IMG/VR virus record: IMGVR_UViG_3300047408_000067
Location: 1-64,000 of that record
DNA from: a virus
Length of the DNA: 64,000 nt
Direction: 5' to 3' (one strand)
Part shown: positions 1 through 64,000 of the stretch, one piece after another
How the letters are laid out: each line of letters begins with the position of its first letter
Numbering within the stretch: the stretch's first letter is position 1
Translations under genes and position numbers: made by a program
Notes under the pieces: generated by a model
What the model was told of the DNA's origin: nothing
What the model saw: the letters and a program-made list of their open reading frames with translations, nothing else
Database searches by the model: none

Positions 1-648
1 CTTGAAAAACGGACGGTTGGTAAGACCGCCGCCGAACAGAACGTTTTTGACCGTCTTGCCGTCTGATCCAGTAAACGAGCCAATCTCGGCGCTGAAGTAG
101 CGGTAGATGTCCCGCTCCAACAGGCTGCGACCTGCATCCGTCCACTCGACGTCAGCAAACAGCCCAACGTGGTTCTGCCCGCCTATTTCGCTGGCACCGT
201 GGTGTACAGACTTGAACCATCCCAGCGCCTTGCCTCTATCATGGCCCTCATCAACCATGATGTCGGTTCCGAGCACTCTCTTGTCGAAATTACGCTTGGC
301 AGCACGTAACATCGGCGCTGAGAAGTCCAAATCGCCATACCAGGGATGCTTGAATTTGCCTTCCGGCAAAACAGGTATGCGACTGGTATACCGTCCGCCT
401 TCCTCCTTTAGTACGATTGTTGGTAGTGCGTAGAACTGAGCAATCGTGGCATCGGCAGAGTGCTCAGTACTCTTCTTGCCGATTGCCGTCGGATGTGCCT
501 TCTTCACGGCACCAATGCACGCGATAATCGCATCTTTATCCGAGCCTCCCTTAGCGAGTACTCCGTTTGCTACCCGTATGCACAGGGACTGCGCAGCGGG
601 AGACCAATTCTTGGACGGTCCTGGTGGGTTCTTCTTGCTCCAAGGCAT
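1..648 (-). CDS. Capsid maturation protease, Mu gpI-like (truncated by window edge)
   Basis: Manual translation from ATG 648: MPWSKKNPP...GKFKHPWYG...VDEGHDRGKALGWF...LFADVEWT...YRYFSAEI...GGGLTNRPFFK; directly downstream of portal; missing from ORF track. Confidence 0.85.
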   Translation of the reverse strand, partial: MPWSKKNPPGPSKNWSPAAQSLCIRVANGVLAKGGSDKDAIIACIGAVKKAHPTAIGKKSTEHSADATIAQFYALPTIVLKEEGGRYTSRIPVLPEGKFKHPWYGDLDFSAPMLRAAKRNFDKRVLGTDIMVDEGHDRGKALGWFKSVHHGASEIGGQNHVGLFADVEWTDAGRSLLERDIYRYFSAEIGSFTGSDGKTVKNVLFGGGLTNRPFFK

Positions 649-649
649 C

Positions 650-2155
650 TTATTTGACCTGCGCTGGTCTGGTTGGTTGTCGCCTGGCCGCTGGTGCAGG
701 AGCCGCTGCTGGTCTTGCTGGTGCTGCTCCCGAAGGAGCAATCACTGGTGCTGGTGTTGGCTTGGCTGCTACTTTCGCTGCGGTTTCCGCCTGCTTCTTT
801 GCGACCTCTGCCTGGGCTTTCTGTGCGTTGTCTGCGGTTGTGGCCTGCTTTTGTGCGACCTTTACCTGGGACACGCCTGACTGTGCTAGCTGGCGCTCTT
901 CCATCTTGGCGAGCATTTCGGTTTCCAGCTTGTCGTAGTCGATTTCGTCCTCAAACCCGAGCATTTCTGCCATCTTGCGCTCAAGTTTCAGCCAAAACTG
1001 AGCACTGGTGTTTACCTGACGGGCAGCACTGATGTGCTGGAACATCTCTTTGGTCAGAACCTTGAGATCGACACTTGGTGCCAGCAGTTTGATCTGCGGG
1101 TAGCGCTGCGTACCGTAGTTCCAGTCGATAAGCTCTGGGATAACGAAGCTATTGATGACCTGTGCGATGTCATCCCGCATTGCCTGCAAGAACAACAAAA
1201 GCATCTCAAGCTGCGTTTGTCCCAGAGCATACGACCCACCGCTGACAGTGGTCCCCATGTTGATGATTTGCCCGAGGACAGCTTTCGCCATTTCGATGTC
1301 ATGATGATCAATCAGGGGCATTGAGTCCGCCACCTGCCTGGTCTCATGGATCTCCATGCTGTAACCTTCGGGCACGATAATGCTGGTGTTCACTCCAACG
1401 TTGTCGAGAGCATCCTGGAAAGCACGTCTCTCGCTTTCCTGTACCCCAGGAGGCATGCTGCCTTCACGAATCGGGATAGCATTCAGGGCGTAGGCCAGGT
1501 GAGAGATGTAGTACAGCTTGTGCTTCATCTCAAAGTGCCTGTATCCTGGCAACATCATACTACGCCCGTACAGCGGGTTGAATTCTTTGCCAGTTACAAA
1601 CAGGACACACTTTTCCTTGGGGATTTTGACCGTCCCTGAGGGTAGTATCTGCTTGACGCCGTCAAAGCCACCCTTGTCGTCCATCTGCATGATGATCGAG
1701 TTACGCGGGCGAGGCGCTAGCTTACGCAGGACTGTGTGTCCGTTACGTACTTCGTGTACCTTTTCGAGTACCGCTGCGCCATCGAGCACGTACTTTGCTA
1801 TGTTCTGTATGACCATCGACCAGGGGGAGGTCATACCACCTAGCTCTGGGGGGTTTACCAGTTGAGCCTGTATAAAGGCAGCTTCCTGGGTGCCACCATC
1901 CACAGCCTTTACCCTGAGCTCGCCCGCCCGAATAGGCATAGTCAGGACGCGGTAGAGTGATTGCGCTTGCCCATCGGTCTGGATCATGCGGTCCAGATCC
2001 CACAACGTTACCGATGCTTCATCGAATAGCTCATCGATATCGAACAGTGAGAACGGGGATATGACAGCCTTCCCAATCTCGGCAAGATTGGGCTTTTCCC
2101 TGGTTTCGTCAGGCTGCAAATCCTTGACTATGTTTCTGGGTCGTCCTACGGGCAT
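650..2155 (-). CDS. Portal protein (Mu gp29/DUF935-like)
   Basis: 501 aa after terminase; NPLYGRSM, EMAKAVLGQ, GGSYALG, LIDWNYG motifs. Confidence 0.88.
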   Translation of the reverse strand: MPVGRPRNIVKDLQPDETREKPNLAEIGKAVISPFSLFDIDELFDEASVTLWDLDRMIQTDGQAQSLYRVLTMPIRAGELRVKAVDGGTQEAAFIQAQLVNPPELGGMTSPWSMVIQNIAKYVLDGAAVLEKVHEVRNGHTVLRKLAPRPRNSIIMQMDDKGGFDGVKQILPSGTVKIPKEKCVLFVTGKEFNPLYGRSMMLPGYRHFEMKHKLYYISHLAYALNAIPIREGSMPPGVQESERRAFQDALDNVGVNTSIIVPEGYSMEIHETRQVADSMPLIDHHDIEMAKAVLGQIINMGTTVSGGSYALGQTQLEMLLLFLQAMRDDIAQVINSFVIPELIDWNYGTQRYPQIKLLAPSVDLKVLTKEMFQHISAARQVNTSAQFWLKLERKMAEMLGFEDEIDYDKLETEMLAKMEERQLAQSGVSQVKVAQKQATTADNAQKAQAEVAKKQAETAAKVAAKPTPAPVIAPSGAAPARPAAAPAPAARRQPTRPAQVK

Positions 2156-2165
2156 TGGACATATC

Positions 2166-3944
2166 CTACAACAGCTTGCTCAGGTTGCTAAAAGTAGATC
2201 GCAAGTCCATACCACGCGGAACTAGGTCAGCAAGGGACATTGCGGCGCTGCCTCCAATGGACCCTCCCACATGAAGATCCTCTATACGCCCACGCCCGTA
2301 TACATTCGCAGCCGCTTTCGCATAATTATCAGCGTGGCGATAATGGTCGTCTCCCACTTTCAACCATACCGCTATGGTGTTACCTTTTGTGTCCTCCCCC
2401 AGGTCGCGCTTCATATTGGTCATCTGTTTGATAAACTCTTCCTGGTCCTCGGACAAATTCTTCAAGGGGTCACCCACCAGGAATGCCATGCCATCAATCC
2501 AGTCCTGAGCACTATCATCCAGAGTTTCCGTTCTGTCCAGGTGCATAGTGCTGGTTTCGACTTCTTGCTCTTTCTTACGCTTCTCCGTCTCACGACGCTT
2601 GTTCTCGGTTACGTACTTCTTCTCTTCACGCTGGTCCTTGTAGTAGGCCATGTACATGCGGCCCCTGAACCGTTGTACTAGATCTCTGGCGTTGTGCTTA
2701 TTGGGGAGAGCGTCAATAATTCCCGACCGCACACGGTACAGACTAATGATGCTATCAATTTTATAGAAGTCATTGGTAACTCCGAAAGCAACCACGGCCA
2801 TCCTTCCCGTGGGAAGGACTCTTCGTACAACCCAGTGGAGTAGGTCACCTTGATCGACTCCAATGACATTGAACCCTGTGTCGGGAACTGATGCCTGCAT
2901 TGTCCTGATGATTGCGTCACGAGTTATCAGCCCTTCGCCGCTAAGGTATGGCAGACCAAGGTCAAAGTTGTAGAAGCGCTTGCGCGCGAAACTGGTGTTC
3001 TTTCGTTCTACCTTACGCCATTCACTCCATACGCTTTTCGCAGTGACGTAGGTAAACGTTAGCGGGTTGATCCAGTAACCGCGCATACCCTCGGCTGGCG
3101 CAACTAGTCGTCCCTGGTCGTCGTAGATGGCATCAGTTGCCTTGTTGGGGTGCTTGGCTACCCACGCCCCCCGCCGTCGATTTAGACGTGTCTTGCAGCG
3201 TCTACAACCGAAGTACGGCGTGCCCCCCGCCCGTTTTAGCAGGCTGTGCTCGAAAGTTACGTCCTGCCACTTGCCACAGGAGGTACATCGTACGAGCCAA
3301 TGTCTTTCATCCGTATCTTTATATAGCGAGTTGATTCCGAAGTCTGGTATCGACGGAGTACTGAAACGCCAGAACCATTTGAGCTTACTGGCACCCACCC
3401 TTTTTTCGAAAGTGTCCATGACAGCTTGATCGCTGAAATCGTACTCATCGTTGACGATGATGTCCGCAGGTACAGAAATAGCCTGGCTGTGTTTCTGAGC
3501 ACCACGGAAGTAGAGAGTGCTCGCGCCCATACGCTTGAGCGTGGCATTGTCAACGTTGCCCATCCTTGCACTGAGGTATTGTGACGCCTTTATTACTGGC
3601 GCAAATCGCGCCTGGGAGAACTCGAACACGTCCTTGGCAGTAGGCATCGTGTATATGGCTGTGATGTTATGTGTGTCGCAGTAGTACAGGAGCTTACAGA
3701 TCTGGCAGGTGGTCATGCCGATCTGGCTACCCTTTTGGGCCACAATCTGGGGATGCCAGTCCCTGTAGACGTCCACCATAGGCAGGTGGTCCATAAACTC
3801 CAGCGGCTCGAGCTTCTCCGTCTTCAACTGTGCGCGTGCTCTCATCCAGGTAATCGGGTCTATATCACCCAGGATCTCGCCAGCTACGTCCGGGTTGTCT
3901 TTGATCAGCTCGGCAAAACCAGCGGTTACGTCAGCCAGCGCCAT
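2166..3944 (-). CDS. Terminase large subunit (GpA-like)
   Basis: KGSQIGMTT Walker A variant, IVNDEYD Walker B, FSTPS motif III, CxxC pairs, GVDQG and DDHYRHAD nuclease motifs. Confidence 0.92.
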   Translation of the reverse strand: MALADVTAGFAELIKDNPDVAGEILGDIDPITWMRARAQLKTEKLEPLEFMDHLPMVDVYRDWHPQIVAQKGSQIGMTTCQICKLLYYCDTHNITAIYTMPTAKDVFEFSQARFAPVIKASQYLSARMGNVDNATLKRMGASTLYFRGAQKHSQAISVPADIIVNDEYDFSDQAVMDTFEKRVGASKLKWFWRFSTPSIPDFGINSLYKDTDERHWLVRCTSCGKWQDVTFEHSLLKRAGGTPYFGCRRCKTRLNRRRGAWVAKHPNKATDAIYDDQGRLVAPAEGMRGYWINPLTFTYVTAKSVWSEWRKVERKNTSFARKRFYNFDLGLPYLSGEGLITRDAIIRTMQASVPDTGFNVIGVDQGDLLHWVVRRVLPTGRMAVVAFGVTNDFYKIDSIISLYRVRSGIIDALPNKHNARDLVQRFRGRMYMAYYKDQREEKKYVTENKRRETEKRKKEQEVETSTMHLDRTETLDDSAQDWIDGMAFLVGDPLKNLSEDQEEFIKQMTNMKRDLGEDTKGNTIAVWLKVGDDHYRHADNYAKAAANVYGRGRIEDLHVGGSIGGSAAMSLADLVPRGMDLRSTFSNLSKLL

Positions 3945-3948
3945 TAGA

Positions 3949-4026
3949 TCATACCACCCCTAGAATCCTGAGCAGTACGATGATGACCAGAATAGTGATG
4001 ATCAGCCCGCCAACACCGTACATCAT
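3949..4026 (-). CDS. 25-aa hydrophobic membrane peptide
   Basis: MMYGVGGLIITILVIIVLLRILGVV; ATGA overlap with upstream ORF, ends 4 nt before TerL start. Confidence 0.6.
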   Translation of the reverse strand: MMYGVGGLIITILVIIVLLRILGVV

Positions 4027-4313
4027 GCTTTCTTCTCCTCAAGGGCAGCCCGCAGCTTCGTGATCTCGTTTTCAACCAGAACATAGTACGGCTCGCCCGT
4101 GGCCCAATCAAGACCCAGGCGTTTGATCTGCCGCCGCTGTAGTTCCTTTTCTATTTCCCAGGCTCTCTGGTAGTCGATGATGGCATTGGCTTGGACTGTA
4201 TGTACTGAGCCAGTGCCTTCTCCGCTATCTGGTCCAGCGGGTGACAGCTCAGTACGACGCCAGTAATCTCGCCGCGTCGTATCTTGATTATCAGCTCCAG
4301 GCATTTCGGGCAT
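4023..4313 (-). CDS. Hypothetical protein
   Basis: 96-aa ORF tightly packed in packaging operon. Confidence 0.65.
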   Translation of the reverse strand: MPEMPGADNQDTTRRDYWRRTELSPAGPDSGEGTGSVHTVQANAIIDYQRAWEIEKELQRRQIKRLGLDWATGEPYYVLVENEITKLRAALEEKKA

Positions 4314-4316
4314 TCC

Positions 4317-5003
4317 TCAGGATTCATCTTCGGAAAACGCTTCTCTACGGGCTGCGGCTATAGCCCTGCTGGCCTGCCCACTGACATTGGACATCTGGCC
4401 AATGAGTAGTCGCTGCTGCTCTGGAGGCAACTGGTCGAAGGAGACCTTTAGCTCTTGCTTCCGGTTGTCGTAGTAAGTGACTGCCCCACCAGTGGATGTG
4501 GTGATCGGCTGGCCGTTCGTTTTCTTCAGGATGCGCTCGCGCTCCTCGCGGGTAAACTTCATGAGGTTGATGGCTTCCCCAACGTTCTTGGGAAACATAC
4601 CGTAGCGCTTGGGGTAGCGCAGTACCTCACGCATGATATGCTGGATTTGACTGAGTACCTTGGCGGTCTCAATGTCGTCCATAGCCAACTGCTGCAAGAC
4701 CGGGTCCTCGCTGGTGCGCAGCATCCTCTGTAGCTCGTTGTGGTAGACGGCTGCTTTGGCTTCCCAGTCAAACTTGTCGCGCCATCTGGTGATCGTAACA
4801 ACGGGTACGTCCGTCTTCAGCTTGTCACTGCAGACCCTGCTGGTCTGGCTACTATTTTGCTCGTTGTGAAGCCAGATGCGGAATACCTTCTCGCGGAAAG
4901 CTGGCAGGTAGTGCGTCTGTTGCGCTCTCATCCTACCGTTCCGCAATACTTTTCGGCCCATGCGCTTATGATACACTACGGACAATATCCATGCAAAGTA
5001 CAC
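4317..5003 (-). CDS. Probable terminase small subunit
   Basis: HTH-like segment (VTITRWRDKFDW) then helical region, upstream of TerL; true start may be the internal Met (MGRKVL). Confidence 0.65.
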   Translation of the reverse strand: MYFAWILSVVYHKRMGRKVLRNGRMRAQQTHYLPAFREKVFRIWLHNEQNSSQTSRVCSDKLKTDVPVVTITRWRDKFDWEAKAAVYHNELQRMLRTSEDPVLQQLAMDDIETAKVLSQIQHIMREVLRYPKRYGMFPKNVGEAINLMKFTREERERILKKTNGQPITTSTGGAVTYYDNRKQELKVSFDQLPPEQQRLLIGQMSNVSGQASRAIAAARREAFSEDES

Positions 5004-5012
5004 TTATGTAGA

Positions 5013-5034
5013 AGACGTTTCAATTTGCTATACT
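5013..5034 (+). promoter_or_regulatory. Class-B promoter (AGACGTT-N9-TATACT)
   Basis: Matches motif repeated upstream of several early genes; precedes + strand operon. Confidence 0.55.
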
Positions 5035-5148
5035 AACTTGAGATGCCCGTCTATATACTGAGAAAAGGCAGTATCGAAACGGATACCACAGGCGAAGTCG
5101 TAGGCGCATCTCGCGCATATATACACCTACTATGCGAGGATATAACCA

Positions 5149-5322
5149 ATGTCATCGGAAGAGCCGAAGCAAGTGGAATCCGAAAGGATTCCGGTTCACA
5201 CGAAGAAGCCGGACTGCCTGCTGTGCAAGTCGAACAAAGAGCTTTTCGGAAGTACAATGGTAGTCTGCTATCAGGAAAAGTCAGCAAGCCCCGTGGCAGG
5301 AGAGCAGACTAGGCGGTTCTAA
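5149..5322 (+). CDS. Hypothetical 57-aa protein
   Basis: GAGGA RBS, MSSEEPKQ...CLLCK; TAATG overlap with next gene. Confidence 0.55.
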   Translation: MSSEEPKQVESERIPVHTKKPDCLLCKSNKELFGSTMVVCYQEKSASPVAGEQTRRF

Positions 5323-6605
5323 TGAATCTATACGCTAGCGCTGCAATGTACATCAGCATAGGTGGCCTCGCAGGCGCACTGGCGCTGAGTTCACTGCAGA
5401 CGCAGCAAGCAAACACAATCACTCCAGCAGAAGCTACCGCTGGTGTGCAGGTGCAGACAGGGATCGAGGTGGAAGTGGCAACTATAGAACCAGCAACAAT
5501 TATACCTTTGACGGCGGTTCCTCCAACGATTGCCACAACCATCGCTCCTCCTACGAACACGCTGGTACCTACAAGTACAGCTACGCCGACGGAGGATCCC
5601 ACCCAGACGCCCATTCCTGAAGTGTTGGTTGCAGCATTTGCGACGCTGCCTCTATTCCCAACCAGAGTAGTGGCGTCTGCACCTGTACAAGCACCAATCC
5701 CCAGGGTACCTACGCCTGTAGCTATAGAAGTGCCCGAGGTAGAAGAGGTACCTACAGAGGCTCCAGTACCTACACTAGCGCCCACTGCAACACCTATCCC
5801 TACGCCTGTCCCAACCAAGACTCCAGTACCGCCAGCCGTGGATGGGCAGACGCTAGCTGGTCAGTCCTGGCAGACGCAACAGGACTTTCTCGCTCTCCAT
5901 GGCGATAACGCGCAGGAGGCGTGGGATACCGAGCATAACAACGTTATCGCTCGCGCTCCTATATATACGCCTATATATACGAATACGCCCGAGCGCGCAA
6001 CGAGCGCACCCGATGCGCGAACTCCCGTGCGCACGCCTACCTTTATAATGGTCCCACAGGCTACTGCCACTAAAAAACCGACTGGAGGAGGAGGCTCTCA
6101 ACCCACCCCCACTGAGACAGCTACTAGCACAAATGTGCTACCAACAGGGACCCCGACGCTACCCACTCTTTTGCCCTCCGTTTCGCCAACAACAGCGACG
6201 TCTACCGTCGTCAGCACGCCCCTCCCGACGCCCACGGTTTCCTCTACGCCCATACCCCCTACGAGCACTGGAGTACCTACTTCAACCACCATACCCCCAA
6301 CGAACACACCTGTTGTTTTGCCCTCTCCAACCCCCACTATTCTGCCGTCTCCAACCCCCTGTGGGAACAACGGTGTCAACTGTCGCACACCCCTACCAAC
6401 AGATACTCTGAGGCCCACATCTACATCAATTCCAACGTTCACTCCACGACCCACAATCACACCTCTACCAACCATTACCCCACGACCAACAATAACCCCT
6501 CGGCCGACGCCGACACCCACCTGCGTCATGCCAGGAAACAGCGGCATGTGTTGTCCAAATCTCGATCCAGGGGACAACTGCGGCGGCGGTCCCGTTTTGC
6601 CATGA
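5322..6605 (+). CDS. Pro/Thr-rich membrane-anchored or secreted protein
   Basis: N-terminal hydrophobic helix, long PTATP/PTITP repeats, Cys-rich C-terminus. Confidence 0.75.
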   Translation: MNLYASAAMYISIGGLAGALALSSLQTQQANTITPAEATAGVQVQTGIEVEVATIEPATIIPLTAVPPTIATTIAPPTNTLVPTSTATPTEDPTQTPIPEVLVAAFATLPLFPTRVVASAPVQAPIPRVPTPVAIEVPEVEEVPTEAPVPTLAPTATPIPTPVPTKTPVPPAVDGQTLAGQSWQTQQDFLALHGDNAQEAWDTEHNNVIARAPIYTPIYTNTPERATSAPDARTPVRTPTFIMVPQATATKKPTGGGGSQPTPTETATSTNVLPTGTPTLPTLLPSVSPTTATSTVVSTPLPTPTVSSTPIPPTSTGVPTSTTIPPTNTPVVLPSPTPTILPSPTPCGNNGVNCRTPLPTDTLRPTSTSIPTFTPRPTITPLPTITPRPTITPRPTPTPTCVMPGNSGMCCPNLDPGDNCGGGPVLP

Positions 6606-6793
6606 TAGGTGCAGACGTCGTCACCGTAGGCACCATCATAGGTGCCCTGATAGGCACAGTAACTTTCCTTCTGAGAATATTGGTCTCAGCAAAGACAGCC
6701 CATATCAAGTCCCTGGAGGCACAACTCTCCGACGTCATCGCAGAGCGCAATCTCTACCGAGACCTCACCTTGTCCAACCGCCACAACCCCTGA
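6602..6793 (+). CDS. Small TM + coiled-coil protein (holin-like?)
   Basis: MIGADVVTVGTIIGALIGTVTFLLRILV then heptad-like segment; ATGA overlap. Confidence 0.6.
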   Translation: MIGADVVTVGTIIGALIGTVTFLLRILVSAKTAHIKSLEAQLSDVIAERNLYRDLTLSNRHNP

Positions 6794-6909
6794 ACGGGAT
6801 CATGAGAATGATCCCTGGGTAGGGTCAATTGGGCAGTGGTGGCGATACTGCTCACCCTTTTACTGATGATGGTATACGTCCTCTATCTCGTTCATCTGAA
6901 GGATCTCCT

Positions 6910-7242
6910 ATGACACGCATAGACAGAGAGCACGGCTACATCGAAGACTCACAACTCGACGGCAACACGCTCATCACGGTAACCGTGTACGATGTGCAGC
7001 CAACCACACCAGACCTCCTGGATCGCGTCCTCCAGATGGTACTGATAGAGGTAGGTGTGGATATTGCCTGGCAGCAGCCACCGCCCGTGGAGATCAATCC
7101 GCTGAATGCTCCGCTAGTTCCTGAAGCGGTGAATGTTCCTATACCTGAAGTAGAGGTAGGACCCACTCTTGAAGCTACGCCTACAGGGGAGCCACCACCC
7201 GTAGGTTCGGAGCCACGTTCAACGCATCCAGAGCCCTCGTGA
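6910..7242 (+). CDS. Hypothetical protein
   Basis: MTRIDREHG..., GAAGGA upstream. Confidence 0.55.
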   Translation: MTRIDREHGYIEDSQLDGNTLITVTVYDVQPTTPDLLDRVLQMVLIEVGVDIAWQQPPPVEINPLNAPLVPEAVNVPIPEVEVGPTLEATPTGEPPPVGSEPRSTHPEPS

Positions 7243-7457
7243 GGGTTTAGGGGTACCTTGGGTGTGTGGTAATGGGGGGCCTGCGAGCCTTAGAATCGTC
7301 AACGTCGTTGTCGAGACTAGGATTGGGTCTTGTTCTAGATGGTGGGTACCAGTGGGGTGTGTAGCTGGCGCTTGCGCTGCCCGCGGCCGGTACCTTGCGC
7401 TGGCCAGGGCCGTTTAGAGGCATTCTGGCGCTTAGCTGGCGCGGCGCTTGCGGACAC

Positions 7458-7488
7458 AAAAAAGCGCCGACCATTGGGTCGGCGCTTG
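7458..7488 (-). terminator. Intrinsic terminator
   Basis: On - strand AAGCGCCGACC-CAAT-GGTCGGCGC-TTTTTT. Confidence 0.85.
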
Positions 7489-7516
7489 CGGTCCGGCGCT
7501 GGTGTGGTGGCGGAGG

Positions 7517-7915
7517 CTAACCTCCGCCGCGCTCAACGCATACGCGACAGTGGCATCCGTCAAGCGGCGCGTTAGGCACCGCTGGCGCGGTGTCCTCCGC
7601 CGCGTAGTAGCGCCAGCGCCGCAACTGGCGCACCGCGCCGAGCACCATTGCTGCGAATGGTGAGAACGCTTGCGGCGCTGGTGTCGGCGCGTAGTAGAGG
7701 CTTGCGCCATCTTGAAAGCAATCGACAATCGAGTAACGCGCCACCGCTGCTAGTTCAAACGATGCAAGAGCGCGTCGGCGCTGGTGCTCAGTGGCGCGGT
7801 GGCTGAGGTATCGGTTGCTGCTAACGGTACACATGGTGGAGTCGCACCAGTCCGCATAGCGGACCGCGTGAAACGCGCTTGCTGGCACCGCTGGCGCATT
7901 GTTGAGGGTAGGCAT
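7517..7915 (-). CDS. Hypothetical protein (132 aa, C-terminal CxCxxC)
   Basis: GGAGG RBS before ATG 7915; followed by terminator. Confidence 0.6.
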   Translation of the reverse strand: MPTLNNAPAVPASAFHAVRYADWCDSTMCTVSSNRYLSHRATEHQRRRALASFELAAVARYSIVDCFQDGASLYYAPTPAPQAFSPFAAMVLGAVRQLRRWRYYAAEDTAPAVPNAPLDGCHCRVCVERGGG

Positions 7916-7970
7916 GGTATGTGTCCTCCGCCAGTGGCGGACCGCGTAGAACGGTCCGCCAGCAAGCAAA

Positions 7971-9170
7971 TTAGGCCAGTTTGACTCCGCCAACAATGTG
8001 CCAGTCCGCCGCGCCGCAACTGGCGCAATCGGCGGAGGTTACAAAGTTGCGAGCGGTGCAATGCTGGCACCGCGCCGTGGAGGTAAGAGCGCCGTTCGAT
8101 TGCGCCGCTTGCGTCGGCGGAGTCGGCGCTTTCGGCGCAACTGGCGCGGTTGCTGGCGCTTGCGTCGGCGCTGGCGCGGCGGAGGCACTTGCGGTGCCTC
8201 CATTGAATTGCGCGTAAGCGGCGGAGTCCGCGCCGATGAAACGGACACCAGCGGTGCCAATCGGCGCAAGTCGGAATCGTCCGTCAGGGTAAAGCGCCAC
8301 CGCGTAGCCTCCGCCCATTGAAACCGTCAGGCTATCGTTACCCTTGACCGCGCCCACCGCATGCGGACCGATGCACGCCAGCCAAACGGACGATATGACG
8401 GTTTGACCGCCGACGCGAAAACCGAGTTCTTGCAACCGCAAGCGAATCGCGGTGCTGAGCACCACATAGTCGGCGCGATTTGCGACACCAGCGCCACCGC
8501 TCGCAAGCGCCACTAGGCCAGCGTATCGCGTGCCCGCCAGTTTTTGAGCGACACAAGAGGCATCGTCGGCGGAGCCGCGCCAAACCGCGATTGTGGCGTT
8601 AGCACGCGCCAGCAAATCGGAGTCAACCGCCAGCGCCGATGCGACAGTGGCGTTACGTTCGCTTGCAACCGCGCCGATTGGCCTACGTCCGTTGAGCACT
8701 GGCGCTTGCACTGGCGCTGGCGCGTCCTCCACTGTCGGCGCTGGCGCGTAGTGGCGCTCAATTGCTGCGAGCATGTCCGCGATTACTGGCGCTGGCATGT
8801 CCAGCGACTCCACCGCAGCAATACGCGCCGTTTTCTCAATGTCCAGCGCCGATTGTGCCTCCGCCAGCGCCAGCGTACCCAACGCGGTTTCACGCGCCGC
8901 GTGCAACGTTGCGGTGGCGGGATTGTCGGCGCTGAGCACCGCTAGCGCGGTGTCGATTTGCGCCAGTGCTGCGATTGCGTCGCGGACCGCTGGCGCAATT
9001 TCAACCGCTGGCGCTTGCGGCTCCACCGCTGGCGCGGTGTCAGTTGCTGGTGTCTCTTGCATTGCTGGTGTGGTGTCCTCTTGCGCCAGTGGCGCGGTTG
9101 TCGCGGTTGTGTCGATCGGCGCGGCGCTGGTGTCCGCTGGTGTGGTGGCGCTGGTGCTCTTGTGAGCCAT
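7971..9170 (-). CDS. Ala/Pro-rich protein with C-terminal zinc ribbon
   Basis: MAHKSTS...; CQHC-x10-CASC at C-terminus; stereotyped GCG/CCA codons. Confidence 0.75.
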   Translation of the reverse strand: MAHKSTSATTPADTSAAPIDTTATTAPLAQEDTTPAMQETPATDTAPAVEPQAPAVEIAPAVRDAIAALAQIDTALAVLSADNPATATLHAARETALGTLALAEAQSALDIEKTARIAAVESLDMPAPVIADMLAAIERHYAPAPTVEDAPAPVQAPVLNGRRPIGAVASERNATVASALAVDSDLLARANATIAVWRGSADDASCVAQKLAGTRYAGLVALASGGAGVANRADYVVLSTAIRLRLQELGFRVGGQTVISSVWLACIGPHAVGAVKGNDSLTVSMGGGYAVALYPDGRFRLAPIGTAGVRFIGADSAAYAQFNGGTASASAAPAPTQAPATAPVAPKAPTPPTQAAQSNGALTSTARCQHCTARNFVTSADCASCGAADWHIVGGVKLA

Positions 9171-9444
9171 TAGGGTTTCATCCGCGCCGCGTGATATAGG
9201 TGTGCGGCGCAAAAACAAGATAACCGCATCTCAGAATGGCGGAGGCATTATTGGCGCTTGCGCATTGTGCTAATGGCGGAGGTTAGCACCATATGTTGTA
9301 TGCCTTCCGCCTGGACAGCGCCACCGCGTTATCAAATGCAAGCGCCGCCGAGATGCAAGCGCCAGCATTGTTTGTAAAACGGCGTTAGTCGAATCACAAC
9401 CGAATCTCAATGTCAAGTCGGCAGCGTTAGCATATGCTTACTCA

Positions 9445-9628
9445 ATCAAGCGATTGATATTTACACCGTTGTAACGCAAGCGTTGTATGTCTGTTACTCG
9501 ATCAAGCGATTGATTGGCACTGCTAGCACACCACACCAGCTAAGCGCAAGTAAAGCGCCGCCGCCGACCGATATGTTGTATGCAAAATAGAATATATTCT
9601 GTAAGCGCCGCTCGATCAATCGCTTGAT
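9445..9628. repeat. Three copies of imperfect palindrome ATCAAGCGATTGAT (operator-like)
   Basis: Direct copies at 9445 and 9501, inverted copy at 9615. Confidence 0.85.
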
Positions 9629-9706
9629 TGATTGCCTGCGCCAGCGAGTTTTCAGTCTTTTCCGAAAGATCGGAAACGTCGTAACCCGCGGAAAGCGCAA
9701 GAATGC

Positions 9707-9805
9707 CGGAAGTGTCGGAAGTTTCGGAAATTTCCGAAATTTCGGACGTTTCGCAAGCGTCGGACATTTCGGAAATTTCCGAAATTTCGGACGTTTCGGA
9801 AACGG
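9707..9805. repeat. Tandem array of 11 x 9-bp units (consensus CGGAAATTT)
   Basis: cggaagtgt cggaagttt cggaaattt ccgaaattt cggacgttt cgcaagcgt cggacattt cggaaattt ccgaaattt cggacgttt cggaaacgg. Confidence 0.9.
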
Positions 9806-9820
9806 AAAAAACCCTCCCCA

Positions 9821-10028
9821 GAAACTACCGTCTTTCTGGGGTTTCGGGCCAGAATTACAGAAACTACCGTCCCTCTGGGACTCGCGGCCAGATCGCGATC
9901 TGTGGATCGGGATCAGTAGGAGAGAGGTCAGGGATCGGGATCGCGATCAATATGAAACTACCGTCCCTCCTGTCATTCTGGCCAGAACTGAAGGAATAAG
10001 TAGCAATATAAAGGGCGAAAGTACCGTC
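9821..10028. repeat. Dispersed direct repeats GAAACTACCGTC x4 (iteron-like) plus GATC cluster
   Basis: Copies at 9821, 9860, 9954 and 10017 (1 mismatch); seven GATC in 9891-9948. Confidence 0.8.
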
Positions 10029-10258
10029 TTCTAGCAGATTCTGGCCAGATTTAGACGCTTATCATAGCTAGAGGGAGAGACTCGCACACCCAACCACTAT
10101 ATAGACTAGAATTTTCAGGTTGATTTGACTAAGAACATTGCTACTTCACTGCATGCTACTAACCATAACACTGAGGGACTAGGTAGGGACCGACCTCTTT
10201 CGCGACGACTTACAGATCAGATGCCGCCCGCGGAACGCGACCTTTACATGGTCGGATA

Positions 10259-10298
10259 TCTAGACGTGGGGTCTAGACGGGGGGTATCTAGACGGGGT
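10259..10298. repeat. TCTAGACG + G-run repeated x3
   Basis: Copies at 10259, 10272, 10287. Confidence 0.75.
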
Positions 10299-10516
10299 AT
10301 GGTCTCAAATCTAATGCAATTACTTCAGGGGCAATGTGCAAGAAACCTATGGCGAGACGCGTTAGTCTTGAATGCCACAGAGGGTTGATTGCAATATCCA
10401 GCAGGGGGGTATCTAGTGTGGTTTCCAGTTTCCTTCCTACCAAGCGACCTATTTGTACTGTGGGTAGTAGGCCTGAGAGTACCATCTTTCTAGGAAGTCT
10501 GGCCAGATTTTGGCGT

Positions 10517-10807
10517 TTACTGAGTAGTAGCTTCCGCCCGCACAACAGCGTTTGCGTCCACAAGGGTTAGGTTCTTGACCCTACATGTAATCCACACCTT
10601 GGCGATGTGTAGTTCCCGCATGCGGATCAGGTATTGCCCACACTTGAAAACATACCAGAGGCCCTCCTCTTCAAATATCTGATAGCCGTAGTAGGCTATT
10701 GTCCCCTGCGCTTCGTTGTAGAAACCCGCCAGGACCGCTTGCCTGTAGATTTCCAGACGCGTGGCCTCATTACGTAGCGCCTCAGTTGTACTGATAATGC
10801 CAGCCAT
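10517..10807 (-). CDS. Hypothetical protein
   Basis: MAGIISTT..., GAGGG RBS, TGGTATAAT -10 just upstream. Confidence 0.6.
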   Translation of the reverse strand: MAGIISTTEALRNEATRLEIYRQAVLAGFYNEAQGTIAYYGYQIFEEEGLWYVFKCGQYLIRMRELHIAKVWITCRVKNLTLVDANAVVRAEATTQ

Positions 10808-10851
10808 AGTGCCCTCGTGCATGAATTATACCATTTTCCCCATATCTACTT

Positions 10852-11268
10852 TTAGTTCCTCAGATCACCGCAATCTTGCCCACACATGCAGTTGGTCGCG
10901 CGGTAGGGGTAAAAGAGGCCAGGCATTCCAGGCTCTGATTTCTTGTCAAACTTCTCGGAATTGCACCCGTCGCAAATCATAAGCAATCCAGCCTTGATTT
11001 CCTCAGGGTCACCACACATTCCCGCCTTGCACAACGGGCAAGGAATAAGTCCCAGTGGTGGACTGTGGCACTCACATTCACAAATCTGTGGCTGAGCACT
11101 GTGGTCGCAGCAGGTGTTGGCTTCTGGGGGAGCTTGGCACTCCCCACAGTTGTACGCCCGAAAACCGACGTGGCAATCGCTGCAATACCACTTGAACTTC
11201 CCACAGGTGGGGCACGCGAGCCGCGTAAGGCTCCCGTCGTAGTGGCACGCGGTGCAGAAGTTATCCAT
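10852..11268 (-). CDS. Cys-rich zinc-finger-like protein
   Basis: Many CxxC pairs; overlaps stop of upstream ORF. Confidence 0.6.
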   Translation of the reverse strand: MDNFCTACHYDGSLTRLACPTCGKFKWYCSDCHVGFRAYNCGECQAPPEANTCCDHSAQPQICECECHSPPLGLIPCPLCKAGMCGDPEEIKAGLLMICDGCNSEKFDKKSEPGMPGLFYPYRATNCMCGQDCGDLRN

Positions 11269-11461
11269 CGATGTGTACCCTTCCTTCATTCAGCCAGGTG
11301 ACGCGGGCAGCGTTGATTGCAGGCCCCTTCACATCAGTATACAACACGAAGTAGTTGTACTTCCAGCCCTTGTTGACCATTTGAGTAAGGGCGCTCTTGC
11401 GCGCCGCCTCACTCTTGTACACCCGCCAGAGGCTGGTTTTGCTCTTTATCAGTGTTGCCAT
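11261..11461 (-). CDS. Hypothetical protein
   Basis: AGGAG RBS, MATLIKSK. Confidence 0.6.
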   Translation of the reverse strand: MATLIKSKTSLWRVYKSEAARKSALTQMVNKGWKYNYFVLYTDVKGPAINAARVTWLNEGRVHIDG

Positions 11462-11472
11462 TGTTCTCACTC

Positions 11473-11643
11473 CTAACCGTTGAAAGGGCGATTGTTATCG
11501 CCCTGTGCTGGAATTACGTTCAACATCCACGGGTTTTCTGCCACGACGCGCTTGCATCGGCGGCAGCTCGGTGCCTCACGGCACGCTTCATTGCTGCAAC
11601 CCTTTGCGGAGCAGCACGCGTCGTTGTAATCTTGCCACTGCAT
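11473..11643 (-). CDS. Small Cys-rich hypothetical protein
   Basis: GGAG RBS, MQWQDYNDACC. Confidence 0.5.
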   Translation of the reverse strand: MQWQDYNDACCSAKGCSNEACREAPSCRRCKRVVAENPWMLNVIPAQGDNNRPFNG

Positions 11644-11672
11644 GTTTCTCACTCCAGCCCGTAGACGGGGGG

Positions 11673-12119
11673 CTACTCCCCCCGTGCTTGCGGTCCTGTC
11701 TGCCCGCCCAAGTGCGGGAAACGCTTTGTTGTCGGTGCGGGGCTGCTTGGACCCTTTGGCATCACCCGCCGTTCTCCCGTCCACGGCCCCTTGGGCATTG
11801 ACGCACCCTGGTAGTCCCGCGTGGGCTTGGGCATCGGTTTCTGGCCCTTGCCGCTTGGACGGTTGGCCCTGTCGGCCGCCACTTGCTCGGGCGTGGGGTC
11901 ATACGGCTTGCTCAGCTCAGCCTGCCGCTTCTTGCTCATGGCCCGCAGCATGTTTACGAACTCTTCGTATTCCTCGGCCTCGACGTAGCCTTGGGCTTCC
12001 ATTCGGTCGACCCATGCCAGATAGCGGCCAGGGTCACTGGTTACAAATTCTGCTTTGGGGGCAGAGAACGGGCTGTCTCCCCTGCCCATACGAAACATGA
12101 AACCGTGGTACTCAGGCAT
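11673..12119 (-). CDS. Hypothetical protein
   Basis: 148-aa ORF in co-oriented array. Confidence 0.6.
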   Translation of the reverse strand: MPEYHGFMFRMGRGDSPFSAPKAEFVTSDPGRYLAWVDRMEAQGYVEAEEYEEFVNMLRAMSKKRQAELSKPYDPTPEQVAADRANRPSGKGQKPMPKPTRDYQGASMPKGPWTGERRVMPKGPSSPAPTTKRFPHLGGQTGPQARGE

Positions 12120-12283
12120 TAGACCTTACCATTTCTATACGCAGGCCCACTGCGCCCATGCCGCGTATGAAAACCTTTTTTGGGCACACTACATTTTGCC
12201 CCATGGAAGCTTCTTGCTGCAATCCCTTGCTGAACCTGTGCCGAGTGTAGAAAGGGGGGCCTTTCGACCCCCCAGACCAGGGG

Positions 12284-12496
12284 CTACTTCGCCTCCAGCG
12301 CCTGCTCAATTGCATTGAGCGCATTGAAAGCAAACATCATACCGACCTGCTTTTGGTTCGCAAGGAACCATGCACGCATCGTATACAGCTCCAACCTTGG
12401 GCGCAGTTTCAGCGCTTCCACTTCCACGTTGTACATGAACCACTCCTGGCGCAGCGCCCCTTGGGGCCGCGTGAATATCCCACACCTGCCGCGCAC
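12284..12496 (-). CDS. Hypothetical protein (possibly leaderless GTG start)
   Basis: GTG 5 nt after class-B -10 box; hairpin/T-run at ~12251-12273 downstream. Confidence 0.5.
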   Translation of the reverse strand: MRGRCGIFTRPQGALRQEWFMYNVEVEALKLRPRLELYTMRAWFLANQKQVGMMFAFNALNAIEQALEAK

Positions 12497-12501
12497 GCCT
12501 A

Positions 12502-12523
12502 AGTATGCCACGTGGAAGCGTCT
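12502..12523 (-). promoter_or_regulatory. Class-B promoter AGACGCT-N9-CATACT
   Basis: Intergenic; motif repeated at 14904, 16801, 17941, 25154 and others. Confidence 0.7.
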
Positions 12524-12709
12524 TTAGGCCATCTTGGGAGTGGCACGCTCCAATATCTGCAGAGCAATGTCTGCACCTGTGATTACGGTGGCTTCTACTG
12601 ATTCCAGTTTTACTTGCCTATCACCGAGTGCGGCCAAGAACAGCTTGGCAATCTCAATGTCCGCACTGCGGAACGCAGTGGCTGGTCCCACATGAATTTC
12701 AAGTTTCAT
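12524..12709 (-). CDS. Hypothetical protein
   Basis: AAGGAG RBS, 61 aa. Confidence 0.6.
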   Translation of the reverse strand: MKLEIHVGPATAFRSADIEIAKLFLAALGDRQVKLESVEATVITGADIALQILERATPKMA

Positions 12710-12839
12710 TTCTCACTCCTTTATGATAGGGTCATGGACGACCCTATCGCGCCAGATTTTACGAGTTGGTCTTATCGTAAAATAGAACCAACAATGTCCC
12801 AGCCAATGCGAACAGGACAAATACGGTGTGTGGTTCCAT

Positions 12840-13340
12840 CTATGTGCCGTAGTATGTGATGTGGACGGCCGTGACGTAGGCCCCAAGCGTGCGGTCCCAC
12901 GCTTCCATGTAGATGTTGCCGTCATTGGAACTAATACCGATGGTGGCCTGAGTGCAACCATGAGATTGGGCCACTAAGAGCGCACCGTAAATCCAGCCCG
13001 CACCCACGCGATAGCCGTCGTACTCAAGCACGCTAGCTGGTGGGTCGTCGTCTTGGAACTGGCTTGGCACGAAGTTCTTCATCTGGATGTAGTTGTCCAG
13101 AATCAACTGTGCCACTTCTGCGATTGGGCCGTGTGCCCCATCACCATCGTCCACGAGCACGTCGCTGTCAGCCACATCTGCGTCGATGAACTTGGCCGTT
13201 ACTTCAGGCGTGCCGTTGGGGTAGACGTACAAGAAGCACGATTGCCCGTGCCTCTCTACACCTTGGGCATTGACCACGTTTCCCATCATGGCCCACAGTT
13301 CTTTCGTGGTGTTGCCCTTGAATTCTTCTACCTTACGCAA
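12840..13340 (-). CDS. Hypothetical protein
   Basis: 166 aa, AGGAG RBS, TTG start. Confidence 0.65.
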   Translation of the reverse strand: MRKVEEFKGNTTKELWAMMGNVVNAQGVERHGQSCFLYVYPNGTPEVTAKFIDADVADSDVLVDDGDGAHGPIAEVAQLILDNYIQMKNFVPSQFQDDDPPASVLEYDGYRVGAGWIYGALLVAQSHGCTQATIGISSNDGNIYMEAWDRTLGAYVTAVHITYYGT

Positions 13341-13653
13341 GACCCAACTCCTTTAGCTTTTCTTGCAGATGTTTGAGTGCCACTGCGCGCTCTGGCTGAG
13401 CACCCAGGTATTTCAGCCAGTACTCAATTTCACTGCGCATGGTCTTATCATTACTGAACCATGTGGTGGCACCCAACTCCTGCGACAATGCCACCCACGC
13501 TGGTGACATGGGCTTTCCGTCCACCGTGAGTTTGGGGCCGTTCTGGTCGCAATCACGTGGGCACTGCCCATCAGGGCAGGTGCTCCCACACGTGAAGCAC
13601 CGACCCTGCACATTGTCACCCAGATTTGGGTAACGCTGGTTACGAACTACCAT
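13333..13653 (-). CDS. Hypothetical protein with CxxC
   Basis: AGGAG RBS, 106 aa. Confidence 0.6.
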   Translation of the reverse strand: MVVRNQRYPNLGDNVQGRCFTCGSTCPDGQCPRDCDQNGPKLTVDGKPMSPAWVALSQELGATTWFSNDKTMRSEIEYWLKYLGAQPERAVALKHLQEKLKELGLA

Positions 13654-13663
13654 GTACTTGCTC

Positions 13664-13898
13664 CTAGTACCCGATGCTTGCGAAGGTGATGGTGTTGACC
13701 GTTTCCCACAACTGCTGGATGTTGGTTATTTCCAGCCCTTGCAGGTAGTCACCTTCATACGCCTGAGTGATGAGTGCCACCGCGCAATTGAGGCAGAACG
13801 CATTCTCCCCTCCAGGGACCAACACGTACTGGCTGCCCTCACCCAACGGGGTGCTATCCAACGGGCACTCGGTTGGAACAAACGTTTCTGTTTCCATT
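13664..13898 (-). CDS. Hypothetical protein
   Basis: AAGGAG RBS before METETF (start approximate). Confidence 0.55.
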
Positions 13899-13901
13899 GT
13901 C

Positions 13902-14229
13902 TCACTCCTTGCCGTCACATATGTGACAGTACCCTGGGCCATCACAGTCGGGCCGCAGGAAATCTAACATGACCTGGGCAAAATTCCAGGCCTCCAGCCA
14001 GAGCAGATAGGCCACCCACCACTGAAGCTGCGCTTGCAGCTCCAGGTCGGGGCCAGTCTCATCGTACTCGGCTACCACTTCGCGGCCGTTGCGGCGCGAG
14101 AGTTTAGCCATTCTACGCTTTTCCCAACGATAGGGCGTGTTGGCTGGACGCCAACCCTGCGTTCCATCGAAATGGGTAATCTCCTTGTAGTGGAGATTTA
14201 CACTAAACTCAAGCGCCAAACGCACCATA
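13902..14229 (-). CDS. Hypothetical protein
   Basis: AGGAG RBS before MVRLALE (start approximate); promoter and 5' hairpin upstream. Confidence 0.55.
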
Positions 14230-14325
14230 CTCACACTCCTATGCCCGCAGGCTTTCATAGCGGCCACCTGGGGCCGCTAGGCACATTATGCGGCCTAGAA
14301 TATCTTGCGTGCAATCCCGCGGTGA

Positions 14326-14706
14326 CTAACTGCGAGGCCCGATTATGGTTTTCTCGGTGCATGGACCACAACGCCAGTCGCCCATCCAGTACACCCACCC
14401 GTTCTTGTAGTTGCCCTGATACCACCAGTAGCAGTCTTCCTCATACTCCCGTTGGGGTTCTACATTGAATGGGACAAATCTGTGGTTGATGCCATCACAT
14501 ACCACTGATGGCTGCCCATTCTGCCATTCGAACACCATAGGCCCAGGACTGCAGAAGCTGTTGCACGCCAGGACTGGGAACCACTTGTTGTCGTTGTTGT
14601 AGACCACGGACGTATCCGTGGCCCCACACAAATCACACTGCGCGGTGTCTGGTTCGGCTACCGTGAAACTACCGATAGCCTGGTGTTCATCTCCCAGTAC
14701 CTGCAT
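14326..14706 (-). CDS. Cys-containing hypothetical protein
   Basis: 126 aa, TAATG coupling to upstream ORF. Confidence 0.6.
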   Translation of the reverse strand: MQVLGDEHQAIGSFTVAEPDTAQCDLCGATDTSVVYNNDNKWFPVLACNSFCSPGPMVFEWQNGQPSVVCDGINHRFVPFNVEPQREYEEDCYWWYQGNYKNGWVYWMGDWRCGPCTEKTIIGPRS

Positions 14707-14861
14707 TAGTCGGTGTTAGCCGCCTCGTATTCTGCATCGAGCAGCGCCTGGGTGACTTCCGGGTTCTTGCCCTGGGCGACCCAGACCTGGCGGACCTTGA
14801 GCCAAGCTTGCAGCTTGGGCGTGAGCGGTTCTTGGGGCGGGAGCGTTTTAGCAGTTGCCAT
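14706..14861 (-). CDS. Hypothetical 51-aa protein
   Basis: MATAKTLPPQEPLTPKLQAWLKVRQVW...; first gene after promoter 14904; not in ORF track. Confidence 0.6.
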   Translation of the reverse strand: MATAKTLPPQEPLTPKLQAWLKVRQVWVAQGKNPEVTQALLDAEYEAANTD

Positions 14862-14903
14862 GAATGTAGCCCTTTCTTAGGCCGTACCTAGTGCGGCAAG
14901 CAC

Positions 14904-14925
14904 ATTATGCCACACGGAAGCCTCT
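14904..14925 (-). promoter_or_regulatory. Class-B promoter AGAGGCT-N9-CATAAT
   Basis: Same motif family. Confidence 0.7.
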
Positions 14926-15184
14926 TGGGGCACTCACACCAGGATTAGAAATCCCGCCATTGATCCCGACCTAAGTCTTATTTCTATATATCACAATCAC
15001 TAAAAGATGGCCAGATTTTAGCCAAGACACCTTGGCTGCGGGTACCCTTGCTAGTGTGCCCAAAACAGGCCTCCAGACACGTCGCCAGTGCTGCGCGTAG
15101 CAAGCAAGCACTACCAGTACCACCCCGCATATGGGATAAGCTGTGACGGCTTGGCGAGCCATAGGTTTCTTGACGTATGGAGGC

Positions 15185-15210
15185 AAAAAAGAAAGGACGT
15201 TAGTCCTTTC
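15185..15210 (-). terminator. Intrinsic terminator
   Basis: GAAAGGAC-TAAC-GTCCTTTC-TTTTTT on - strand, overlapping stop codon. Confidence 0.75.
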
Positions 15211-15586
15211 TCTCCTCCCCATAAGGCTCGAACGTGACAATCTTGTTGCCGACGTTGCCCACCTGGTCCAGAATAAGCATGCCAATCACGCCCTCCTGGT
15301 AGACGGTAAGCTTCTCGGTAAGCACCAGCCTGACCTGCTCCAATGTCATGCCGCCCATTGCATCGGTCATGCCAGTCTTGTCGTCCAGATTGTTGAACAA
15401 GTACTCGGTGCCCCGCCCATTGCATCGGCCGCAAATATCCGCATCGTTGGGTTCCAGCCCGAACCCGCCATCACCGTGACAACTGCGGCACACGCGGTCA
15501 ATGTTGACGAAGAAGTGCTGGAGGGGGCGGTCCCACCCTACCAGCACTTCCCAGCCGTCGGTTGTCGGCCACTTGTATTGCGTCAT
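15200..15586 (-). CDS. Hypothetical protein with DnaJ-type CxxCxGxG zinc motif
   Basis: CRSCHGDG...CGRCNGRG; start at MTQYKW by TAATG coupling. Confidence 0.65.
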   Translation of the reverse strand: MTQYKWPTTDGWEVLVGWDRPLQHFFVNIDRVCRSCHGDGGFGLEPNDADICGRCNGRGTEYLFNNLDDKTGMTDAMGGMTLEQVRLVLTEKLTVYQEGVIGMLILDQVGNVGNKIVTFEPYGEERKD

Positions 15587-16194
15587 TACCCCAACCCGTT
15601 GACCGTGGACTCGAATTCGTTCAGCAACTGGCGCACGCCGTTGATGTTCTTGAGCAGTTCCTCCTTCAGGGCAATGGGTGCCCGAACGCTGCCGTCGTTG
15701 CAGTGCAGTTCGATGGTCTCGTTCATGCCCTGCTGGCAGAGCAGCAGCGCGTAGGTGTGGTCGGTGAGTTTGTCCTGCATGTCCATCTCTTGCTCCTTCG
15801 AAGTGTAGCGCTCGGGCTGGTGCAACCCATCGTTCTCGTGGGCGTCCCAATCGATTTGTACCAGGTCGGCACCTTGACCACCGAATGCACGCAGCAGGTC
15901 TTGCTCAGACATAGCCACTGCACGACCAAACGCCTCTGCGGCGTTGGCATACCGCTGGTTCACGTTGTTGTGGAACTGCCAAAACTCCCAGTCCGTGTTG
16001 TCAATGGCATTGAGCAGGTCGGACATCTCATCGTTGCCATTGCGCGTGTCGGCCTCCATGTCCAGGCCGTACAGTTCAATGTAGTCACCCCTGCGCGTAA
16101 GCATCTCATCGTATGCCATTTCCCGCGCCGCGTGGGCAAGCCTGTACTCCACGTACAGGCTGACCAGCGTGTTGTTCCCCGAAATGTCCAGCAT
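15586..16194 (-). CDS. Hypothetical protein
   Basis: 202-aa acidic ORF, translationally coupled. Confidence 0.7.
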   Translation of the reverse strand: MLDISGNNTLVSLYVEYRLAHAAREMAYDEMLTRRGDYIELYGLDMEADTRNGNDEMSDLLNAIDNTDWEFWQFHNNVNQRYANAAEAFGRAVAMSEQDLLRAFGGQGADLVQIDWDAHENDGLHQPERYTSKEQEMDMQDKLTDHTYALLLCQQGMNETIELHCNDGSVRAPIALKEELLKNINGVRQLLNEFESTVNGLG

Positions 16195-16553
16195 TACTTC
16201 AACTTTCTAACCACGTAGGTGCTCTCGTTGCCTTGAGCAGTCATGCGAATGTTGCGTTCCTTCCGCATCTGGTACTCGGTGCCGCGCACCACTTCGCTTT
16301 CAACTTCCTTGCCATCGACAAGGCTAACGTCACGGCGCACCAGCACATGGGTCGCATCCGACGTGGCCGTGAGAATGGCTGGTTCCTGGACCAACACCGC
16401 AGTCTCCTCGACAACCTCATGCGTGTGGGTGTGCTCAGCGGCACTGCCGTTCACAAACGCCTGCATGCTGATGCGGCGACCCGCCCTAATGTCGGCACGG
16501 ACTTTGGCCCGCTTCTGGGCGTGCTTGACGCGCCCTGCAATCCTGCGGTTCAC
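16194..16553 (-). CDS. Hypothetical protein
   Basis: 119 aa, coupled. Confidence 0.65.
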   Translation of the reverse strand: MNRRIAGRVKHAQKRAKVRADIRAGRRISMQAFVNGSAAEHTHTHEVVEETAVLVQEPAILTATSDATHVLVRRDVSLVDGKEVESEVVRGTEYQMRKERNIRMTAQGNESTYVVRKLK

Positions 16554-16750
16554 AGTTTCCTTCTCCAGCCGTCCTGCACGGCGAGCAGCACCATCATTGT
16601 GAGCTGCGGTTTGGTCTTGGCAACCAGTACCAGATTGCCCTTGACCGCTACACTCTTGTAGTAGTCATTGCCGAGGTAGCACCCAATCAGTTCATTGCCC
16701 GCCTGCCAACGATGCAGGGTAACACTGAACGTGGGCATGTCTTGCGCCAT
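16550..16750 (-). CDS. Hypothetical protein
   Basis: AAGGAG RBS before MAQDMPTF. Confidence 0.6.
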   Translation of the reverse strand: MAQDMPTFSVTLHRWQAGNELIGCYLGNDYYKSVAVKGNLVLVAKTKPQLTMMVLLAVQDGWRRKL

Positions 16751-16800
16751 TTCCACTCCTTGTACCCGTTTCATAGTGTTGTGCCTAGTGGCACACCCAA

Positions 16801-16822
16801 AGTATGCCACACAGAACACTCT
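16801..16822 (-). promoter_or_regulatory. Class-B promoter AGAGTGT-N9-CATACT
   Basis: Same motif family; GTGCC-ACTA-GGCAC hairpin at predicted start. Confidence 0.65.
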
Positions 16823-16833
16823 ACCTGCTATCC

Positions 16834-17025
16834 CTAGTGGAGTGTCGCTGAACGTAGTGCGACGGGCAGGTTCTCCACAAACCATTCCTTGGTTTGCTCG
16901 GCATTCAAGCCCTGGCGGTGCAGTCGGCGCACCAAGCGCACCAGATCGTCCTTGGACCTGGCTGCCATCTCCTCTGGGGTGAGAGGCCGCACAATCCTGC
17001 TGGTGCCGCGGACCTTAGCGATCAC
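16834..17025 (-). CDS. Hypothetical protein
   Basis: 63 aa, GTGA overlap. Confidence 0.55.
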   Translation of the reverse strand: MIAKVRGTSRIVRPLTPEEMAARSKDDLVRLVRRLHRQGLNAEQTKEWFVENLPVALRSATLH

Positions 17026-17357
17026 GCCTGCACCCCCACTGGAAAGCTAGCTAGCTCTTCGAGCGCCTTGGCATCCCACTTGGCAGGCGCTTCGCTCTCA
17101 CACTTGAAAGCGTAGTCGATGGCCGCAGGCTTGGTGCGGTCATAGTGACAGACTACCTCGTGGTAGCCGTAGTTCCCGTCGCGGGTAAATTTGAGGGACA
17201 GCCGTGCTCCATCCGGTTCCTCTCCCAGGGCACGCCGCAGGAGGGCCTTGAACGCATGGCACTCCGCTCTCATGCGTTCATAGTTCGTGCCAGAAACGTT
17301 GGCCTGTTCGCACTTTTCCTCGTCGGGTGCGCTGCCAATCTCAATGTAGTCCAACAT
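17022..17357 (-). CDS. Hypothetical phage protein
   Basis: MLDYIEIGSAPDEEKCEQ...YHEVVCHYD; coupled to upstream ORF. Confidence 0.65.
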   Translation of the reverse strand: MLDYIEIGSAPDEEKCEQANVSGTNYERMRAECHAFKALLRRALGEEPDGARLSLKFTRDGNYGYHEVVCHYDRTKPAAIDYAFKCESEAPAKWDAKALEELASFPVGVQA

Positions 17358-17533
17358 CAGCGGTTTGGCTCCTCGTCGCTTTCCTGCACTTCCCACTCAG
17401 TTACGAGTGTCCAGCGCATGAACAGGCCCTCGCCCCACTCCTTGGCGGCAGCTTCGGTGGCGAAGCGCACACCGTTGCTGACCCAATCTTTGTCATTGGC
17501 CGTTTTTACGGCCACCTTGAAACTCTTTGCCAT
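17357..17533 (-). CDS. Hypothetical phage protein
   Basis: MAKSFKVAVK...WVSNGVRFATEAAAK; AGGAG RBS. Confidence 0.65.
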   Translation of the reverse strand: MAKSFKVAVKTANDKDWVSNGVRFATEAAAKEWGEGLFMRWTLVTEWEVQESDEEPNR

Positions 17534-17901
17534 TAGATTACTCCTGGATTGAGGCATTGCCAGCCTGAACCAATGCAGAGCCATACGGTCTCATTGCTGA
17601 GCAATACAATGTCGCCCATGGACATGGTGCGCTCGTTGTAGACAGCCTTGTTCGCGTATGGGTTGTTCCCCTGCGCGTAGTACGCTTTGTCACACAGGAC
17701 AATCTGGCTGTCATCGGCGACCACGGGAACGTAGTACATCTTGTACATTCCCTGCGCCATGTACCAGATTGCCCTGGCTGGAAACTTCTTGTCAAAGTAG
17801 ACGTCCGAGCCTGGGCGCTGGTTGAAACGCTCAGCGCACATCTCCCAGTCCAGTATACCTACCTGGACCACAACTATGTCCACACTTGCTTCTGTAGCCA
17901 T
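17533..17901 (-). CDS. YodL-like domain protein
   Basis: RTMSMGDIVLL...WLC..GW resembles the YodL RSxSVGDVV motif. Confidence 0.5.
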   Translation of the reverse strand: MATEASVDIVVVQVGILDWEMCAERFNQRPGSDVYFDKKFPARAIWYMAQGMYKMYYVPVVADDSQIVLCDKAYYAQGNNPYANKAVYNERTMSMGDIVLLSNETVWLCIGSGWQCLNPGVI

Positions 17902-17940
17902 CTTGCCACTCCTATACGGCAGCTATGGTGCCGCAGCCAC

Positions 17941-17961
17941 AGTATGCCACAGGGAGCGTCT
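17941..17961 (-). promoter_or_regulatory. Class-B promoter AGACGCT-N8-CATACT
   Basis: Same motif family; TGCGGCA/TGCCGTA hairpin follows. Confidence 0.7.
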
Positions 17962-18232
17962 AACGCGCCATCCTGTTGAGAACGATTGTTGCCGTCTGGG
18001 ACACTTGCTCGATAAGCCTGATCCAGTGCGGCGGCATCGACTGAGTGCCTGCCAGAGGACGCGCATCGAACAGGTAGTTCCCGCCCTTACCAGCATGGCT
18101 TTCGGTGGTCTCACGGCCAAGGTAGTCCATGATAGAGAACCTGGCCCTGCGCTCCGTATCCGACCTGTGCCAGATACGATAGCGCTTGCCAATTTCCATC
18201 TCCTCAGGCTTCATGTTCAACCACCTGCCCAA
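17960..18232 (-). CDS. Hypothetical protein
   Basis: 90-aa ORF, start uncertain. Confidence 0.55.
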   Translation of the reverse strand: MGRWLNMKPEEMEIGKRYRIWHRSDTERRARFSIMDYLGRETTESHAGKGGNYLFDARPLAGTQSMPPHWIRLIEQVSQTATIVLNRMAR

Positions 18233-18479
18233 TAGTCCTTTCCCTCGACAGATTGTAAGCAGCTACGTGGTACTTGACTGCCCACTCCATAAGAGTCTGG
18301 TGCAGCAGGTACGCCTGAAATGGATCAAGCGTGATATGGTGCAGCATCTCGACCTCTTGGCTACGGGTTTCTATATCCTTAGCCATGATCTCGATGTGCA
18401 GGGCACCTTCGTCTGCGTAGAGGTTCAGGCTCTCTGTGTACCGAATGTTGCTGATTGGTTGGTAGGCCGTTACGCTCAT
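18204..18479 (-). CDS. Hypothetical protein
   Basis: 91 aa, ATGA overlap with helicase. Confidence 0.55.
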   Translation of the reverse strand: MSVTAYQPISNIRYTESLNLYADEGALHIEIMAKDIETRSQEVEMLHHITLDPFQAYLLHQTLMEWAVKYHVAAYNLSRERTIGQVVEHEA

Positions 18480-19987
18480 GGGTGTATGTGGAGCTCCTGT
18501 ATCGCCCTGGTGTATGCCACGTATTTCAGGTTCATTTCTTGCTCGATTTCCTCATCCTTCACAGCGCTTGGGTGTGGCATAAGCTCTGGGTGGATGATGT
18601 GGACAATGTGGCTCTCAAGCCCCTTGGCCCGATGCACTGTGCTCATTAGCACAAACTTGGTCCTGTCCGCACCAGCCTGCACATCGGCAAAGATGAGATT
18701 GATACGGTCCAGTACCTGCTGTACCGTTTCCATTCCCTGGCACAGTGCGTCGATGCAATCACACTTGTCTGCCAGTACCTGAAGCTTGGCTTCGTTGCTG
18801 ATAGCCTTGTTGGGGTCAGCAGTAAGACGCGTTACTTCCTTGGCACGCCATTCACTTAGGCGCACCCCAAGATCAACGACTGTGTCATGGGGTGCTGCGT
18901 GACGCTTGATTAGCTTGGCTAGGTCTTGGCCAAACTCACGCCCCTGGATTTTGACGGGCACGTTGTTGGCAATCAGTTGGTAGGCCGCACTGACCAGTGG
19001 TGCATTCGTGCGACACAGCACCATGTGACTGCGCATAAACTCCAGCTTGGAGCTACGCACAACCTCACCAAAGTCTAGGTCTGGCTCACCCTCTGCGCCC
19101 GCAGCTTTCCACGCTGCATATCGAATCCACAGGTCTTGTGGGCACTCGAACTCGGGTACAATTGATTGTGCCAATTCCACTACAACGGGTGGGCAGCGTC
19201 GCGTGACTGTTAGCGGCAGTACCTTGACTGGCCTGTTGGTCTCTTCCAGCATGCGCTGCATGTTCGCCATGCTACGCGCATCAGCACCCCTGAACCTGTA
19301 GATGGCTTGGTGCTCATCTCCCACCAAGATAACACGCGCACCAGACGTGAGCACCATTTCTTGCTGCACGCGGTTCAAGTCCTGGCTCTCGTCCACAAAC
19401 AACACGTCGAACTTCTCAATGGGCAAGCCTAAGACAACAGGCAGATACAGCATGTCGTCGAAGTCAATGGTACCCAGGTCCGACTTGCTCTTGGTCAAGC
19501 ACATGCGCACCAGATTACAGATGGCCTTGGCGCTCTCTTCCAGCTCAATGCCATACTCGGCAGCCAGCCCAACAAGATTCTCGTTGGTGGGTTCCGTCAG
19601 TGTGTTCTTGCACAGGCTCACCAGTTTGAGCGTGGCGCTTCTCACCAGAGGTGCTGCCATTGGCGGCAGCATCTTAGCCACCTTGTCCTGGTCCAGCAGT
19701 TCTTTTATCTGGCGCTTGGTGTGCCTCACAATGGCTTGCCCGCCGAGGCTATGCAATGTCGCCGTACGAACACCACGCGGTACCTTGGTGAATAATTCGT
19801 CAGCGATAATTTTGCTGAAGCAGACAAAGGCCACTTTCTTGCCACGAGGCAGCACTTTCAGTGCCTCGATTATGGTAGTGGTCTTGCCCGTCCCAGCAAG
19901 CGCTTTGATAATGAGGTGGCAGTCTTCGTGCTGACACACCCCCATTATGTCCACCTGCTGTTGACTAAGCGTAAATGCCACGTTCAC
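18476..19987 (-). CDS. SF1 (UvrD/Rep-like) DNA helicase
   Basis: ALAGTGKTT, VDESQD, VGDEHQAIYRFRGA, STVHRAKGLE, YVAYTRA. Confidence 0.93.
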   Translation of the reverse strand: MNVAFTLSQQQVDIMGVCQHEDCHLIIKALAGTGKTTTIIEALKVLPRGKKVAFVCFSKIIADELFTKVPRGVRTATLHSLGGQAIVRHTKRQIKELLDQDKVAKMLPPMAAPLVRSATLKLVSLCKNTLTEPTNENLVGLAAEYGIELEESAKAICNLVRMCLTKSKSDLGTIDFDDMLYLPVVLGLPIEKFDVLFVDESQDLNRVQQEMVLTSGARVILVGDEHQAIYRFRGADARSMANMQRMLEETNRPVKVLPLTVTRRCPPVVVELAQSIVPEFECPQDLWIRYAAWKAAGAEGEPDLDFGEVVRSSKLEFMRSHMVLCRTNAPLVSAAYQLIANNVPVKIQGREFGQDLAKLIKRHAAPHDTVVDLGVRLSEWRAKEVTRLTADPNKAISNEAKLQVLADKCDCIDALCQGMETVQQVLDRINLIFADVQAGADRTKFVLMSTVHRAKGLESHIVHIIHPELMPHPSAVKDEEIEQEMNLKYVAYTRAIQELHIHP

Positions 19988-20068
19988 TCCCGTACCCTTT
20001 CATATGCGCTAGCCCTGGCTGCCGCATGGGTACATTGTGCGGCATAAGAAGCTCCCAGGGCAATCCCG

Positions 20069-20407
20069 TTAGGATAGTACCTTGGAATGGTACCTGAACT
20101 CGGGGTTCTCCCGAACAATACGTTTCGCTTCTTCACTGAAGCAATCCATAATGTTGCGGAGCTGGATTTCTGCTTCTTCGACGATGTGTTCCCAGCTCTG
20201 ATTGCTGGTTTGTCCATCACCCCACTTGGCAGGTAGAACGTCACTGAAATACTCCGACGCCATGCCGTACGGACTAGGGGTGTTGTCCATCGCGTGGATG
20301 GCCTCACGAGTCAGAGCTACTTGAATATATCGTAAGGCCAAAAGTCGGGCCTGATCTGTCGTTAGTCTACGCTTCTTGGGCACCCTTCCACTCCTGTAAG
20401 GCCGCAA
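20069..20407 (-). CDS. Hypothetical protein
   Basis: ORF in array; start uncertain. Confidence 0.55.
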   Translation of the reverse strand: MRPYRSGRVPKKRRLTTDQARLLALRYIQVALTREAIHAMDNTPSPYGMASEYFSDVLPAKWGDGQTSNQSWEHIVEEAEIQLRNIMDCFSEEAKRIVRENPEFRYHSKVLS

Positions 20408-20591
20408 TCAAGCGGTCCACTCCTTCTGCATTGAAGTGCAGCGCCGCAGCCGAGCCTGCATCTGGTGCGGTGAACACCCACACACGCGGCTCTTCCGCAC
20501 TGCTGGATTCCTGTACGCGCACCATGACACCATACGTGTCCTTGAACTCGTCGTAGATGTCAAACCCGCGTGGGTTCTGCCGTACTGGCAT
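20367..20591 (-). CDS. Hypothetical phage protein
   Basis: MPVRQNPRGF...FKDTYG...VQESSSA...VW. Confidence 0.6.
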   Translation of the reverse strand: MPVRQNPRGFDIYDEFKDTYGVMVRVQESSSAEEPRVWVFTAPDAGSAAALHFNAEGVDRLIAALQEWKGAQEA

Positions 20592-20764
20592 TAGTTGTCC
20601 ACCTCTTCGACGATGGCCTGCTGTGTGGCATCCATCAGCTTTTCCCACACGTGAGATGGCACAATCACCGACTTTTTGCTGGTTTCCGACTGGTGTGGCT
20701 CTGCCTGTCGCTCAGCCATGCGGCGAGCAGACAACAGGGCGATAAGGGTTTGGTCTTTCATCAT
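20591..20764 (-). CDS. Hypothetical 57-aa protein
   Basis: MMKDQTLIALL...; fills gap with overlaps at both ends. Confidence 0.5.
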   Translation of the reverse strand: MMKDQTLIALLSARRMAERQAEPHQSETSKKSVIVPSHVWEKLMDATQQAIVEEVDN

Positions 20765-21000
20765 GGCAGCCTTTCTATTGTGGGAATTGGGGCGTCCAGC
20801 TCAATGCCATTGAGATACCAGCCCATCTTTTGGACGTCCCAGAAGTACCTGGCCTTGCAGGTCATGCACTGCGCGGCGGGGACGTAGCTGGTCAACTGAA
20901 ACTTCACGCGGGCAGGCACTGTGACTTTGCCATCACAGCGAGGGCAAGAGGCTTCTCTTGCCGTGCCGTCGATAATCTGTGCCGCAAGGCTATCGGGCAA
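20761..21000 (-). CDS. Zinc-ribbon protein
   Basis: CPRC...CMTC. Confidence 0.55.
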   Translation of the reverse strand: MPDSLAAQIIDGTAREASCPRCDGKVTVPARVKFQLTSYVPAAQCMTCKARYFWDVQKMGWYLNGIELDAPIPTIERLP

Positions 21001-21199
21001 GGCTGGTTTCCTCAGGCTCCACTACCTGGTGACCAGGACTAATGTTGAAGAGCAACGTAGGGTTCTGCTCCGACATAGCAGTTACCATTTCGTACACGCT
21101 GTCTTCTCGGACATCGTCGTAGATACCAAGAATCTCAAACGCATCGAATGGGTTTTTGGTATCCGCCACATCTGTGCGGTAAATCGTCACAACAATCAT
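20990..21199 (-). CDS. Hypothetical protein
   Basis: AAGGAG RBS, 69 aa. Confidence 0.6.
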   Translation of the reverse strand: MIVVTIYRTDVADTKNPFDAFEILGIYDDVREDSVYEMVTAMSEQNPTLLFNISPGHQVVEPEETSLAR

Positions 21200-21226
21200 A
21201 GCACACTCCTTTTCTTTAGGCGGTAC

Positions 21227-21598
21227 CTAGTGCCGCTTGCCCATAGTATGCAGCATATGAGTGTCCATAGGCAATCCTAGCATGAGTCTTGCCCTGTACA
21301 TGGTGGCTGCTTTCTTGCCCGTGGGACTCAGCCTGCGCTGAAGGTACTTAGTCAAGCACTCTTTACAGCGGCCAGATCCATAGAAGCCCCACACGTCCGT
21401 AGCAGACCCAGGCTTGTATCCCTTGAATCTACCCTTGACCAACACCTTATTCTGCTTCACGGTTTTCTTGCCACAAAGCGTCATACCTTCACGGGCCAAT
21501 ACGTGGCGATTGGTATGGTAGTCCTCGGTCAACATGATGCAGGCACCCTTGAACCCTAGTGCCCAGAGAAGCTGAGTTGGTATCATAATTCCAGACAA
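21227..21598 (-). CDS. Hypothetical basic protein
   Basis: H..LCG...CKEC; start uncertain. Confidence 0.5.
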   Translation of the reverse strand: MSGIMIPTQLLWALGFKGACIMLTEDYHTNRHVLAREGMTLCGKKTVKQNKVLVKGRFKGYKPGSATDVWGFYGSGRCKECLTKYLQRRLSPTGKKAATMYRARLMLGLPMDTHMLHTMGKRH

Positions 21599-21631
21599 AG
21601 AAAAGGGGCGGGGCCTGTCACACCCCGCCCC
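21597..21631 (-). terminator. Intrinsic terminator
   Basis: 9-bp GC stem followed by TTTTCTTT. Confidence 0.8.
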
Positions 21632-21909
21632 AATCTCGGCGGAGAAAAGGAGCTAACTCCGCCAAGCCAGAAAGCTCGACGGGGATCGAAGAAGTGTGAA
21701 CAACACCATCCCCGCCGAGCCGCTTGCAGCCCACACCACGTTTTAGATCTCAGTGTTCTGCCCCACAAGATCCTTACAGGGAAGCCCTAGCCCTGACAGG
21801 CCAATAGGCTTATATGCCCCTGCGTCTTCGGGTGTCAGCCCGAAGTCCACATATATAACGCACTCCTAGCCTCGCCGCATGGAGGGAGTGAAGCTCGACA
21901 TGCGGCATG
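21597..21909 (-). ncRNA. Candidate ~310-nt structured non-coding RNA
   Basis: Promoter TTGGAA-N17-TATAGT (21943-21915), four or more long hairpins, ends in GGGGCGGGG/CCCCGCCCC-TTTT terminator; no convincing long ORF. Confidence 0.6.
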
Positions 21910-21952
21910 GGCAGACTATACATAGCTTAGGCGTTGTTTCCAACGGTCTGCT

Positions 21953-22228
21953 CTAAGCCGATATCACGTGTGGTGGCGGGACAGGCACATGGAAGATGCG
22001 CCCATCCTTATGCTGTATCCTGCGCCCAATGGGCTTGAAACCGCCACGGTTCCACTGGTAGATTGATAGTTCTCTTTCGAAGTTGTGGTCCCAATACGCC
22101 CACGCCTTTTCGTAGTACATTGTGTAGACCACTGGTATCACTCCCTCGCCTAGGGATTTTGGCTTCACTCCAACGACGTACATGCCATCTACCATGTACG
22201 GCCTGTTTTGATACAGGCGTTCTCCCAT
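21953..22228 (-). CDS. Hypothetical protein
   Basis: 91 aa, GAGGG RBS. Confidence 0.55.
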   Translation of the reverse strand: MGERLYQNRPYMVDGMYVVGVKPKSLGEGVIPVVYTMYYEKAWAYWDHNFERELSIYQWNRGGFKPIGRRIQHKDGRIFHVPVPPPHVISA

Positions 22229-22675
22229 TGCCCTCTATGCTCCAGGCTGCCAGTCTTGCCACTGCTACGCCTTGGTACAGTGTAGCAGCTAAGACTGTTC
22301 CGGTGCAAGTGGCCTGTTGAGAGGCATTTGATCGTGTTTGCGGTAGCAATCTACGCTGCAGAAGATGTCTGTACCAAACTCAATCGTTTGGCCCTTCTTC
22401 GCTGTTGCGAAGCGGTACACCATCGGTTTCAGCAGGTGGCAGAAGACACAGGGCGTCTTGTTGATAAAGTTCTTGGTCCCCTGGCTGAACAGTAGGGTAT
22501 CCTCGTTGTCGTACGTCCCCACTAAACGAAAAGGTTTGCCACGCGGCTTTGCATTGGTCACAGATGATGTCGCCTCCTGGCACCGACATGCCACAATCGA
22601 CGCATAACCCTGGCGGGAACTCTAACGAACCATGCGGCAGAGGACAGTCATCCTCGATGCAGTAGCACAGTCGCG

Positions 22676-22882
22676 TCATGCTTTTGACTCAAACTGGTCC
22701 AGCGTTACCCCACACCTGATTCCGTCATCTGACGAAATTACAGAACTAACCACTTCGACATCCCAGCCAGTGTGGGCGTCATGGTCCAGCACTCGGACCA
22801 GTTCGCGTGGGTTCTCGTAATCTACTTCATCACCAACATGGGTAGCCCGAAGCCACCACAGCTCGCCAACCTCAGGTGTCAC
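22676..22882 (-). CDS. Hypothetical protein
   Basis: VTPEVGELWWLR...; GTGA overlap. Confidence 0.5.
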   Translation of the reverse strand: MTPEVGELWWLRATHVGDEVDYENPRELVRVLDHDAHTGWDVEVVSSVISSDDGIRCGVTLDQFESKA

Positions 22883-23277
22883 GGCAGGTTGCCATCCCGC
22901 TTGTTGCACTCGTCTTCCATCTGCCCGATAAAGGCATCCACTACACCAATCACTGTGGCGGCGGCATTGAGCCACTCGTTTTCGTCTGGGTCTTCGTCGC
23001 CCGTAACCTGCCCCTTGAACAGGTCCTCGGAGCACCCGTCTTCCAGATACTCCAATACGTCCGGAGGTATGACGTCTTCCCATGCTTCCCACCCAACGGT
23101 GCCGTTGAATGTACCAAGCATGACCTTGAACGCCGTGGCCTCAATCCAGCGCCACTGCTCTTCCGTCCATTGGTAGTTGTACTCGACCTTTCCCTTTGCC
23201 AGAGAATTGCTATCCCACTTGGTAGCCTCTGCCAACTCGATGGTCAATGTCAGCTTGCGCGTTGCTGTATCCGTCAC
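22879..23277 (-). CDS. Hypothetical acidic protein
   Basis: 132 aa, coupled. Confidence 0.65.
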   Translation of the reverse strand: MTDTATRKLTLTIELAEATKWDSNSLAKGKVEYNYQWTEEQWRWIEATAFKVMLGTFNGTVGWEAWEDVIPPDVLEYLEDGCSEDLFKGQVTGDEDPDENEWLNAAATVIGVVDAFIGQMEDECNKRDGNLP

Positions 23278-23459
23278 TCCAACGTTTCTCCTGGTACGAA
23301 CTCACCCTTTACCCACCGCACAAAGAAACCAGCTTGCTCCATGTACGTTTTCTGAGACTTGGGTGTCATCAGGCTACCTTGCACGGTCTCAATGTACTCT
23401 TGCAGCAGACCCTCAAGCTGCTTGAGCGCCCTTGCGCTCACAACAATTTCCTTGTCCAT
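23274..23459 (-). CDS. Hypothetical protein
   Basis: AGGAG RBS before MDKEIVV. Confidence 0.6.
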   Translation of the reverse strand: MDKEIVVSARALKQLEGLLQEYIETVQGSLMTPKSQKTYMEQAGFFVRWVKGEFVPGETLE

Positions 23460-23527
23460 TACACTCCTAGGCCCCATTGGGGGGTGCCATGCCAAAGTAT
23501 AGCATGGCAGACCCTCCCTGGCGTATC

Positions 23528-24061
23528 CTAGATGGCCATCCAAAGGCCAGTGCCGCCAGTGGTCATCTCATTATCCCCGACGTACCCTTCCAGACACGCG
23601 AAGCACAGATACACGAACGGGGCAGTGGTCTCAACCCTGACCAATGTGCTGTCGCACTCGTTGTTGTCTGGAATACTCACCGCCTTGGTGTCGTCCGTTG
23701 GATGCAGGAACTCGATTGCCTTGTACTGGTAGTGGGTCGGTTTTCCACACTCAGCACATTTGTGTGGGTAGTACGGGGAATCTTCCAGGTTGTCTTCCGG
23801 ATACGCCCCTTCCCACCACAAAGTGGTGTCTTTGAGACTGGCTTCCACTGCCTCCAGCACCTTGATGATGCCCGCCCCGTCCAACGTGTCGCTGGCGACT
23901 GGGCACATCCAGTTGCACTCGGGCTGAGTTGGTGGTGAAGTCCAACACTCTAGCCCCGCATCTTGCAGGGCCTTCTGGGCCACTTTGGTCTGCTCGAAAG
24001 TGCCGTTCGTCCAGACCAGGTACACACACCATTTCTTGGTGTCTTGCGTTACTGTTGCCAT
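23528..24061 (-). CDS. Hypothetical protein with CxxC (likely leaderless)
   Basis: ATG 5 nt after TATACT -10 box at 24072-24067. Confidence 0.65.
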   Translation of the reverse strand: MATVTQDTKKWCVYLVWTNGTFEQTKVAQKALQDAGLECWTSPPTQPECNWMCPVASDTLDGAGIIKVLEAVEASLKDTTLWWEGAYPEDNLEDSPYYPHKCAECGKPTHYQYKAIEFLHPTDDTKAVSIPDNNECDSTLVRVETTAPFVYLCFACLEGYVGDNEMTTGGTGLWMAI

Positions 24062-24097
24062 AGCAAAGTATACCACATAGACGGTGTTGTGTGCCTC

Positions 24098-24412
24098 CTA
24101 GCCCTGGAGTTTTGGAGGCTGAAACATGAGGTCTGTGAGTATGCCCTCAAAGGCTTCGGAGATGAAGTCATCCAAGTGCTCGAAACCAGTGCTCTGTACG
24201 AGAGCTTGACGCTCATCGTCGTCCCCCATAGCAAAGGTCTGCTTCTCGTCATCGGACAACTGGCTGGCCTGAGTCTCTGCCAGTTTCAGGGACGGAGTTA
24301 GGAAGAACGGCAGCTCTATGCTGCTGAATAGTTTCATTTGGTTATCTGCGGCCAGATTTTCCATCGTCTGGTACAGATGCGGGTACTCCGCCTTGAAGTC
24401 TTCCAGCGTCAT
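24098..24412 (-). CDS. Hypothetical protein
   Basis: 104 aa, AGGAG RBS. Confidence 0.65.
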   Translation of the reverse strand: MTLEDFKAEYPHLYQTMENLAADNQMKLFSSIELPFFLTPSLKLAETQASQLSDDEKQTFAMGDDDERQALVQSTGFEHLDDFISEAFEGILTDLMFQPPKLQG

Positions 24413-24843
24413 ACCTTCTCCTTTATCACAGTGCGCTTGCCAGTGCTGTCAATGCCAATGATTGTGGGCACGCCAGCCTTGAGGGCTTGGTTCACCATGT
24501 CTCGGGTGCCCTTGCTCTGGGACAGGTCGTCGTGGAACGCCAGCACAATATCTGGCGCTTCCCTCAACATCTCGCGGTTGCGCAAGGGACCAGCAGCACG
24601 ATGGTACTGGTCCCAATTGGCAGGGTGCGGATGCACCGTGTAGCCAAGACCTAACGCAAGGTCTCCAGCGATTGTGTCCACTCCACGTGCCGCGCCATGC
24701 ACAATCAATGGCGCGTGCATTAGGAAACCCTGGAGGGCGTCTAACACGACGCCACTATGTCCAGGGGTAGTCCAGTTCCGGTCGCCCGTAACCAGGATAG
24801 TAAGCTGCTTCTCAGGCAGTGACTGGGGTTGTCTTTCGACCAA
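24409..24843 (-). CDS. SLOG-family protein (DUF2493/YspA-like)
   Basis: ILVTGDRNW, VHGAARGVD, AAGPLRNREML, LAFH...SKGTRDMV. Confidence 0.85.
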   Translation of the reverse strand: MVERQPQSLPEKQLTILVTGDRNWTTPGHSGVVLDALQGFLMHAPLIVHGAARGVDTIAGDLALGLGYTVHPHPANWDQYHRAAGPLRNREMLREAPDIVLAFHDDLSQSKGTRDMVNQALKAGVPTIIGIDSTGKRTVIKEKV

Positions 24844-25147
24844 GGCTGCTCTTCCTTTTAGGTGGCTCTACCAGGGCGGCTTTCTCGTGGTAAATGGCCG
24901 TCTCGTACTCCTCGATGGCTTCCGACAGCTCTTCGTTCACGGCCTGAACGTAGCCGCGCATGTAATCCAGTACCTTGACGCTACGACGCGCAATAACACT
25001 GGCTTTGGGCGTAGAACTCAGGTCGTGTTTGATTGCACGTACCAGTTGGTCTACGGCTTTGTGGCGCAGGATAGCCTTAGCCATCCGCGTATAAGCCTCG
25101 TCTCTTGTGGGAGGCGGTGCTTCAGGTGTTTGTGTAGGCTGTGCCAT
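24812..25147 (-). CDS. Hypothetical protein (likely leaderless)
   Basis: ATG 6 nt after class-B -10 box. Confidence 0.6.
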   Translation of the reverse strand: MAQPTQTPEAPPPTRDEAYTRMAKAILRHKAVDQLVRAIKHDLSSTPKASVIARRSVKVLDYMRGYVQAVNEELSEAIEEYETAIYHEKAALVEPPKRKSSLGRKTTPVTA

Positions 25148-25153
25148 GTGCAT

Positions 25154-25174
25154 AGTATACCCGTACGAGCGTCT
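25154..25174 (-). promoter_or_regulatory. Class-B promoter AGACGCT-N8-TATACT
   Basis: Same motif family. Confidence 0.7.
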
Positions 25175-25195
25175 GTAACGCTATCCAGGGCACAG

Positions 25196-25222
25196 AAAAG
25201 GGGCTGCATGGTTAGCAGCCCC
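25196..25222 (-). terminator. Intrinsic terminator
   Basis: GGGGCTGC stem followed by TTTT on - strand. Confidence 0.75.
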
Positions 25223-25242
25223 ATGTGCCTGGAGACGCAGGG

Positions 25243-25536
25243 CTATTCCTCGTCTTCCTCTTCTTCGGTGTCGGCGTCCTCGTCCTCGGTTTCCTCGTCC
25301 TCATCCGGCTCAGGCTCTGGGGCCTTGTACGCCGTGATAAGTTGGCACGGACGGCGGTAGCCCGTCAGCTTGGTGCTGAGACCAAGTAGCACCTGTAGGT
25401 CTGCGACGACCTCACTAGTCCCGTGCTTGGCGAGAAACGCCACGGTGCGTTTCTTCATCAGGGCCTCTGCTTCGGGTGTTTTCCACTCCGGAAGCGGGGC
25501 TTTCTTGGCCTTGACGGCCGTTTTCACTGCTGCCAC
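25243..25536 (-). CDS. Small protein with basic N-terminus and acidic tail
   Basis: AAGGAG RBS; poly-D/E C-terminus. Confidence 0.7.
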   Translation of the reverse strand: MAAVKTAVKAKKAPLPEWKTPEAEALMKKRTVAFLAKHGTSEVVADLQVLLGLSTKLTGYRRPCQLITAYKAPEPEPDEDEETEDEDADTEEEEDEE

Positions 25537-25593
25537 GTCTTACTCCTTGCGCCTATGGCGCTTCTATTGGTATGCCTTGCTGCACACCCCTAC

Positions 25594-25623
25594 ATAATAC
25601 TGCCCGCGAGTTCCAACCTGCAA
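25594..25623 (-). promoter_or_regulatory. Class-A sigma70-like promoter TTGCAG-N18-TATTAT
   Basis: Intergenic; same TTGCA(G/A) -35 at 29557, 32931, 47585. Confidence 0.65.
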
Positions 25624-26100
25624 TCCCAACTGGGATTAGCACTTCTTTCAACCTTTCTTCTTGAACTGAACACAGTGTAGGCAGAGCAGATCCCTGCGCA
25701 TACGGCACATCTCTCCAGGGGGTGGCTTGTGACTAACAACAACTCCGCCGCAGTTCGTACAGTAGTGAGTACAGAGACCCGATTGAATCATCAGACGATT
25801 TCCTGTGTGGGAAATTTCTTGATTGTATTCCCGATAAACACACCAGGACTAGGGTGTTTCGCCAGCGTGCAGCACAACCTGGGATGGTAGCTGTCACCCA
25901 ACAGATAGGCGTATGCCTTGCGTCCATCGCGAAAGATCACCACCAGTGCCTTCATCCTGTTGTTGCGACCAATGAACAAGATGTGTGACGGCAGTGAGAT
26001 CACATGCCCATGGACGGCCAGGGCGGTCATAGAAAAAGGCCCGCTCCCTTGAGGGCACAAAGGAAACGGGCCTTCTCGATGACAGCGGGGATATGGCAAG

Positions 26101-26391
26101 TCACCCTGCTGCTTTGGTAACTATACCACGTTTGTGTTTCGCGGCGTGTAGACATTTGCCTACGATTATCTTCCTTTCCTTCATGAACCTGGACCATACT
26201 ATCACTATTATACGCGCACACGTTGGCGTGTTCCTGCACAACGCCTCAGTTATGGCGCGCTCGTTTGTAAGACCGAAGAACTCTGGTGTACCCCACACCG
26301 TGACAACGTATGGTCGTCTCTCGTTCTGTAACAGGACTCTCCACCCGTGACGCTTGCCATCGTCTGCACGGTAGAGTACGTCTACAATCAT
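26101..26391 (-). CDS. Hypothetical protein
   Basis: 96 aa, GAGGG RBS. Confidence 0.5.
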   Translation of the reverse strand: MIVDVLYRADDGKRHGWRVLLQNERRPYVVTVWGTPEFFGLTNERAITEALCRNTPTCARIIVIVWSRFMKERKIIVGKCLHAAKHKRGIVTKAAG

Positions 26392-26402
26392 TTTGCCCTC
26401 AG

Positions 26403-26684
26403 CTAACGCAGTGCGTCTACTTCACTCCAATGCGAGTCTGCCACGTGAATGCCCATCAGCCTCGCTGCACGTACTACTTCGCCCCTACCAACGTCATCTC
26501 TATCGGTGGTCACTACCGCCCCCACGGTTATGCGTAGGTGATAGTTGCCCTCATCTTTGGGCCTGACGGCGAAGTACCTCTCTGTACCTCCTCCTCTTGG
26601 TATCTCATGCCAGACACAGGCTGGCACAATCCTACGTGCCAGCATCATCTTGCTCTTGCCCAGGTAAGTAAACATACCTAACAC
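26403..26684 (-). CDS. Hypothetical protein
   Basis: ORF in array; start uncertain. Confidence 0.45.
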   Translation of the reverse strand: MLGMFTYLGKSKMMLARRIVPACVWHEIPRGGGTERYFAVRPKDEGNYHLRITVGAVVTTDRDDVGRGEVVRAARLMGIHVADSHWSEVDALR

Positions 26685-26723
26685 ATACTACAGCTTAGCG
26701 ATGTCTAAATGCAAGTGCCACGA

Positions 26724-26752
26724 GAAAAGGGCAGGGGTGCTATCCCCTGCCC
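26724..26752 (-). terminator. Intrinsic terminator
   Basis: GGGCAGGGG/CCCCTGCCC stem + TTTT. Confidence 0.8.
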
Positions 26753-26764
26753 AACCCCCGCTAG

Positions 26765-27778
26765 TTAGTCGGCGTCCGCGTCCTTGGCTTTCCAGATGCG
26801 GTACGTGCCCGCCTCCTCGTTGTGGCGCATGACCAGGCCCAGGTCGTCGGCGTGGTTGTAAATCCAGCCGATGTTCATGCTGGTGTAGTTCTGGTCCTTC
26901 TCCGACAGCGTGGTCTTGGTCGACTTGGCCCATGCACGGTGCAGGCGCTTCGCTTCCGTAATCACGTTCTCGGGCTTGCCAGCGCCGTCACTGTCGGCCA
27001 GCTCAGCCTTGCTCACCAGTTTCAGCGCCTGATACACGAAGTAGCGCTTGGCACCGATGGTGGACGGGTTACCCCACCCGCTGGTGTCGACCTTCGGCAC
27101 TGCGGCTTTCTTGACCGCGCCGTTGGCCTTCGCCTTGGTTGGGCGTGCCTCTGGCTCGTCCTCTTCCTCGTAGTCCGCAGCCGCACGCTTGGTGCTGGTC
27201 TTGGCCGCGACCTTGGCGACTGCCGCTTTCTTGGCAGGCCGCGTAACCACGACTTCCTCTTCCTCCTCGTCGGGGACTTCGTCCTCGTCGTCCTCATCGT
27301 CCTCGACAACGGGGGCCTTGGCCTTCACTGGCGCGGCTTTCTTGGCAGGCGCAGCGGTGGCTTTCTTGGCGGCGGGGCGCCCGACGACTTCCTCTTCCTC
27401 CTCGTCGTCATCCTCGTCGTCCTCATCATCTTCCTCGTCCTCGTCGTCCTCGTCCTCGACTACGACGCGCTTGGCCGTGGGCTTCGTTGGGGCCTTGGCT
27501 GCGGCTTTCTTGGCTGTGGGCTTGACAACGACTTCTTCCTCCTCGTCGTCCTCCTCATCCTCGTCGCCTTCGTCCTCCCCATCGGTGTCCTCGTCCTCTT
27601 CCTCTGCGTCTTCCTCCTCGTCGGTCTCCTCAGCCGCCCCGCTGGACTGCTCCATTGCTTTGGCGCAATCGGCGTGGTACGGGTCGTCGTCGATAATCAC
27701 TGGCTTGCCCGTGGCGATTGGTTTGTCACACAGCGTGCAAACCACTGGTGTCTTGCTCTTGCTCTTTGCTTCGGCCAT
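26765..27778 (-). CDS. Zn-finger + long acidic/basic disordered region + C-terminal globular domain
   Basis: CTLC...YHADC; three D/E tracts alternating with KPAAKK tracts; AGGAG RBS and own terminator. Confidence 0.85.
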   Translation of the reverse strand: MAEAKSKSKTPVVCTLCDKPIATGKPVIIDDDPYHADCAKAMEQSSGAAEETDEEEDAEEEDEDTDGEDEGDEDEEDDEEEEVVVKPTAKKAAAKAPTKPTAKRVVVEDEDDEDEEDDEDDEDDDEEEEEVVGRPAAKKATAAPAKKAAPVKAKAPVVEDDEDDEDEVPDEEEEEVVVTRPAKKAAVAKVAAKTSTKRAAADYEEEDEPEARPTKAKANGAVKKAAVPKVDTSGWGNPSTIGAKRYFVYQALKLVSKAELADSDGAGKPENVITEAKRLHRAWAKSTKTTLSEKDQNYTSMNIGWIYNHADDLGLVMRHNEEAGTYRIWKAKDADAD

Positions 27779-27794
27779 TAGCCCGCTAAACTCC

Positions 27795-28178
27795 TTAGAA
27801 TGGCTGGTCGTACTTCAGACGCTTTAGTATCTGGCGGTCACGCACCACACCAGCGATGGTGGTACGTAATGTACAGGTAGGAGAACACACCCTCAGCTTT
27901 CCGGCTTTCTTGTGCGCCGCAATCTTAGCCTTACCCGCTACCACTGACGTTGCAAGCTCTTGCGCTCTTGTGCGCATTAGCTCACTACGCATATACAGGG
28001 GGACGGCTTTGCTTGGCACACTACACTTTACCAGCCCAGGCTTCCCTTTGGCAAGGTGGGGCCTGAGCAATGAAGGTGGCTTACTCGCCGCGCTTACGAA
28101 CGCATCGGCGGGTATATACTTGACAATCAAGATGATTGCCACAACTAACAGCAATCCGAGTTTGGCTTCTGTGTCCAC
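27795..28178 (-). CDS. Hypothetical protein with N-terminal TM helix
   Basis: LGLLLVVAIILIV then basic region. Confidence 0.55.
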   Translation of the reverse strand: MDTEAKLGLLLVVAIILIVKYIPADAFVSAASKPPSLLRPHLAKGKPGLVKCSVPSKAVPLYMRSELMRTRAQELATSVVAGKAKIAAHKKAGKLRVCSPTCTLRTTIAGVVRDRQILKRLKYDQPF

Positions 28179-28643
28179 CTATATCTTCTGCAGTTCTGCC
28201 TCCATTAGCTGGAGGATACCTTCAGCTTCGTATTGGCCGTCGATGTGTCCAAAACTGCGCGTGCTCACCTCGGATAAGATACTCATCATACCAGTGGTTT
28301 CCGACCAGAAATGCGGCCGGTCCTGGTACTCGAGGAACGTGTCAAACGTCGGCCGCAACATTGTATCCACTGTTGCGTATAGCGTAACCACACACTCCAC
28401 GGTATCTACTACCAAGTAGGTGTCGGGGCTATCCTTGCCCTGGTACACCTTCTCACTCGGCTTGCTACCTATATGCAAGCTAGACCTCCTATTTACTTGT
28501 TCAAGTGCGCTGCCCCCACTTGGGGCCAACAAAAACAGTATGCCACCAAAGTTATCCGTGCGGCAATCCCAGTGGAGCGTCAAAGACGAAGTTCGTTGGG
28601 AACGGCTCAAACCCACCCTGCTCATTATACACCAAAATGACAA
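28179..28643 (-). CDS. Hypothetical protein
   Basis: True start probably internal (AGGAGG at ~28490). Confidence 0.5.
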   Translation of the reverse strand: MSFWCIMSRVGLSRSQRTSSLTLHWDCRTDNFGGILFLLAPSGGSALEQVNRRSSLHIGSKPSEKVYQGKDSPDTYLVVDTVECVVTLYATVDTMLRPTFDTFLEYQDRPHFWSETTGMMSILSEVSTRSFGHIDGQYEAEGILQLMEAELQKI

Positions 28644-28983
28644 AGGGGTACCCCAGTCTTTGGCGTAGAGCCTGAACAGCTACCACGTTGAAGTAGGCAT
28701 GTCCCGTTACCAGGAAGAATATCCTACTGGAAGGCCAGATCCTCTCCACGCTGGCACGTATCTCGGCGGTCACATCTAGTATGTAATCTCGCGTTAGTGG
28801 CCGCCGAGCTAGCATGGATAATGGATAGAGAACTACCTGGTCCTTGAGCCACTCCTCAAGGACCGCCTTATCGTGGTGGTGTGGTGTTGCTGAGACTACC
28901 GTTAGCACCACTGACCTGCTGTTGGGTCCGTGCTTTCTCCAGCTTCGCTCGCGTACGGTTTGCCTTCGCCATCTGTCGGCCAA
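28552..28983 (-). CDS. Hypothetical alpha/beta protein
   Basis: FFLVTGHAYFNVVA...FVILVYN; start probably internal. Confidence 0.5.
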   Translation of the reverse strand: MADRWRRQTVRERSWRKHGPNSRSVVLTVVSATPHHHDKAVLEEWLKDQVVLYPLSMLARRPLTRDYILDVTAEIRASVERIWPSSRIFFLVTGHAYFNVVAVQALRQRLGYPFVILVYNEQGGFEPFPTNFVFDAPLGLPHG

Positions 28984-29018
28984 GTTTGATCTCCAGCTTC
29001 TCCAGCTTGGAGGTTTGG

Positions 29019-29528
29019 TCAGCCACGTTTCACCTTCTTACGCCGCACAGGCGCGACCTCTTCCTCTTCTTCCTCGTCGTCTTCCTCGACCTCGGCTACC
29101 TCTTCCTCCTCATCATCGTCTGGCTCCTCCTCCTCACGCTTGGTAGCAAACAGCATGAGTACTTCGCCAAGCTCGTCATCATAGTCGGTGACAGCAGTTA
29201 GGTCATACCCGCGCACCCGTAGGGGTTTGCGGACACCCTCGCGGATTTTGACCTTCTCGGTTTTGCTGGCGACAGGGATGACCACTGCTTTCTCGCCCAG
29301 CTCCAGCCTGATAAGCCTGCGCACCAGTTTCTCGTACTCTGGGTTGCGCGACCCAGGCGAGCGCCCCTTTGGCACGTCATCCCTGCGGATGGTGCGGGCA
29401 ACGACAATCAAGCCGTTCTTGGGAGCAGCCTGCTCTGGCTCCTCATCGTCCTCTACAGGACGCCGTTTCTTCCTATGGGCTATGACCACTTGGTTATCTC
29501 CTTGCTGGCACTTTTTGCCATAAGGCAA
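29019..29528 (-). CDS. Hypothetical DNA-binding-like protein with acidic tail
   Basis: Basic core, EEEE tail; AAGGAG RBS suggests start near 29486. Confidence 0.65.
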   Translation of the reverse strand: MPYGKKCQQGDNQVVIAHRKKRRPVEDDEEPEQAAPKNGLIVVARTIRRDDVPKGRSPGSRNPEYEKLVRRLIRLELGEKAVVIPVASKTEKVKIREGVRKPLRVRGYDLTAVTDYDDELGEVLMLFATKREEEEPDDDEEEEVAEVEEDDEEEEEEVAPVRRKKVKRG

Positions 29529-29557
29529 CTATACAGCAGCAGGCTTCCCATTTGCAA
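29528..29557 (-). promoter_or_regulatory. Class-A promoter TTGCAA-N18-TATAGT
   Basis: Intergenic sigma70-like boxes. Confidence 0.6.
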
Positions 29558-29577
29558 GTTGCAGTTTTGCAGTGGAG

Positions 29578-29835
29578 TTAGTAGTCTCTAGGGATCATGC
29601 CAGGAATCTCTTCAGGGTCCTGAGGGCGTTCACGAGCCAGTTCTATTGTGACGGCCCCATCCTTGCGGATGGTAGCAGCATTGCTCATCCTGGTCCACTT
29701 CGTGGTGAGCTTCGAGTACTCGTCTTCACTCACGTAACCGAATATACGTATCGCTTCGATTATAGACAGTACATCGTTCTCAGCACACGCCTGCTGGACC
29801 ATCTTCAAGAACGGAGCTAAACGGTCTCTAGCCAT
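29578..29835 (-). CDS. Hypothetical protein
   Basis: 85 aa, overlaps end of TS gene. Confidence 0.55.
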   Translation of the reverse strand: MARDRLAPFLKMVQQACAENDVLSIIEAIRIFGYVSEDEYSKLTTKWTRMSNAATIRKDGAVTIELARERPQDPEEIPGMIPRDY

Positions 29836-30983
29836 TTACGTACCTGTTCATAGGGTACCCCGTAGGATGATAGTTCTAGATACGCTGCTTGAATCAGGTT
29901 CGAATACTTCTCTGGGTCTTTGTTCCAACGGTACTGACAGAAGTTACGCATCATCGGTGCCCTGAGCTCTGGATACTCAGGCAGACCTTCGAATGCTCTT
30001 TCGTCGTCGTGTTGCTTGAAGTCACGGTACGCCTGCAACGTTTGTATCACAGCCCGCCAGTACGGACCTATCACGTTCTCCAATCGTTTGAAGTCGTCGT
30101 GGTGGTACTCTATCTGTTCGCGGATGTTGCGCTCTGCCCTGGTTAGCTCAGTGGCAACTAGCGGACCAGTCTTCATCATTGGCGGTGTGGCTTCGAAATA
30201 CTGGTACAAGTCAAACGGCTTGACGTCTTCGCACTCTCGGTACTTTTCCCGATACACGTGGAAGCTGTCCTGCACTATGAACATATGTCCCATTGGCACA
30301 TGCAATGACGCAGCCACCCACTCCTGGACGTGGCTCCACTGCATAACGTTGTACGGTATCCCCCATACCGCATCGTTGCTACGAATGATTTGCATCCAGT
30401 CCAGCCTGCCTTCTCTTATCATGGCATGGGCATAGACGTTGCAAGCTCTGTCATTTGTCTGGGCCTGGTAGTTATCCCAATACGGGTGGCTGAGAACAAT
30501 ACTAGCCTGTCTGCTGTCGGGGTCTGCCACCAGGGTCTGGATTACATGCTCAAGCTGGTCTATTCCAGAATAATCAAGGCTCTTCCTAGCACCGTAGTCA
30601 TAATGGCGCATTCTATCCCCATACGCCGCATTGAAACCAACTACATCACGCTGCCAATGGGGTGTACCTCTTGGGCCATCACCCTGGATGTCGATGATGC
30701 TACTGTTGTAGAAGGCCAGCGCCTGAGCATCATTCTGCCCCGTGATAATATGCATCGCTTCAACAAGGGCAAACGGCAGATTGATCATTCGACCCATGCA
30801 GGTCGTAACACGCTTTCGTGGGTCCAATATAAGAGCCGTGGTGGGGTGTAGTTCCCTCGTCGTCTTACCCCTTGGAGAGGTCTCGGTACCTTTTGCCATG
30901 AGGGTCTTACAGATGTCGGCGTAGTAGTCGTTTACACCCACTGCCGAGAAGTGCCATGCCTGGGGAATATCAGTTATTGTCAT
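29817..30983 (-). CDS. Thymidylate synthase-fold enzyme, probably dUMP hydroxymethylase
   Basis: AYG.R, DQLEHV, DSRQA, catalytic ACN, RSNDAVWGIPYN (Asn = dUMP-type), SFHVY; long C-terminal extension. Confidence 0.85.
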   Translation of the reverse strand: MTITDIPQAWHFSAVGVNDYYADICKTLMAKGTETSPRGKTTRELHPTTALILDPRKRVTTCMGRMINLPFALVEAMHIITGQNDAQALAFYNSSIIDIQGDGPRGTPHWQRDVVGFNAAYGDRMRHYDYGARKSLDYSGIDQLEHVIQTLVADPDSRQASIVLSHPYWDNYQAQTNDRACNVYAHAMIREGRLDWMQIIRSNDAVWGIPYNVMQWSHVQEWVAASLHVPMGHMFIVQDSFHVYREKYRECEDVKPFDLYQYFEATPPMMKTGPLVATELTRAERNIREQIEYHHDDFKRLENVIGPYWRAVIQTLQAYRDFKQHDDERAFEGLPEYPELRAPMMRNFCQYRWNKDPEKYSNLIQAAYLELSSYGVPYEQVRKWLETV

Positions 30984-30999
30984 AGCTTTGTGTGCCTAC

Positions 31000-31455
31000 C
31001 TACATTGTAGCAGCTAAGACTTCTGTATGCCAAACAGGGAAGTACACGTTGGACTTATAGGTATGACCATACCTATTTGCTATCCGCATCTTGCCTTTCC
31101 GCAGCCTGCCCTGCTTGACCAGGTCTTCTAGCATTTGCCATAGACTGTTCTTGTTCTGGAACGTTGTGACCAGTACCAGCTCTTTTGCCGTAAACGGTCC
31201 TAAGACCATAGTGGCATATTCGCAGCACTGCTGATACAAATCATCCAAGGATTTGTCGCGGCCAGATCTCCTCTCGTCAAAGGGTACTTTGCGTTGACAG
31301 TCATTGATAGTGCGGGCTATGTCGTAGCTCAGTGGTATCTGGAACGCGGGACAGTAGTAACCCTCGCCTCTTTCACGAAGCAGCTTACAGTCGAAGCAAG
31401 AGCTAATCCGCCAAGACACCTGCCCACTCTCGTAGTTTTTGGTAGTCCTCTTCAT
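31000..31455 (-). CDS. Zn-binding + winged-helix-like protein
   Basis: CFDC...C..; LEDLVKQGRLRK. Confidence 0.5.
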   Translation of the reverse strand: MKRTTKNYESGQVSWRISSCFDCKLLRERGEGYYCPAFQIPLSYDIARTINDCQRKVPFDERRSGRDKSLDDLYQQCCEYATMVLGPFTAKELVLVTTFQNKNSLWQMLEDLVKQGRLRKGKMRIANRYGHTYKSNVYFPVWHTEVLAATM

Positions 31456-31786
31456 ACATGAAGATCCGCCAGTACAGATACTTACCCCTACGGCCTAATG
31501 TCCTGCGGTGGTACACAGCACATATCGCGACGCTGTCAGGGAGCGTCACAACCGCCTTGATACCCCGCAGTATGGCACGCACACTACCGTAGCCCCCAAG
31601 CGAGTCGGTCCTCTTGATCTGGAACGCGTAGAGCTTGCGACCTATCCACACGTTGTCCAGAATCGACCTGCTCTGGCTGCTCCGTATCGCGACCAGGTGG
31701 TACGGGAGCTCCTCCCCTATCCTGCGTATCTCGTTCTCCTTGGTCTGGCCCCAGGCTTTTCTTGAGCCTTTTCTTGTCCACGCCAT
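31403..31786 (-). CDS. PD-(D/E)XK nuclease, Hjc-like resolvase
   Basis: GxxKENE...AIRSSQSRSILD...AFQIKR. Confidence 0.6.
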   Translation of the reverse strand: MAWTRKGSRKAWGQTKENEIRRIGEELPYHLVAIRSSQSRSILDNVWIGRKLYAFQIKRTDSLGGYGSVRAILRGIKAVVTLPDSVAICAVYHRRTLGRRGKYLYWRIFMYEEDYQKLREWAGVLAD

Positions 31787-31800
31787 GAGGCTTACTCCAA

Positions 31801-32331
31801 TCAGGATGGTACGAAGCAGGTTCTGCAGGTCCAGGGAAAGAACTTTGAAGACGGCCGTCTTTCCATAAGCCGTGGAGCTCTAAGAAGAGACGCCCTTCCA
31901 TCACAGAGGGGGCACCTAACACGAGGTATACGATTGTGTGCCCAGAATGTTCGCCTATGACGTTCGCTAATCCCTTCAGGGCATCCAAGGGACGCCGGGA
32001 TTCCAAGTTTAGGAGAACGTAGAGTGGACTTGCAATGCACGCAGGTCCACACGTCTTGGTCAGGGGTTTGGGCCATGAGGCCCCATTGGTGATAGCGGCG
32101 CTTTGTGATCCAGGTACGCTTTCTGAGGAACTCATTGTATGCTAGCGTCACTCCTTCCGGTGGAAACTTGATTACACAACCAAGGCATCGCTTGGGCGTT
32201 ACCTTGATACCCTGATAGTACGTGAGTAGGATGAAGCATGGACGGCCACACACCACACACGTTCTGCTCTGGCCGCTTTTGGACAGAGTGTAGTTGCTGT
32301 TCTTCAGGATGTGGTCCTCCACTTCAAACAC
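31801..32331 (-). CDS. Multi-CxxC hypothetical protein
   Basis: Five CxxC pairs. Confidence 0.5.
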   Translation of the reverse strand: MFEVEDHILKNSNYTLSKSGQSRTCVVCGRPCFILLTYYQGIKVTPKRCLGCVIKFPPEGVTLAYNEFLRKRTWITKRRYHQWGLMAQTPDQDVWTCVHCKSTLRSPKLGIPASLGCPEGISERHRRTFWAHNRIPRVRCPLCDGRASLLRAPRLMERRPSSKFFPWTCRTCFVPS

Positions 32332-32893
32332 TAAGACCTCCCCATTGGTCAGCCATCGCTTCGGCTATACCAGGGAAAGTTACGCTTCGTATCTTGCCTC
32401 TGTCAACACTGGTTACCATGTCGAAGAAGCGCGTCTGGAAGCGTTTGGGCACATACTTAGTAGGTCTCAGCAAGGGCAGGTGCCGGAGCCATAAATGTGT
32501 CTTCTTCTGCTCCGTGTCGCCAAACTGCCAGGGATGAATCATCTGGTCTGGCAGTCTAATGCGCGTGCTTATGAGACCCACAGGGTTCTCAATGCAGATA
32601 TAGTATATAGGCGCAGCCATTAGCTCTCGCACAAACGCCAGTGCTTCTCGTGTCTTCGCTGGACGTCCAGGAGCACGGTACCACACTGCGCCTGATATTG
32701 CTAGGTACGTGCAGGGCGGATGCGCTACCATAAGGTCCCAGCCGTCGTGGAGTATATCCCGCACGTCTCCACGGTAGTGGTAGCCAGGGTTGGCTTCACT
32801 ACGCGCCAAATCACAAGAGACAGCAAAATGGCCGCGACGCGCAAACGCATCACGTACACGACCACTAAACTCACAAGCAACCAATACCCGCAC
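32324..32893 (-). CDS. Short DNA cytosine-C5 methyltransferase-like protein
   Basis: VLVACEFSG (motif I variant), DLMVAHPPC (IV), IENPV (VI), QFG...KKT. Confidence 0.8.
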   Translation of the reverse strand: MRVLVACEFSGRVRDAFARRGHFAVSCDLARSEANPGYHYRGDVRDILHDGWDLMVAHPPCTYLAISGAVWYRAPGRPAKTREALAFVRELMAAPIYYICIENPVGLISTRIRLPDQMIHPWQFGDTEQKKTHLWLRHLPLLRPTKYVPKRFQTRFFDMVTSVDRGKIRSVTFPGIAEAMADQWGGLSV

Positions 32894-32901
32894 ACCTACC
32901 C

Positions 32902-32931
32902 ACTATAGCCGCCTAGACTACTCCCCTGCAA
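32902..32931 (-). promoter_or_regulatory. Class-A promoter TTGCAG-N18-TATAGT
   Basis: Directly upstream of MTase GTG. Confidence 0.65.
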
Positions 32932-32965
32932 TCTAGCTTTGAGTAGGTTTTGAGCAGTCCGTGAG

Positions 32966-33526
32966 CTAGGTGCCGCCACCCCGCCCTGAAGCAACGCGCA
33001 TTTCTGCCATCCGCCACATGCTCTCTCGATCCAGGGCATTGACGTACATCTGGAAGTCTTTGGTTAGGGCGTCAAGTGCTTCTTCCAAACGGATAAGGTT
33101 GTCTAACTCTCGCTCCAAGTTGGCAATGCGCTTGCTCGCCTGCACCTTACCCCAGAGTGCATCCACGTAGACTTTGCTGCTACGCTCGGGGGCAAATATG
33201 CGGAAGAGGCGCTTTTTGGATCTGTCTAATATACGCTCTTGCGCTTTCTTCTCACCCCTAGTTATCCCGAGCAATGCGTTCACTCGTGCAAATTGTGCTG
33301 CCCAATACGACTGTAGCGCACGTAGCTCACGCGGCTGAATCATTGTGATGTCGCTGGGAAATGCGTTGTCCTCAGTTATCTCGGGCATCTGCGCCGGAAA
33401 CGGTATGCTCAAGCGCGCCAGAGTCTCAAGTAACTCGGTGCGCGGTACAACCAGTTCCAGGCTGCGGATCATACGTGGGGTCAGCGGGGCTACCGCCGCG
33501 AGGTTAGTATGGTCTTTAGTCGGCAT
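32966..33526 (-). CDS. Helical/coiled-coil hypothetical protein
   Basis: 186 aa in recombination block; UvsY-like role is only a guess. Confidence 0.6.
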   Translation of the reverse strand: MPTKDHTNLAAVAPLTPRMIRSLELVVPRTELLETLARLSIPFPAQMPEITEDNAFPSDITMIQPRELRALQSYWAAQFARVNALLGITRGEKKAQERILDRSKKRLFRIFAPERSSKVYVDALWGKVQASKRIANLERELDNLIRLEEALDALTKDFQMYVNALDRESMWRMAEMRVASGRGGGT

Positions 33527-33603
33527 TTATCCACTCCTTGCCGCAGTCTTGCATGGGGCATCTAGCCAGCACCCCATCCGGAAGGTCGCTACCCCTAAAT
33601 GTC

Positions 33604-34092
33604 TCAACGACGCTTCCGTCGTGTGGACAGACCAGTGCTACGACGAACCCACGCCGGTTCGCTATCAGTTGTGCCGTTACGAGCTTCTCCTGGTCTGCCT
33701 GGGTCAACGGTATACTCTTCTCTTGGAAGTGCCCGACTGCGCTTCCTAGCGAGCTTCTCCGCCAGTTGAAGTCGACATACCCTGCAACCGGATAGACCTT
33801 CAAACGTCTTGGGGTTCTGGTGTTTCTTGTAGATACCCTTGAGGTGCCAGCAGGCATGGCAGAGTACTAGATGCCTCTTTCCAATTTGATGGTATTGCGG
33901 TACGTCCTTGTCGCTGCCGTTAGTGTAGTACCACTTGCGTTCCAGGCAGACATTGCAAGTGTAGTTGCTAATCTGGTCGAGTGTTGCGTCTCTAGTGGGG
34001 TAGAATTTTCCAGGATTCTTGGCTTTCCATTTCTCACGCTCTTTGTAAAGCTGGAGCCAATACCTCTTTTGCCACAAAGCTAGGGTAACCAT
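33604..34092 (-). CDS. Zn-finger hypothetical protein
   Basis: CNVC, CHAC, CRVC; class-B promoter at 34103-34124. Confidence 0.55.
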   Translation of the reverse strand: MVTLALWQKRYWLQLYKEREKWKAKNPGKFYPTRDATLDQISNYTCNVCLERKWYYTNGSDKDVPQYHQIGKRHLVLCHACWHLKGIYKKHQNPKTFEGLSGCRVCRLQLAEKLARKRSRALPREEYTVDPGRPGEARNGTTDSEPAWVRRSTGLSTRRKRR

Positions 34093-34122
34093 GTATGCCT
34101 ACATTGTACCCGCTGGGACGGT

Positions 34123-34941
34123 CTAGCCGCCAGCTTGCGTGATACGTAGACAGTTCAGGCTTTGACGGCAATTAGCGAACATACGATCCCCAGGCTGAAC
34201 GTGGCCCTTGGAATCCATAGTGCAGCCGTGCTCTGGCAGCGTACCTTCCTGACGGTGCTTACGCAAGATCTTGTACTGAGCACGTAGCTGTGCGATCAGC
34301 TCTGGGTCCCGATTGATGGGCAGCTCGAAGTACTCTTGCGTATTCTTGTTCTCGAACCAGAGGATCCCTTTGTTGATGTGGAGCGCCTGCATGTAGTTGT
34401 GCAGTTGCCAGCGGTATCCCTGTAGATGCTCTGGTAGCTTGTGCGTTCTCTCCACTTCCTTGAAGGTAGCGTCGTTGGCACCCTTGACATCGATGACGTA
34501 AATTTCCCCACCTATTTCCACCACGTCATCAGGTGTGCCCGCCACATACCACGGAAGATACTCTACAAGCTCCTCTTGCGCGTGTACAGTTAGGTACCCT
34601 GCCCGTTGCATACGCAGGAATATTGTGTGCCATCTAAGATGTCGCCAGTGGCCGTCGTCAAATAGACTGTTGGTACGTGGGTTCTCGTCTATCTTCCCTG
34701 GCATACCATTGATAGCAAGCATCTGCTCGCGTAGGCAGCGCTTAGACCCAGATGGGCTGAAGTAAGTGCGCTGTCTCGGTAGCTTACGGGCCAGAAGTAG
34801 TTTGGCTGCGAACGCAGCTTCCGTCTTACTAAAGTCACCCAAATCCTGGGTGATCATAAACTGGTCTACTAAGGGCGTCAGTATCTTAGTCGGGTCACGC
34901 CTGTTCTTCAGGTACTTCTTTATGTCAAAGCCAGGAGACAT
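34123..34941 (-). CDS. Cas4-like PD-(D/E)XK exonuclease
   Basis: FSPSGSKRCLR, GTPD, IDVKG, QLHNYM, C-terminal Cys cluster. Confidence 0.8.
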   Translation of the reverse strand: MSPGFDIKKYLKNRRDPTKILTPLVDQFMITQDLGDFSKTEAAFAAKLLLARKLPRQRTYFSPSGSKRCLREQMLAINGMPGKIDENPRTNSLFDDGHWRHLRWHTIFLRMQRAGYLTVHAQEELVEYLPWYVAGTPDDVVEIGGEIYVIDVKGANDATFKEVERTHKLPEHLQGYRWQLHNYMQALHINKGILWFENKNTQEYFELPINRDPELIAQLRAQYKILRKHRQEGTLPEHGCTMDSKGHVQPGDRMFANCRQSLNCLRITQAGG

Positions 34942-35353
34942 CTCTACACTGCCTGCAAGAGTCCCTGTTGCACCCGTCAGTTTTGACAGGGAAACCCTTC
35001 TTTCTTAGGAACATACTGTCACATTTGCTCAACAGGTGCGGGCTTGGGACCAAGATGATACGCTGCTCCGTCTTGGTGTCCTTGGTTTTGAACCACACCT
35101 TGCGCTTCGTCAGAAACATCAGGCGGTAGTAGCTCTCGTACATCTCGTGGATCCAGGTGCTGCGCTCCCCCACTGGCATGTTCTTGGGCAGTATATATAC
35201 CCACTTCAGGGTTTGAATGCTCGTGGGATCTCCCTGTATTGGAAACGCTCTCGCTTGCATAGCAGTCCTGACATATGATGATCTGAGGCAGTGTGCAGCC
35301 AGACGGTCCCCGCCACATGACACACGTCGCTCTTGGGTAGACAATAACCTCAC
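34925..35353 (-). CDS. Hypothetical protein
   Basis: ORF abutting nuclease; start uncertain. Confidence 0.45.
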   Translation of the reverse strand: MRLLSTQERRVSCGGDRLAAHCLRSSYVRTAMQARAFPIQGDPTSIQTLKWVYILPKNMPVGERSTWIHEMYESYYRLMFLTKRKVWFKTKDTKTEQRIILVPSPHLLSKCDSMFLRKKGFPVKTDGCNRDSCRQCRDVSWL

Positions 35354-35395
35354 ACTCTATACAGCGTAGATTATAGTGTCTGTGGTAACCTGCCA

Positions 35396-35686
35396 CTACC
35401 CTACCAGTGTACCACGGCGAGCGTTCTTTATGCGCGCTTGAATCGCACCAGTGTAGATCACGAACTTCTCAAACTGATCTTCCAGGTAGGCCAGTTCTTG
35501 AATCAGTTCGTCACGGGTGGGATGTTGGAAACCCTGCATACGTGAGCTTTCGATGTCGTCCTGACACATGACCACAAACTGTTTGAGAGCGTCGTAGCAT
35601 CCCTGGAGAGACCCGTGGGAGGTCCCTGGCAAGATGGAAATATTGCACGACGGACAGACCAAGGGCGCAGTATCATGATCATTCAT
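35396..35686 (-). CDS. Hypothetical protein
   Basis: MNDHDTAPLVCPSC...; ATGA overlap. Confidence 0.55.
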   Translation of the reverse strand: MNDHDTAPLVCPSCNISILPGTSHGSLQGCYDALKQFVVMCQDDIESSRMQGFQHPTRDELIQELAYLEDQFEKFVIYTGAIQARIKNARRGTLVG

Positions 35687-36024
35687 GAGATGGCCAGATT
35701 TTGGCGATGGACCATTTCGGCTGGCAGGACCACCAGGTCTATAGGAGAACCCTCTATTTGGTGAAAGGTAATCTGTATACATGGTGCCAGACCTTCTTTG
35801 GAAGCTGCACGTTGAAGCAGTTTCCAGTCTGCCACGCGAATGCTAAATGATAGGCGTTCGGTCTCCTTGTTGTCCGTTAGTAGCTCGTCGTCCTTGACGT
35901 CAAACTTGGCATGCCAGAATCTACCTGATGACGGCTGAGCACGGCCCACTCGTGCTTTCGCCCATGCCTGTTCGTGACGCTTGTTATCCTTCGTGGGCTT
36001 ATCTGCCCACTTAGGACGACTCAT
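35683..36024 (-). CDS. Holliday junction resolvase-like PD-(D/E)XK protein
   Basis: HEQ...PSSG...KFDV...DNKET...SFSI...W. Confidence 0.65.
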   Translation of the reverse strand: MSRPKWADKPTKDNKRHEQAWAKARVGRAQPSSGRFWHAKFDVKDDELLTDNKETERLSFSIRVADWKLLQRAASKEGLAPCIQITFHQIEGSPIDLVVLPAEMVHRQNLAIS

Positions 36025-36292
36025 CGTCAGGCGCTGGATGCATGTGCATCATCTCGTGCTGGAGCTTGGCCTGCCACCACATACCATGCCAGTCTCGCGC
36101 GAGGATAAACGCCTTACTGTAGTGAAATCCAGACGCCTGCAATTTCTCGAAGTACATGTGAAACATCTGGGCCAGTTCGTCCAGCCCTTGCCCCACTTGA
36201 TCGCCTTCGTGCGTCGTGCTCAAACCGCGCAGGAATTCCTCAACTGCATCACCGATCGGTTGGTCGTCTTTTGGTTCTTGTTTCCTAGGCAT
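36011..36292 (-). CDS. Hypothetical protein
   Basis: MPRKQEPK... Confidence 0.55.
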   Translation of the reverse strand: MPRKQEPKDDQPIGDAVEEFLRGLSTTHEGDQVGQGLDELAQMFHMYFEKLQASGFHYSKAFILARDWHGMWWQAKLQHEMMHMHPAPDDESS

Positions 36293-36572
36293 TCGTTGGC
36301 CAATCTGGATCTGGAATCGGTGCAACATCGCCCGTCATAGCGGGTAGTATGTCGGCACTATGGGTAAGTATAACACCCTGAACGTTGGCAGTACAATCAG
36401 CGTGGTTGACCATGTGAGTGACAGTTTGCAGGTTATCTGTGATGTCCACCATAAGGTCTTGGACCATCTGCTCACTGACTTCAGGCCCCAACGTAAGTTG
36501 GATCAGCACTTCACCAGGGTCGGGTGCTGGCACCACTGATTGGGGTGCTACTTCAATGTCTTTAGTCGCCAC
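36285..36572 (-). CDS. Hypothetical protein
   Basis: 95 aa, coupled to RecA. Confidence 0.55.
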   Translation of the reverse strand: MATKDIEVAPQSVVPAPDPGEVLIQLTLGPEVSEQMVQDLMVDITDNLQTVTHMVNHADCTANVQGVILTHSADILPAMTGDVAPIPDPDWPTNA

Positions 36573-37599
36573 TCTGTCCTCGCATCTTCACTGCCGCTTC
36601 TAGCAGACGTGCCAGCTTGGGTTCGCGTTCCAGCTTGTTGAGGAAGGCCAAGCGCATCGCAGGTGGTGTCCACTTGGTACCGTAGCGGAGGCCAGTTTGT
36701 TCTACTACACCGACTTCCAGCCCTAGTTGTAGTAGTTCGCTGTATCGATCCACCGCACGTAGCTCGAAAAGGTACCGGAAAGAACCGTCTCTTTCCGCGT
36801 TCGCGCCCGTTTTGTCCTTCTCAACGCGGACCCGTACGACACGTCCAATAGTACCATCTTTCTCAACGACCTTACCGTTTTCAACTTTGCGGGTCTTTCC
36901 TTTGATTGCCTCACCCTTTCGAAAATCGACACGTTGAGAAGCAAAGAAACCAAACGCTCTTCCACCGACGGGTTTTTCTGGGTTGCCATAGTGAACCCCG
37001 ACGTTTTCTCGCACCTGGTTTATCAAGACGACAGCAGTTCCGCCAGAGTTTACAGCGTTCCACTTGCGCGCCATCTTGCTGGTTAGCTTCCCCATTTTAC
37101 CCATTTGGGAAGCCTCTGCGGATTCCTCCAGCTCGTCCTTTGGTACCAGTGCGGCTATACTGTCCACCCCAACTACTTCGAATTTACCTGAGCGTATGAG
37201 TGTCTCACCAACATCGATTATCTCCTCGCCCACTTCCAGGTCGCCAACCATAGTGAGCGCGCTCAGGTCTATTCCCAGGCGGGCCGCGTGCAGAGGATCG
37301 AAGCTATGCTCCGCATCCATCAAGGCGCAGTTGAGTCCCGCCTGCTGTGCCAGCGCTATTGTCCTGTACAAGGCATGACTCTTCAGGGCTGCATACTGGC
37401 CGTAGAATTCGGTTATACGACCCAATGCGATCCCGCCACCCAAGAGAAAATCCAGAGTCAGTATCCCAGTCGAGATTCTCCGGATCTGGAACTTCGGGTC
37501 CGATGCGCGGAAGAGCACCTGCTTCCCGAACCTCTTCTGCAATATCGTCTGCACTTCCGCTAGTTGTGTGGGCGCAAGTGTGGCAGACTTCGACTTCAT
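36562..37599 (-). CDS. recA: RecA-family recombinase
   Basis: ISTGILTLDFLLGGG, GRITEFYG, DAEHSFD, VDSIAALVPK, INQVRE, GGRA. Confidence 0.92.
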   Translation of the reverse strand: MKSKSATLAPTQLAEVQTILQKRFGKQVLFRASDPKFQIRRISTGILTLDFLLGGGIALGRITEFYGQYAALKSHALYRTIALAQQAGLNCALMDAEHSFDPLHAARLGIDLSALTMVGDLEVGEEIIDVGETLIRSGKFEVVGVDSIAALVPKDELEESAEASQMGKMGKLTSKMARKWNAVNSGGTAVVLINQVRENVGVHYGNPEKPVGGRAFGFFASQRVDFRKGEAIKGKTRKVENGKVVEKDGTIGRVVRVRVEKDKTGANAERDGSFRYLFELRAVDRYSELLQLGLEVGVVEQTGLRYGTKWTPPAMRLAFLNKLEREPKLARLLEAAVKMRGQSGD

Positions 37600-37717
37600 A
37601 GACCACCTTCTTCAGTTGCTCTTCCGTGCGGGGTTCTAGACACGTGAAGCAGCGATGCAGTGGCGCAACTGCTCTGCGCTTCCTCAGAAAATCTAACATC
37701 ATCAGTACATTCCTCCT

Positions 37718-40700
37718 CTACTTCGGTATCGGGTACTTCGCATCTTCGAACACAATGCTGTTCCTGTCAACTTGTCGCTTGCCATACACCAGAACGACTC
37801 GTCCTTTGAACAGATTAGCGCCATGTTGTTCCCACCATTTCGGAAACACCACCACGTCCCAGGTACCCAACCCGTCGTATTTGACCTGGACGAAACCCAT
37901 CTTGTAACCATTCTTCGTAGTGATTTCACGTACCCTATCCACTTGCCCGCCAACCCAACACCATTTATCCTGAGAGCTTGTTAGGGACTTCAGGTTCAAG
38001 GGCCTGCGAACCTTGCGGTCTAGAACAACGCGGTATTGATCTATGGGGTGGCTAGTCACATACGTACCCAAAAGTTCAAGCTCGGTTTGTCCTCGGTCTT
38101 CGTCTCCCTGTGTGCCAATGGTTTCAAAGGCACCTACTCTGCGTAATAGTTCAATGACGCGGACGTTGCATCTTCGTCGTGTTACTGTCCTCCTCAAATG
38201 TTCCTCGGAGGTGAATGGCCTGTTCTCTACTAGCTCAGCGCAGGCTGTAACCCCTACACCCTTTATAGCAGTCAGGCCGTAGCGGATGCCACGTTTACCT
38301 TCCACGACAAATCCTGAACCTGACTTGTTTACGTCGGGTGGAAGGAAGCTAAGTCCAAAGAATAACTTCGCCTCGTCTATGTAGACAGGGTAGTCATCCT
38401 TATTGGCATAGCTCAGCAGGGTACAGAAAAACTGTGCTGGATAGTGTGTCTTGAGCCACGCTGTCTGGTACGCTAGTTTCGCGTATGCTGTCGCGTGGGC
38501 GCGGTTGAAGCCGTACCCTCGGTAGTTCCATATCATGTCCCATATCTTTGTGGCTATTTCTAGGGTGCAACCGTTGTGCAATGCCCCTTGGGCTGCTCCC
38601 TTGGATTTGCCACTGAGCTTGTCGTAGAGTTCGCCCCCATTGAAGAACAGTGGCTTGAGTTCGTCCCATATGTCACCCTTCTTATACTTGATGGCCTCTT
38701 TCAGCTCGTCTACAAGGTGGTGATCGAATCCTCCGATTTGAAGTCCAATCTCCATGACTTGTTCCTGATATAGAACAACCCCCTGCGGTAAGATACGCCT
38801 GAGCCGTTTGTCTGGTAGCCTACGCCTGAGGTCTGTAGTTGCACCATCACGGCCTTCTCTATACTGCTCCACGAACTGGTTAGCACCACCGCGCCCGAGG
38901 GCCATGACAGCAATAAGGTCCTCAAAGCTCTGGAGTTGTAAATCTCGAACAACCTGCCTGGAAGTACCACCTTCAACCTGGAATACTCCCGAGCACGCAC
39001 CTCTATTGAGAGTGGCCCAAACCGCTGGATCCTCGTACTCATACATCTCCGCAAATGGATCTTCCCCTATCAGATCAATGCAGTCTTGTATGACATCCAG
39101 TGTAGTCAGGCTCAGGATATCAAACTTCACCACACCTAGCCGCTTGAGACCGTCCATATCATACTGAGTCACTACAGCCGCTTGACCACGCCCCTGTCCA
39201 CGCCCAACCATCATCGTTGGGACCAGTTTGCGTAGGTCGAACGCTTGGTCTGCAATAACTATGCCAGCAGCATGCTTGCCTTCGCCTGTGATGAGGTCCT
39301 GAGCTGTCGTAGCCCACTCATAAAAGCTAGGGTAACTAACCATAGCCCCCTTTAGTACAGGGTGTAGATGCTCGTCTTGAAGCAGTTCCTTTAGGTCGCC
39401 ACTAGCCTTCAGGTTGACGATGAGTGCTGCATCTGGCAGAGACTTACTTGCCGCAAATTGCTCGTTGCGCGGATACCCCAACGCCCCCAGGATGCGTTGT
39501 ACTGTGCTCCGTGGGCCACCCCTGCCGAACGTACCTACTCGTTGGGATTGGTACGGTGCTTGATTATATCTGCTAAGTAGGTATTTGACGACTTCTTCGA
39601 TCCTGCTGTGCGGGAAATCAACATCGAAGTCCGGGAGGCTTGGGCGCGCCGGATTGAGAGCACGCTCAAACATAAGATCATACCGCACAGGATCCACATC
39701 AACAATGCCCATAAGATAGGCTGCGAGTACCCCCGCCATACTGCCACGGCCAGGGCCGACACGAATCCCACGAGACCTAGCCCAATCAATATAGTCGCGA
39801 ACAATAAGAAACTCTTCTTCGAACGTACTGCCGAAGATGACGCCAAGCTCGTATTGTAGACGAGTCCGGTACGTCTCAATATCCTTTGCCAGCCCTCCAC
39901 GTCTCTCCAGCACTCGCAACCTCTTTTCGCAGATTGCGCGCATATAGTCAGCAGACGATACTTCCGTATTCTCTCTTGGAGCAACTGGGATGTGCCAGCT
40001 TCTTTGCTCCAGTTCTGGGATACTGAGCTGTATATCGTCTGTGTACTCTCGTATAGTGCGCTGGCTAGCTGCCCATACTGCGGGTTGGTCTGCCCAGAGT
40101 GCTCGCATTTCAGACGTTGTTTTGAGATGATATCCTGAGCCATCAAAGTGGAATCTGGTCGAATCCCTCCAAAGGGACATCGTCTGGCATGCCAGCCATA
40201 TGTCGTGTACCGAATGGTGCGATGCTTCAACGTAATGGCTGTCGTTGGTGATGACCAGTGGGAACCCGTACTTGTCGTGCCACCTGATAAGCCTGTTGTT
40301 GACCTTCTCCTGGTCATCGTTAGCCCGCCTGTCGCCAGTGTTCTTCAGGTTATAGTCATGCCGCTGTAGCTCGAGATAGAAGTACGGGAACAGTTCCCTG
40401 AAATACTGAGCATACTGGAGGGCCGTAGCGTTCTGGTTGGCTAGGATTAGCTGCGGTATTGGACCATTGAGACAAGTCGAGCTGGCGATAAGGTGTCGTC
40501 GGTCTTTCCGCGGTATTGCTTCCAGCGTACTATAATCGACACGAGGCTTATAATAGAAGTGGCTAGGATCGTTCGCGGTACTGCTAAGTTCGCACAGTAC
40601 CTCGTACCCTCGTCTGTCACGAGCAAGCAGTACCAGATGGTGCCGCCTAGGACCCTCTTTCTTGCCGGTCTCAGGATCAACTGTTCTGGTACGGTCAGTA

Positions 40701-40921
40701 CAGTCATCGCAAAGATAGAATTCCTGCCCCACAATAGGTCGAACGTCAGCCTTTCGGCACGCCTGGTAAAACTCAGGAACTCCAGACATGCGTCCATGAT
40801 CTGTAATTGCGAGAGCTGACTGCCCATCATCTTTGGCTTTCTGGACCAGATCCGGTATGCGTGATAGCCCGTCTAGCACGCTATACTCTGTGTGGTTGTG
40901 TAGGTGAACGTATTTACTCAT
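37718..40921 (-). CDS. dnaE: DNA polymerase III alpha subunit
   Basis: MSKYVHLHNHTEYSVLDG PHP start, GPGRGS, PDFDVDF, KFDILSL, YGFNRAHA, C-terminal OB fold; start set at 40921. Confidence 0.96.
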   Translation of the reverse strand: MSKYVHLHNHTEYSVLDGLSRIPDLVQKAKDDGQSALAITDHGRMSGVPEFYQACRKADVRPIVGQEFYLCDDCTDRTRTVDPETGKKEGPRRHHLVLLARDRRGYEVLCELSSTANDPSHFYYKPRVDYSTLEAIPRKDRRHLIASSTCLNGPIPQLILANQNATALQYAQYFRELFPYFYLELQRHDYNLKNTGDRRANDDQEKVNNRLIRWHDKYGFPLVITNDSHYVEASHHSVHDIWLACQTMSLWRDSTRFHFDGSGYHLKTTSEMRALWADQPAVWAASQRTIREYTDDIQLSIPELEQRSWHIPVAPRENTEVSSADYMRAICEKRLRVLERRGGLAKDIETYRTRLQYELGVIFGSTFEEEFLIVRDYIDWARSRGIRVGPGRGSMAGVLAAYLMGIVDVDPVRYDLMFERALNPARPSLPDFDVDFPHSRIEEVVKYLLSRYNQAPYQSQRVGTFGRGGPRSTVQRILGALGYPRNEQFAASKSLPDAALIVNLKASGDLKELLQDEHLHPVLKGAMVSYPSFYEWATTAQDLITGEGKHAAGIVIADQAFDLRKLVPTMMVGRGQGRGQAAVVTQYDMDGLKRLGVVKFDILSLTTLDVIQDCIDLIGEDPFAEMYEYEDPAVWATLNRGACSGVFQVEGGTSRQVVRDLQLQSFEDLIAVMALGRGGANQFVEQYREGRDGATTDLRRRLPDKRLRRILPQGVVLYQEQVMEIGLQIGGFDHHLVDELKEAIKYKKGDIWDELKPLFFNGGELYDKLSGKSKGAAQGALHNGCTLEIATKIWDMIWNYRGYGFNRAHATAYAKLAYQTAWLKTHYPAQFFCTLLSYANKDDYPVYIDEAKLFFGLSFLPPDVNKSGSGFVVEGKRGIRYGLTAIKGVGVTACAELVENRPFTSEEHLRRTVTRRRCNVRVIELLRRVGAFETIGTQGDEDRGQTELELLGTYVTSHPIDQYRVVLDRKVRRPLNLKSLTSSQDKWCWVGGQVDRVREITTKNGYKMGFVQVKYDGLGTWDVVVFPKWWEQHGANLFKGRVVLVYGKRQVDRNSIVFEDAKYPIPK

Positions 40922-41306
40922 GGGGCCAAGACGCTGCTTCCTCTTGCGTAGCATCACGAGACGGTGCCTTGGTTGCTCTACTTTGGCTGCCGCCCATAGT
41001 ATATTGTACCTTATCGCCACCTGCGGATGCACACCTGTACGCATGAGGCATCGGGACCTGCTCGTCCAAGAACATCCACGCACTGCACTCCACGCAGGCA
41101 GCAGATGGACGCACTAGATTCTGGTGGCTCACTGACTCAGTACCAATTTGCAGATACTGAAGGCAGTGGTTACACCAGATCTTACCCTTGGGGGCGTCTT
41201 CTCTTGGCTGGAGTATACTTCCTGGGGTGTATCTTTCGTGCAGCAAGTAGCTCCCTGGCTTGTTCATTATCACTGGTAAGAAAGAGTCCTGTTGTGGGAT
41301 CGACAT
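40914..41306 (-). CDS. Zn-binding hypothetical protein
   Basis: CNHC...CVEC; start uncertain. Confidence 0.4.
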   Translation of the reverse strand: MSIPQQDSFLPVIMNKPGSYLLHERYTPGSILQPREDAPKGKIWCNHCLQYLQIGTESVSHQNLVRPSAACVECSAWMFLDEQVPMPHAYRCASAGGDKVQYTMGGSQSRATKAPSRDATQEEAASWPHE

Positions 41307-41382
41307 AGCCCTCTATTCCTCGCGCTTTTAGTTGCTGGTCAACGAACTCGGACGGTAACATCAAGCCATTGGGAGTAGGCAT
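41182..41382 (-). CDS. Hypothetical protein
   Basis: MPTPNGLML...; TGATG coupling. Confidence 0.55.
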   Translation of the reverse strand: MPTPNGLMLPSEFVDQQLKARGIEGYVDPTTGLFLTSDNEQARELLAARKIHPRKYTPAKRRRPQG

Positions 41383-41741
41383 CACCACCCCCATCGCATA
41401 ACGGTAACCCAAGCGTAGGTTCCGTAAGCTTTCTCTACGTTCTCTATGCCCCATGCGTAGCTTGGTGCCCACACATCTACTTGGTACTTGCTGAGATAAC
41501 CAGTGTCTTCACACGTGACTACCCAATCGTCCTCTACGAATTTGAGCTGAGTACCAGCAGGAAAGTAGCTTCCGCAAGCCGCCGCACCGAGATGGGTTTG
41601 GTTGCCCCATCGCATCGTGCCACGGACATTATAGAACGTCAGTCGGACGTGTTCCTGCCACAAGCCTTCGTCATCTGCATGCGCTATAGGCGTGACTGCG
41701 GATAACATGATAGCGAGCAGGGCTGCGCGCAAAACTGCCAT
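41382..41741 (-). CDS. Secreted 3D-domain (MltA-like) cell-wall protein
   Basis: Signal peptide; TFY, PAGT, CEDTG, VDVW. Confidence 0.75.
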   Translation of the reverse strand: MAVLRAALLAIMLSAVTPIAHADDEGLWQEHVRLTFYNVRGTMRWGNQTHLGAAACGSYFPAGTQLKFVEDDWVVTCEDTGYLSKYQVDVWAPSYAWGIENVEKAYGTYAWVTVMRWGW

Positions 41742-41765
41742 GTAGGCAGTGTAACATTTCTGTAA

Positions 41766-42692
41766 CTAGGATGCAGGTGTGTACTTACGAGTAGCGGATC
41801 TACTAGGTGTGCCATCCGGATTGGCATGGTATCTGGCACGAGAGTACTTCTGGAACTCACACAGGGAGTGTTCTACGCCGCGCAGGGTCATCTGGTATCC
41901 TGGCCAGACTTGATGCCATTCAACCAGTCTATCAATCCCCTCAATAAAGGTCTCCTGCCTAGCCTGTAGAAACGCGATATAATCTTCCCATTTGATTCCA
42001 GAGTTACGCGCACCCCAGATCCAGAGAATCCCACGCTTACACCCAGGTCCGGCGTTGACCCAATCATTCTCACTAAAGTCCACAAGTCTAGAATAGTTGA
42101 CGTCAATGGCAAGCTCGTACGCCAAGAACCGCCCGAACCCTTGTGTGTCATTGAAGATCTGCCATACCTGTTTCAGCGACTTCGCAGACGTAATAGCCCG
42201 TAGTAGTGCTGGTGTTTGCTTTTGTAGCCTGCCCACTAGCCAGCAGATGTTCCTGATTTTGTCTGGAAAGCCACCAAACTTCACGCCAGTAACAGTAAAG
42301 GCATCCGTAAACACCCGACTGCCGTGATTCTCGTAGGCGTTTAGATATCTGGCTGCCCGCTCCCAATCCCAAGCTCCCCACCGTGTCATCTTGCAGCGCA
42401 ACCACAGGAACCTGAAGGTATCAATGTCGTTGAACAGTCTGTACACCATGATGGCGAACAGCATGTCTTTGTCATCCTGTATCCGCAGTATGTTGCGGAT
42501 GAGGAAGATGGTACCTTTGTCCAGTTCTCTGTAGACGTTGGTGAAGAAGTATTGCTTCAGTACAGGGTCGACAGTCCAAGGGGCTGGCATTTGGAGTTCC
42601 ATGCGTCTGTAGTAGATTGCTTGTCTTTCAACAACAAAGTTCCAGAACGCAGCCATCTTGTCTTGTCGGTAGGCAGGCAGTATGTTGGGCAT
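41766..42692 (-). CDS. 5-hmdU DNA kinase-like (aGPT-Pplase1 helical family)
   Basis: FVVERQAIYYRR...PWTVDPVLKQYFFTNVYRELDKGT, YRLFN, GFGRFLAYE, NAGPG, EHSLCEFQKY. Confidence 0.85.
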   Translation of the reverse strand: MPNILPAYRQDKMAAFWNFVVERQAIYYRRMELQMPAPWTVDPVLKQYFFTNVYRELDKGTIFLIRNILRIQDDKDMLFAIMVYRLFNDIDTFRFLWLRCKMTRWGAWDWERAARYLNAYENHGSRVFTDAFTVTGVKFGGFPDKIRNICWLVGRLQKQTPALLRAITSAKSLKQVWQIFNDTQGFGRFLAYELAIDVNYSRLVDFSENDWVNAGPGCKRGILWIWGARNSGIKWEDYIAFLQARQETFIEGIDRLVEWHQVWPGYQMTLRGVEHSLCEFQKYSRARYHANPDGTPSRSATRKYTPAS

Positions 42693-43711
42693 TAGATGAA
42701 TGCTAGATGGGACTTATCGTCCGCAAGCTCCTCGTTCATGACGTCGTGGTAGACGTGGAATCTGCAGTCATAGAAGTCACATTCTGGAATGATAACTCGC
42801 TGCATGGCTGCGCGGTGTGATTCACTATACCAGAGATCGCGGAATCCATTACCTCCATTTGTGGAGAGTGCGCCAATGGAGATATCCTCAATACGGTCCT
42901 GATAGTAACAGCACACCCACACTGTGCCGAGTGCGTCGATAACAGTGTGTAGCGGGGAAAGCCAACATTGTCCATTCTGATGAGTCTTAGCAATACCACC
43001 GAAGACTCTTCCAGGGTATCTAGCTCCAAGCTCCTGAATGGTATCTTGAATAGCCCGCTTGTCTTCCTCAGGTAGGAGTTCAGGATCGTCGTTGCAATGG
43101 CGCTTCGCCTTGATGCTAACGTAGTCAACTCCGGCATCTAGTATCTCCTCCGTGAGGTATTCGACTGCTGCCACACTGCTGCTACCAAGCAGGATTTTCC
43201 CACCAATCCTACAACTAGAGTTCCTACTATCACGTTCCTGGACAATTCGTCGAACGTTGTCCAGTTGGTTGACAGTATAAACAGAGACCCGAATGTAGCG
43301 GCTTCCAGCATAAGCCAGAACATGAACACAAGCATCTGGGCGGGTTCCGTTCGTGATCATCCCGAATTGGAGATTATTGCTAGCGACGATATCAACAAGA
43401 TCGCGAAACCTAGGGTGAAGAGTAGGTTCTCCACCTCCGGAAAACTCAAGGGACTCGCCGCCCATCTCGCTAAAATCACGAACGAAACTATCAAAGACGC
43501 TGACACCAAGGCTTGCAGGTCGTGCATTCTCAGCGTTAGAGATGCAGCCAAAACAGCGCATATTGCAACTGTACGTAGGATATACGATCGCCATTGTGGG
43601 GGCAACCATCTCATCGCGCTTGAGCTTGACCGCATCTTTGCGAAAGCTGAGTATCTTGGTGCGTAGATCTACTGGTGCGTATTGCGGAATCACCCGAATG
43701 CCTCCAACCAT
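42692..43711 (-). CDS. Radical SAM enzyme with SPASM/twitch domain
   Basis: CNMRCFGC, FSGGGEPTLHP, ITNG, C-terminal C...GTVWVCC...C..C. Confidence 0.9.
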   Translation of the reverse strand: MVGGIRVIPQYAPVDLRTKILSFRKDAVKLKRDEMVAPTMAIVYPTYSCNMRCFGCISNAENARPASLGVSVFDSFVRDFSEMGGESLEFSGGGEPTLHPRFRDLVDIVASNNLQFGMITNGTRPDACVHVLAYAGSRYIRVSVYTVNQLDNVRRIVQERDSRNSSCRIGGKILLGSSSVAAVEYLTEEILDAGVDYVSIKAKRHCNDDPELLPEEDKRAIQDTIQELGARYPGRVFGGIAKTHQNGQCWLSPLHTVIDALGTVWVCCYYQDRIEDISIGALSTNGGNGFRDLWYSESHRAAMQRVIIPECDFYDCRFHVYHDVMNEELADDKSHLAFI

Positions 43712-45153
43712 GCCCTTGCCACGCCGCTAACAAACTTCATCCATCTCCCGTCTTGTGTAGGTTGAGAAGACAAGACTTGCAGCAGGGCTTCGCTACCCAT
43801 AGCCGCAATTTCTGCCTGTGCCTCTTCCTCTAGTTCTTCTTCGTCTTCCTCTGGCTCAACGTCTGCCACTGCTAGTGCGGCGACTGGTATGTTTCGGGAA
43901 GTGAATACCTCTTGACGCTCAACCATTTCGATTTCAGGAATGGGATCATCACAGACGTTATCCCAAAAGCTAGGGCTAACGACACCAGGGTGATGTCCAT
44001 ACTCCAGTCCGTTTTCAAGGTGGTCGAGTATCGTTGCCGCGTGTACCCTGGCATCACTGTACTCCCGCACAAACTCGATTGCTCTGTAGGCTATGCGCCG
44101 TTGAAGGCGTACATCTGCCATCAATTCGTTGAGTCTTTCGGCGATGCCTTGAGAAGAAGGTGGTAGTCCCCACGTAACGTCGACCTGGGACAGCGGACTC
44201 CACCTGTGTTCTTGTACTCTTGTGGAGACGGCAGATACACAGCCATACAGCATGGCTTCGAGCATGACGCAGGACGTCTGGCCGTCGAACCTCTGTCCGC
44301 CAATAGAGCCGCTGAGATCCACGCTAACGTTATGCTGGCGATAAATACCAGGAAGTTCTGCTGGAAGCTGCGCCCCCCAATATTGGTGATCAGCTCGCCC
44401 ACGGCCACGGCGCTGAGCAACGTGGTCAAGACCAATGCCATCTTTCCAACCCGCACCCACCTTGTTCCTGGCATTATGGTACTCGATGCCAGCGTTGTAC
44501 AGATCAACAGGATACTCAATGTTGGGTAGGGCCTTGATGAACGGATAGATACCTTTCCATTTCTTCCATTGCGGCATCCAGCAAATTGCGCCAGTTTTGT
44601 CTGGTAAGCACAAACCCGCCTCTCTGGTATCTAGGGGGGTTGGCAGAAACACGAAGTGTCCGGGCAGCCTCGCCAGGGAGTCGTACTTGGATTGATAGCA
44701 CGTAAACATGTGAAGGCTCACCAAGTCCGACACTTGACGATACCACGGGTAGTAGCTGTCCCACAGGTTGTCGTGAATCATCACCATGATTGGCAGGCCC
44801 GCGTCGGCTGCTTCCTGATACAGCATCATCCACGACATATCACCAGTGTTGGACTTGATATCATGTGGGCATGGCAGCATGAACATGACCACGTCGTAGT
44901 CGCGCAGTAGTTGACGATACTGTCTCCTGGCCTCGTCTCCCTTGTAGGCCAGTTGCCTAGCGGGTAGCCTGTAGTACCTGTGGTTGACCATCGTAGGGGC
45001 GTCTGGACTAAGGCTGCGCACCTTACCTGCCCTGCTAGCCCAATAGTAGTCGAACGTGCAACCGATAGCCTCTAGACCATACTGCAACCCTTCGACTATG
45101 CGGTTTATCCCACCACGCTCTATGATTTCAAAGTCAATTACCAGGAATCTCAT
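43690..45153 (-). CDS. GT-B glycosyltransferase (probably DNA-acting)
   Basis: GGINR N-terminal loop, IHD, WKKWKG, MLEAMLYGC. Confidence 0.75.
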   Translation of the reverse strand: MRFLVIDFEIIERGGINRIVEGLQYGLEAIGCTFDYYWASRAGKVRSLSPDAPTMVNHRYYRLPARQLAYKGDEARRQYRQLLRDYDVVMFMLPCPHDIKSNTGDMSWMMLYQEAADAGLPIMVMIHDNLWDSYYPWYRQVSDLVSLHMFTCYQSKYDSLARLPGHFVFLPTPLDTREAGLCLPDKTGAICWMPQWKKWKGIYPFIKALPNIEYPVDLYNAGIEYHNARNKVGAGWKDGIGLDHVAQRRGRGRADHQYWGAQLPAELPGIYRQHNVSVDLSGSIGGQRFDGQTSCVMLEAMLYGCVSAVSTRVQEHRWSPLSQVDVTWGLPPSSQGIAERLNELMADVRLQRRIAYRAIEFVREYSDARVHAATILDHLENGLEYGHHPGVVSPSFWDNVCDDPIPEIEMVERQEVFTSRNIPVAALAVADVEPEEDEEELEEEAQAEIAAMGSEALLQVLSSQPTQDGRWMKFVSGVARAWLEAFG

Positions 45154-45695
45154 ACGGGTAGTTTATCACCTATTGGGGTCTGGTTCAAGGCGACTTCCTG
45201 CCGTATATCGATGTCCTGAACCTGGTACAGTAGATAGTCAGCAGCGGACTCGAGGCTGTCCAGCACTACAAGACTCATAGCCCGCCATGCCGCATAGTCT
45301 ACGATCCCGCCCGTGAGATCCACAGTGATAACAGGTTTGCCCCAAGCATAAGCAACACCGATTTCGTGAGCAGAGTCAATTGACGTGTATCCTGGGTAGA
45401 TGCAAGATAGCACAAAGTCACTATCGTGGATGAGACGTAGGTTGCGAGGAATGTAGAAGCCAGCTCTGCTGGTAGCCACCCCATCGCGATAAGCATTCGG
45501 GGCACGAGGATGAAGCCACAGTACACTACCAACGAGCCGATCGATATCCGCACGAGGGCGAGTATAATCCGGAGGGACTTTCTGCGCGGCCCATACGGCT
45601 CCAATGGTTTCACGTACCAGATCCCTGTACAGCGTCTCTAACTGGTGTCGCCATCCAACCTGCATAGTGCCCGACGTGTATGGGCTGACTATCAC
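45150..45695 (-). CDS. Nucleoside 2-deoxyribosyltransferase / NMP hydrolase-like
   Basis: YTSG, LIHDSDFV, SAHEIGVAYAWGKPVI. Confidence 0.8.
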   Translation of the reverse strand: MIVSPYTSGTMQVGWRHQLETLYRDLVRETIGAVWAAQKVPPDYTRPRADIDRLVGSVLWLHPRAPNAYRDGVATSRAGFYIPRNLRLIHDSDFVLSCIYPGYTSIDSAHEIGVAYAWGKPVITVDLTGGIVDYAAWRAMSLVVLDSLESAADYLLYQVQDIDIRQEVALNQTPIGDKLPV

Positions 45696-46141
45696 TCCTG
45701 CTTGTCCCTTCTATCGTCATCATCGTCGACGAAATTGAGACCAAACCACGCCAAGCACATCATGGTCCGGATAAGGACGTCGTAAAACGTGCCCGTCAGT
45801 TTGTCCTTATCCCACTTCATGACAGCGCCACTTTCGCTAGCAGAATCAAGACGGTACAGCTTGTCTTTCAGGTCTACCAATGCCGTGATAGGCCCATCTT
45901 TCTGCCACGCGTCTTTGTACTGCTGGTTTTTCTGATACACCAGCGTGTCGTAATCTATCAGCGCCATTGCTAACTGTGAATTGATCTCGGTCAGCCACAG
46001 TTGTGACTCATAGCGCTCGTCCGTCGGGTCTAGCCCAAGGACGTGCTCTGCGAACTGGTCCAGTAGCCACCCTTGCTTGATGTCTACCCGTTGCATGTCT
46101 GCTGGTGTAACGATCTTCACGATTGCCCTCCAGATAAACAA
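45692..46141 (-). CDS. DUF1599 / nucleotide-modification-associated all-alpha protein
   Basis: KNQQYKDAW..DG.....DLKDKLYRL. Confidence 0.65.
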   Translation of the reverse strand: MFIWRAIVKIVTPADMQRVDIKQGWLLDQFAEHVLGLDPTDERYESQLWLTEINSQLAMALIDYDTLVYQKNQQYKDAWQKDGPITALVDLKDKLYRLDSASESGAVMKWDKDKLTGTFYDVLIRTMMCLAWFGLNFVDDDDDRRDKQE

Positions 46142-46200
46142 ACGGGGCAGGTACCGTGCCTACCCACCCCGCTGTTTCCCACCCTATGTGCGGGTCTAGA

Positions 46201-47310
46201 CTACGCTTCCTGCAACGCTGCTACCCTGCGGCGTTCCCGCTTGGGCATAACACGGTGACAGGTCTCGCAGATGCTGTGATGCTGAACAATGTTGCCGCCC
46301 ACCCGCATCAGCCTGCGGACAAGGCTTGGATCCTCGAGCACCCGACTGTAGTTGCTCGCCACGTAGGTCACGTGGTTTGCCAGTTGGTACAGGTTCTCCA
46401 CAGGGTGGTTGACCAGCCTGTTGCGGATCATATCACGAACAGCGGGTGGGATGCCAAAGTCCTGAAGCATGGCAGCCAGCTCTTCGTCCGTATGGGTGCC
46501 GACCGCCACGTCCTTCAACGCCTTGAAGCGGTCCACTTCAGTCTCCACCTTGTTGAGGATGGTGGGTACGTTGGTGGTGATCCACTCCTTGTCGTCGGCC
46601 TCGTCGGCTCGCTTGGTGTAGTGCATGACGTTTTGGGTGCTGGTCATCCCGTTCGTACACACCAGTCGTTCCCAATAGCCAGATAGATCAAGACCGAGAC
46701 CAGTACCACCAGGGGCACTGTATCCGTACGGGCTAACGTACAACTGGACTCCGCTAGCCACGATGTCGTTGACCTTAGCACCCTGATTACCGCCCTCCAG
46801 GCGCTGGTAATCCTTGCCGCCCATGTTGTATTCACTGCCGCCCACCAGGGAGATGTACTGGCGATCTTGCGTTCCCCAGACCTTGTAACCCTTGACGTGC
46901 TTGCGGCCACCCATTGCACGTTCTACGGTGCGCATGTAGTCGAGCGGGTCGCGTACTTCGACCTTCCCGTCAATGATGGCTTGAATCTCACCCTCACGAG
47001 TAAGTGCCTTCAGGTTGCCCTGGCGCTCCCTGAAGCTGTAATCGAGCAGACCCACAACGTGTGCTTGCGCATCGGTGCCCATGTACTTGAGCATGCTGTT
47101 GGTCTGTAGCCCGCTAACGCGGAACAACGTGTCCCAGGCGCTTGCGCCCAGAGGCATTACGTCGTCCTTGTTGCCGAAGCGGTACTGCACCTTGCCGTTG
47201 GTACCGACCTGGAGGCCGTAGCTGTCGTCTGGGGCAAACTGGCGTTCCTCAAGCCCGCTAAAGGGCAGGAGCGTCTGCAGCGCCGTTTCACGATCAACCA
47301 TCTGTGTCAT
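46201..47310 (-). CDS. DUF932-like phage protein
   Basis: ERLVCTNGM motif, NLYQLANHVT. Confidence 0.6.
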   Translation of the reverse strand: MTQMVDRETALQTLLPFSGLEERQFAPDDSYGLQVGTNGKVQYRFGNKDDVMPLGASAWDTLFRVSGLQTNSMLKYMGTDAQAHVVGLLDYSFRERQGNLKALTREGEIQAIIDGKVEVRDPLDYMRTVERAMGGRKHVKGYKVWGTQDRQYISLVGGSEYNMGGKDYQRLEGGNQGAKVNDIVASGVQLYVSPYGYSAPGGTGLGLDLSGYWERLVCTNGMTSTQNVMHYTKRADEADDKEWITTNVPTILNKVETEVDRFKALKDVAVGTHTDEELAAMLQDFGIPPAVRDMIRNRLVNHPVENLYQLANHVTYVASNYSRVLEDPSLVRRLMRVGGNIVQHHSICETCHRVMPKRERRRVAALQEA

Positions 47311-47317
47311 TGTTGTG

Positions 47318-47521
47318 CTATGCCACTGCTTTCTTTTTGGTAGCCTCGGGACGCAGTTTGGTGATCTTTACCACCTTGGTCCCGCACTTGGTGTGATTAC
47401 CTTCGATCATGCCACGCTTGTTGGGTGTTACGCGGTACCTCCCTCGCAGGTTCTTGACCTTGACGCGGCACTTCATGCAATACCCATCGTATAGCTCTTG
47501 GCCTTCTTCTAAGACTGCCAT
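47318..47521 (-). CDS. DUF5679-like zinc-binding protein
   Basis: YCMKCR...N.RGM..G...KCGTKV.KI; GGAG RBS before MAVLEEG. Confidence 0.7.
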   Translation of the reverse strand: MAVLEEGQELYDGYCMKCRVKVKNLRGRYRVTPNKRGMIEGNHTKCGTKVVKITKLRPEATKKKAVA

Positions 47522-47555
47522 TACTTCTCCCTGGGCTGCATGGGCCGACAAGTAC

Positions 47556-47585
47556 AGTATAACCCACTGGACCGTCGGCCTGCAA
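47556..47585 (-). promoter_or_regulatory. Class-A promoter TTGCAG-N18-TATACT
   Basis: Intergenic sigma70-like boxes. Confidence 0.7.
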
Positions 47586-47627
47586 CCCCACTTAGATTAC
47601 CTTGTCTGCTCTATCCGATCGAAAAAC

Positions 47628-48746
47628 TCAGCGTCTGCTGCCGAGGGGGCGTTTCGCGCTGGACGCGGGACGGGTTGGCGCTTTGGTAGTCTTCCGCCGT
47701 GGAGCTTCTTCCTCTTCGTCTTCGTCCTCATCCTCGTCTTCATCACCATCCTCGTCCTCGTCCTCGTCGTCCTCCTCTACTACTGCTGCTGCTTTGCGCC
47801 CTCTTGCGGTGGCTGGCTTGCGAGCCGGGCGCTCTTCTTCTTCAGCTTCCTCATCTTCTTCTTCGTCTGATTCTTCCTCTTCGTCATCCTCGTCCTCGTC
47901 GGGTTCAACCCGACGGCTCTTGGTAGTGGTGGCCTTGCCCTTGGCTACCGTCTTACGTGGGGGAGCCTCCTCCTCGTCCTCGTCTTCCTCCTCCACGTCC
48001 TCCACGTCCTCATCATCATCTTCGTCACCGATGCCCTCGGCGCGGGCCTTCATGGCGCGGCCACCACCGTAGTAGCTCTGAGCCTGTTGGTCGAGATAGC
48101 CTTCAATGTCGATCAGCTTGAGGTTGCGCTGGTCGAAGGCCTCTTTCTCCTCGGCTTCGATATGGTACTTGGTGTCGGTGCCTTCGCCGGTCCGAGTGAT
48201 GCTGTAATCGCGGTCCATGATGGTGCCGCGTCGCTCGTACTTGATGATGAGGTTCTCGACCATTGCACCCGTGAGCTTGAGAAGCCGCACCTGCTTGCTA
48301 TCGCGGTCCCACACGTTGACGTACCAACGCTTACCCGCACGGATGTCGCCGTCCAGGCGGCAGTTCTCGATGCACGGGACATACGCACCGTTCCCGCCTC
48401 CGCCCCCAGGGACATAGTGCTCGCCGTACTCCACCCACGGATTGCGCTTGTTGAACGGCTCGTGCAGGAAGCGCACTGTTCGTGCTTCGCCTTCCTTGAA
48501 CGTCAAGCGCACATTCGGCATCTGCTTTGCCGAGTCTCGCATGCTCTTGGCATCTTCGTGTGCCACGGTACGCACCTTGATGGTCTTGGGTGCGTCAACT
48601 TCGCTCTTGCCGTTACGGGCAAACGTGCTTTTTACTGCCATACTGTCCTCGTCTTCGTATACATTTCTACCAAATCCTCTTGAACGCGGCTGGTCTACAC
48701 GAGTAGACGCTTCCCTCCTGTGCTCTGAGTACTCTAGCCTAGCCAT
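47628..48746 (-). CDS. Single-stranded DNA-binding protein (gp32-like) with long acidic/basic tail
   Basis: VRFL...H...YVPC...C, YSITRTGEGTDTKY; next to primase. Confidence 0.75.
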   Translation of the reverse strand: MARLEYSEHRREASTRVDQPRSRGFGRNVYEDEDSMAVKSTFARNGKSEVDAPKTIKVRTVAHEDAKSMRDSAKQMPNVRLTFKEGEARTVRFLHEPFNKRNPWVEYGEHYVPGGGGGNGAYVPCIENCRLDGDIRAGKRWYVNVWDRDSKQVRLLKLTGAMVENLIIKYERRGTIMDRDYSITRTGEGTDTKYHIEAEEKEAFDQRNLKLIDIEGYLDQQAQSYYGGGRAMKARAEGIGDEDDDEDVEDVEEEDEDEEEAPPRKTVAKGKATTTKSRRVEPDEDEDDEEEESDEEEDEEAEEEERPARKPATARGRKAAAVVEEDDEDEDEDGDEDEDEDEDEEEEAPRRKTTKAPTRPASSAKRPLGSRR

Positions 48747-48783
48747 ACCTAAAGTGTACTTGTCCCAGCTTTGCGGAGCAAAC

Positions 48784-49755
48784 CTAGCTTTTGAAGGGGT
48801 CGTAGTCTGGTTCTACCAACGTCGTCCAATGCACCCGCCTCTGAAGCATCCTACGCATAGTTTGCTGAGACAGCTCATTGGGATCTTTCCTGCTTACTTG
48901 CCATTGTACCACAAACACCAGCGGTACACGCTCGGCCAAGTCCCTACACATTTTGAATTGTGCGATATGGCCTGCGGCATCGTTATCGCAGAATACGGTT
49001 ACCTCATCGAATCGTTCTGCGATAAGGTCCAGTTGTTCCCTGGTTAGCCCTGTGCCGAGGGTGGCAACGAAGTTGTCGTGTCCGTACTCGTATGATCGAA
49101 GTGCGTCTTTAGCACCCTCAACAACAACGACTGAATTTCTATCAGGGTTGACGTACGGCAGTCCGTACAGGACGTGGCGTCTATCAAAGTCCTTAGAGTA
49201 GAGATATCTTGGGCGTTGTACCTCGTTGACCGCTCGTCTGATGATACCGACCCACTTCTCTCCCGCTCGTACTGGAATGACCGCGCGTTTAGATCCTCCA
49301 TCATATCCCAGGTCAAAACGTACGATAGTCTCTCGATCGAAGCGTCCATACGGCTGTCCATTATGCAGCCACCATGAGCTACCCTTCCTGTATTTGGTTA
49401 TGTCTACGGTTTTGAACCGATGTCTAGGAGGGTGCAGGATTGCGTCTAGCTGCGCCAGGGCACGGTTGCGCACGCTTACTATGTCCAGTGGGCTGCCGTA
49501 CTCGCTGATAACGTCTACGGCTTCTCGGTAACTGGTGCGTTGGGTAAGCATTACCAAGCGCGGCAGGTTACCGCGCTCTCCACACACCCAACAGTGCCAG
49601 AGGCCAGTGCGCGTGTTTATCTCCAGGTTAGGTGCGCCCGTCTCACCATGGAATACGCACAGGGTTACGAACTCTTGCTGTATGACCTCCCCATCTAACC
49701 TGAGTCGTTCCAGTACCTGCGGCACATTGACGTCTAGGTCATCCAGGTCGGCCAT
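48784..49755 (-). CDS. DNA primase (DnaG-type)
   Basis: CVFH...CWVC zinc finger; Toprim VVEG..D and DND. Confidence 0.9.
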   Translation of the reverse strand: MADLDDLDVNVPQVLERLRLDGEVIQQEFVTLCVFHGETGAPNLEINTRTGLWHCWVCGERGNLPRLVMLTQRTSYREAVDVISEYGSPLDIVSVRNRALAQLDAILHPPRHRFKTVDITKYRKGSSWWLHNGQPYGRFDRETIVRFDLGYDGGSKRAVIPVRAGEKWVGIIRRAVNEVQRPRYLYSKDFDRRHVLYGLPYVNPDRNSVVVVEGAKDALRSYEYGHDNFVATLGTGLTREQLDLIAERFDEVTVFCDNDAAGHIAQFKMCRDLAERVPLVFVVQWQVSRKDPNELSQQTMRRMLQRRVHWTTLVEPDYDPFKS

Positions 49756-49758
49756 AGG

Positions 49759-51111
49759 CTAGTCGTCCGACTCTTCTTCTTGGGCCACGGGGCGGCGACG
49801 GCTGCTGCGCGCTGCGGTGTCTTCCTTGATGACGCCGTTGTCGATGTCCAACTCGAACTTGATGGTGTCACCAGTGCGCCCACGGCGGTTCTTCTTCACT
49901 ACCATCTTCAGATCACCAGCTCGGTAGCGCAGCGACAATACCTGGTCACTGTCCGCACCAAGGGCGTCTGTTAGTGAGATGTGGTCCAGCTCTGGTGCAT
50001 CCTGCGCATCGACACCCTTGCGGTTGGCCTGTGCGTTCAAGACAAACGGGATGTCGAACTGGCGGGCTATGTTGTGCTTTGCCATGCGGCTTGTCTGCAC
50101 TGCCTGAATCCAGTTGTCTCCACCGCGTACCAAATCGTTGCCCACACCCAGACCGAAGTAGTCAAAGAACGCAATGTTCGGCTCGTGCTGCTCGCACTTC
50201 GCCACCATTGTCGCCATTGAGAAGCCGCCCTGCGCATTGGGGGTGATAAAACTGGACTTCAGTTGCTGGCGTGCCTTGATGAGAAACCGTCGGTACTTCT
50301 TCAGATCCAACGCACCCATCATCATGCCCATGTTGCTGAAGCGGTCAGCGAACTCGTCTTTGGCACTCGCCGCCAGCTTGTTGTTGAGCAGCGTTTGTAC
50401 CCGCATACCGATCTGGGCTGGAGACATCTCCAGGCTGGCATACAGGACTTTCGCACCAGAAATGACCGCGTTGGTCGCAAAGTACAGAGACATCCACGTC
50501 TTGAACTCACCCTGGCGTGCCACAATGGTGATCAGGTCGGGTGCCTGCATGCCGCCCGTTTGCTTGTCCAGGCTTGGTATCCCAAAGGGGTACCCAATGG
50601 ACTCGCCAGCAGCTACCTGATCGTGTGCCCGCTTCACGTGGTTGTACGTGTGCTGCCAGTTGTTGAGGATGTCGATGTCCTCGCCCTTGGAGTACAACTG
50701 AAGTATCTGACGGATATCGCCTTCGAGTTCGGTAGCCAGCACCGCAGGCTCGATACGTCCGAGACGTCGCATTGCCTTCTCGAACATCTTGCCCAGGTCG
50801 TAGTCTGCTTTGCTGCGCTGTGCCTGCGCTACAAGCAGTTCGATTTCGTCTGGGTCCATTGCGTAGACACGGAAGTTAGGAAACCGCACCTTGAAGGTTT
50901 CCTTGTTCGTAGCCCTGTGCTCTTGAAGCCAGATCCACTCTGCCTTGCGACGCATGAACAATGCGTCGGTAACACCCATACGCATAACTTGGGACACACC
51001 ACGCCCTGGTCCACGGGTGTGCCGTACAATAGCGCTAATCAATAGATCTTCGTTAGTAGCCACTATGCCCTCTCTTGGCCTCTTGGTCTCTGCGTGGTTT
51101 TGCCACCCCAC
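49759..51111 (-). CDS. Replicative DnaB-like helicase
   Basis: ARQGEFKT, SLEMS, FFDYF, AQANR, KNRRG; start may be GTG near 51063. Confidence 0.9.
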   Translation of the reverse strand: MGWQNHAETKRPREGIVATNEDLLISAIVRHTRGPGRGVSQVMRMGVTDALFMRRKAEWIWLQEHRATNKETFKVRFPNFRVYAMDPDEIELLVAQAQRSKADYDLGKMFEKAMRRLGRIEPAVLATELEGDIRQILQLYSKGEDIDILNNWQHTYNHVKRAHDQVAAGESIGYPFGIPSLDKQTGGMQAPDLITIVARQGEFKTWMSLYFATNAVISGAKVLYASLEMSPAQIGMRVQTLLNNKLAASAKDEFADRFSNMGMMMGALDLKKYRRFLIKARQQLKSSFITPNAQGGFSMATMVAKCEQHEPNIAFFDYFGLGVGNDLVRGGDNWIQAVQTSRMAKHNIARQFDIPFVLNAQANRKGVDAQDAPELDHISLTDALGADSDQVLSLRYRAGDLKMVVKKNRRGRTGDTIKFELDIDNGVIKEDTAARSSRRRPVAQEEESDD

Positions 51112-51149
51112 AGTATAGCATTCTCTGTAGCTGAGATGCCAACTGGCTA

Positions 51150-51989
51150 CTAGAGGCCAAGATAGACTCTTAGCATGTTTCTGTCATACTCGTCCTGAAC
51201 TCTTGCGGATTCTTTCAATCGCTGCTGTTTCAACCAGGGGAATACGTACGCGTCGTCGTACTCGTCCAGTATCTCCTCAGATATCTCCATATCCTTGATG
51301 TCTTGATAGAATCTGCCGTAAGTAAAAGTGTGCAGCCCGTCCGGCTGCCGCTTGCACCGATAAAAGGCAATCTGAATGAATGCCTTCAGAGCAAGAGGGT
51401 CACCGCCAAATCGATGGCGTAGGAGACGAGCAGCACCAACATCCTTCTTCCAATCAAGCTTAGGTGTTTCCCCAAACCTTAGCCTGAAGACAAAGGAGAA
51501 GTAGCAGACGAAATCAGGCCCAGTCCACTTCTCTGCCCTATCCCAGTGACGTCTAAACCTCTTGAAGGGAGAATTACTAGGTTTCGCAGTCTTATATACG
51601 TCTATCGCTTTATCGAATATGCTCTGTATACGCGCTATCGAGTGTGCATTATCCCCTTGGGTATTCCTAGGGTTTTCAATATACCTAAAGGGGCTAACTC
51701 TTTTTTGAACGACTTTCTGAACTTGGTTGGTAATCCCTCCTTGGTTGCCCCTGGGTCCATTCTGGTTGCCCCTAAAAGACGGGACACCATACTTCCTGGC
51801 TCTATGCCCTGCCCCTGCTTGAAGGATTTCCAGACTACCGTCTTCGATAAGATTCCTCAGGGTCTTCTTGGTATACTGCTCCGACCAGCCGAAAATCAAC
51901 GCTATCTCACTGGCGCTAACCCTGACTGTACCCATCGCGTTACAGTGTTCTTCAAACCATACCAGTACGAGACGTTGATTTCTGGTCAT
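51150..51989 (-). CDS. Putative replication initiator / wHTH protein
   Basis: N-terminal SASEIALIFGWSEQYTKKTLRNLIEDG; upstream of helicase and primase. Confidence 0.55.
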   Translation of the reverse strand: MTRNQRLVLVWFEEHCNAMGTVRVSASEIALIFGWSEQYTKKTLRNLIEDGSLEILQAGAGHRARKYGVPSFRGNQNGPRGNQGGITNQVQKVVQKRVSPFRYIENPRNTQGDNAHSIARIQSIFDKAIDVYKTAKPSNSPFKRFRRHWDRAEKWTGPDFVCYFSFVFRLRFGETPKLDWKKDVGAARLLRHRFGGDPLALKAFIQIAFYRCKRQPDGLHTFTYGRFYQDIKDMEISEEILDEYDDAYVFPWLKQQRLKESARVQDEYDRNMLRVYLGL

Positions 51990-52094
51990 AGACCAGAGAT
52001 TACCCTTGCCCTCAAAATTGCCATACCAAACTATAGCACCCACGACGTTCCTAGGGGCATCTAAAAAAGTAGATCGTGAGTTCAAGCTTGTAGA

Positions 52095-52124
52095 TTGCTT
52101 CAGACAAACAAAGTAGGCTACAAT
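52095..52124 (+). promoter_or_regulatory. Class-A promoter TTGCTT-N18-TACAAT
   Basis: Upstream of SF2 helicase ATG 52137. Confidence 0.6.
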
Positions 52125-52136
52125 AAAAGCACTGCA

Positions 52137-53651
52137 ATGGCAAGACAATCCAAGCAAGTAATCCATGCGACGGTAGGAGGCAAGCTGGTCCTACCACGAT
52201 CCCAAGTCCCACGTGAGTTATTTGAGGCGTTATTGACGCATCTCACGTGGGACAACCCTGAGTACAAGGACAGGCAATTCCGCGGGTTGCAAACCCGATA
52301 CTATGACCGTGCGAAACAGACGTGGGTGGAGATTCCTCAGCATATATACGGGTTGACGCTAAACGATGACGATCAGACGTACGAGATAGCTAGAGAATTC
52401 GTTCCAGAGTTCGAAAGACTGGCGAACGAACGGGGGATAGAGATCGAATGGGAAGATCTGCGGGTCACCCATACTCCCAATCCGTTACCACACGGAATAG
52501 AGCTCTGGGAGCCCCAGAGACCCGCTGTTCGAGACCTGCTAAATGATGATTACGGACATCAAGGCGTTCTTGAGGCACCATGCGGGTCGGGGAAAACTGT
52601 TATGCTGCTCTACGTCGTGGCTGAACTTGGACAGCCAACGCTCATTCTCGCTCACACTGATGATCTTCTCAAGCAATGGCAAGATTACTGCCGCCGTCTT
52701 CTGGATTACACGCCTGGACTGATCCAGGGCGATACTTACGACATAAAGCAAATCACGCTTGCCAGTGTAATGACACTTGCTCGTAGAGAGCTAACCCCCG
52801 AGTTCCTCAACCAGTGGGGCATGGTGATACTGGACGAAGCACACCACTGTCCGGCCCAATGCTTTCAAGAAGTGATGACGCAGTTTCCCGCTTACTATCG
52901 GTTTGGCGCTACTGCTACCCCACGGCGTGAAGACAACCTCCAGGGACTTCTGTACGCGATCTGTGGCCCTGTTATTGCCAAGGTGCAGCGCAGGGCACTA
53001 AAGGACGCGGGCCTTATCGTAGACCCTGTCGTGATAGTACATGAAACAGGCTTCACTTTCCCATACAGGGACATGCGCCAATGGCATCCTATGGTGCGTG
53101 CTCTGATAAATGATAGGCGGCGCAATGCCCAGATCATCGAAAACATCATCGCCGACCACGACAGCGGTAACCACGTTCAGCTTGTCCTATCTCAGCAAAT
53201 CGACCACCTCGCTCTCCTGGCAGGGGCTTTACAAAAACGTCGCCCTGACATTTCCCAAGAGCTCCTTATCGCCGGCGGGACTAAGACAGATAAGTACGGA
53301 CGTGTCACACGCAATATCCGTCGTACAAAGGCGCAAAGGACGGAAGCTATCGACGCTGCTAGAAAGGGCCATCTGCGCGTACTATTTGGAACTAAGCTGG
53401 CAGATGAGGGCCTCGATATCCCGCGCCTCGACAGGCTTCACCTTGTGTTTCCCTCAAGGGCACAAGGCAAGATTTCGCAACAAGTTGGACGAATTCAACG
53501 TAGACATCCAGGAAAGAGAGATGTTATCGTCCGCGATTACGTGGATGAGCCTAGAGTCCTTAAGAGCCAGTGGTTCGAGCGAAGAAAAGCCTACGTAGAA
53601 ATGGAGCTGGAAATTGTCCGTGCGAATCAAAGGGAGAGCAGAACTGCTTAG
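52137..53651 (+). CDS. SF2 DEAH helicase (UvsW/XPB-like)
   Basis: APCGSGKT, LDEAHH, TATP, DEGLDIP, QQVGRIQR. Confidence 0.92.
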   Translation: MARQSKQVIHATVGGKLVLPRSQVPRELFEALLTHLTWDNPEYKDRQFRGLQTRYYDRAKQTWVEIPQHIYGLTLNDDDQTYEIAREFVPEFERLANERGIEIEWEDLRVTHTPNPLPHGIELWEPQRPAVRDLLNDDYGHQGVLEAPCGSGKTVMLLYVVAELGQPTLILAHTDDLLKQWQDYCRRLLDYTPGLIQGDTYDIKQITLASVMTLARRELTPEFLNQWGMVILDEAHHCPAQCFQEVMTQFPAYYRFGATATPRREDNLQGLLYAICGPVIAKVQRRALKDAGLIVDPVVIVHETGFTFPYRDMRQWHPMVRALINDRRRNAQIIENIIADHDSGNHVQLVLSQQIDHLALLAGALQKRRPDISQELLIAGGTKTDKYGRVTRNIRRTKAQRTEAIDAARKGHLRVLFGTKLADEGLDIPRLDRLHLVFPSRAQGKISQQVGRIQRRHPGKRDVIVRDYVDEPRVLKSQWFERRKAYVEMELEIVRANQRESRTA

Positions 53652-54048
53652 CTGGCTGCGGCGTAGGAAGGATCTTGACGACAAGCGCAAGGTTCTCACC
53701 CGCAGCATAGACAACATCAACACCTGGGTACTTGCATACTATGAACGGCACAACCTTACGGAGGTCGCAGACCCAGAGACCAAGACCAAATGGCAGAAGC
53801 GCCAGGGTACCACCCAGATCTGGAACGATGAAGCACTGAAGGCATTGCTTCGCCGCCGCAGGGTGCCAGAGGAACTGGTCTTTACGCCAGTAACCACAGA
53901 GGTGCGCAACGACAAGGCCGTCTTCCAGCTAATGCAGGATGGCATTCTCAGTATCGAAGACATCGAAGGCGTCAGCACACTACAGACGCACAAACCTTAT
54001 ATCATGGGGTTGAACAATGCCAAGCAACACGCCGATCAAGAAGACTAA
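53614..54048 (+). CDS. Hypothetical protein
   Basis: N-terminal helical region; coupled to helicase. Confidence 0.6.
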   Translation: MSVRIKGRAELLSWLRRRKDLDDKRKVLTRSIDNINTWVLAYYERHNLTEVADPETKTKWQKRQGTTQIWNDEALKALLRRRRVPEELVFTPVTTEVRNDKAVFQLMQDGILSIEDIEGVSTLQTHKPYIMGLNNAKQHADQED

Positions 54049-54244
54049 CCCCCTGGACAATGGCGACCGCATAGGCGTAAGCTTTGGGGTTACCATCAAC
54101 ATGGGTGACTACCAGAGTCTGAAGGTAGAAGCTTGGGCAGAGGGTACCAAGCGGGAAGGAGAAACATCTGCATCCGCGTATAAGCGCCTATTCGATCTGG
54201 TAGAAAAGCAAGCCAACGACAAAGCGGCGGAGTACAAACCATAG
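54017..54244 (+). CDS. Hypothetical phage protein
   Basis: VSFGVTINMGDYQSLKVE. Confidence 0.65.
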   Translation: MPSNTPIKKTNPLDNGDRIGVSFGVTINMGDYQSLKVEAWAEGTKREGETSASAYKRLFDLVEKQANDKAAEYKP

Positions 54245-54246
54245 GC

Positions 54247-54275
54247 TTGCATTCCTGACAAATCCGTGCTATAGT
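54247..54275 (+). promoter_or_regulatory. Class-A promoter TTGCAT-N17-TATAGT
   Basis: Intergenic. Confidence 0.7.
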
Positions 54276-54347
54276 TCATCTGTGCAGCAACCGATCATCA
54301 GGGAAATAGGTCTCCCTAATCTATTGTGGTTGTTGAGGAGAATCGAA

Positions 54348-54791
54348 GTGGCAAAGAAAAGTACGACAGCGACCGCTAATCGCAAGGTGGCGGTTGCAGA
54401 GGAAGAGGACGACGAGGAAGAGGAAGTAGTAGTAGTCTCGGCAAAGAAGAAGACTGCTGCTCCCGTAGCCAAGTCGGCCACCAATGGCAAGGCGACCACC
54501 AAGGCCGCTGTCACTAAGAAGGCCGCCAAGAGCAACGATGAAGAGGGTGCTTACGCCCCCAATGCCAACAGTATGCGTGATTTCATCATGCGTTCTATGA
54601 GGCGGGGCGGCACGTCTACTGAAATCAAAAAGCGTGCGGCACGGTTTGCTGAGAAGAAGGGCGTGGACGAGCTGTCCGACATCAAGGCGTACAAGAACTT
54701 TGACGTCGCGTTCTTCGCCAAGTTTCTCGAGACCAAGGGCTTCGACGTGAGGATCGACGAGGAAGCGGACAGCTATCTACTTACCACCTGA
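54348..54791 (+). CDS. Histone-like K/A-rich protein with acidic patch
   Basis: GAGGAG RBS before GTG GCA AAG; AKKK/TKKAAK tracts. Confidence 0.7.
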   Translation: MAKKSTTATANRKVAVAEEEDDEEEEVVVVSAKKKTAAPVAKSATNGKATTKAAVTKKAAKSNDEEGAYAPNANSMRDFIMRSMRRGGTSTEIKKRAARFAEKKGVDELSDIKAYKNFDVAFFAKFLETKGFDVRIDEEADSYLLTT

Positions 54792-54811
54792 TTTCAGGGC
54801 TGTTATAGTGT

Positions 54812-54940
54812 GGATCTAAGGAGGTCCCATCTGGCAGGGACGATAGGCTTTTGCGCAACGAAACGGAATCTTGTCGCTGGCCTGCCAGCATCCTTTGATA
54901 CCAACATCCCCGTTGGTGATTGCCAACGGGGTTTTGTTTT
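54812..54940 (+). ncRNA. Candidate ~125-nt hairpin sRNA
   Basis: TGTTATAGT -10 at 54801-54809; rod (AAGGA/TCCTT, CTGGCAGG/CCTGCCAG); terminator CCCCGTTGG/CCAACGGGG-TTTT. Confidence 0.5.
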
Positions 54941-54953
54941 GCTATAGTATTGG

Positions 54954-55013
54954 GTGCTAGCAGGCGAATACTTTCTCTTCGCCGGGACGACATTCGCCTG
55001 CTAGCACTTTTTT
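54954..55013 (+). ncRNA. Candidate ~60-nt sRNA or attenuator (16-bp perfect stem, 22-nt loop, U-tract)
   Basis: Promoter TTGCCA-N17-TATAGT (54920-54948) directly before GTGCTAGCAGGCGAAT/ATTCGCCTGCTAGCAC-TTTTTT. Confidence 0.55.
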
Positions 55014-55031
55014 GTCAGGAAGGAGGATGGT

Positions 55032-55169
55032 ATGTTCGAGGACCCGAAAGCACCAGATCCAAGGCCGGAGCCGCAGCCGCAGCCAGGACAAGAGCCTCGC
55101 CCGCGTCCAGATCCAAGGCCAGAGCCTGCACCAACGCCGGAGCCACAACCAGCTCCGCCTCCGCACTGA
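55032..55169 (+). CDS. 45-aa proline-rich peptide
   Basis: AGGAGG RBS; MFEDPKAPDPRPEPQPQPGQEPRPRPDPRPEPAPTPEPQPAPPPH. Confidence 0.6.
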   Translation: MFEDPKAPDPRPEPQPQPGQEPRPRPDPRPEPAPTPEPQPAPPPH

Positions 55170-55185
55170 TCCGGTCACCCACCGG

Positions 55186-55232
55186 AAAAGAACCCCGTGA
55201 TATGGGGCGGTCCCGTCACGGGGTTTCTTTTT
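55186..55232. terminator. Bidirectional terminator between convergent units
   Basis: AAAAG-AACCCCGTGA...TCACGGGGTT-TCTTTTT. Confidence 0.8.
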
Positions 55233-55347
55233 GTCCTTTTTTCTGGGCATGGAAAGACCCCCTACTCCTCGTTGCTAGCGGCGGGCAAGCACCGCAACGG
55301 TTTCAGGGGTCTTTCCTCCCCGCCGTGGCATACGGGGATCTAGAGGG

Positions 55348-55503
55348 TTAGGTTAGAGCAGCCAACACATAGAATGCTAGGCCAGCCCAACCCAGAGCGT
55401 GTCCGTAGGAGTGATCCCAGTTTGGTCGCCATGACCAAGATGCCATTGCCGCCAGCACCAGCAGTACGAGTGATACAACGAGAACGATTTGATGTAGAGC
55501 CAT
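55348..55503 (-). CDS. Two-TM holin-like protein (51 aa)
   Basis: MALHQIVLVVSLVLLVLAAMA...ALGWAGLAFYVLAALT; coupled to peptidase stop. Confidence 0.6.
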   Translation of the reverse strand: MALHQIVLVVSLVLLVLAAMASWSWRPNWDHSYGHALGWAGLAFYVLAALT

Positions 55504-55931
55504 CAGGCCTCCAACCAGACTACGCTGAATGGACCTAGCCGCTGGAATTCCTCACGGCTAAGTGATTCCCATACTCCACGGTAGCCAGGTGCAGAATTGG
55601 CTAACCATAGATTGTTGCCATCCTGTCCCCGTATGGCAACCCAATGATACCAATTACCTCCCGACATCATGCCCGTTGTTTCGCCAGCTATGGCCCAGAC
55701 TGTTTCGAACGTCAACCATCCCTGGCTAGACACCTGGTCGTATTCTGCCAGTACCCGCCTTAGCTGCGAGCCACTACCATCCATCAAACCATACGTGGCA
55801 TTGATGTTTTCTGGATATCCGATCTGAGATACACACTGGTCTTCGGTAGCACGAGGATCCAATCCTGTGGCCCGAAGTACCCAAGCCAATGCACACGCCG
55901 AGCACGTCCAGTTGTTGTGCTGCGTCGGCAT
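55503..55931 (-). CDS. Papain-like (C39-like) cysteine peptidase, probable lysin domain
   Basis: Q..NWTCSAC, YHWVAIRG, LANSA (Cys-His-Asn); probably reached by -1 frameshift. Confidence 0.75.
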   Translation of the reverse strand: MPTQHNNWTCSACALAWVLRATGLDPRATEDQCVSQIGYPENINATYGLMDGSGSQLRRVLAEYDQVSSQGWLTFETVWAIAGETTGMMSGGNWYHWVAIRGQDGNNLWLANSAPGYRGVWESLSREEFQRLGPFSVVWLEA

Positions 55932-55951
55932 CGGAGTAAGTGGTTCCCAGA

Positions 55952-56155
55952 TTACCCTTTTGGGAGTGACTCCGCATCTGATTCAGTTAGCGGAGGGTCA
56001 GGCGTAATGGTACCCTGTAGGCCAGGGTCGAGAGCGTACAGAAAGGCCTCTACGGAGCCTTCCCCTACCCACTTGCCCTGTACTGCTGCTGCTAGTGCCG
56101 CAGTAAACAGAGACTGCTGTTGCTGTAACTGAGTGATCTCTGCGGACTCAGCCAT
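55952..56155 (-). CDS. Small protein, probable N-terminal part of frameshifted lysin
   Basis: AAGGAG RBS; ends C CCA AAA GGG TAA. Confidence 0.65.
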   Translation of the reverse strand: MAESAEITQLQQQQSLFTAALAAAVQGKWVGEGSVEAFLYALDPGLQGTITPDPPLTESDAESLPKG

Positions 56156-56454
56156 TAGACTGCTCCTTGTACGCCGTTCATTCGCACGGCCTCCGGTAAC
56201 TCCATGAACGGAGGTGGCTCATGAGTTGTGATTGTGATCTCGGTGGCATCCTCTTCGAACCTGATGCCAAAGTCTGGTGGCAGCTTCACATCCTGCTGGT
56301 CTGCCACGAAACTAACCAGATCGCGTACTTCCTTCTCGGCAGCCTTGGCGGCCTGAGTAGCTGCTTGGACGATTGCATTAGCCTCGTCCGACCTGCCTAC
56401 CGCGTAGGACAGCCTCTTTGCCGTCTTCAGGTTCAGTTTCAAAACGATTGTCAT
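56155..56454 (-). CDS. Hypothetical protein (fibre chaperone-like position)
   Basis: AGGAGG RBS, 99 aa. Confidence 0.65.
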   Translation of the reverse strand: MTIVLKLNLKTAKRLSYAVGRSDEANAIVQAATQAAKAAEKEVRDLVSFVADQQDVKLPPDFGIRFEEDATEITITTHEPPPFMELPEAVRMNGVQGAV

Positions 56455-56463
56455 TTTGGCCTC

Positions 56464-57522
56464 CTAGTGCCATCGACCCGCTGTTGGTACGAAATAGAGA
56501 CCCACGAAAAACGTCAGGTCCCCAGAGCACCAATACGTGTTCGTTGAACTTACTTGGATATAGTCGCCTGCGTTCAGGTCGCGGTACTGAGCGAAAGCCC
56601 AATTTATACCTGTGTTCCGGTAATAGGCGATTGCGAGCGATGTACCACCCTGGTTTATTCCATTCAGGTAGGCACTACAGTACAGGGTCTGGTCGTCCGA
56701 GGTAGGTCCAATGTTTCCAGCAACACTCCAGTAGGCTACCCAACGACCTGGTCGGTCCGTATAGATCGCATTGCTTGTGGCCGTCGATCCGGTGAACGAC
56801 ATATGGACACCTTGGCTATATTGAATAGCCACTGGTGGATCCGGGACTTGAACACGATTGTATGCAGCTTCCCAACTTTCACCGTTGGGCCACACACGAC
56901 TTGGACCCCAGGCGCTATTGGCTCGTGCCTGCCACGTCTGCATCTGCGAGAGCATGTCGTTGTAGTAGCCGACGTAGGCATTGTAGTTCTGCTCCCACGT
57001 CGAACCATTGTTCCAGACACGACTTGGTCCCCAGTAGTAGTCTGCCTGTCCACGCCAATACTGAGCACTCTGGCTCCAGTAGACGGCATTGGCACCCTGC
57101 CCAGGATAACTGAAGCTGTAGCCCTGTGGGTCATGAGAATTCCGCCACTCGGTACCCCACATGGCGTTCCACTGCTGCGCGGTAGTAGACCAGAACTGTC
57201 CTGTGGCATACCCTGTTGGATGCGATGCGCCAAGACCACTGTTCGTCTGTCCAGCAGAGTTGTCCCTGGCGTTGGCAAACTCCGTGTTGTACATTGGCAC
57301 CCACTGTCCAGCAGTGGTACTCCATAACTGTCCACTTGCCCACCCCGTAGGATGCTGCCCCGTGGAGTTATCTCTGGCATTGGAGTACTCGGTGTTGTAC
57401 ATGGACTGCCATTCGCCAGACGTGGCCGACCATCTTTGCCCAGACGTCCATCCGATTGGATGCGAACCTGTACTGAGGTCGTTGGCTTGCGCGACCCAAT
57501 AGCCCAGATTCTGGTATGTCAT
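56464..57522 (-). CDS. Tail fibre-like protein with Trp-rich repeats
   Basis: Three HPxGWxxGQxWS units and two WGPSRVW units, beta-rich C-terminus. Confidence 0.65.
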   Translation of the reverse strand: MTYQNLGYWVAQANDLSTGSHPIGWTSGQRWSATSGEWQSMYNTEYSNARDNSTGQHPTGWASGQLWSTTAGQWVPMYNTEFANARDNSAGQTNSGLGASHPTGYATGQFWSTTAQQWNAMWGTEWRNSHDPQGYSFSYPGQGANAVYWSQSAQYWRGQADYYWGPSRVWNNGSTWEQNYNAYVGYYNDMLSQMQTWQARANSAWGPSRVWPNGESWEAAYNRVQVPDPPVAIQYSQGVHMSFTGSTATSNAIYTDRPGRWVAYWSVAGNIGPTSDDQTLYCSAYLNGINQGGTSLAIAYYRNTGINWAFAQYRDLNAGDYIQVSSTNTYWCSGDLTFFVGLYFVPTAGRWH

Positions 57523-58373
57523 ACCACCCTCCACTGGATGCCGTTGCTCTTGAAGGTAAAGGAGTCCGGGGATACCACCACGCCGTTCTGCACAGCACCA
57601 GTAGTCAGGTTAGCAGAGCCACCGATAATCGTGGTTCCTCCGGTAGCTGTACAGTTGATGGTACCTGCCTCAGCCGCAACGGTTATGGGGCGCTCAGTTA
57701 TTGTTGGGTCTGGAAGGATAAGTGCTTGTGGAGATGCCAGATAGCCGAAAAAGAACAGCTTGCCAGCAAGCATCACTGCTGTGATGTTAGGAGCGTTAGA
57801 GCGCAACGTGGTGTTGCGGAACATGCTCTCTGGGTCACTACCAGCGCTAGGGTGCAGGTAGGCCAGCGCAGTACCGCCAGATGGGGCCTCCAGAGCCACA
57901 CCAAACGCTGCGGAGCTACCCAACGTGCTACCTGCTGCTACAACGCTGGCATCCTGTGTGATGAGGTACTGAAGCCTGCTGATACCAGTGACTTTGGTAC
58001 GCACAAAACCTTCCATCGCCACACGTCCCACTGCTCCAGCGGCAATGTTTGCGACTACCACACCAACAAAGGGACCAGCCGCTCCTACAACTGGCAAGAC
58101 GAAGCTGCGGTCCGCGTTGGGATCCAACATCACCACATCGCCAGGTACTCTGGCAGCACCAGAGTTATTGACCATGTCCTGGCTCAACCCGCCAGTAAGT
58201 GTGATGGTGTTGAAACTCCAGCTTCCTGTGATGACCTCGTTGAAGTCAAAGAAAGTGGAGCGATCACTCAACCCAGAGTTGAATCTGGTGGTATCCCGCA
58301 CACCAGCATTAGGTGTTGGGTCATCATCAGTGACCTCGGGAAGCAAGAATCCGTGTCGTACTGTTGTCTGCAT
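57519..58373 (-). CDS. Tail/baseplate-associated structural protein
   Basis: Follows DUF2313-like gene; G/A/V-rich beta motifs. Confidence 0.65.
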   Translation of the reverse strand: MQTTVRHGFLLPEVTDDDPTPNAGVRDTTRFNSGLSDRSTFFDFNEVITGSWSFNTITLTGGLSQDMVNNSGAARVPGDVVMLDPNADRSFVLPVVGAAGPFVGVVVANIAAGAVGRVAMEGFVRTKVTGISRLQYLITQDASVVAAGSTLGSSAAFGVALEAPSGGTALAYLHPSAGSDPESMFRNTTLRSNAPNITAVMLAGKLFFFGYLASPQALILPDPTITERPITVAAEAGTINCTATGGTTIIGGSANLTTGAVQNGVVVSPDSFTFKSNGIQWRVV

Positions 58374-59027
58374 CTATTGAAACCTCAGATCTGCCCAGGA
58401 TACGTTACCGATGTCTGCCCAGGTGTTGTTCCACATATTGCTTGCGTCACCGTGCCAGGTCACTTCGCTATAGGTGATGGTGTAACCCAGATGCGATGGC
58501 TTGATGCGCTTCACCATCAGATCAATATTCGTCTGTACGTTAGGTGGAAAACCCTTTGGCTTGAGGATACGGATTTCGAAGCTGTAGCGCCTTAGATCAG
58601 CAGGTGGCAGATCGAACTTTTCAACGATTACAATCTCATCGGCGTAGTTAGCGATCTGAGAGTGTATGTATGCAGGTGTAGGGGTTGCCGTGGACTGCAT
58701 CCTAGCCAAGATACCAGCCCTGCGTTCTGGCAATGTCAGTGTGTTATCAGCAGGCGCACTGAACATCTCTTCCCAGAGCGTCATTGCCTGTTCGTTGGCA
58801 GTACGCACAAACCATGCCGAATGCATCGGTTCTAAGTTAGCAGTAAGGGTCTGGTTGAGCGCTGCCTGGATTTCACCATCACGCATGAAGCGTGTGAAGC
58901 GATCAATGGGGTCAAACTCAAACCCCACTGCCATGAGGAACTGCTGCATGAAGTCGTCTTCTTCCCAGTATGTGGGAAGATTCTCCATGAGGATTTCTCC
59001 CCATCCGTAGAACTGGTCTTCTCTCAT
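58374..59027 (-). CDS. Baseplate wedge protein (DUF2313/Mu gp48-like)
   Basis: LPTYW, TA...LWE, ERRA.I, IKPSHL; after baseplate J. Confidence 0.8.
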   Translation of the reverse strand: MREDQFYGWGEILMENLPTYWEEDDFMQQFLMAVGFEFDPIDRFTRFMRDGEIQAALNQTLTANLEPMHSAWFVRTANEQAMTLWEEMFSAPADNTLTLPERRAGILARMQSTATPTPAYIHSQIANYADEIVIVEKFDLPPADLRRYSFEIRILKPKGFPPNVQTNIDLMVKRIKPSHLGYTITYSEVTWHGDASNMWNNTWADIGNVSWADLRFQ

Positions 59028-60670
59028 ACAGCCGTTACCGTCCCTGCCACTGGTTTTTCCGTACCTGTTACTGTGACATCCGCAGTGCTAAACGTCGATG
59101 CCCCTGCCCTGCGGATACCGTAGCCCGTCGAGTACATGTTGAAAGTATCGATACCCTTGATGCCTTCAAGCGCTGCTTGCTGGACACGATAGAATAGCAC
59201 AAATCCATCGTCGCCACCAACAGGCATTGCGTTGAGGTAATCGATGATAGCCTGTTTCACATCCTGCTGCACAGCCGCCAGACTGAAGCCATCCTGGACA
59301 GTAAGTGTGAATCGCGCCTCTACCAGTACCGCTACAGCAGCCTCTACCGTTACGTGCGCACCAATAGGTCTACGAGTCTCTATATAATCGTACACCTTGC
59401 TCACGGTAGCAGCATTCGAGATAGTGTTATCGGAGTTGATGATCACCACTTTGACGGTACCGTAGCCGTTCCACTCTTCGATCACACTAACCGCACCCAG
59501 GCTAGTACCAGGAGTCTCACGTGCCCAGATCTGATAGTCTGTGTCGTTACCGCCAGCAGACCTCTGGCGCACAGTAAGTAGGAATCGCGACAAGAACAAT
59601 CTGTCCGACTCCATATCTACGCCGTTGATTGCCGCTACGGGGTTGACCACGTGACTAACGAAAGCCACAGGTGTTGTCAGTCTGTTGATAGCTCCTGCCA
59701 GTACATTGCCCGCTTTTCCAGCTCTAGCTGCCTGTACTGCGACACCAGTGAAGATCCTGTAGGTGGACGTAGCGTCAGGAATACCACCAGTATCCCACTC
59801 TGCAACGTTTAGAACCTGAGCAGTGTTATTGATGACCTTCCGCCACTGCCCAATTCCCTTGCCCAGAGTAATCAAGACATAGTAATCTTTCCACTGGTCT
59901 ACTGTCCACGCCGCAGTATTGTCCGACAAGCTAGTTGTCGTAGCGCCAGATACCAGACCAGGAGAAGCAACTTTGAAGATAATAGGCGCAGTTTCCAAGC
60001 TGTTGAATACCAGAGGTCGGTCTCTAGTATTCGGTACAGCCGTAGTGCTGAAACCTATGGTGTTAGGGATCACAGTGTTGTTCGCAGCCGTGATCTCCAT
60101 CACTGTAGTTGCGAAACTGGCAGTGTTGCGCAGTACACCGTGCTCTTCAGCACGTAGGTCTAGTAGAGCTCCACCCATGAACTGCGCAAAGCCCTGTGGG
60201 AACAGATCATCCAGGCGCTTGTAGATCCGCTCAAACTCGGGAGACTGTGCAGCAGTCATATCCCAAGGAACTTGACCCTTACGCTTGTCGTATGGTAGCC
60301 CATTGGGTGCTATCCCAACGCGGTCCATAATGCGACTCTGGATGATGTCTGTTGTATTGTTTGTCTGGAACGGCCGTACTGGCAGGTTCACACTGATACG
60401 GAACGCACCATCTAGCTGTGCAACATCCTCACCACCATTATCAACCAGGACCGAGTAGAACCCGATCGGGACAGTGTTGGCGGGCACAGTTGCATGCAGC
60501 ATCTCGCTGGTCATCATTGCGATGTTCGACAGCGAGTATTCGATGGGCGGATCTTCTGGTATGATCAGTCTTGCGGTGGTGGTGGTGAGAAAACCAGACC
60601 CAGTAATCTCCAGCGTTGTGTCGGAGCCAACCTGAGTCAACGAAGGGGTTACTGTGTAGATGTTTGTCAC
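59024..60670 (-). CDS. Baseplate J-like protein with N-terminal Ig/IPT-like domain
   Basis: LDLRAEEHGV.R, G..GNV..GAI, GVDMESD, GGNDTDY..WA, GTVKV, RPIGA.VTV. Confidence 0.9.
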   Translation of the reverse strand: MTNIYTVTPSLTQVGSDTTLEITGSGFLTTTTARLIIPEDPPIEYSLSNIAMMTSEMLHATVPANTVPIGFYSVLVDNGGEDVAQLDGAFRISVNLPVRPFQTNNTTDIIQSRIMDRVGIAPNGLPYDKRKGQVPWDMTAAQSPEFERIYKRLDDLFPQGFAQFMGGALLDLRAEEHGVLRNTASFATTVMEITAANNTVIPNTIGFSTTAVPNTRDRPLVFNSLETAPIIFKVASPGLVSGATTTSLSDNTAAWTVDQWKDYYVLITLGKGIGQWRKVINNTAQVLNVAEWDTGGIPDATSTYRIFTGVAVQAARAGKAGNVLAGAINRLTTPVAFVSHVVNPVAAINGVDMESDRLFLSRFLLTVRQRSAGGNDTDYQIWARETPGTSLGAVSVIEEWNGYGTVKVVIINSDNTISNAATVSKVYDYIETRRPIGAHVTVEAAVAVLVEARFTLTVQDGFSLAAVQQDVKQAIIDYLNAMPVGGDDGFVLFYRVQQAALEGIKGIDTFNMYSTGYGIRRAGASTFSTADVTVTGTEKPVAGTVTAV

Positions 60671-61134
60671 CGAACTGTCCTTGCGAAACTGAATTCTTTC
60701 TCGTGGCCCGAAACGGACACCACACGGAAAGTGATGTACAGTGTGTCGCCTCGGACAATCGCATTGAACTGGTCTATTGCGCGTATCAGGTCAATAGGTG
60801 CCAATGCCTCCCGCACGTATGTTTCGGAGATACTTTGGATAGCCAGGTCGCTCAAGTTGCGCCCAATGATGACCCAGAAGTCCGAGCCAAAGTTCCTGTC
60901 GTAGGCAGCATACGTCAGACGCTCAGTTACGAGCGACTTGACTATAAGCTGCTCCAAGGTCATAGCAGGGTTGGCAAGCACAAATTCGCCCGCGTTGTTG
61001 AACACCAGGAGCTGGCCTCCAGGTACGTCAAAGTTCAACATTGGTGCTGCGCCCCATGTAGGTTGGGTACCAGGGTCTACGACGTCTACAGTAAACGCTG
61101 GATCCTCAAACCTTGGTACGGTAGTTACTGGCAT
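60667..61134 (-). CDS. Baseplate wedge protein (gp25/DUF2634-like)
   Basis: KSLVTERLTYAAY..FGSD, REAL; upstream of J. Confidence 0.8.
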   Translation of the reverse strand: MPVTTVPRFEDPAFTVDVVDPGTQPTWGAAPMLNFDVPGGQLLVFNNAGEFVLANPAMTLEQLIVKSLVTERLTYAAYDRNFGSDFWVIIGRNLSDLAIQSISETYVREALAPIDLIRAIDQFNAIVRGDTLYITFRVVSVSGHEKEFSFARTVR

Positions 61135-61472
61135 TAGACCCTCGTGTGCATCTCCACAAGCCCGTTGACGTTGGATCTCTCGGCAGCACTGAAGATGGCA
61201 TCAATGAAATCGAGCAGGTTGCGGTCAACCATACCCCATGCCATTGCTTCGATCTTCTGCCTCAGGTGGTCGTAGTCTGCATCCTCCAGTTCGAGAGTGT
61301 CGGTGCTCGCATCCAGTTTGTCAAGGATGCGAATACCTCTACGCAGTTCGTCGATGTGTACCCCGCGCTGAGGATCTAGTGGCTGACGAATGACAGTGCG
61401 GATAGCATCACTGTAGTCGATGCCTGCTGCACCCTCCGACGCTTCAATTACGCGCAATGGAATCTGTTTCAT
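61134..61472 (-). CDS. Hypothetical protein
   Basis: AGGAG RBS, 112 aa. Confidence 0.65.
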   Translation of the reverse strand: MKQIPLRVIEASEGAAGIDYSDAIRTVIRQPLDPQRGVHIDELRRGIRILDKLDASTDTLELEDADYDHLRQKIEAMAWGMVDRNLLDFIDAIFSAAERSNVNGLVEMHTRV

Positions 61473-61497
61473 TGGATTCTCCTAATTATTTGTAGAC

Positions 61498-62382
61498 TCA
61501 TGGATTAGCCTCAACCGTCCAACCAGCACCGCCGCCCGTATTATGCCCAATGGAATAGGTGTTAGCCGCTGTTATCGTGTAGTATGACTGCATACCGTAT
61601 ACAGTCGGGACAGCACAGGCGGGCTGAGTACAGTTGATCACCGACCACGTACCAATCTTGGTAACCGTTGGGGTGATCACCTTCTGCACCTGCCAGTTCG
61701 TCATGAAGTGCCAGTTCGAACTGGCCCCCGCGTATCCAGCTATAGCGAGGTCACCAGTACCTGGGACACCGACAACTTCGTAATACCGCAGACATCGAGC
61801 CAAATCATCTGCCGGATGGAGTGGCGCGTAGTCCGCCGCCACGGAGCCAACTACCAGCATGGCTTCATCGAACCAAATGTTGTCTGTTGTTCCACCACTA
61901 CCCAACCTCACGGCTATATAAGTAGCGTCGGTGGGCACCGTCCCAGTCACACGTAAGGTCGTGACCGCAGACGACGGGGCCGTTGCTGCCGGACTTATCG
62001 GATTAGTGCCGTCCGATACAAGCTGTAAGAAGTGCCCACCAGCCACACTGGTGAACGTCTTGACCGAGACAGAGACGGTCTTGCCCCGTAGTGATCTAAC
62101 AAGACCTGGCTCCAGCTTCTGCTCGATGAACGCCCATCCACCAGACACATGGGTATACACCAGCTTGGCACAGGCTGTTCCAGACACCTGATACGTAATC
62201 TCCTGTACGACCTGGCATGACGACACACTGATAAATAGCTGCCAACGGTCAGCAGTCCATGCCTGATGAGTCAGGAAAACCCCGACACCACGTTGCCAGA
62301 TCTCAAAGCCTCCATTGGTCAAGAGGTTCTGGCGCGCAGTGTCACTGCGCAGCTCAGCATTCGGTACCTGTTGGAAAGTCAT
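61498..62382 (-). CDS. Tail-associated carbohydrate-binding-like protein, paralogue B
   Basis: NLLTNGGFEIWQRG, DDLARCLRYYE. Confidence 0.75.
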   Translation of the reverse strand: MTFQQVPNAELRSDTARQNLLTNGGFEIWQRGVGVFLTHQAWTADRWQLFISVSSCQVVQEITYQVSGTACAKLVYTHVSGGWAFIEQKLEPGLVRSLRGKTVSVSVKTFTSVAGGHFLQLVSDGTNPISPAATAPSSAVTTLRVTGTVPTDATYIAVRLGSGGTTDNIWFDEAMLVVGSVAADYAPLHPADDLARCLRYYEVVGVPGTGDLAIAGYAGASSNWHFMTNWQVQKVITPTVTKIGTWSVINCTQPACAVPTVYGMQSYYTITAANTYSIGHNTGGGAGWTVEANP

Positions 62383-63278
62383 GGGTTGGCCTCGGCAGTA
62401 ATGCAGTTCCCGGCTGTGCCGTTATAGGTATACATATCCCCCGCTGCATTGGAGCTTATTTCCACACGAATTCCCCAAAGCGTTGCGGCAGCAGCGTTAG
62501 GTTGAGGTGTGTTGGCGACGTTCCATGTTCCGACCTTGGTCAGCGTCGGACTGACGGCTTTTGTGGCTTTGAAACCGTAGCTTACGTCGTGATACTGACC
62601 TGCGGCAGTCGCCCAAACACGCATCCAAAACTCGCCGCCGCCAGGAACACCAACAACTTCATAATATCGCTGACATCTAACAAGATCATCCGCCGGATGC
62701 AAGGGTATATAGTCGGCTGGCTGGGAGCCAATTACCAACATAGCATTGTCGAGATATACGGTAGCTGATGCAGTCCAATAAATGATTGGCACCACCATCG
62801 TCGCATCGTTAGGAATGGTGCTTGTAGCCGTAAGTGTCTGGTAGACACCGCCCCCGCTATTGTTGGGGGATGTTCCAGACACACCACCAGTCCCATCAGA
62901 GTACAGATAGAGATGCACAGCGTTTGCTACACTGGACTTCACTCGTATCGAGTAACTCAGCGTCCTGCCACGAACCCAATAGATCTCAACACCCTCGATG
63001 AATTGTCGTATCTGTGTGGCACCAGCCCCGTTCCCAAGCGTAAACGCCACTGCGGCACATGCTTGACTGCCTGTGTCATTGTTACTGGTGTCCCGACTAA
63101 CAGACATAGAGTCCGTTCCGGTGATGAACGTTTGCCACCGATCAGACGTCCAGATCTGCCCCGTGGTCCCAAACGGCCCATTGCCGCGCTGCCAGATCTC
63201 AAACCCGCCATTTGTGAGCAGGTTGGCGCGGGCAGTATCCGAGCCAAGTTGTCGGTTATCAAGCAGCGGCGTGGGCAC
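62379..63278 (-). CDS. Tail-associated carbohydrate-binding-like protein, paralogue A
   Basis: NLLTNGGFEIWQRG, DDLVRCQRYYE. Confidence 0.75.
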   Translation of the reverse strand: MPTPLLDNRQLGSDTARANLLTNGGFEIWQRGNGPFGTTGQIWTSDRWQTFITGTDSMSVSRDTSNNDTGSQACAAVAFTLGNGAGATQIRQFIEGVEIYWVRGRTLSYSIRVKSSVANAVHLYLYSDGTGGVSGTSPNNSGGGVYQTLTATSTIPNDATMVVPIIYWTASATVYLDNAMLVIGSQPADYIPLHPADDLVRCQRYYEVVGVPGGGEFWMRVWATAAGQYHDVSYGFKATKAVSPTLTKVGTWNVANTPQPNAAAATLWGIRVEISSNAAGDMYTYNGTAGNCITAEANP

Positions 63279-63282
63279 TAGA

Positions 63283-63567
63283 CTACCAGAGTCCTACCAA
63301 GCGATTGATGAACGTCATGTCCACAGCTTCGAGTGCTGTATGTAGCCCGTTGATGGCAGACTTGATCAGTGTCTCATCATCAGGCGACATATTGTATGGT
63401 TCGGCTTTGAGATCAATACCCGCCAAACCATCGTAGTCATGGGTGATCATCTCCTTGATATCGATAAAACTACGCAGGTGAGTACCGATTGCGTAGTTGA
63501 CATCATATGAACTACCAGGAGCTAACCCTGGTGTCGTCTTGCCGTAGATTGGCGGAGGTATGGTCAT
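63283..63567 (-). CDS. Hypothetical protein
   Basis: 94 aa in tail block. Confidence 0.65.
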   Translation of the reverse strand: MTIPPPIYGKTTPGLAPGSSYDVNYAIGTHLRSFIDIKEMITHDYDGLAGIDLKAEPYNMSPDDETLIKSAINGLHTALEAVDMTFINRLVGLW

Positions 63568-63576
63568 TGATCTTCC

Positions 63577-63999
63577 TTATCCTGGATATGTTGGTGTCGG
63601 AACAAAATAGGCAGTGATTGTGTACGAATCGTACTTGCCAGACGACGGGGCCGGAGTGATATAGAGCTGAGTTGTGGAATTGACACTTGGGCAGTTGACC
63701 ATGCCCGCGAAAGTGTAGGTCATAGTCGGTGGAGGAGTACCACCCTGGATGTCAAAATTCGGGAAGACAACTCCTACACCACCACCATTGACGAGGATCT
63801 GCGCCTGCGGCCAGTTGTTACCACTAGGATGACTGAAGCTAGCGATGGTAAATTGGGCGATGACGATCCACTGTCCAACACGAGGCATAGCGACAGCAGT
63901 GAAAGCCTGATTACCACCGTTGAACGCCACAGCACCGCTGCTAGCGGATACTGAGACTGGTGTAGCGCCGCTACCCGGAGGGCCTATAGAGGCAACGGG
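63577..63999 (-). CDS. Tail fibre-like protein, C-terminal part (5' end outside window)
   Basis: Frame open to window end; ends YFVPT like the 56464 protein. Confidence 0.6.
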   Translation of the reverse strand, partial: PVASIGPPGSGATPVSVSASSGAVAFNGGNQAFTAVAMPRVGQWIVIAQFTIASFSHPSGNNWPQAQILVNGGGVGVVFPNFDIQGGTPPPTMTYTFAGMVNCPSVNSTTQLYITPAPSSGKYDSYTITAYFVPTPTYPG

Positions 64000-64000
64000 C

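Follow-up and report, generated by a model that had tools for sequence, protein, structure and literature searches.

A glycosyltransferase and radical SAM cassette in an uncultured soil phage as a candidate route to a sugar-type thymidine hypermodification

The DNA described here belongs to an uncultured soil phage with a complete genome of 90.6 kb. The window, which is the whole stretch analysed and comprises 64,000 nucleotides, contains five overlapping ORFs on the minus strand, at 45692-46141, 45150-45695, 43690-45153, 42692-43711 and 41766-42692 in the ORF listing; successive ORFs share 4, 4, 22 and 1 nt, an arrangement that fits translational coupling. The initial annotation had described this five-gene cassette, and it is present as proposed. 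The families to which the products had been assigned were also borne out by profile and structure searches: the first two genes probably code for a divergent DUF1599 protein and a member of the nucleoside 2-deoxyribosyltransferase (NDT) superfamily, and the other three for a glycosyltransferase of GT-B fold, an enzyme of the radical SAM superfamily and a clade-1 aGPT-Pplase. The features of the region are the following:

46141..46173, minus strand, hairpin resembling a terminator (13-pair stem and then a T-rich tail), which separates the cassette from the 369-aa gene upstream of it
45692..46120, minus strand, P0001, divergent DUF1599/Nmad1-like protein, about 142 aa from GTG 46120 (start re-read; homologue alignment)
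45150..45695, minus strand, P0002, nucleoside 2-deoxyribosyltransferase-superfamily protein, 181 aa (PF05014-carrying homologues, Atlas, invariant Glu111)
43690..45153, minus strand, P0003, GT-B glycosyltransferase, 487 aa (AF2 model, Foldseek, VIA)
42692..43711, minus strand, P0004, radical SAM enzyme of 339 aa ending in a SPASM/twitch-like domain (Pfam, profile against PDB, AF2)
41766..42692, minus strand, P0005, aGPT-Pplase clade-1 protein, 308 aa, with an HhH glycosylase-like helical domain (PF18723)
41382..41741, minus strand, 119-aa ORF between the cassette and dnaE, syntenic in close relatives
29817..30983, minus strand, thymidylate synthase (TS)-superfamily enzyme, 388 aa, putative dUMP hydroxymethylase (PF00303, MilA profile match)

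The cassette lies in the replication module, between the helicase, primase and SSB genes and those of DnaE and RecA. It had been placed just upstream of dnaE; it is indeed near that gene, but the 119-aa ORF sits between them. This ORF has no match in Pfam or PHROG; tblastn finds it, with 45-84% identity and at the same position, in seven related contigs, among them L011-L015 and L022, and gives no match in the sub-lineage of 54-57% identity. Terminator-like hairpins in the region are not more numerous than in shuffled sequences, and the one at 46141-46173 is a positional remark only. GTG 46120 is a more likely start for P0001 than TTG 46141, because GGAGGG precedes it, the homologues start there, and the TTG lies in the hairpin.

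The cassette is not a chance arrangement, because its gene order is kept in every related contig that covers it: the NDT-like gene is followed by the glycosyltransferase gene in 16 of 16 contigs, as is the latter by the radical SAM gene, and the Pplase gene is present in all 12 contigs that cover its place. In three contigs (L031, L032 and L034) tail-fibre-like genes lie between the radical SAM and the Pplase genes, which shows that the block can be interrupted. In L031 and L032 the glycosyltransferase and radical SAM pair is directly followed by the gene of a collagen-repeat fibre protein of 1509 aa and by an LtfC-like gene, while L034 carries other fibre-like genes at the same place; no fibre gene intervenes in 9 of the 12 contigs reaching the Pplase. 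A collagen-repeat ORF is found in the phage itself, near 73.7 kb. No gene for NDP-sugar synthesis was seen in the cassette.

Outside the cassette, the gene at 29817 had been read as a dUMP-type TS homologue, in agreement with its PF00303 match (77.7 bits) and with an Asn at the position that discriminates uracil from cytosine, exemplified by Asn177 in E. coli TS and Asp179 in T4 dCMP hydroxymethylase. Among PDB entries it comes closest to MilA, a CMP hydroxymethylase (2.4e-17), with true TS following at 7e-9; its Cys is aligned with the MilA Cys, while the Asn stands where MilA has Asp. The same Asn is found in the TS homologues of PaMx11, L018 and LuckyBarnes, and the nearest relatives in cultured phages belong to SPO1-like phages, SP-10 (where the gene is named "dUMP hydroxymethylase"), M6-like and ViI-like phages. 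By its sequence, the enzyme is most likely a dUMP hydroxymethylase supplying 5-hm-dUMP. A dUTPase and a dCMP deaminase were not found, nor was any means of keeping T out of the DNA.

The first two genes of the cassette code for divergent proteins. P0001 itself has no Pfam match, PF07659 included; however, in an alignment of 14 sequences (P0001 and 13 homologues) seven match PF07659 (DUF1599, nucleotide modification associated domain 1), with a best E of 2.7e-10, and the Atlas features of P0001 score 0.88 for DUF1599, which is a lead only. P0002 reaches 21.8 bits against PF05014, below the 28.8-bit cut-off; this domain is carried by 18 of 31 homologues, and NDT clusters receive 0.93 from the Atlas features. 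Its profile gives weak matches in the PDB to YtoQ (0.0044) and an NDT (0.02), in which the invariant Glu111 is aligned with the conserved Glu of YtoQ and of two NDT structures; in the NDT superfamily the conserved Glu is catalytic.

The catalytic core of P0003 takes up residues 1 to about 390; behind it come a disordered tail rich in acidic residues and a final helix. It has no sequence match in Pfam, PHROG or PDB and no tblastn match in any cultured phage, while PF00534 (Glycos_transf_1) is carried by one of its 28 homologues. The AF2 model (pLDDT 78.8) has a GT-B fold, and Foldseek returned at least 500 matches at E<=0.001; all of the matches listed are glycosyltransferases or related sugar-transfer enzymes, the best being T4 alpha-glucosyltransferase (1.3e-11). 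VIA gives Z values of 21-28 over residues 1-388, with Z 28.1 for the T4 enzyme (349 aligned residues, 12-14% identity) and 26.7 for TarM, the next unrelated chain; with only about 1.4 Z between the T4 enzyme and unrelated GT4 enzymes, the two are almost level, and a DNA acceptor does not follow from this. The BFVD matches include the "DNA alpha-GT" of cyanophage S-TIM5 and two glycosyltransferases of SP-15. GT-B enzymes of the GT4 type have a C-terminal E-x7-E nucleotide-sugar motif; in P0003, Glu299 is invariant, but seven residues before it stands an invariant Gln292. The acceptor would be a 5-hydroxymethylpyrimidine in DNA, as suggested indirectly by the best fold match together with the gene neighbourhood in three lineages.

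P0004 matches PF04055 (Radical_SAM) at 47.4 bits (cut-off 29.5) and the SPASM HMM at 21.6 bits (cut-off 21.5). The CX3CX2C cluster motif, C49/C53/C56, is invariant among 59 sequences. A full SPASM domain has a seven-cysteine motif for two auxiliary clusters; P0004 has only four invariant C-terminal cysteines, C249/C267/C311/C316, suggesting a single auxiliary cluster. Its nearest solved relatives are DesII, a TDP-sugar deaminase/dehydrogenase, and BlsE, a cytosylglucuronate decarboxylase, both by profile (DesII 1.4e-17, BlsE 1.1e-15, PqqE 1e-12) and by VIA on the AF2 model, which has a pLDDT of 91.7 (DesII Z 23.8, BlsE 22.7, PqqE 20.2). Both types of search also list the peptide-type enzymes PqqE, SkfB, SuiB and anSME, below DesII and BlsE. 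The substrate of DesII and of BlsE is a hexose joined to a pyrimidine nucleoside or nucleotide. Both enzymes share the CX3CX2C motif with P0004, but identity is only 17-18%, the four C-terminal cysteines are P0004's own, and the sugar to be modified here would be borne by DNA and not by a free nucleotide. A tblastn search of phage records with P0004 matched only two uncultured megaphage records; P0004 is therefore not of the type of M6 gp53, which is a spore-photoproduct-lyase-like radical SAM enzyme (PMC8989533).

P0005 is a clear member of PF18723 (HMUDK_hel), with 229.4 bits against a cut-off of 25 (E 7.2e-68) and residues 13-287 covering positions 4-275 of the 281 in the profile; the genome-wide search gave the same match. 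It is about 30% identical to PaMx11 gp50 and to the SP-10 and LuckyBarnes homologues, and the family is characteristic of thymidine-hypermodifying phages (PMC5889632, PMC8989533). The initial annotation had taken this protein for the kinase, an assignment that does not hold: PF18723 is a helix-hairpin-helix domain, whereas the kinase of 5-hmdU in DNA belongs to another family, the P-loop proteins of PF18748 (PMC8989533 Table 1; PMC5889632 Table 3). The clade-1 Pplase is a separate glycosylase-like protein, and SP10 gp186 is the only case in which the two are fused (PMC8989533, PMC5889632). P0005 has the helical domain only, with no P-loop domain and no Walker A motif.

The kinase is not found elsewhere in the complete 90.6-kb genome, which has no PF18748 or PF13671 (AAA_33) match at E<=10 and no tblastn or phmmer match to two kinases of known type, PaMx11 gp49 and that of L018; the Walker A motifs of the genome are only those of helicases and RecA. 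The same search detected the kinase of the L018 contig and none in a 98%-complete relative. The amino-acid:DNA transferase, already missing from the window, is missing from the complete genome as well, where the only match to PF18724 (clade 2, amino-acid/diamine:DNA transferase) is P0005 itself, at 14.5 bits against a cut-off of 26.2. Because the complete genome has neither the P-loop kinase nor this transferase, a route in which a phosphorylated hmdU receives the sugar, one branch of the original proposal, is unlikely in this phage.

In clade-2 enzymes a Cys attacks C6 of the flipped base and a metal-binding Glu lies four residues earlier (PMC11472151, PMC13458397). P0005 may have an E-x-x-x-C motif in common with PaMx11 gp46, and its Cys278 is invariant in all eight clade-1 sequences; hhalign places Glu274/His275/Cys278 of P0005 on Glu243/Thr244/Cys247 of gp46, the last being catalytic, in a weak match (E 0.042, probability 1.3%). 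The Glu274 position is not invariant, and L018 has Gln there.

The combination of clade-1 Pplase, glycosyltransferase and TS homologue recurs in three lineages. L018, an uncultured 104-kb contig with only 3 of 131 ORFs in common with this phage, has a 32%-identical glycosyltransferase with a P-loop HMUDK, a clade-1 Pplase, a TS homologue and sugar-type tailoring enzymes. In the cultured Brevibacterium phage LuckyBarnes, a single operon contains the uracil-type TS homologue, two TET-associated DNA glycosyltransferases of PF20691 (TAGT), a DNA-base glycosyltransferase family, and the Pplase; like that of the soil phage, its complete genome has no kinase and no ADDT. The operon differs from the present cassette in that its glycosyltransferases are not GT-B enzymes and in having no radical SAM, NDT or DUF1599 gene; the genome announcement only suggests that a "dCMP-hydroxymethylase" and two glycosyltransferases modify DNA (PMC6588365). 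The retention of the clade-1 Pplase beside glycosyltransferases in kinase-less genomes suggests that it does real work there.

The proposal of a sugar rather than an amino-acid module is supported by a glycosyltransferase with a fold nearest to a DNA glucosyltransferase, a radical SAM enzyme nearest to sugar-acting ones and the missing amino-acid:DNA transferase. With slightly more confidence than doubt, we propose that 5-hmdU in the phage DNA is glycosylated and that the sugar is then remodelled by the radical SAM enzyme. This reading is also favoured by the place of the overlapping genes in the replication module, by the strong PF18723 match of P0005, by the uracil-type TS homologue with its closeness to hydroxymethylases, by the parallels in L018 and LuckyBarnes and by the conserved gene order. 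We infer DNA as the acceptor, as we do the kind of sugar, the sequence of the reactions and what each enzyme catalyses. The TS-like enzyme would convert dUMP to 5-hydroxymethyl-dUMP; host or other kinases would phosphorylate it, and the DnaE replisome of the phage would incorporate it instead of T. P0003, presumed to be a retaining, GT4-like enzyme with a fold closest to T4 alpha-glucosyltransferase, would then use a host NDP-sugar to glycosylate the 5-hydroxymethyl group on DNA, and the DesII/BlsE-like enzyme would abstract a hydrogen from the hexose and remodel it; oxidation, deamination, decarboxylation and epimerisation are examples of what it might do. The NDT-like and DUF1599 proteins may act on nucleotides, the nucleotide-pool roles initially proposed for them being guesses. 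The Pplase, with its HhH domain and a Cys aligned with the C6-attacking one of clade 2, would have the same 5-substituted uracil as its target and, having no phosphate leaving group, might promote exchange or rearrangement at the C5-methylene, or else keep the base flipped out for the other enzymes; this step is speculative, because the reactions known for the superfamily lack a leaving group when there is no kinase. A doubtful extension is that clade-1 Pplases are kinase-independent, Cys-dependent openers of the C5-methylene of 5-hydroxymethyl-uracil in DNA, which here would build, with the glycosyltransferase and the radical SAM enzyme, a sugar-derived T side chain, possibly C-linked or deoxygenated; if true, this would mean a new DNA base, and it would give a first genetic access to the "linker plus sugar" bases that chemistry has revealed in SP-15-type phages. 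Against the glycosylation of 5-hmdU stand the near tie of P0003 with unrelated GT4 enzymes and its missing Pfam match, the lack of NDP-sugar synthesis genes in the cassette, the failure to find a dUTPase, a dCMP deaminase or another means of keeping T out, the fibre-like genes that split the block in three contigs, the weak alignment of the Pplase Cys, and the ready assembly of the genome from ordinary soil metagenomes, unlike Carin-5, where bulky T modifications hindered sequencing (PMC12686479).

The conserved cysteine could also point to the Pplase as a transferase, the sugar counterpart of the amino-acid:DNA transferases, with the glycosyltransferase and the radical SAM enzyme making or tailoring a small sugar-derived donor in solution. 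Its Cys would attack C6 of 5-hmdU, the C7 oxygen would be expelled unphosphorylated, and the donor would be joined, O- or C-linked, to the C5-methylene. The correspondence of Cys278 with Cys247 of gp46 speaks for this scheme, as do the Pplases of the kinase-less genomes and the finding that M6 gp55, a clade-1 Pplase, is dispensable for N-alpha-GlyT formation (PMC8989533); however, hydroxide is a poor leaving group, L018 has Gln in place of the putative metal-binding Glu, hhalign gives poor statistics for the alignment, a kinase accompanies the Pplase in L018 and in all characterised phages, and the nearest fold of P0003 is that of a DNA-acting enzyme. On balance it is unlikely.

Modification before replication is a quite unlikely scheme, in which the TS-like hydroxymethylase, the NDT-like protein as N-glycosidase or transferase, the glycosyltransferase and the radical SAM enzyme would act on free nucleotides or bases, and the product would enter DNA or work as a small molecule. 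Its counterpart would be the way in which the biosynthesis of mildiomycin and blasticidin S begins, where the hydroxymethylase MilA, the hydrolase MilB, sugar coupling and a radical SAM decarboxylase are employed; MilA and BlsE are the best and second-best solved relatives of the TS homologue and of P0004, respectively, and the cassette contains an NDT-superfamily protein with the conserved Glu. SP-15 offers a further parallel, since its dihydroxypentyl-uracil is made as a nucleoside triphosphate with label coming from ribose, according to titles of works cited in PMC5977210. Yet the Asn of the TS homologue is of uracil type, unlike MilA, P0003 resembles GT4 enzymes and AGT rather than enzymes coupling bases to sugars, the LuckyBarnes glycosyltransferases belong to a DNA-base family, and the DNA-binding HhH Pplase is left with no role. 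Very unlikely, finally, is a division that leaves DNA to the TS homologue and the Pplase alone, while the glycosyltransferase and the radical SAM enzyme have a protein of the phage, for instance a collagen-like fibre, or a component of the host envelope as their target. The fibre and LtfC-like genes of L031 and L032, the fibre-like genes of L034, the phage's own collagen-repeat ORF and the frequency of peptides among the substrates of SPASM enzymes agree with it; the nine contigs with no intervening fibre gene, the location in the early replication module far from structural genes, the company of T-modification genes kept by the P0003 homologue in L018, and the ranking of DesII and BlsE above the peptide-modifying enzymes in profile and structure tests do not.

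Glycosylation of 5-hmdU in DNA can be set beside several known systems. The pathways of M6, ViI, PaMx11, PhiW-14, SP10 and SH-Ab 15599 share with this phage a TS homologue of dUMP-hydroxymethylase type, a clade-1 aGPT-Pplase and replication-gene neighbours; they use a P-loop 5-HMUDK and an amino-acid or diamine:DNA transferase (formerly aGPT-Pplase2), in place of which the phage has a GT-B enzyme. M6 also has a radical SAM tailoring enzyme (PMC8989533), but the one described here is DesII/BlsE-like, unlike gp53. T4 alpha-glucosyltransferase shares the GT-B fold and the predicted O-glycosylation of a 5-hydroxymethylpyrimidine in DNA, as occurs in base J too; however, the predicted base is hydroxymethyl-uracil, not the cytosine glucosylated in T4 as 5-hmC, and neither T4 nor the kinetoplastid base J (glucosyl-5-hmU) system, whose transferase is a GT-A enzyme, has a radical SAM or Pplase partner. 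In SP-15, YerA41 and Carin-5, which have a TS homologue, T is replaced by a base hypermodified with linker, phosphate and sugar (PMC12686479, PMC13697223), and two SP-15 glycosyltransferases are among the structural matches of P0003. Unlike this phage, which has DnaE and a cassette with no NDP-sugar synthesis genes, they possess a PolA-UDG polymerase and such genes; a gene-by-gene comparison with the cassette is not possible, as their biosynthetic enzymes are unassigned. As the initial annotation had supposed, the enzyme set of the cassette matches no pathway worked out so far among the literature searched, and it most likely serves to place a sugar on hydroxymethyl-uracil.

The window covers the first 64 kb of an IMG/VR virus record that is 90,615 bp long, with direct terminal repeats and an estimated completeness of 100%. 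Soil metagenomes carry at least part of the stretch under study (20 listed runs from 15 studies, four of these possibly being its own source), and no RNA dataset is found among the runs listed. The cassette gave no blastn match against 50,697 phage records, and no cultured phage is similar to it at the nucleotide level. Coordinates and overlaps of the open reading frames agree with the block of five genes originally described; successive ORFs overlap by 4, 4, 22 and 1 nt.

Genes of the cassette (ORF listing)
45692-46141, minus strand, ORF 1 (P0001), DUF1599-like protein
45150-45695, minus strand, ORF 2 (P0002), NDT-like protein
43690-45153, minus strand, ORF 3 (P0003), glycosyltransferase
42692-43711, minus strand, ORF 4 (P0004), radical SAM enzyme
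41766-42692, minus strand, ORF 5 (P0005), clade-1 Pplase

The upstream flank comprises a replication-initiator-like gene, a DnaB helicase, a primase, an SSB and a 369-aa gene without known function, while a 119-aa ORF, DnaE and RecA lie downstream. The phage is replicated by a DnaE-type polymerase (PHP, Pol III alpha), encoded at 37718-41083 (minus strand). The 369-aa protein (46201-47310, minus strand) is the best-conserved one of the neighbourhood, with 88-92% identity in close relatives; its sole match is PHROG 1362 (unknown function, 2.4e-5), and a search of PDB sequences gave nothing usable, no solved structure being matched. ORF 1 probably starts at GTG 46120, which is preceded by GGAGGG; its homologues begin at the corresponding position, and TTG 46141 sits within a 13-pair hairpin 3' of the upstream gene.

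The last product of the cassette is a clear member of the clade-1 Pplases (aGPT-Pplase1, PF18723; 229.4 bits), and tblastn matches it to 455 phage records at about 30% identity, including PaMx11-like, SP-10, ViI-like and LuckyBarnes phages. The initial annotation had made it the 5-hmdU DNA kinase, an assignment that the literature does not support: in Table 1 of PMC8989533 and Table 3 of PMC5889632 the kinase is a P-loop protein, represented in these papers by M6 gp54, ViI gp67 and gp243, PaMx11 gp49 and PhiW-14 gp37, while the Pplases, distinct from it, adopt a fold like that of DNA glycosylases. In the accessible text of the same papers a clade-1 Pplase is fused to a kinase only in SP10 gp186, and this fusion presumably explains why Pfam names PF18723 a kinase "helical domain". 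Moreover, M6 gp55 is a Pplase paralogue distinct from the clade-2 transferase gp51, and N-alpha-glycinylthymidine is formed without it (PMC8989533); being dispensable for this base, gp55 has therefore had no activity assigned so far.

Searches for the genuine kinase (PF18748) and for AAA_33 in this genome gave no match at E<=10, and PaMx11 gp49 and the kinase of L018, an unrelated viral contig, returned only noise when used as tblastn and phmmer queries. Walker A motifs occur in this genome only in a UvrD-like helicase, a DEAD-like helicase and RecA. The PF18748 search did recover the kinase of L018, and found none in a relative of this phage whose genome is 98% complete. The amino-acid:DNA transferase (clade 2, PF18724), already reported as missing, was not found in the complete record either. 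With neither kinase nor clade-2 transferase, the clade-1 Pplase of this lineage therefore stands without either of its usual partners. A 169-aa ORF (29019-29528, minus strand), just downstream of the thymidylate synthase (TS) homologue, was the top phmmer match of both kinase queries, but an insignificant one; it was rejected as a hidden kinase, since its highly charged product contains no P-loop and each query aligned to it with a different region. This product is basic in its N-terminal part, ends in a long tail of Asp and Glu, and matches no family.

In the clade-2 enzymes, a cysteine attacks the flipped 5-phosphomethyl-uracil at C6, a metal is bound by a Glu/Thr pair, the phosphate departs and the donor joins the exocyclic methylene (PMC11472151, PMC13458397). 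An hhalign comparison of six clade-1 sequences with PaMx11 gp46 placed Glu274, His275 and Cys278 of the cassette protein on Glu243, Thr244 and Cys247, a weak alignment (E 0.042); the clade-1 Cys and the Glu, Lys, Tyr and Arg that follow it are invariant in all eight sequences, drawn from three lineages. In view of the invariant residues and of this weak correspondence of the cysteines, we think that the clade-1 Pplase may be an enzyme with chemistry related to that of clade 2, and not a passive DNA binder.

For the glycosyltransferase, 5.8 billion proteins yielded just 28 homologues. It has no match in Pfam, PHROG or PDB sequences, nor by tblastn in the 50,697 phage records, and a metagenome scan for distant relatives brought back nothing from outside the lineage, every sequence returned being at least 54% identical. 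Its AF2 model (pLDDT 78.8) has the GT-B fold originally proposed, as both Foldseek and VIA-align indicate. Among solved structures, the top Foldseek match is the DNA alpha-glucosyltransferase (AGT) of phage T4 (1.3e-11), and the first five VIA-align entries are all AGT (Z 27.4-28.1, 349-357 residues aligned), followed by TarM (Z 26.7) and PimA (Z 26.1). The lead of AGT over the other glycosyltransferases, about one Z unit, is suggestive and not decisive. Among predicted viral structures, the top 30 matches include a cyanophage "DNA alpha-GT" and two glycosyltransferases of Bacillus phage SP-15.

The adjacent enzyme is a radical SAM protein by its Pfam match, as annotated, with an invariant CX3CX2C motif; four C-terminal cysteines are also invariant, and the SPASM match is borderline. 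By tblastn, the only related sequences in the 50,697 phage records belong to two uncultured megaphages, at 21.8% identity; cellular homologues also exist, at 26-35% identity. A profile of 59 sequences is closest to DesII (1.4e-17) and BlsE (1.1e-15), followed by PqqE, anSME and SkfB at about 1e-12, and the AF2 model (pLDDT 91.7) gives the same order: DesII Z 23.8 (326 residues aligned), BlsE Z 22.7 and PqqE Z 20.2. Both DesII and BlsE take hydrogen from a hexose borne by a pyrimidine nucleotide or nucleoside.

The first two products of the cassette are more loosely defined. ORF 1 alone does not match DUF1599 in Pfam, but seven of the 14 aligned sequences (the protein and its 13 homologues) do, so that the label "DUF1599-like" is fair. 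Its search against PDB sequences gave nothing usable, a match to Asl1650 (E 0.019) being set aside as chance, and the DUF1599 profile had no PDB match. Similarly, the product of ORF 2 scores under the threshold of the NDT family (PF05014), but its assignment has support: PF05014 is present in 18 of its 31 homologues, the Atlas features give 0.93, and the invariant Glu111 aligns, in weak profile matches, with the conserved Glu of YtoQ and NDT structures.

The TS homologue (29817-30983, minus strand) has MilA, a CMP hydroxymethylase, as a closer relative (2.4e-17) than any thymidylate synthase (7e-9). At the position of an Asp in MilA it carries an Asn, in agreement with the dUMP type first assigned to it. 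Among cultured phages, its nearest relatives occur in SPO1-like Bacillus phages, in SP-10 (annotated as dUMP hydroxymethylase) and in phages like M6 and ViI. Neither a dUTPase nor a dCMP deaminase was found in this phage, nor any means of excluding T from its DNA, and no gene for NDP-sugar synthesis was seen in the cassette; these absences speak against the sugar-type reading. Elsewhere, a 144-aa protein (24409-24843, minus strand) matches the YAcAr (YspA/cpYpsA-related SLOG) family at 29.8 bits, barely over the cut-off; SLOG domains are nucleotide binders. A 189-aa protein (32324-32893, minus strand) matches PHROG 757 ("DNA methyltransferase", 2e-62) and no Pfam family at E<=0.01; judging from this match, it may be a second DNA-modifying activity of the phage.

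Once duplicates had been dropped, the arrangement was compared in 20 contigs, of which 19 belong to the lineage of this phage and one is L018. Wherever the lineage contigs extend far enough, the glycosyltransferase is followed by the radical SAM gene (16/16) and preceded by the NDT-like gene (16/16), and the Pplase is present (12/12); the lowest glycosyltransferase identity is 54%. L018 (IMG/VR, 104 kb, 72% complete) has only three of its 131 ORFs in common with this phage, namely the glycosyltransferase (32% identity), the Pplase and the TS homologue, all contained in one cluster.

Gene cluster of L018 (8722-15667)
in order: glycosyltransferase homologue, homing-endonuclease-like HNH/AP2 gene, SAM methyltransferase, weak PIG-L-like deacetylase
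then: low-molecular-weight phosphatase, P-loop 5-HMUDK, Pplase1, TS homologue

This 72%-complete contig gave no sign of a clade-2 transferase. A third arrangement is found in the cultured Brevibacterium phage LuckyBarnes (NC_047851.1, 31993-36008), where a single operon encodes a TS homologue (517 aa), two TET-associated glycosyltransferases (PF20691) and a Pplase1 (230 bits), and where neither PF18748 nor PF18724 has a match in the complete 50.8-kb genome. The genome announcement states that a "dCMP-hydroxymethylase" and the two glycosyltransferases may modify DNA (PMC6588365); the enzyme so announced has the uracil-type Asn, as in this phage, PaMx11 and L018. A DUF1599 domain fused to it, suspected from a motif resemblance, is not supported (0.3 bits by hmmsearch, none in Pfam). 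Since the theme is repeated in two unrelated genomes, L018 with a kinase and LuckyBarnes without one, DNA-type glycosyltransferases of two different folds accompany clade-1 Pplases whether or not the kinase is present.

The target of the glycosyltransferase and of the radical SAM enzyme may also be a protein. In three contigs of a sub-lineage at 54-57% identity, tail-fibre-like genes separate the radical SAM gene from the Pplase.

Inserted fibre-like genes
L031, 4019-9125, and L032, 11444-16269: 1509-aa collagen-repeat protein and LtfC-like 108-aa neighbour
L034, 6410-7904: other fibre-like ORFs

This phage has a collagen-repeat ORF of its own near 73.7 kb, and the C-terminal part of the 1509-aa protein weakly matches (30% over 236 aa) its ORF at 63.6-64.9 kb. 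For the radical SAM enzyme, the best available hint is the likeness to DesII and BlsE, by which its substrate would be a sugar and not a peptide. A rival reading places the chemistry on free nucleotides, and is supported by the resemblance of this gene set (TS-like hydroxymethylase, NDT-like protein, glycosyltransferase, radical SAM enzyme) to the early part of mildiomycin and blasticidin biosynthesis. With the mistaken kinase label removed, the sugar-type hypermodification of thymidine put forward in the initial annotation is still the best reading, and is favoured at slightly better than even confidence.

In the accessible full text, a literature search found no characterised pathway in which a clade-1 Pplase is combined with both a glycosyltransferase and a radical SAM enzyme; the metavirome clusters of PMC8989533 may include glycosyltransferase-bearing ones. 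Besides the papers cited above, the sources covered included PMC13697223, PMC13229309, PMC12686479, PMC5977210, PMC11955845 and bioRxiv 2023.12.21.572611. The pairing of a glycosyltransferase with a thymidylate synthase homologue is not new as such, because the last of these reports it in many glycosyltransferase-bearing viral contigs.

Hypermodified thymidines shield phage DNA from restriction enzymes and supply enzymes for DNA labelling. In every solved pathway, to our knowledge, a P-loop kinase provides a phosphate, and an amine or hydroxyl donor later takes its place. A second branch is suggested by the cassette together with the LuckyBarnes operon and the L018 cluster: here a sugar would be attached, and in this phage radical chemistry would then reshape it. 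This gene logic recurs in three lineages, and the DNA base that it predicts is so far undescribed; the core idea is directly testable, because LuckyBarnes is cultured. If confirmed, it would assign the clade-1 Pplases, an orphan family with 455 matching phage records, their first function, and would reveal a radical SAM enzyme acting on a glycan on DNA. It would also provide genetic handles on the sugar-bearing T modifications of SP-15, YerA41 and Carin-5, whose bases are known chemically, with their enzymes not assigned. In these three phages the polymerase is a PolA fused to a UDG domain, whereas the phage described here employs DnaE.
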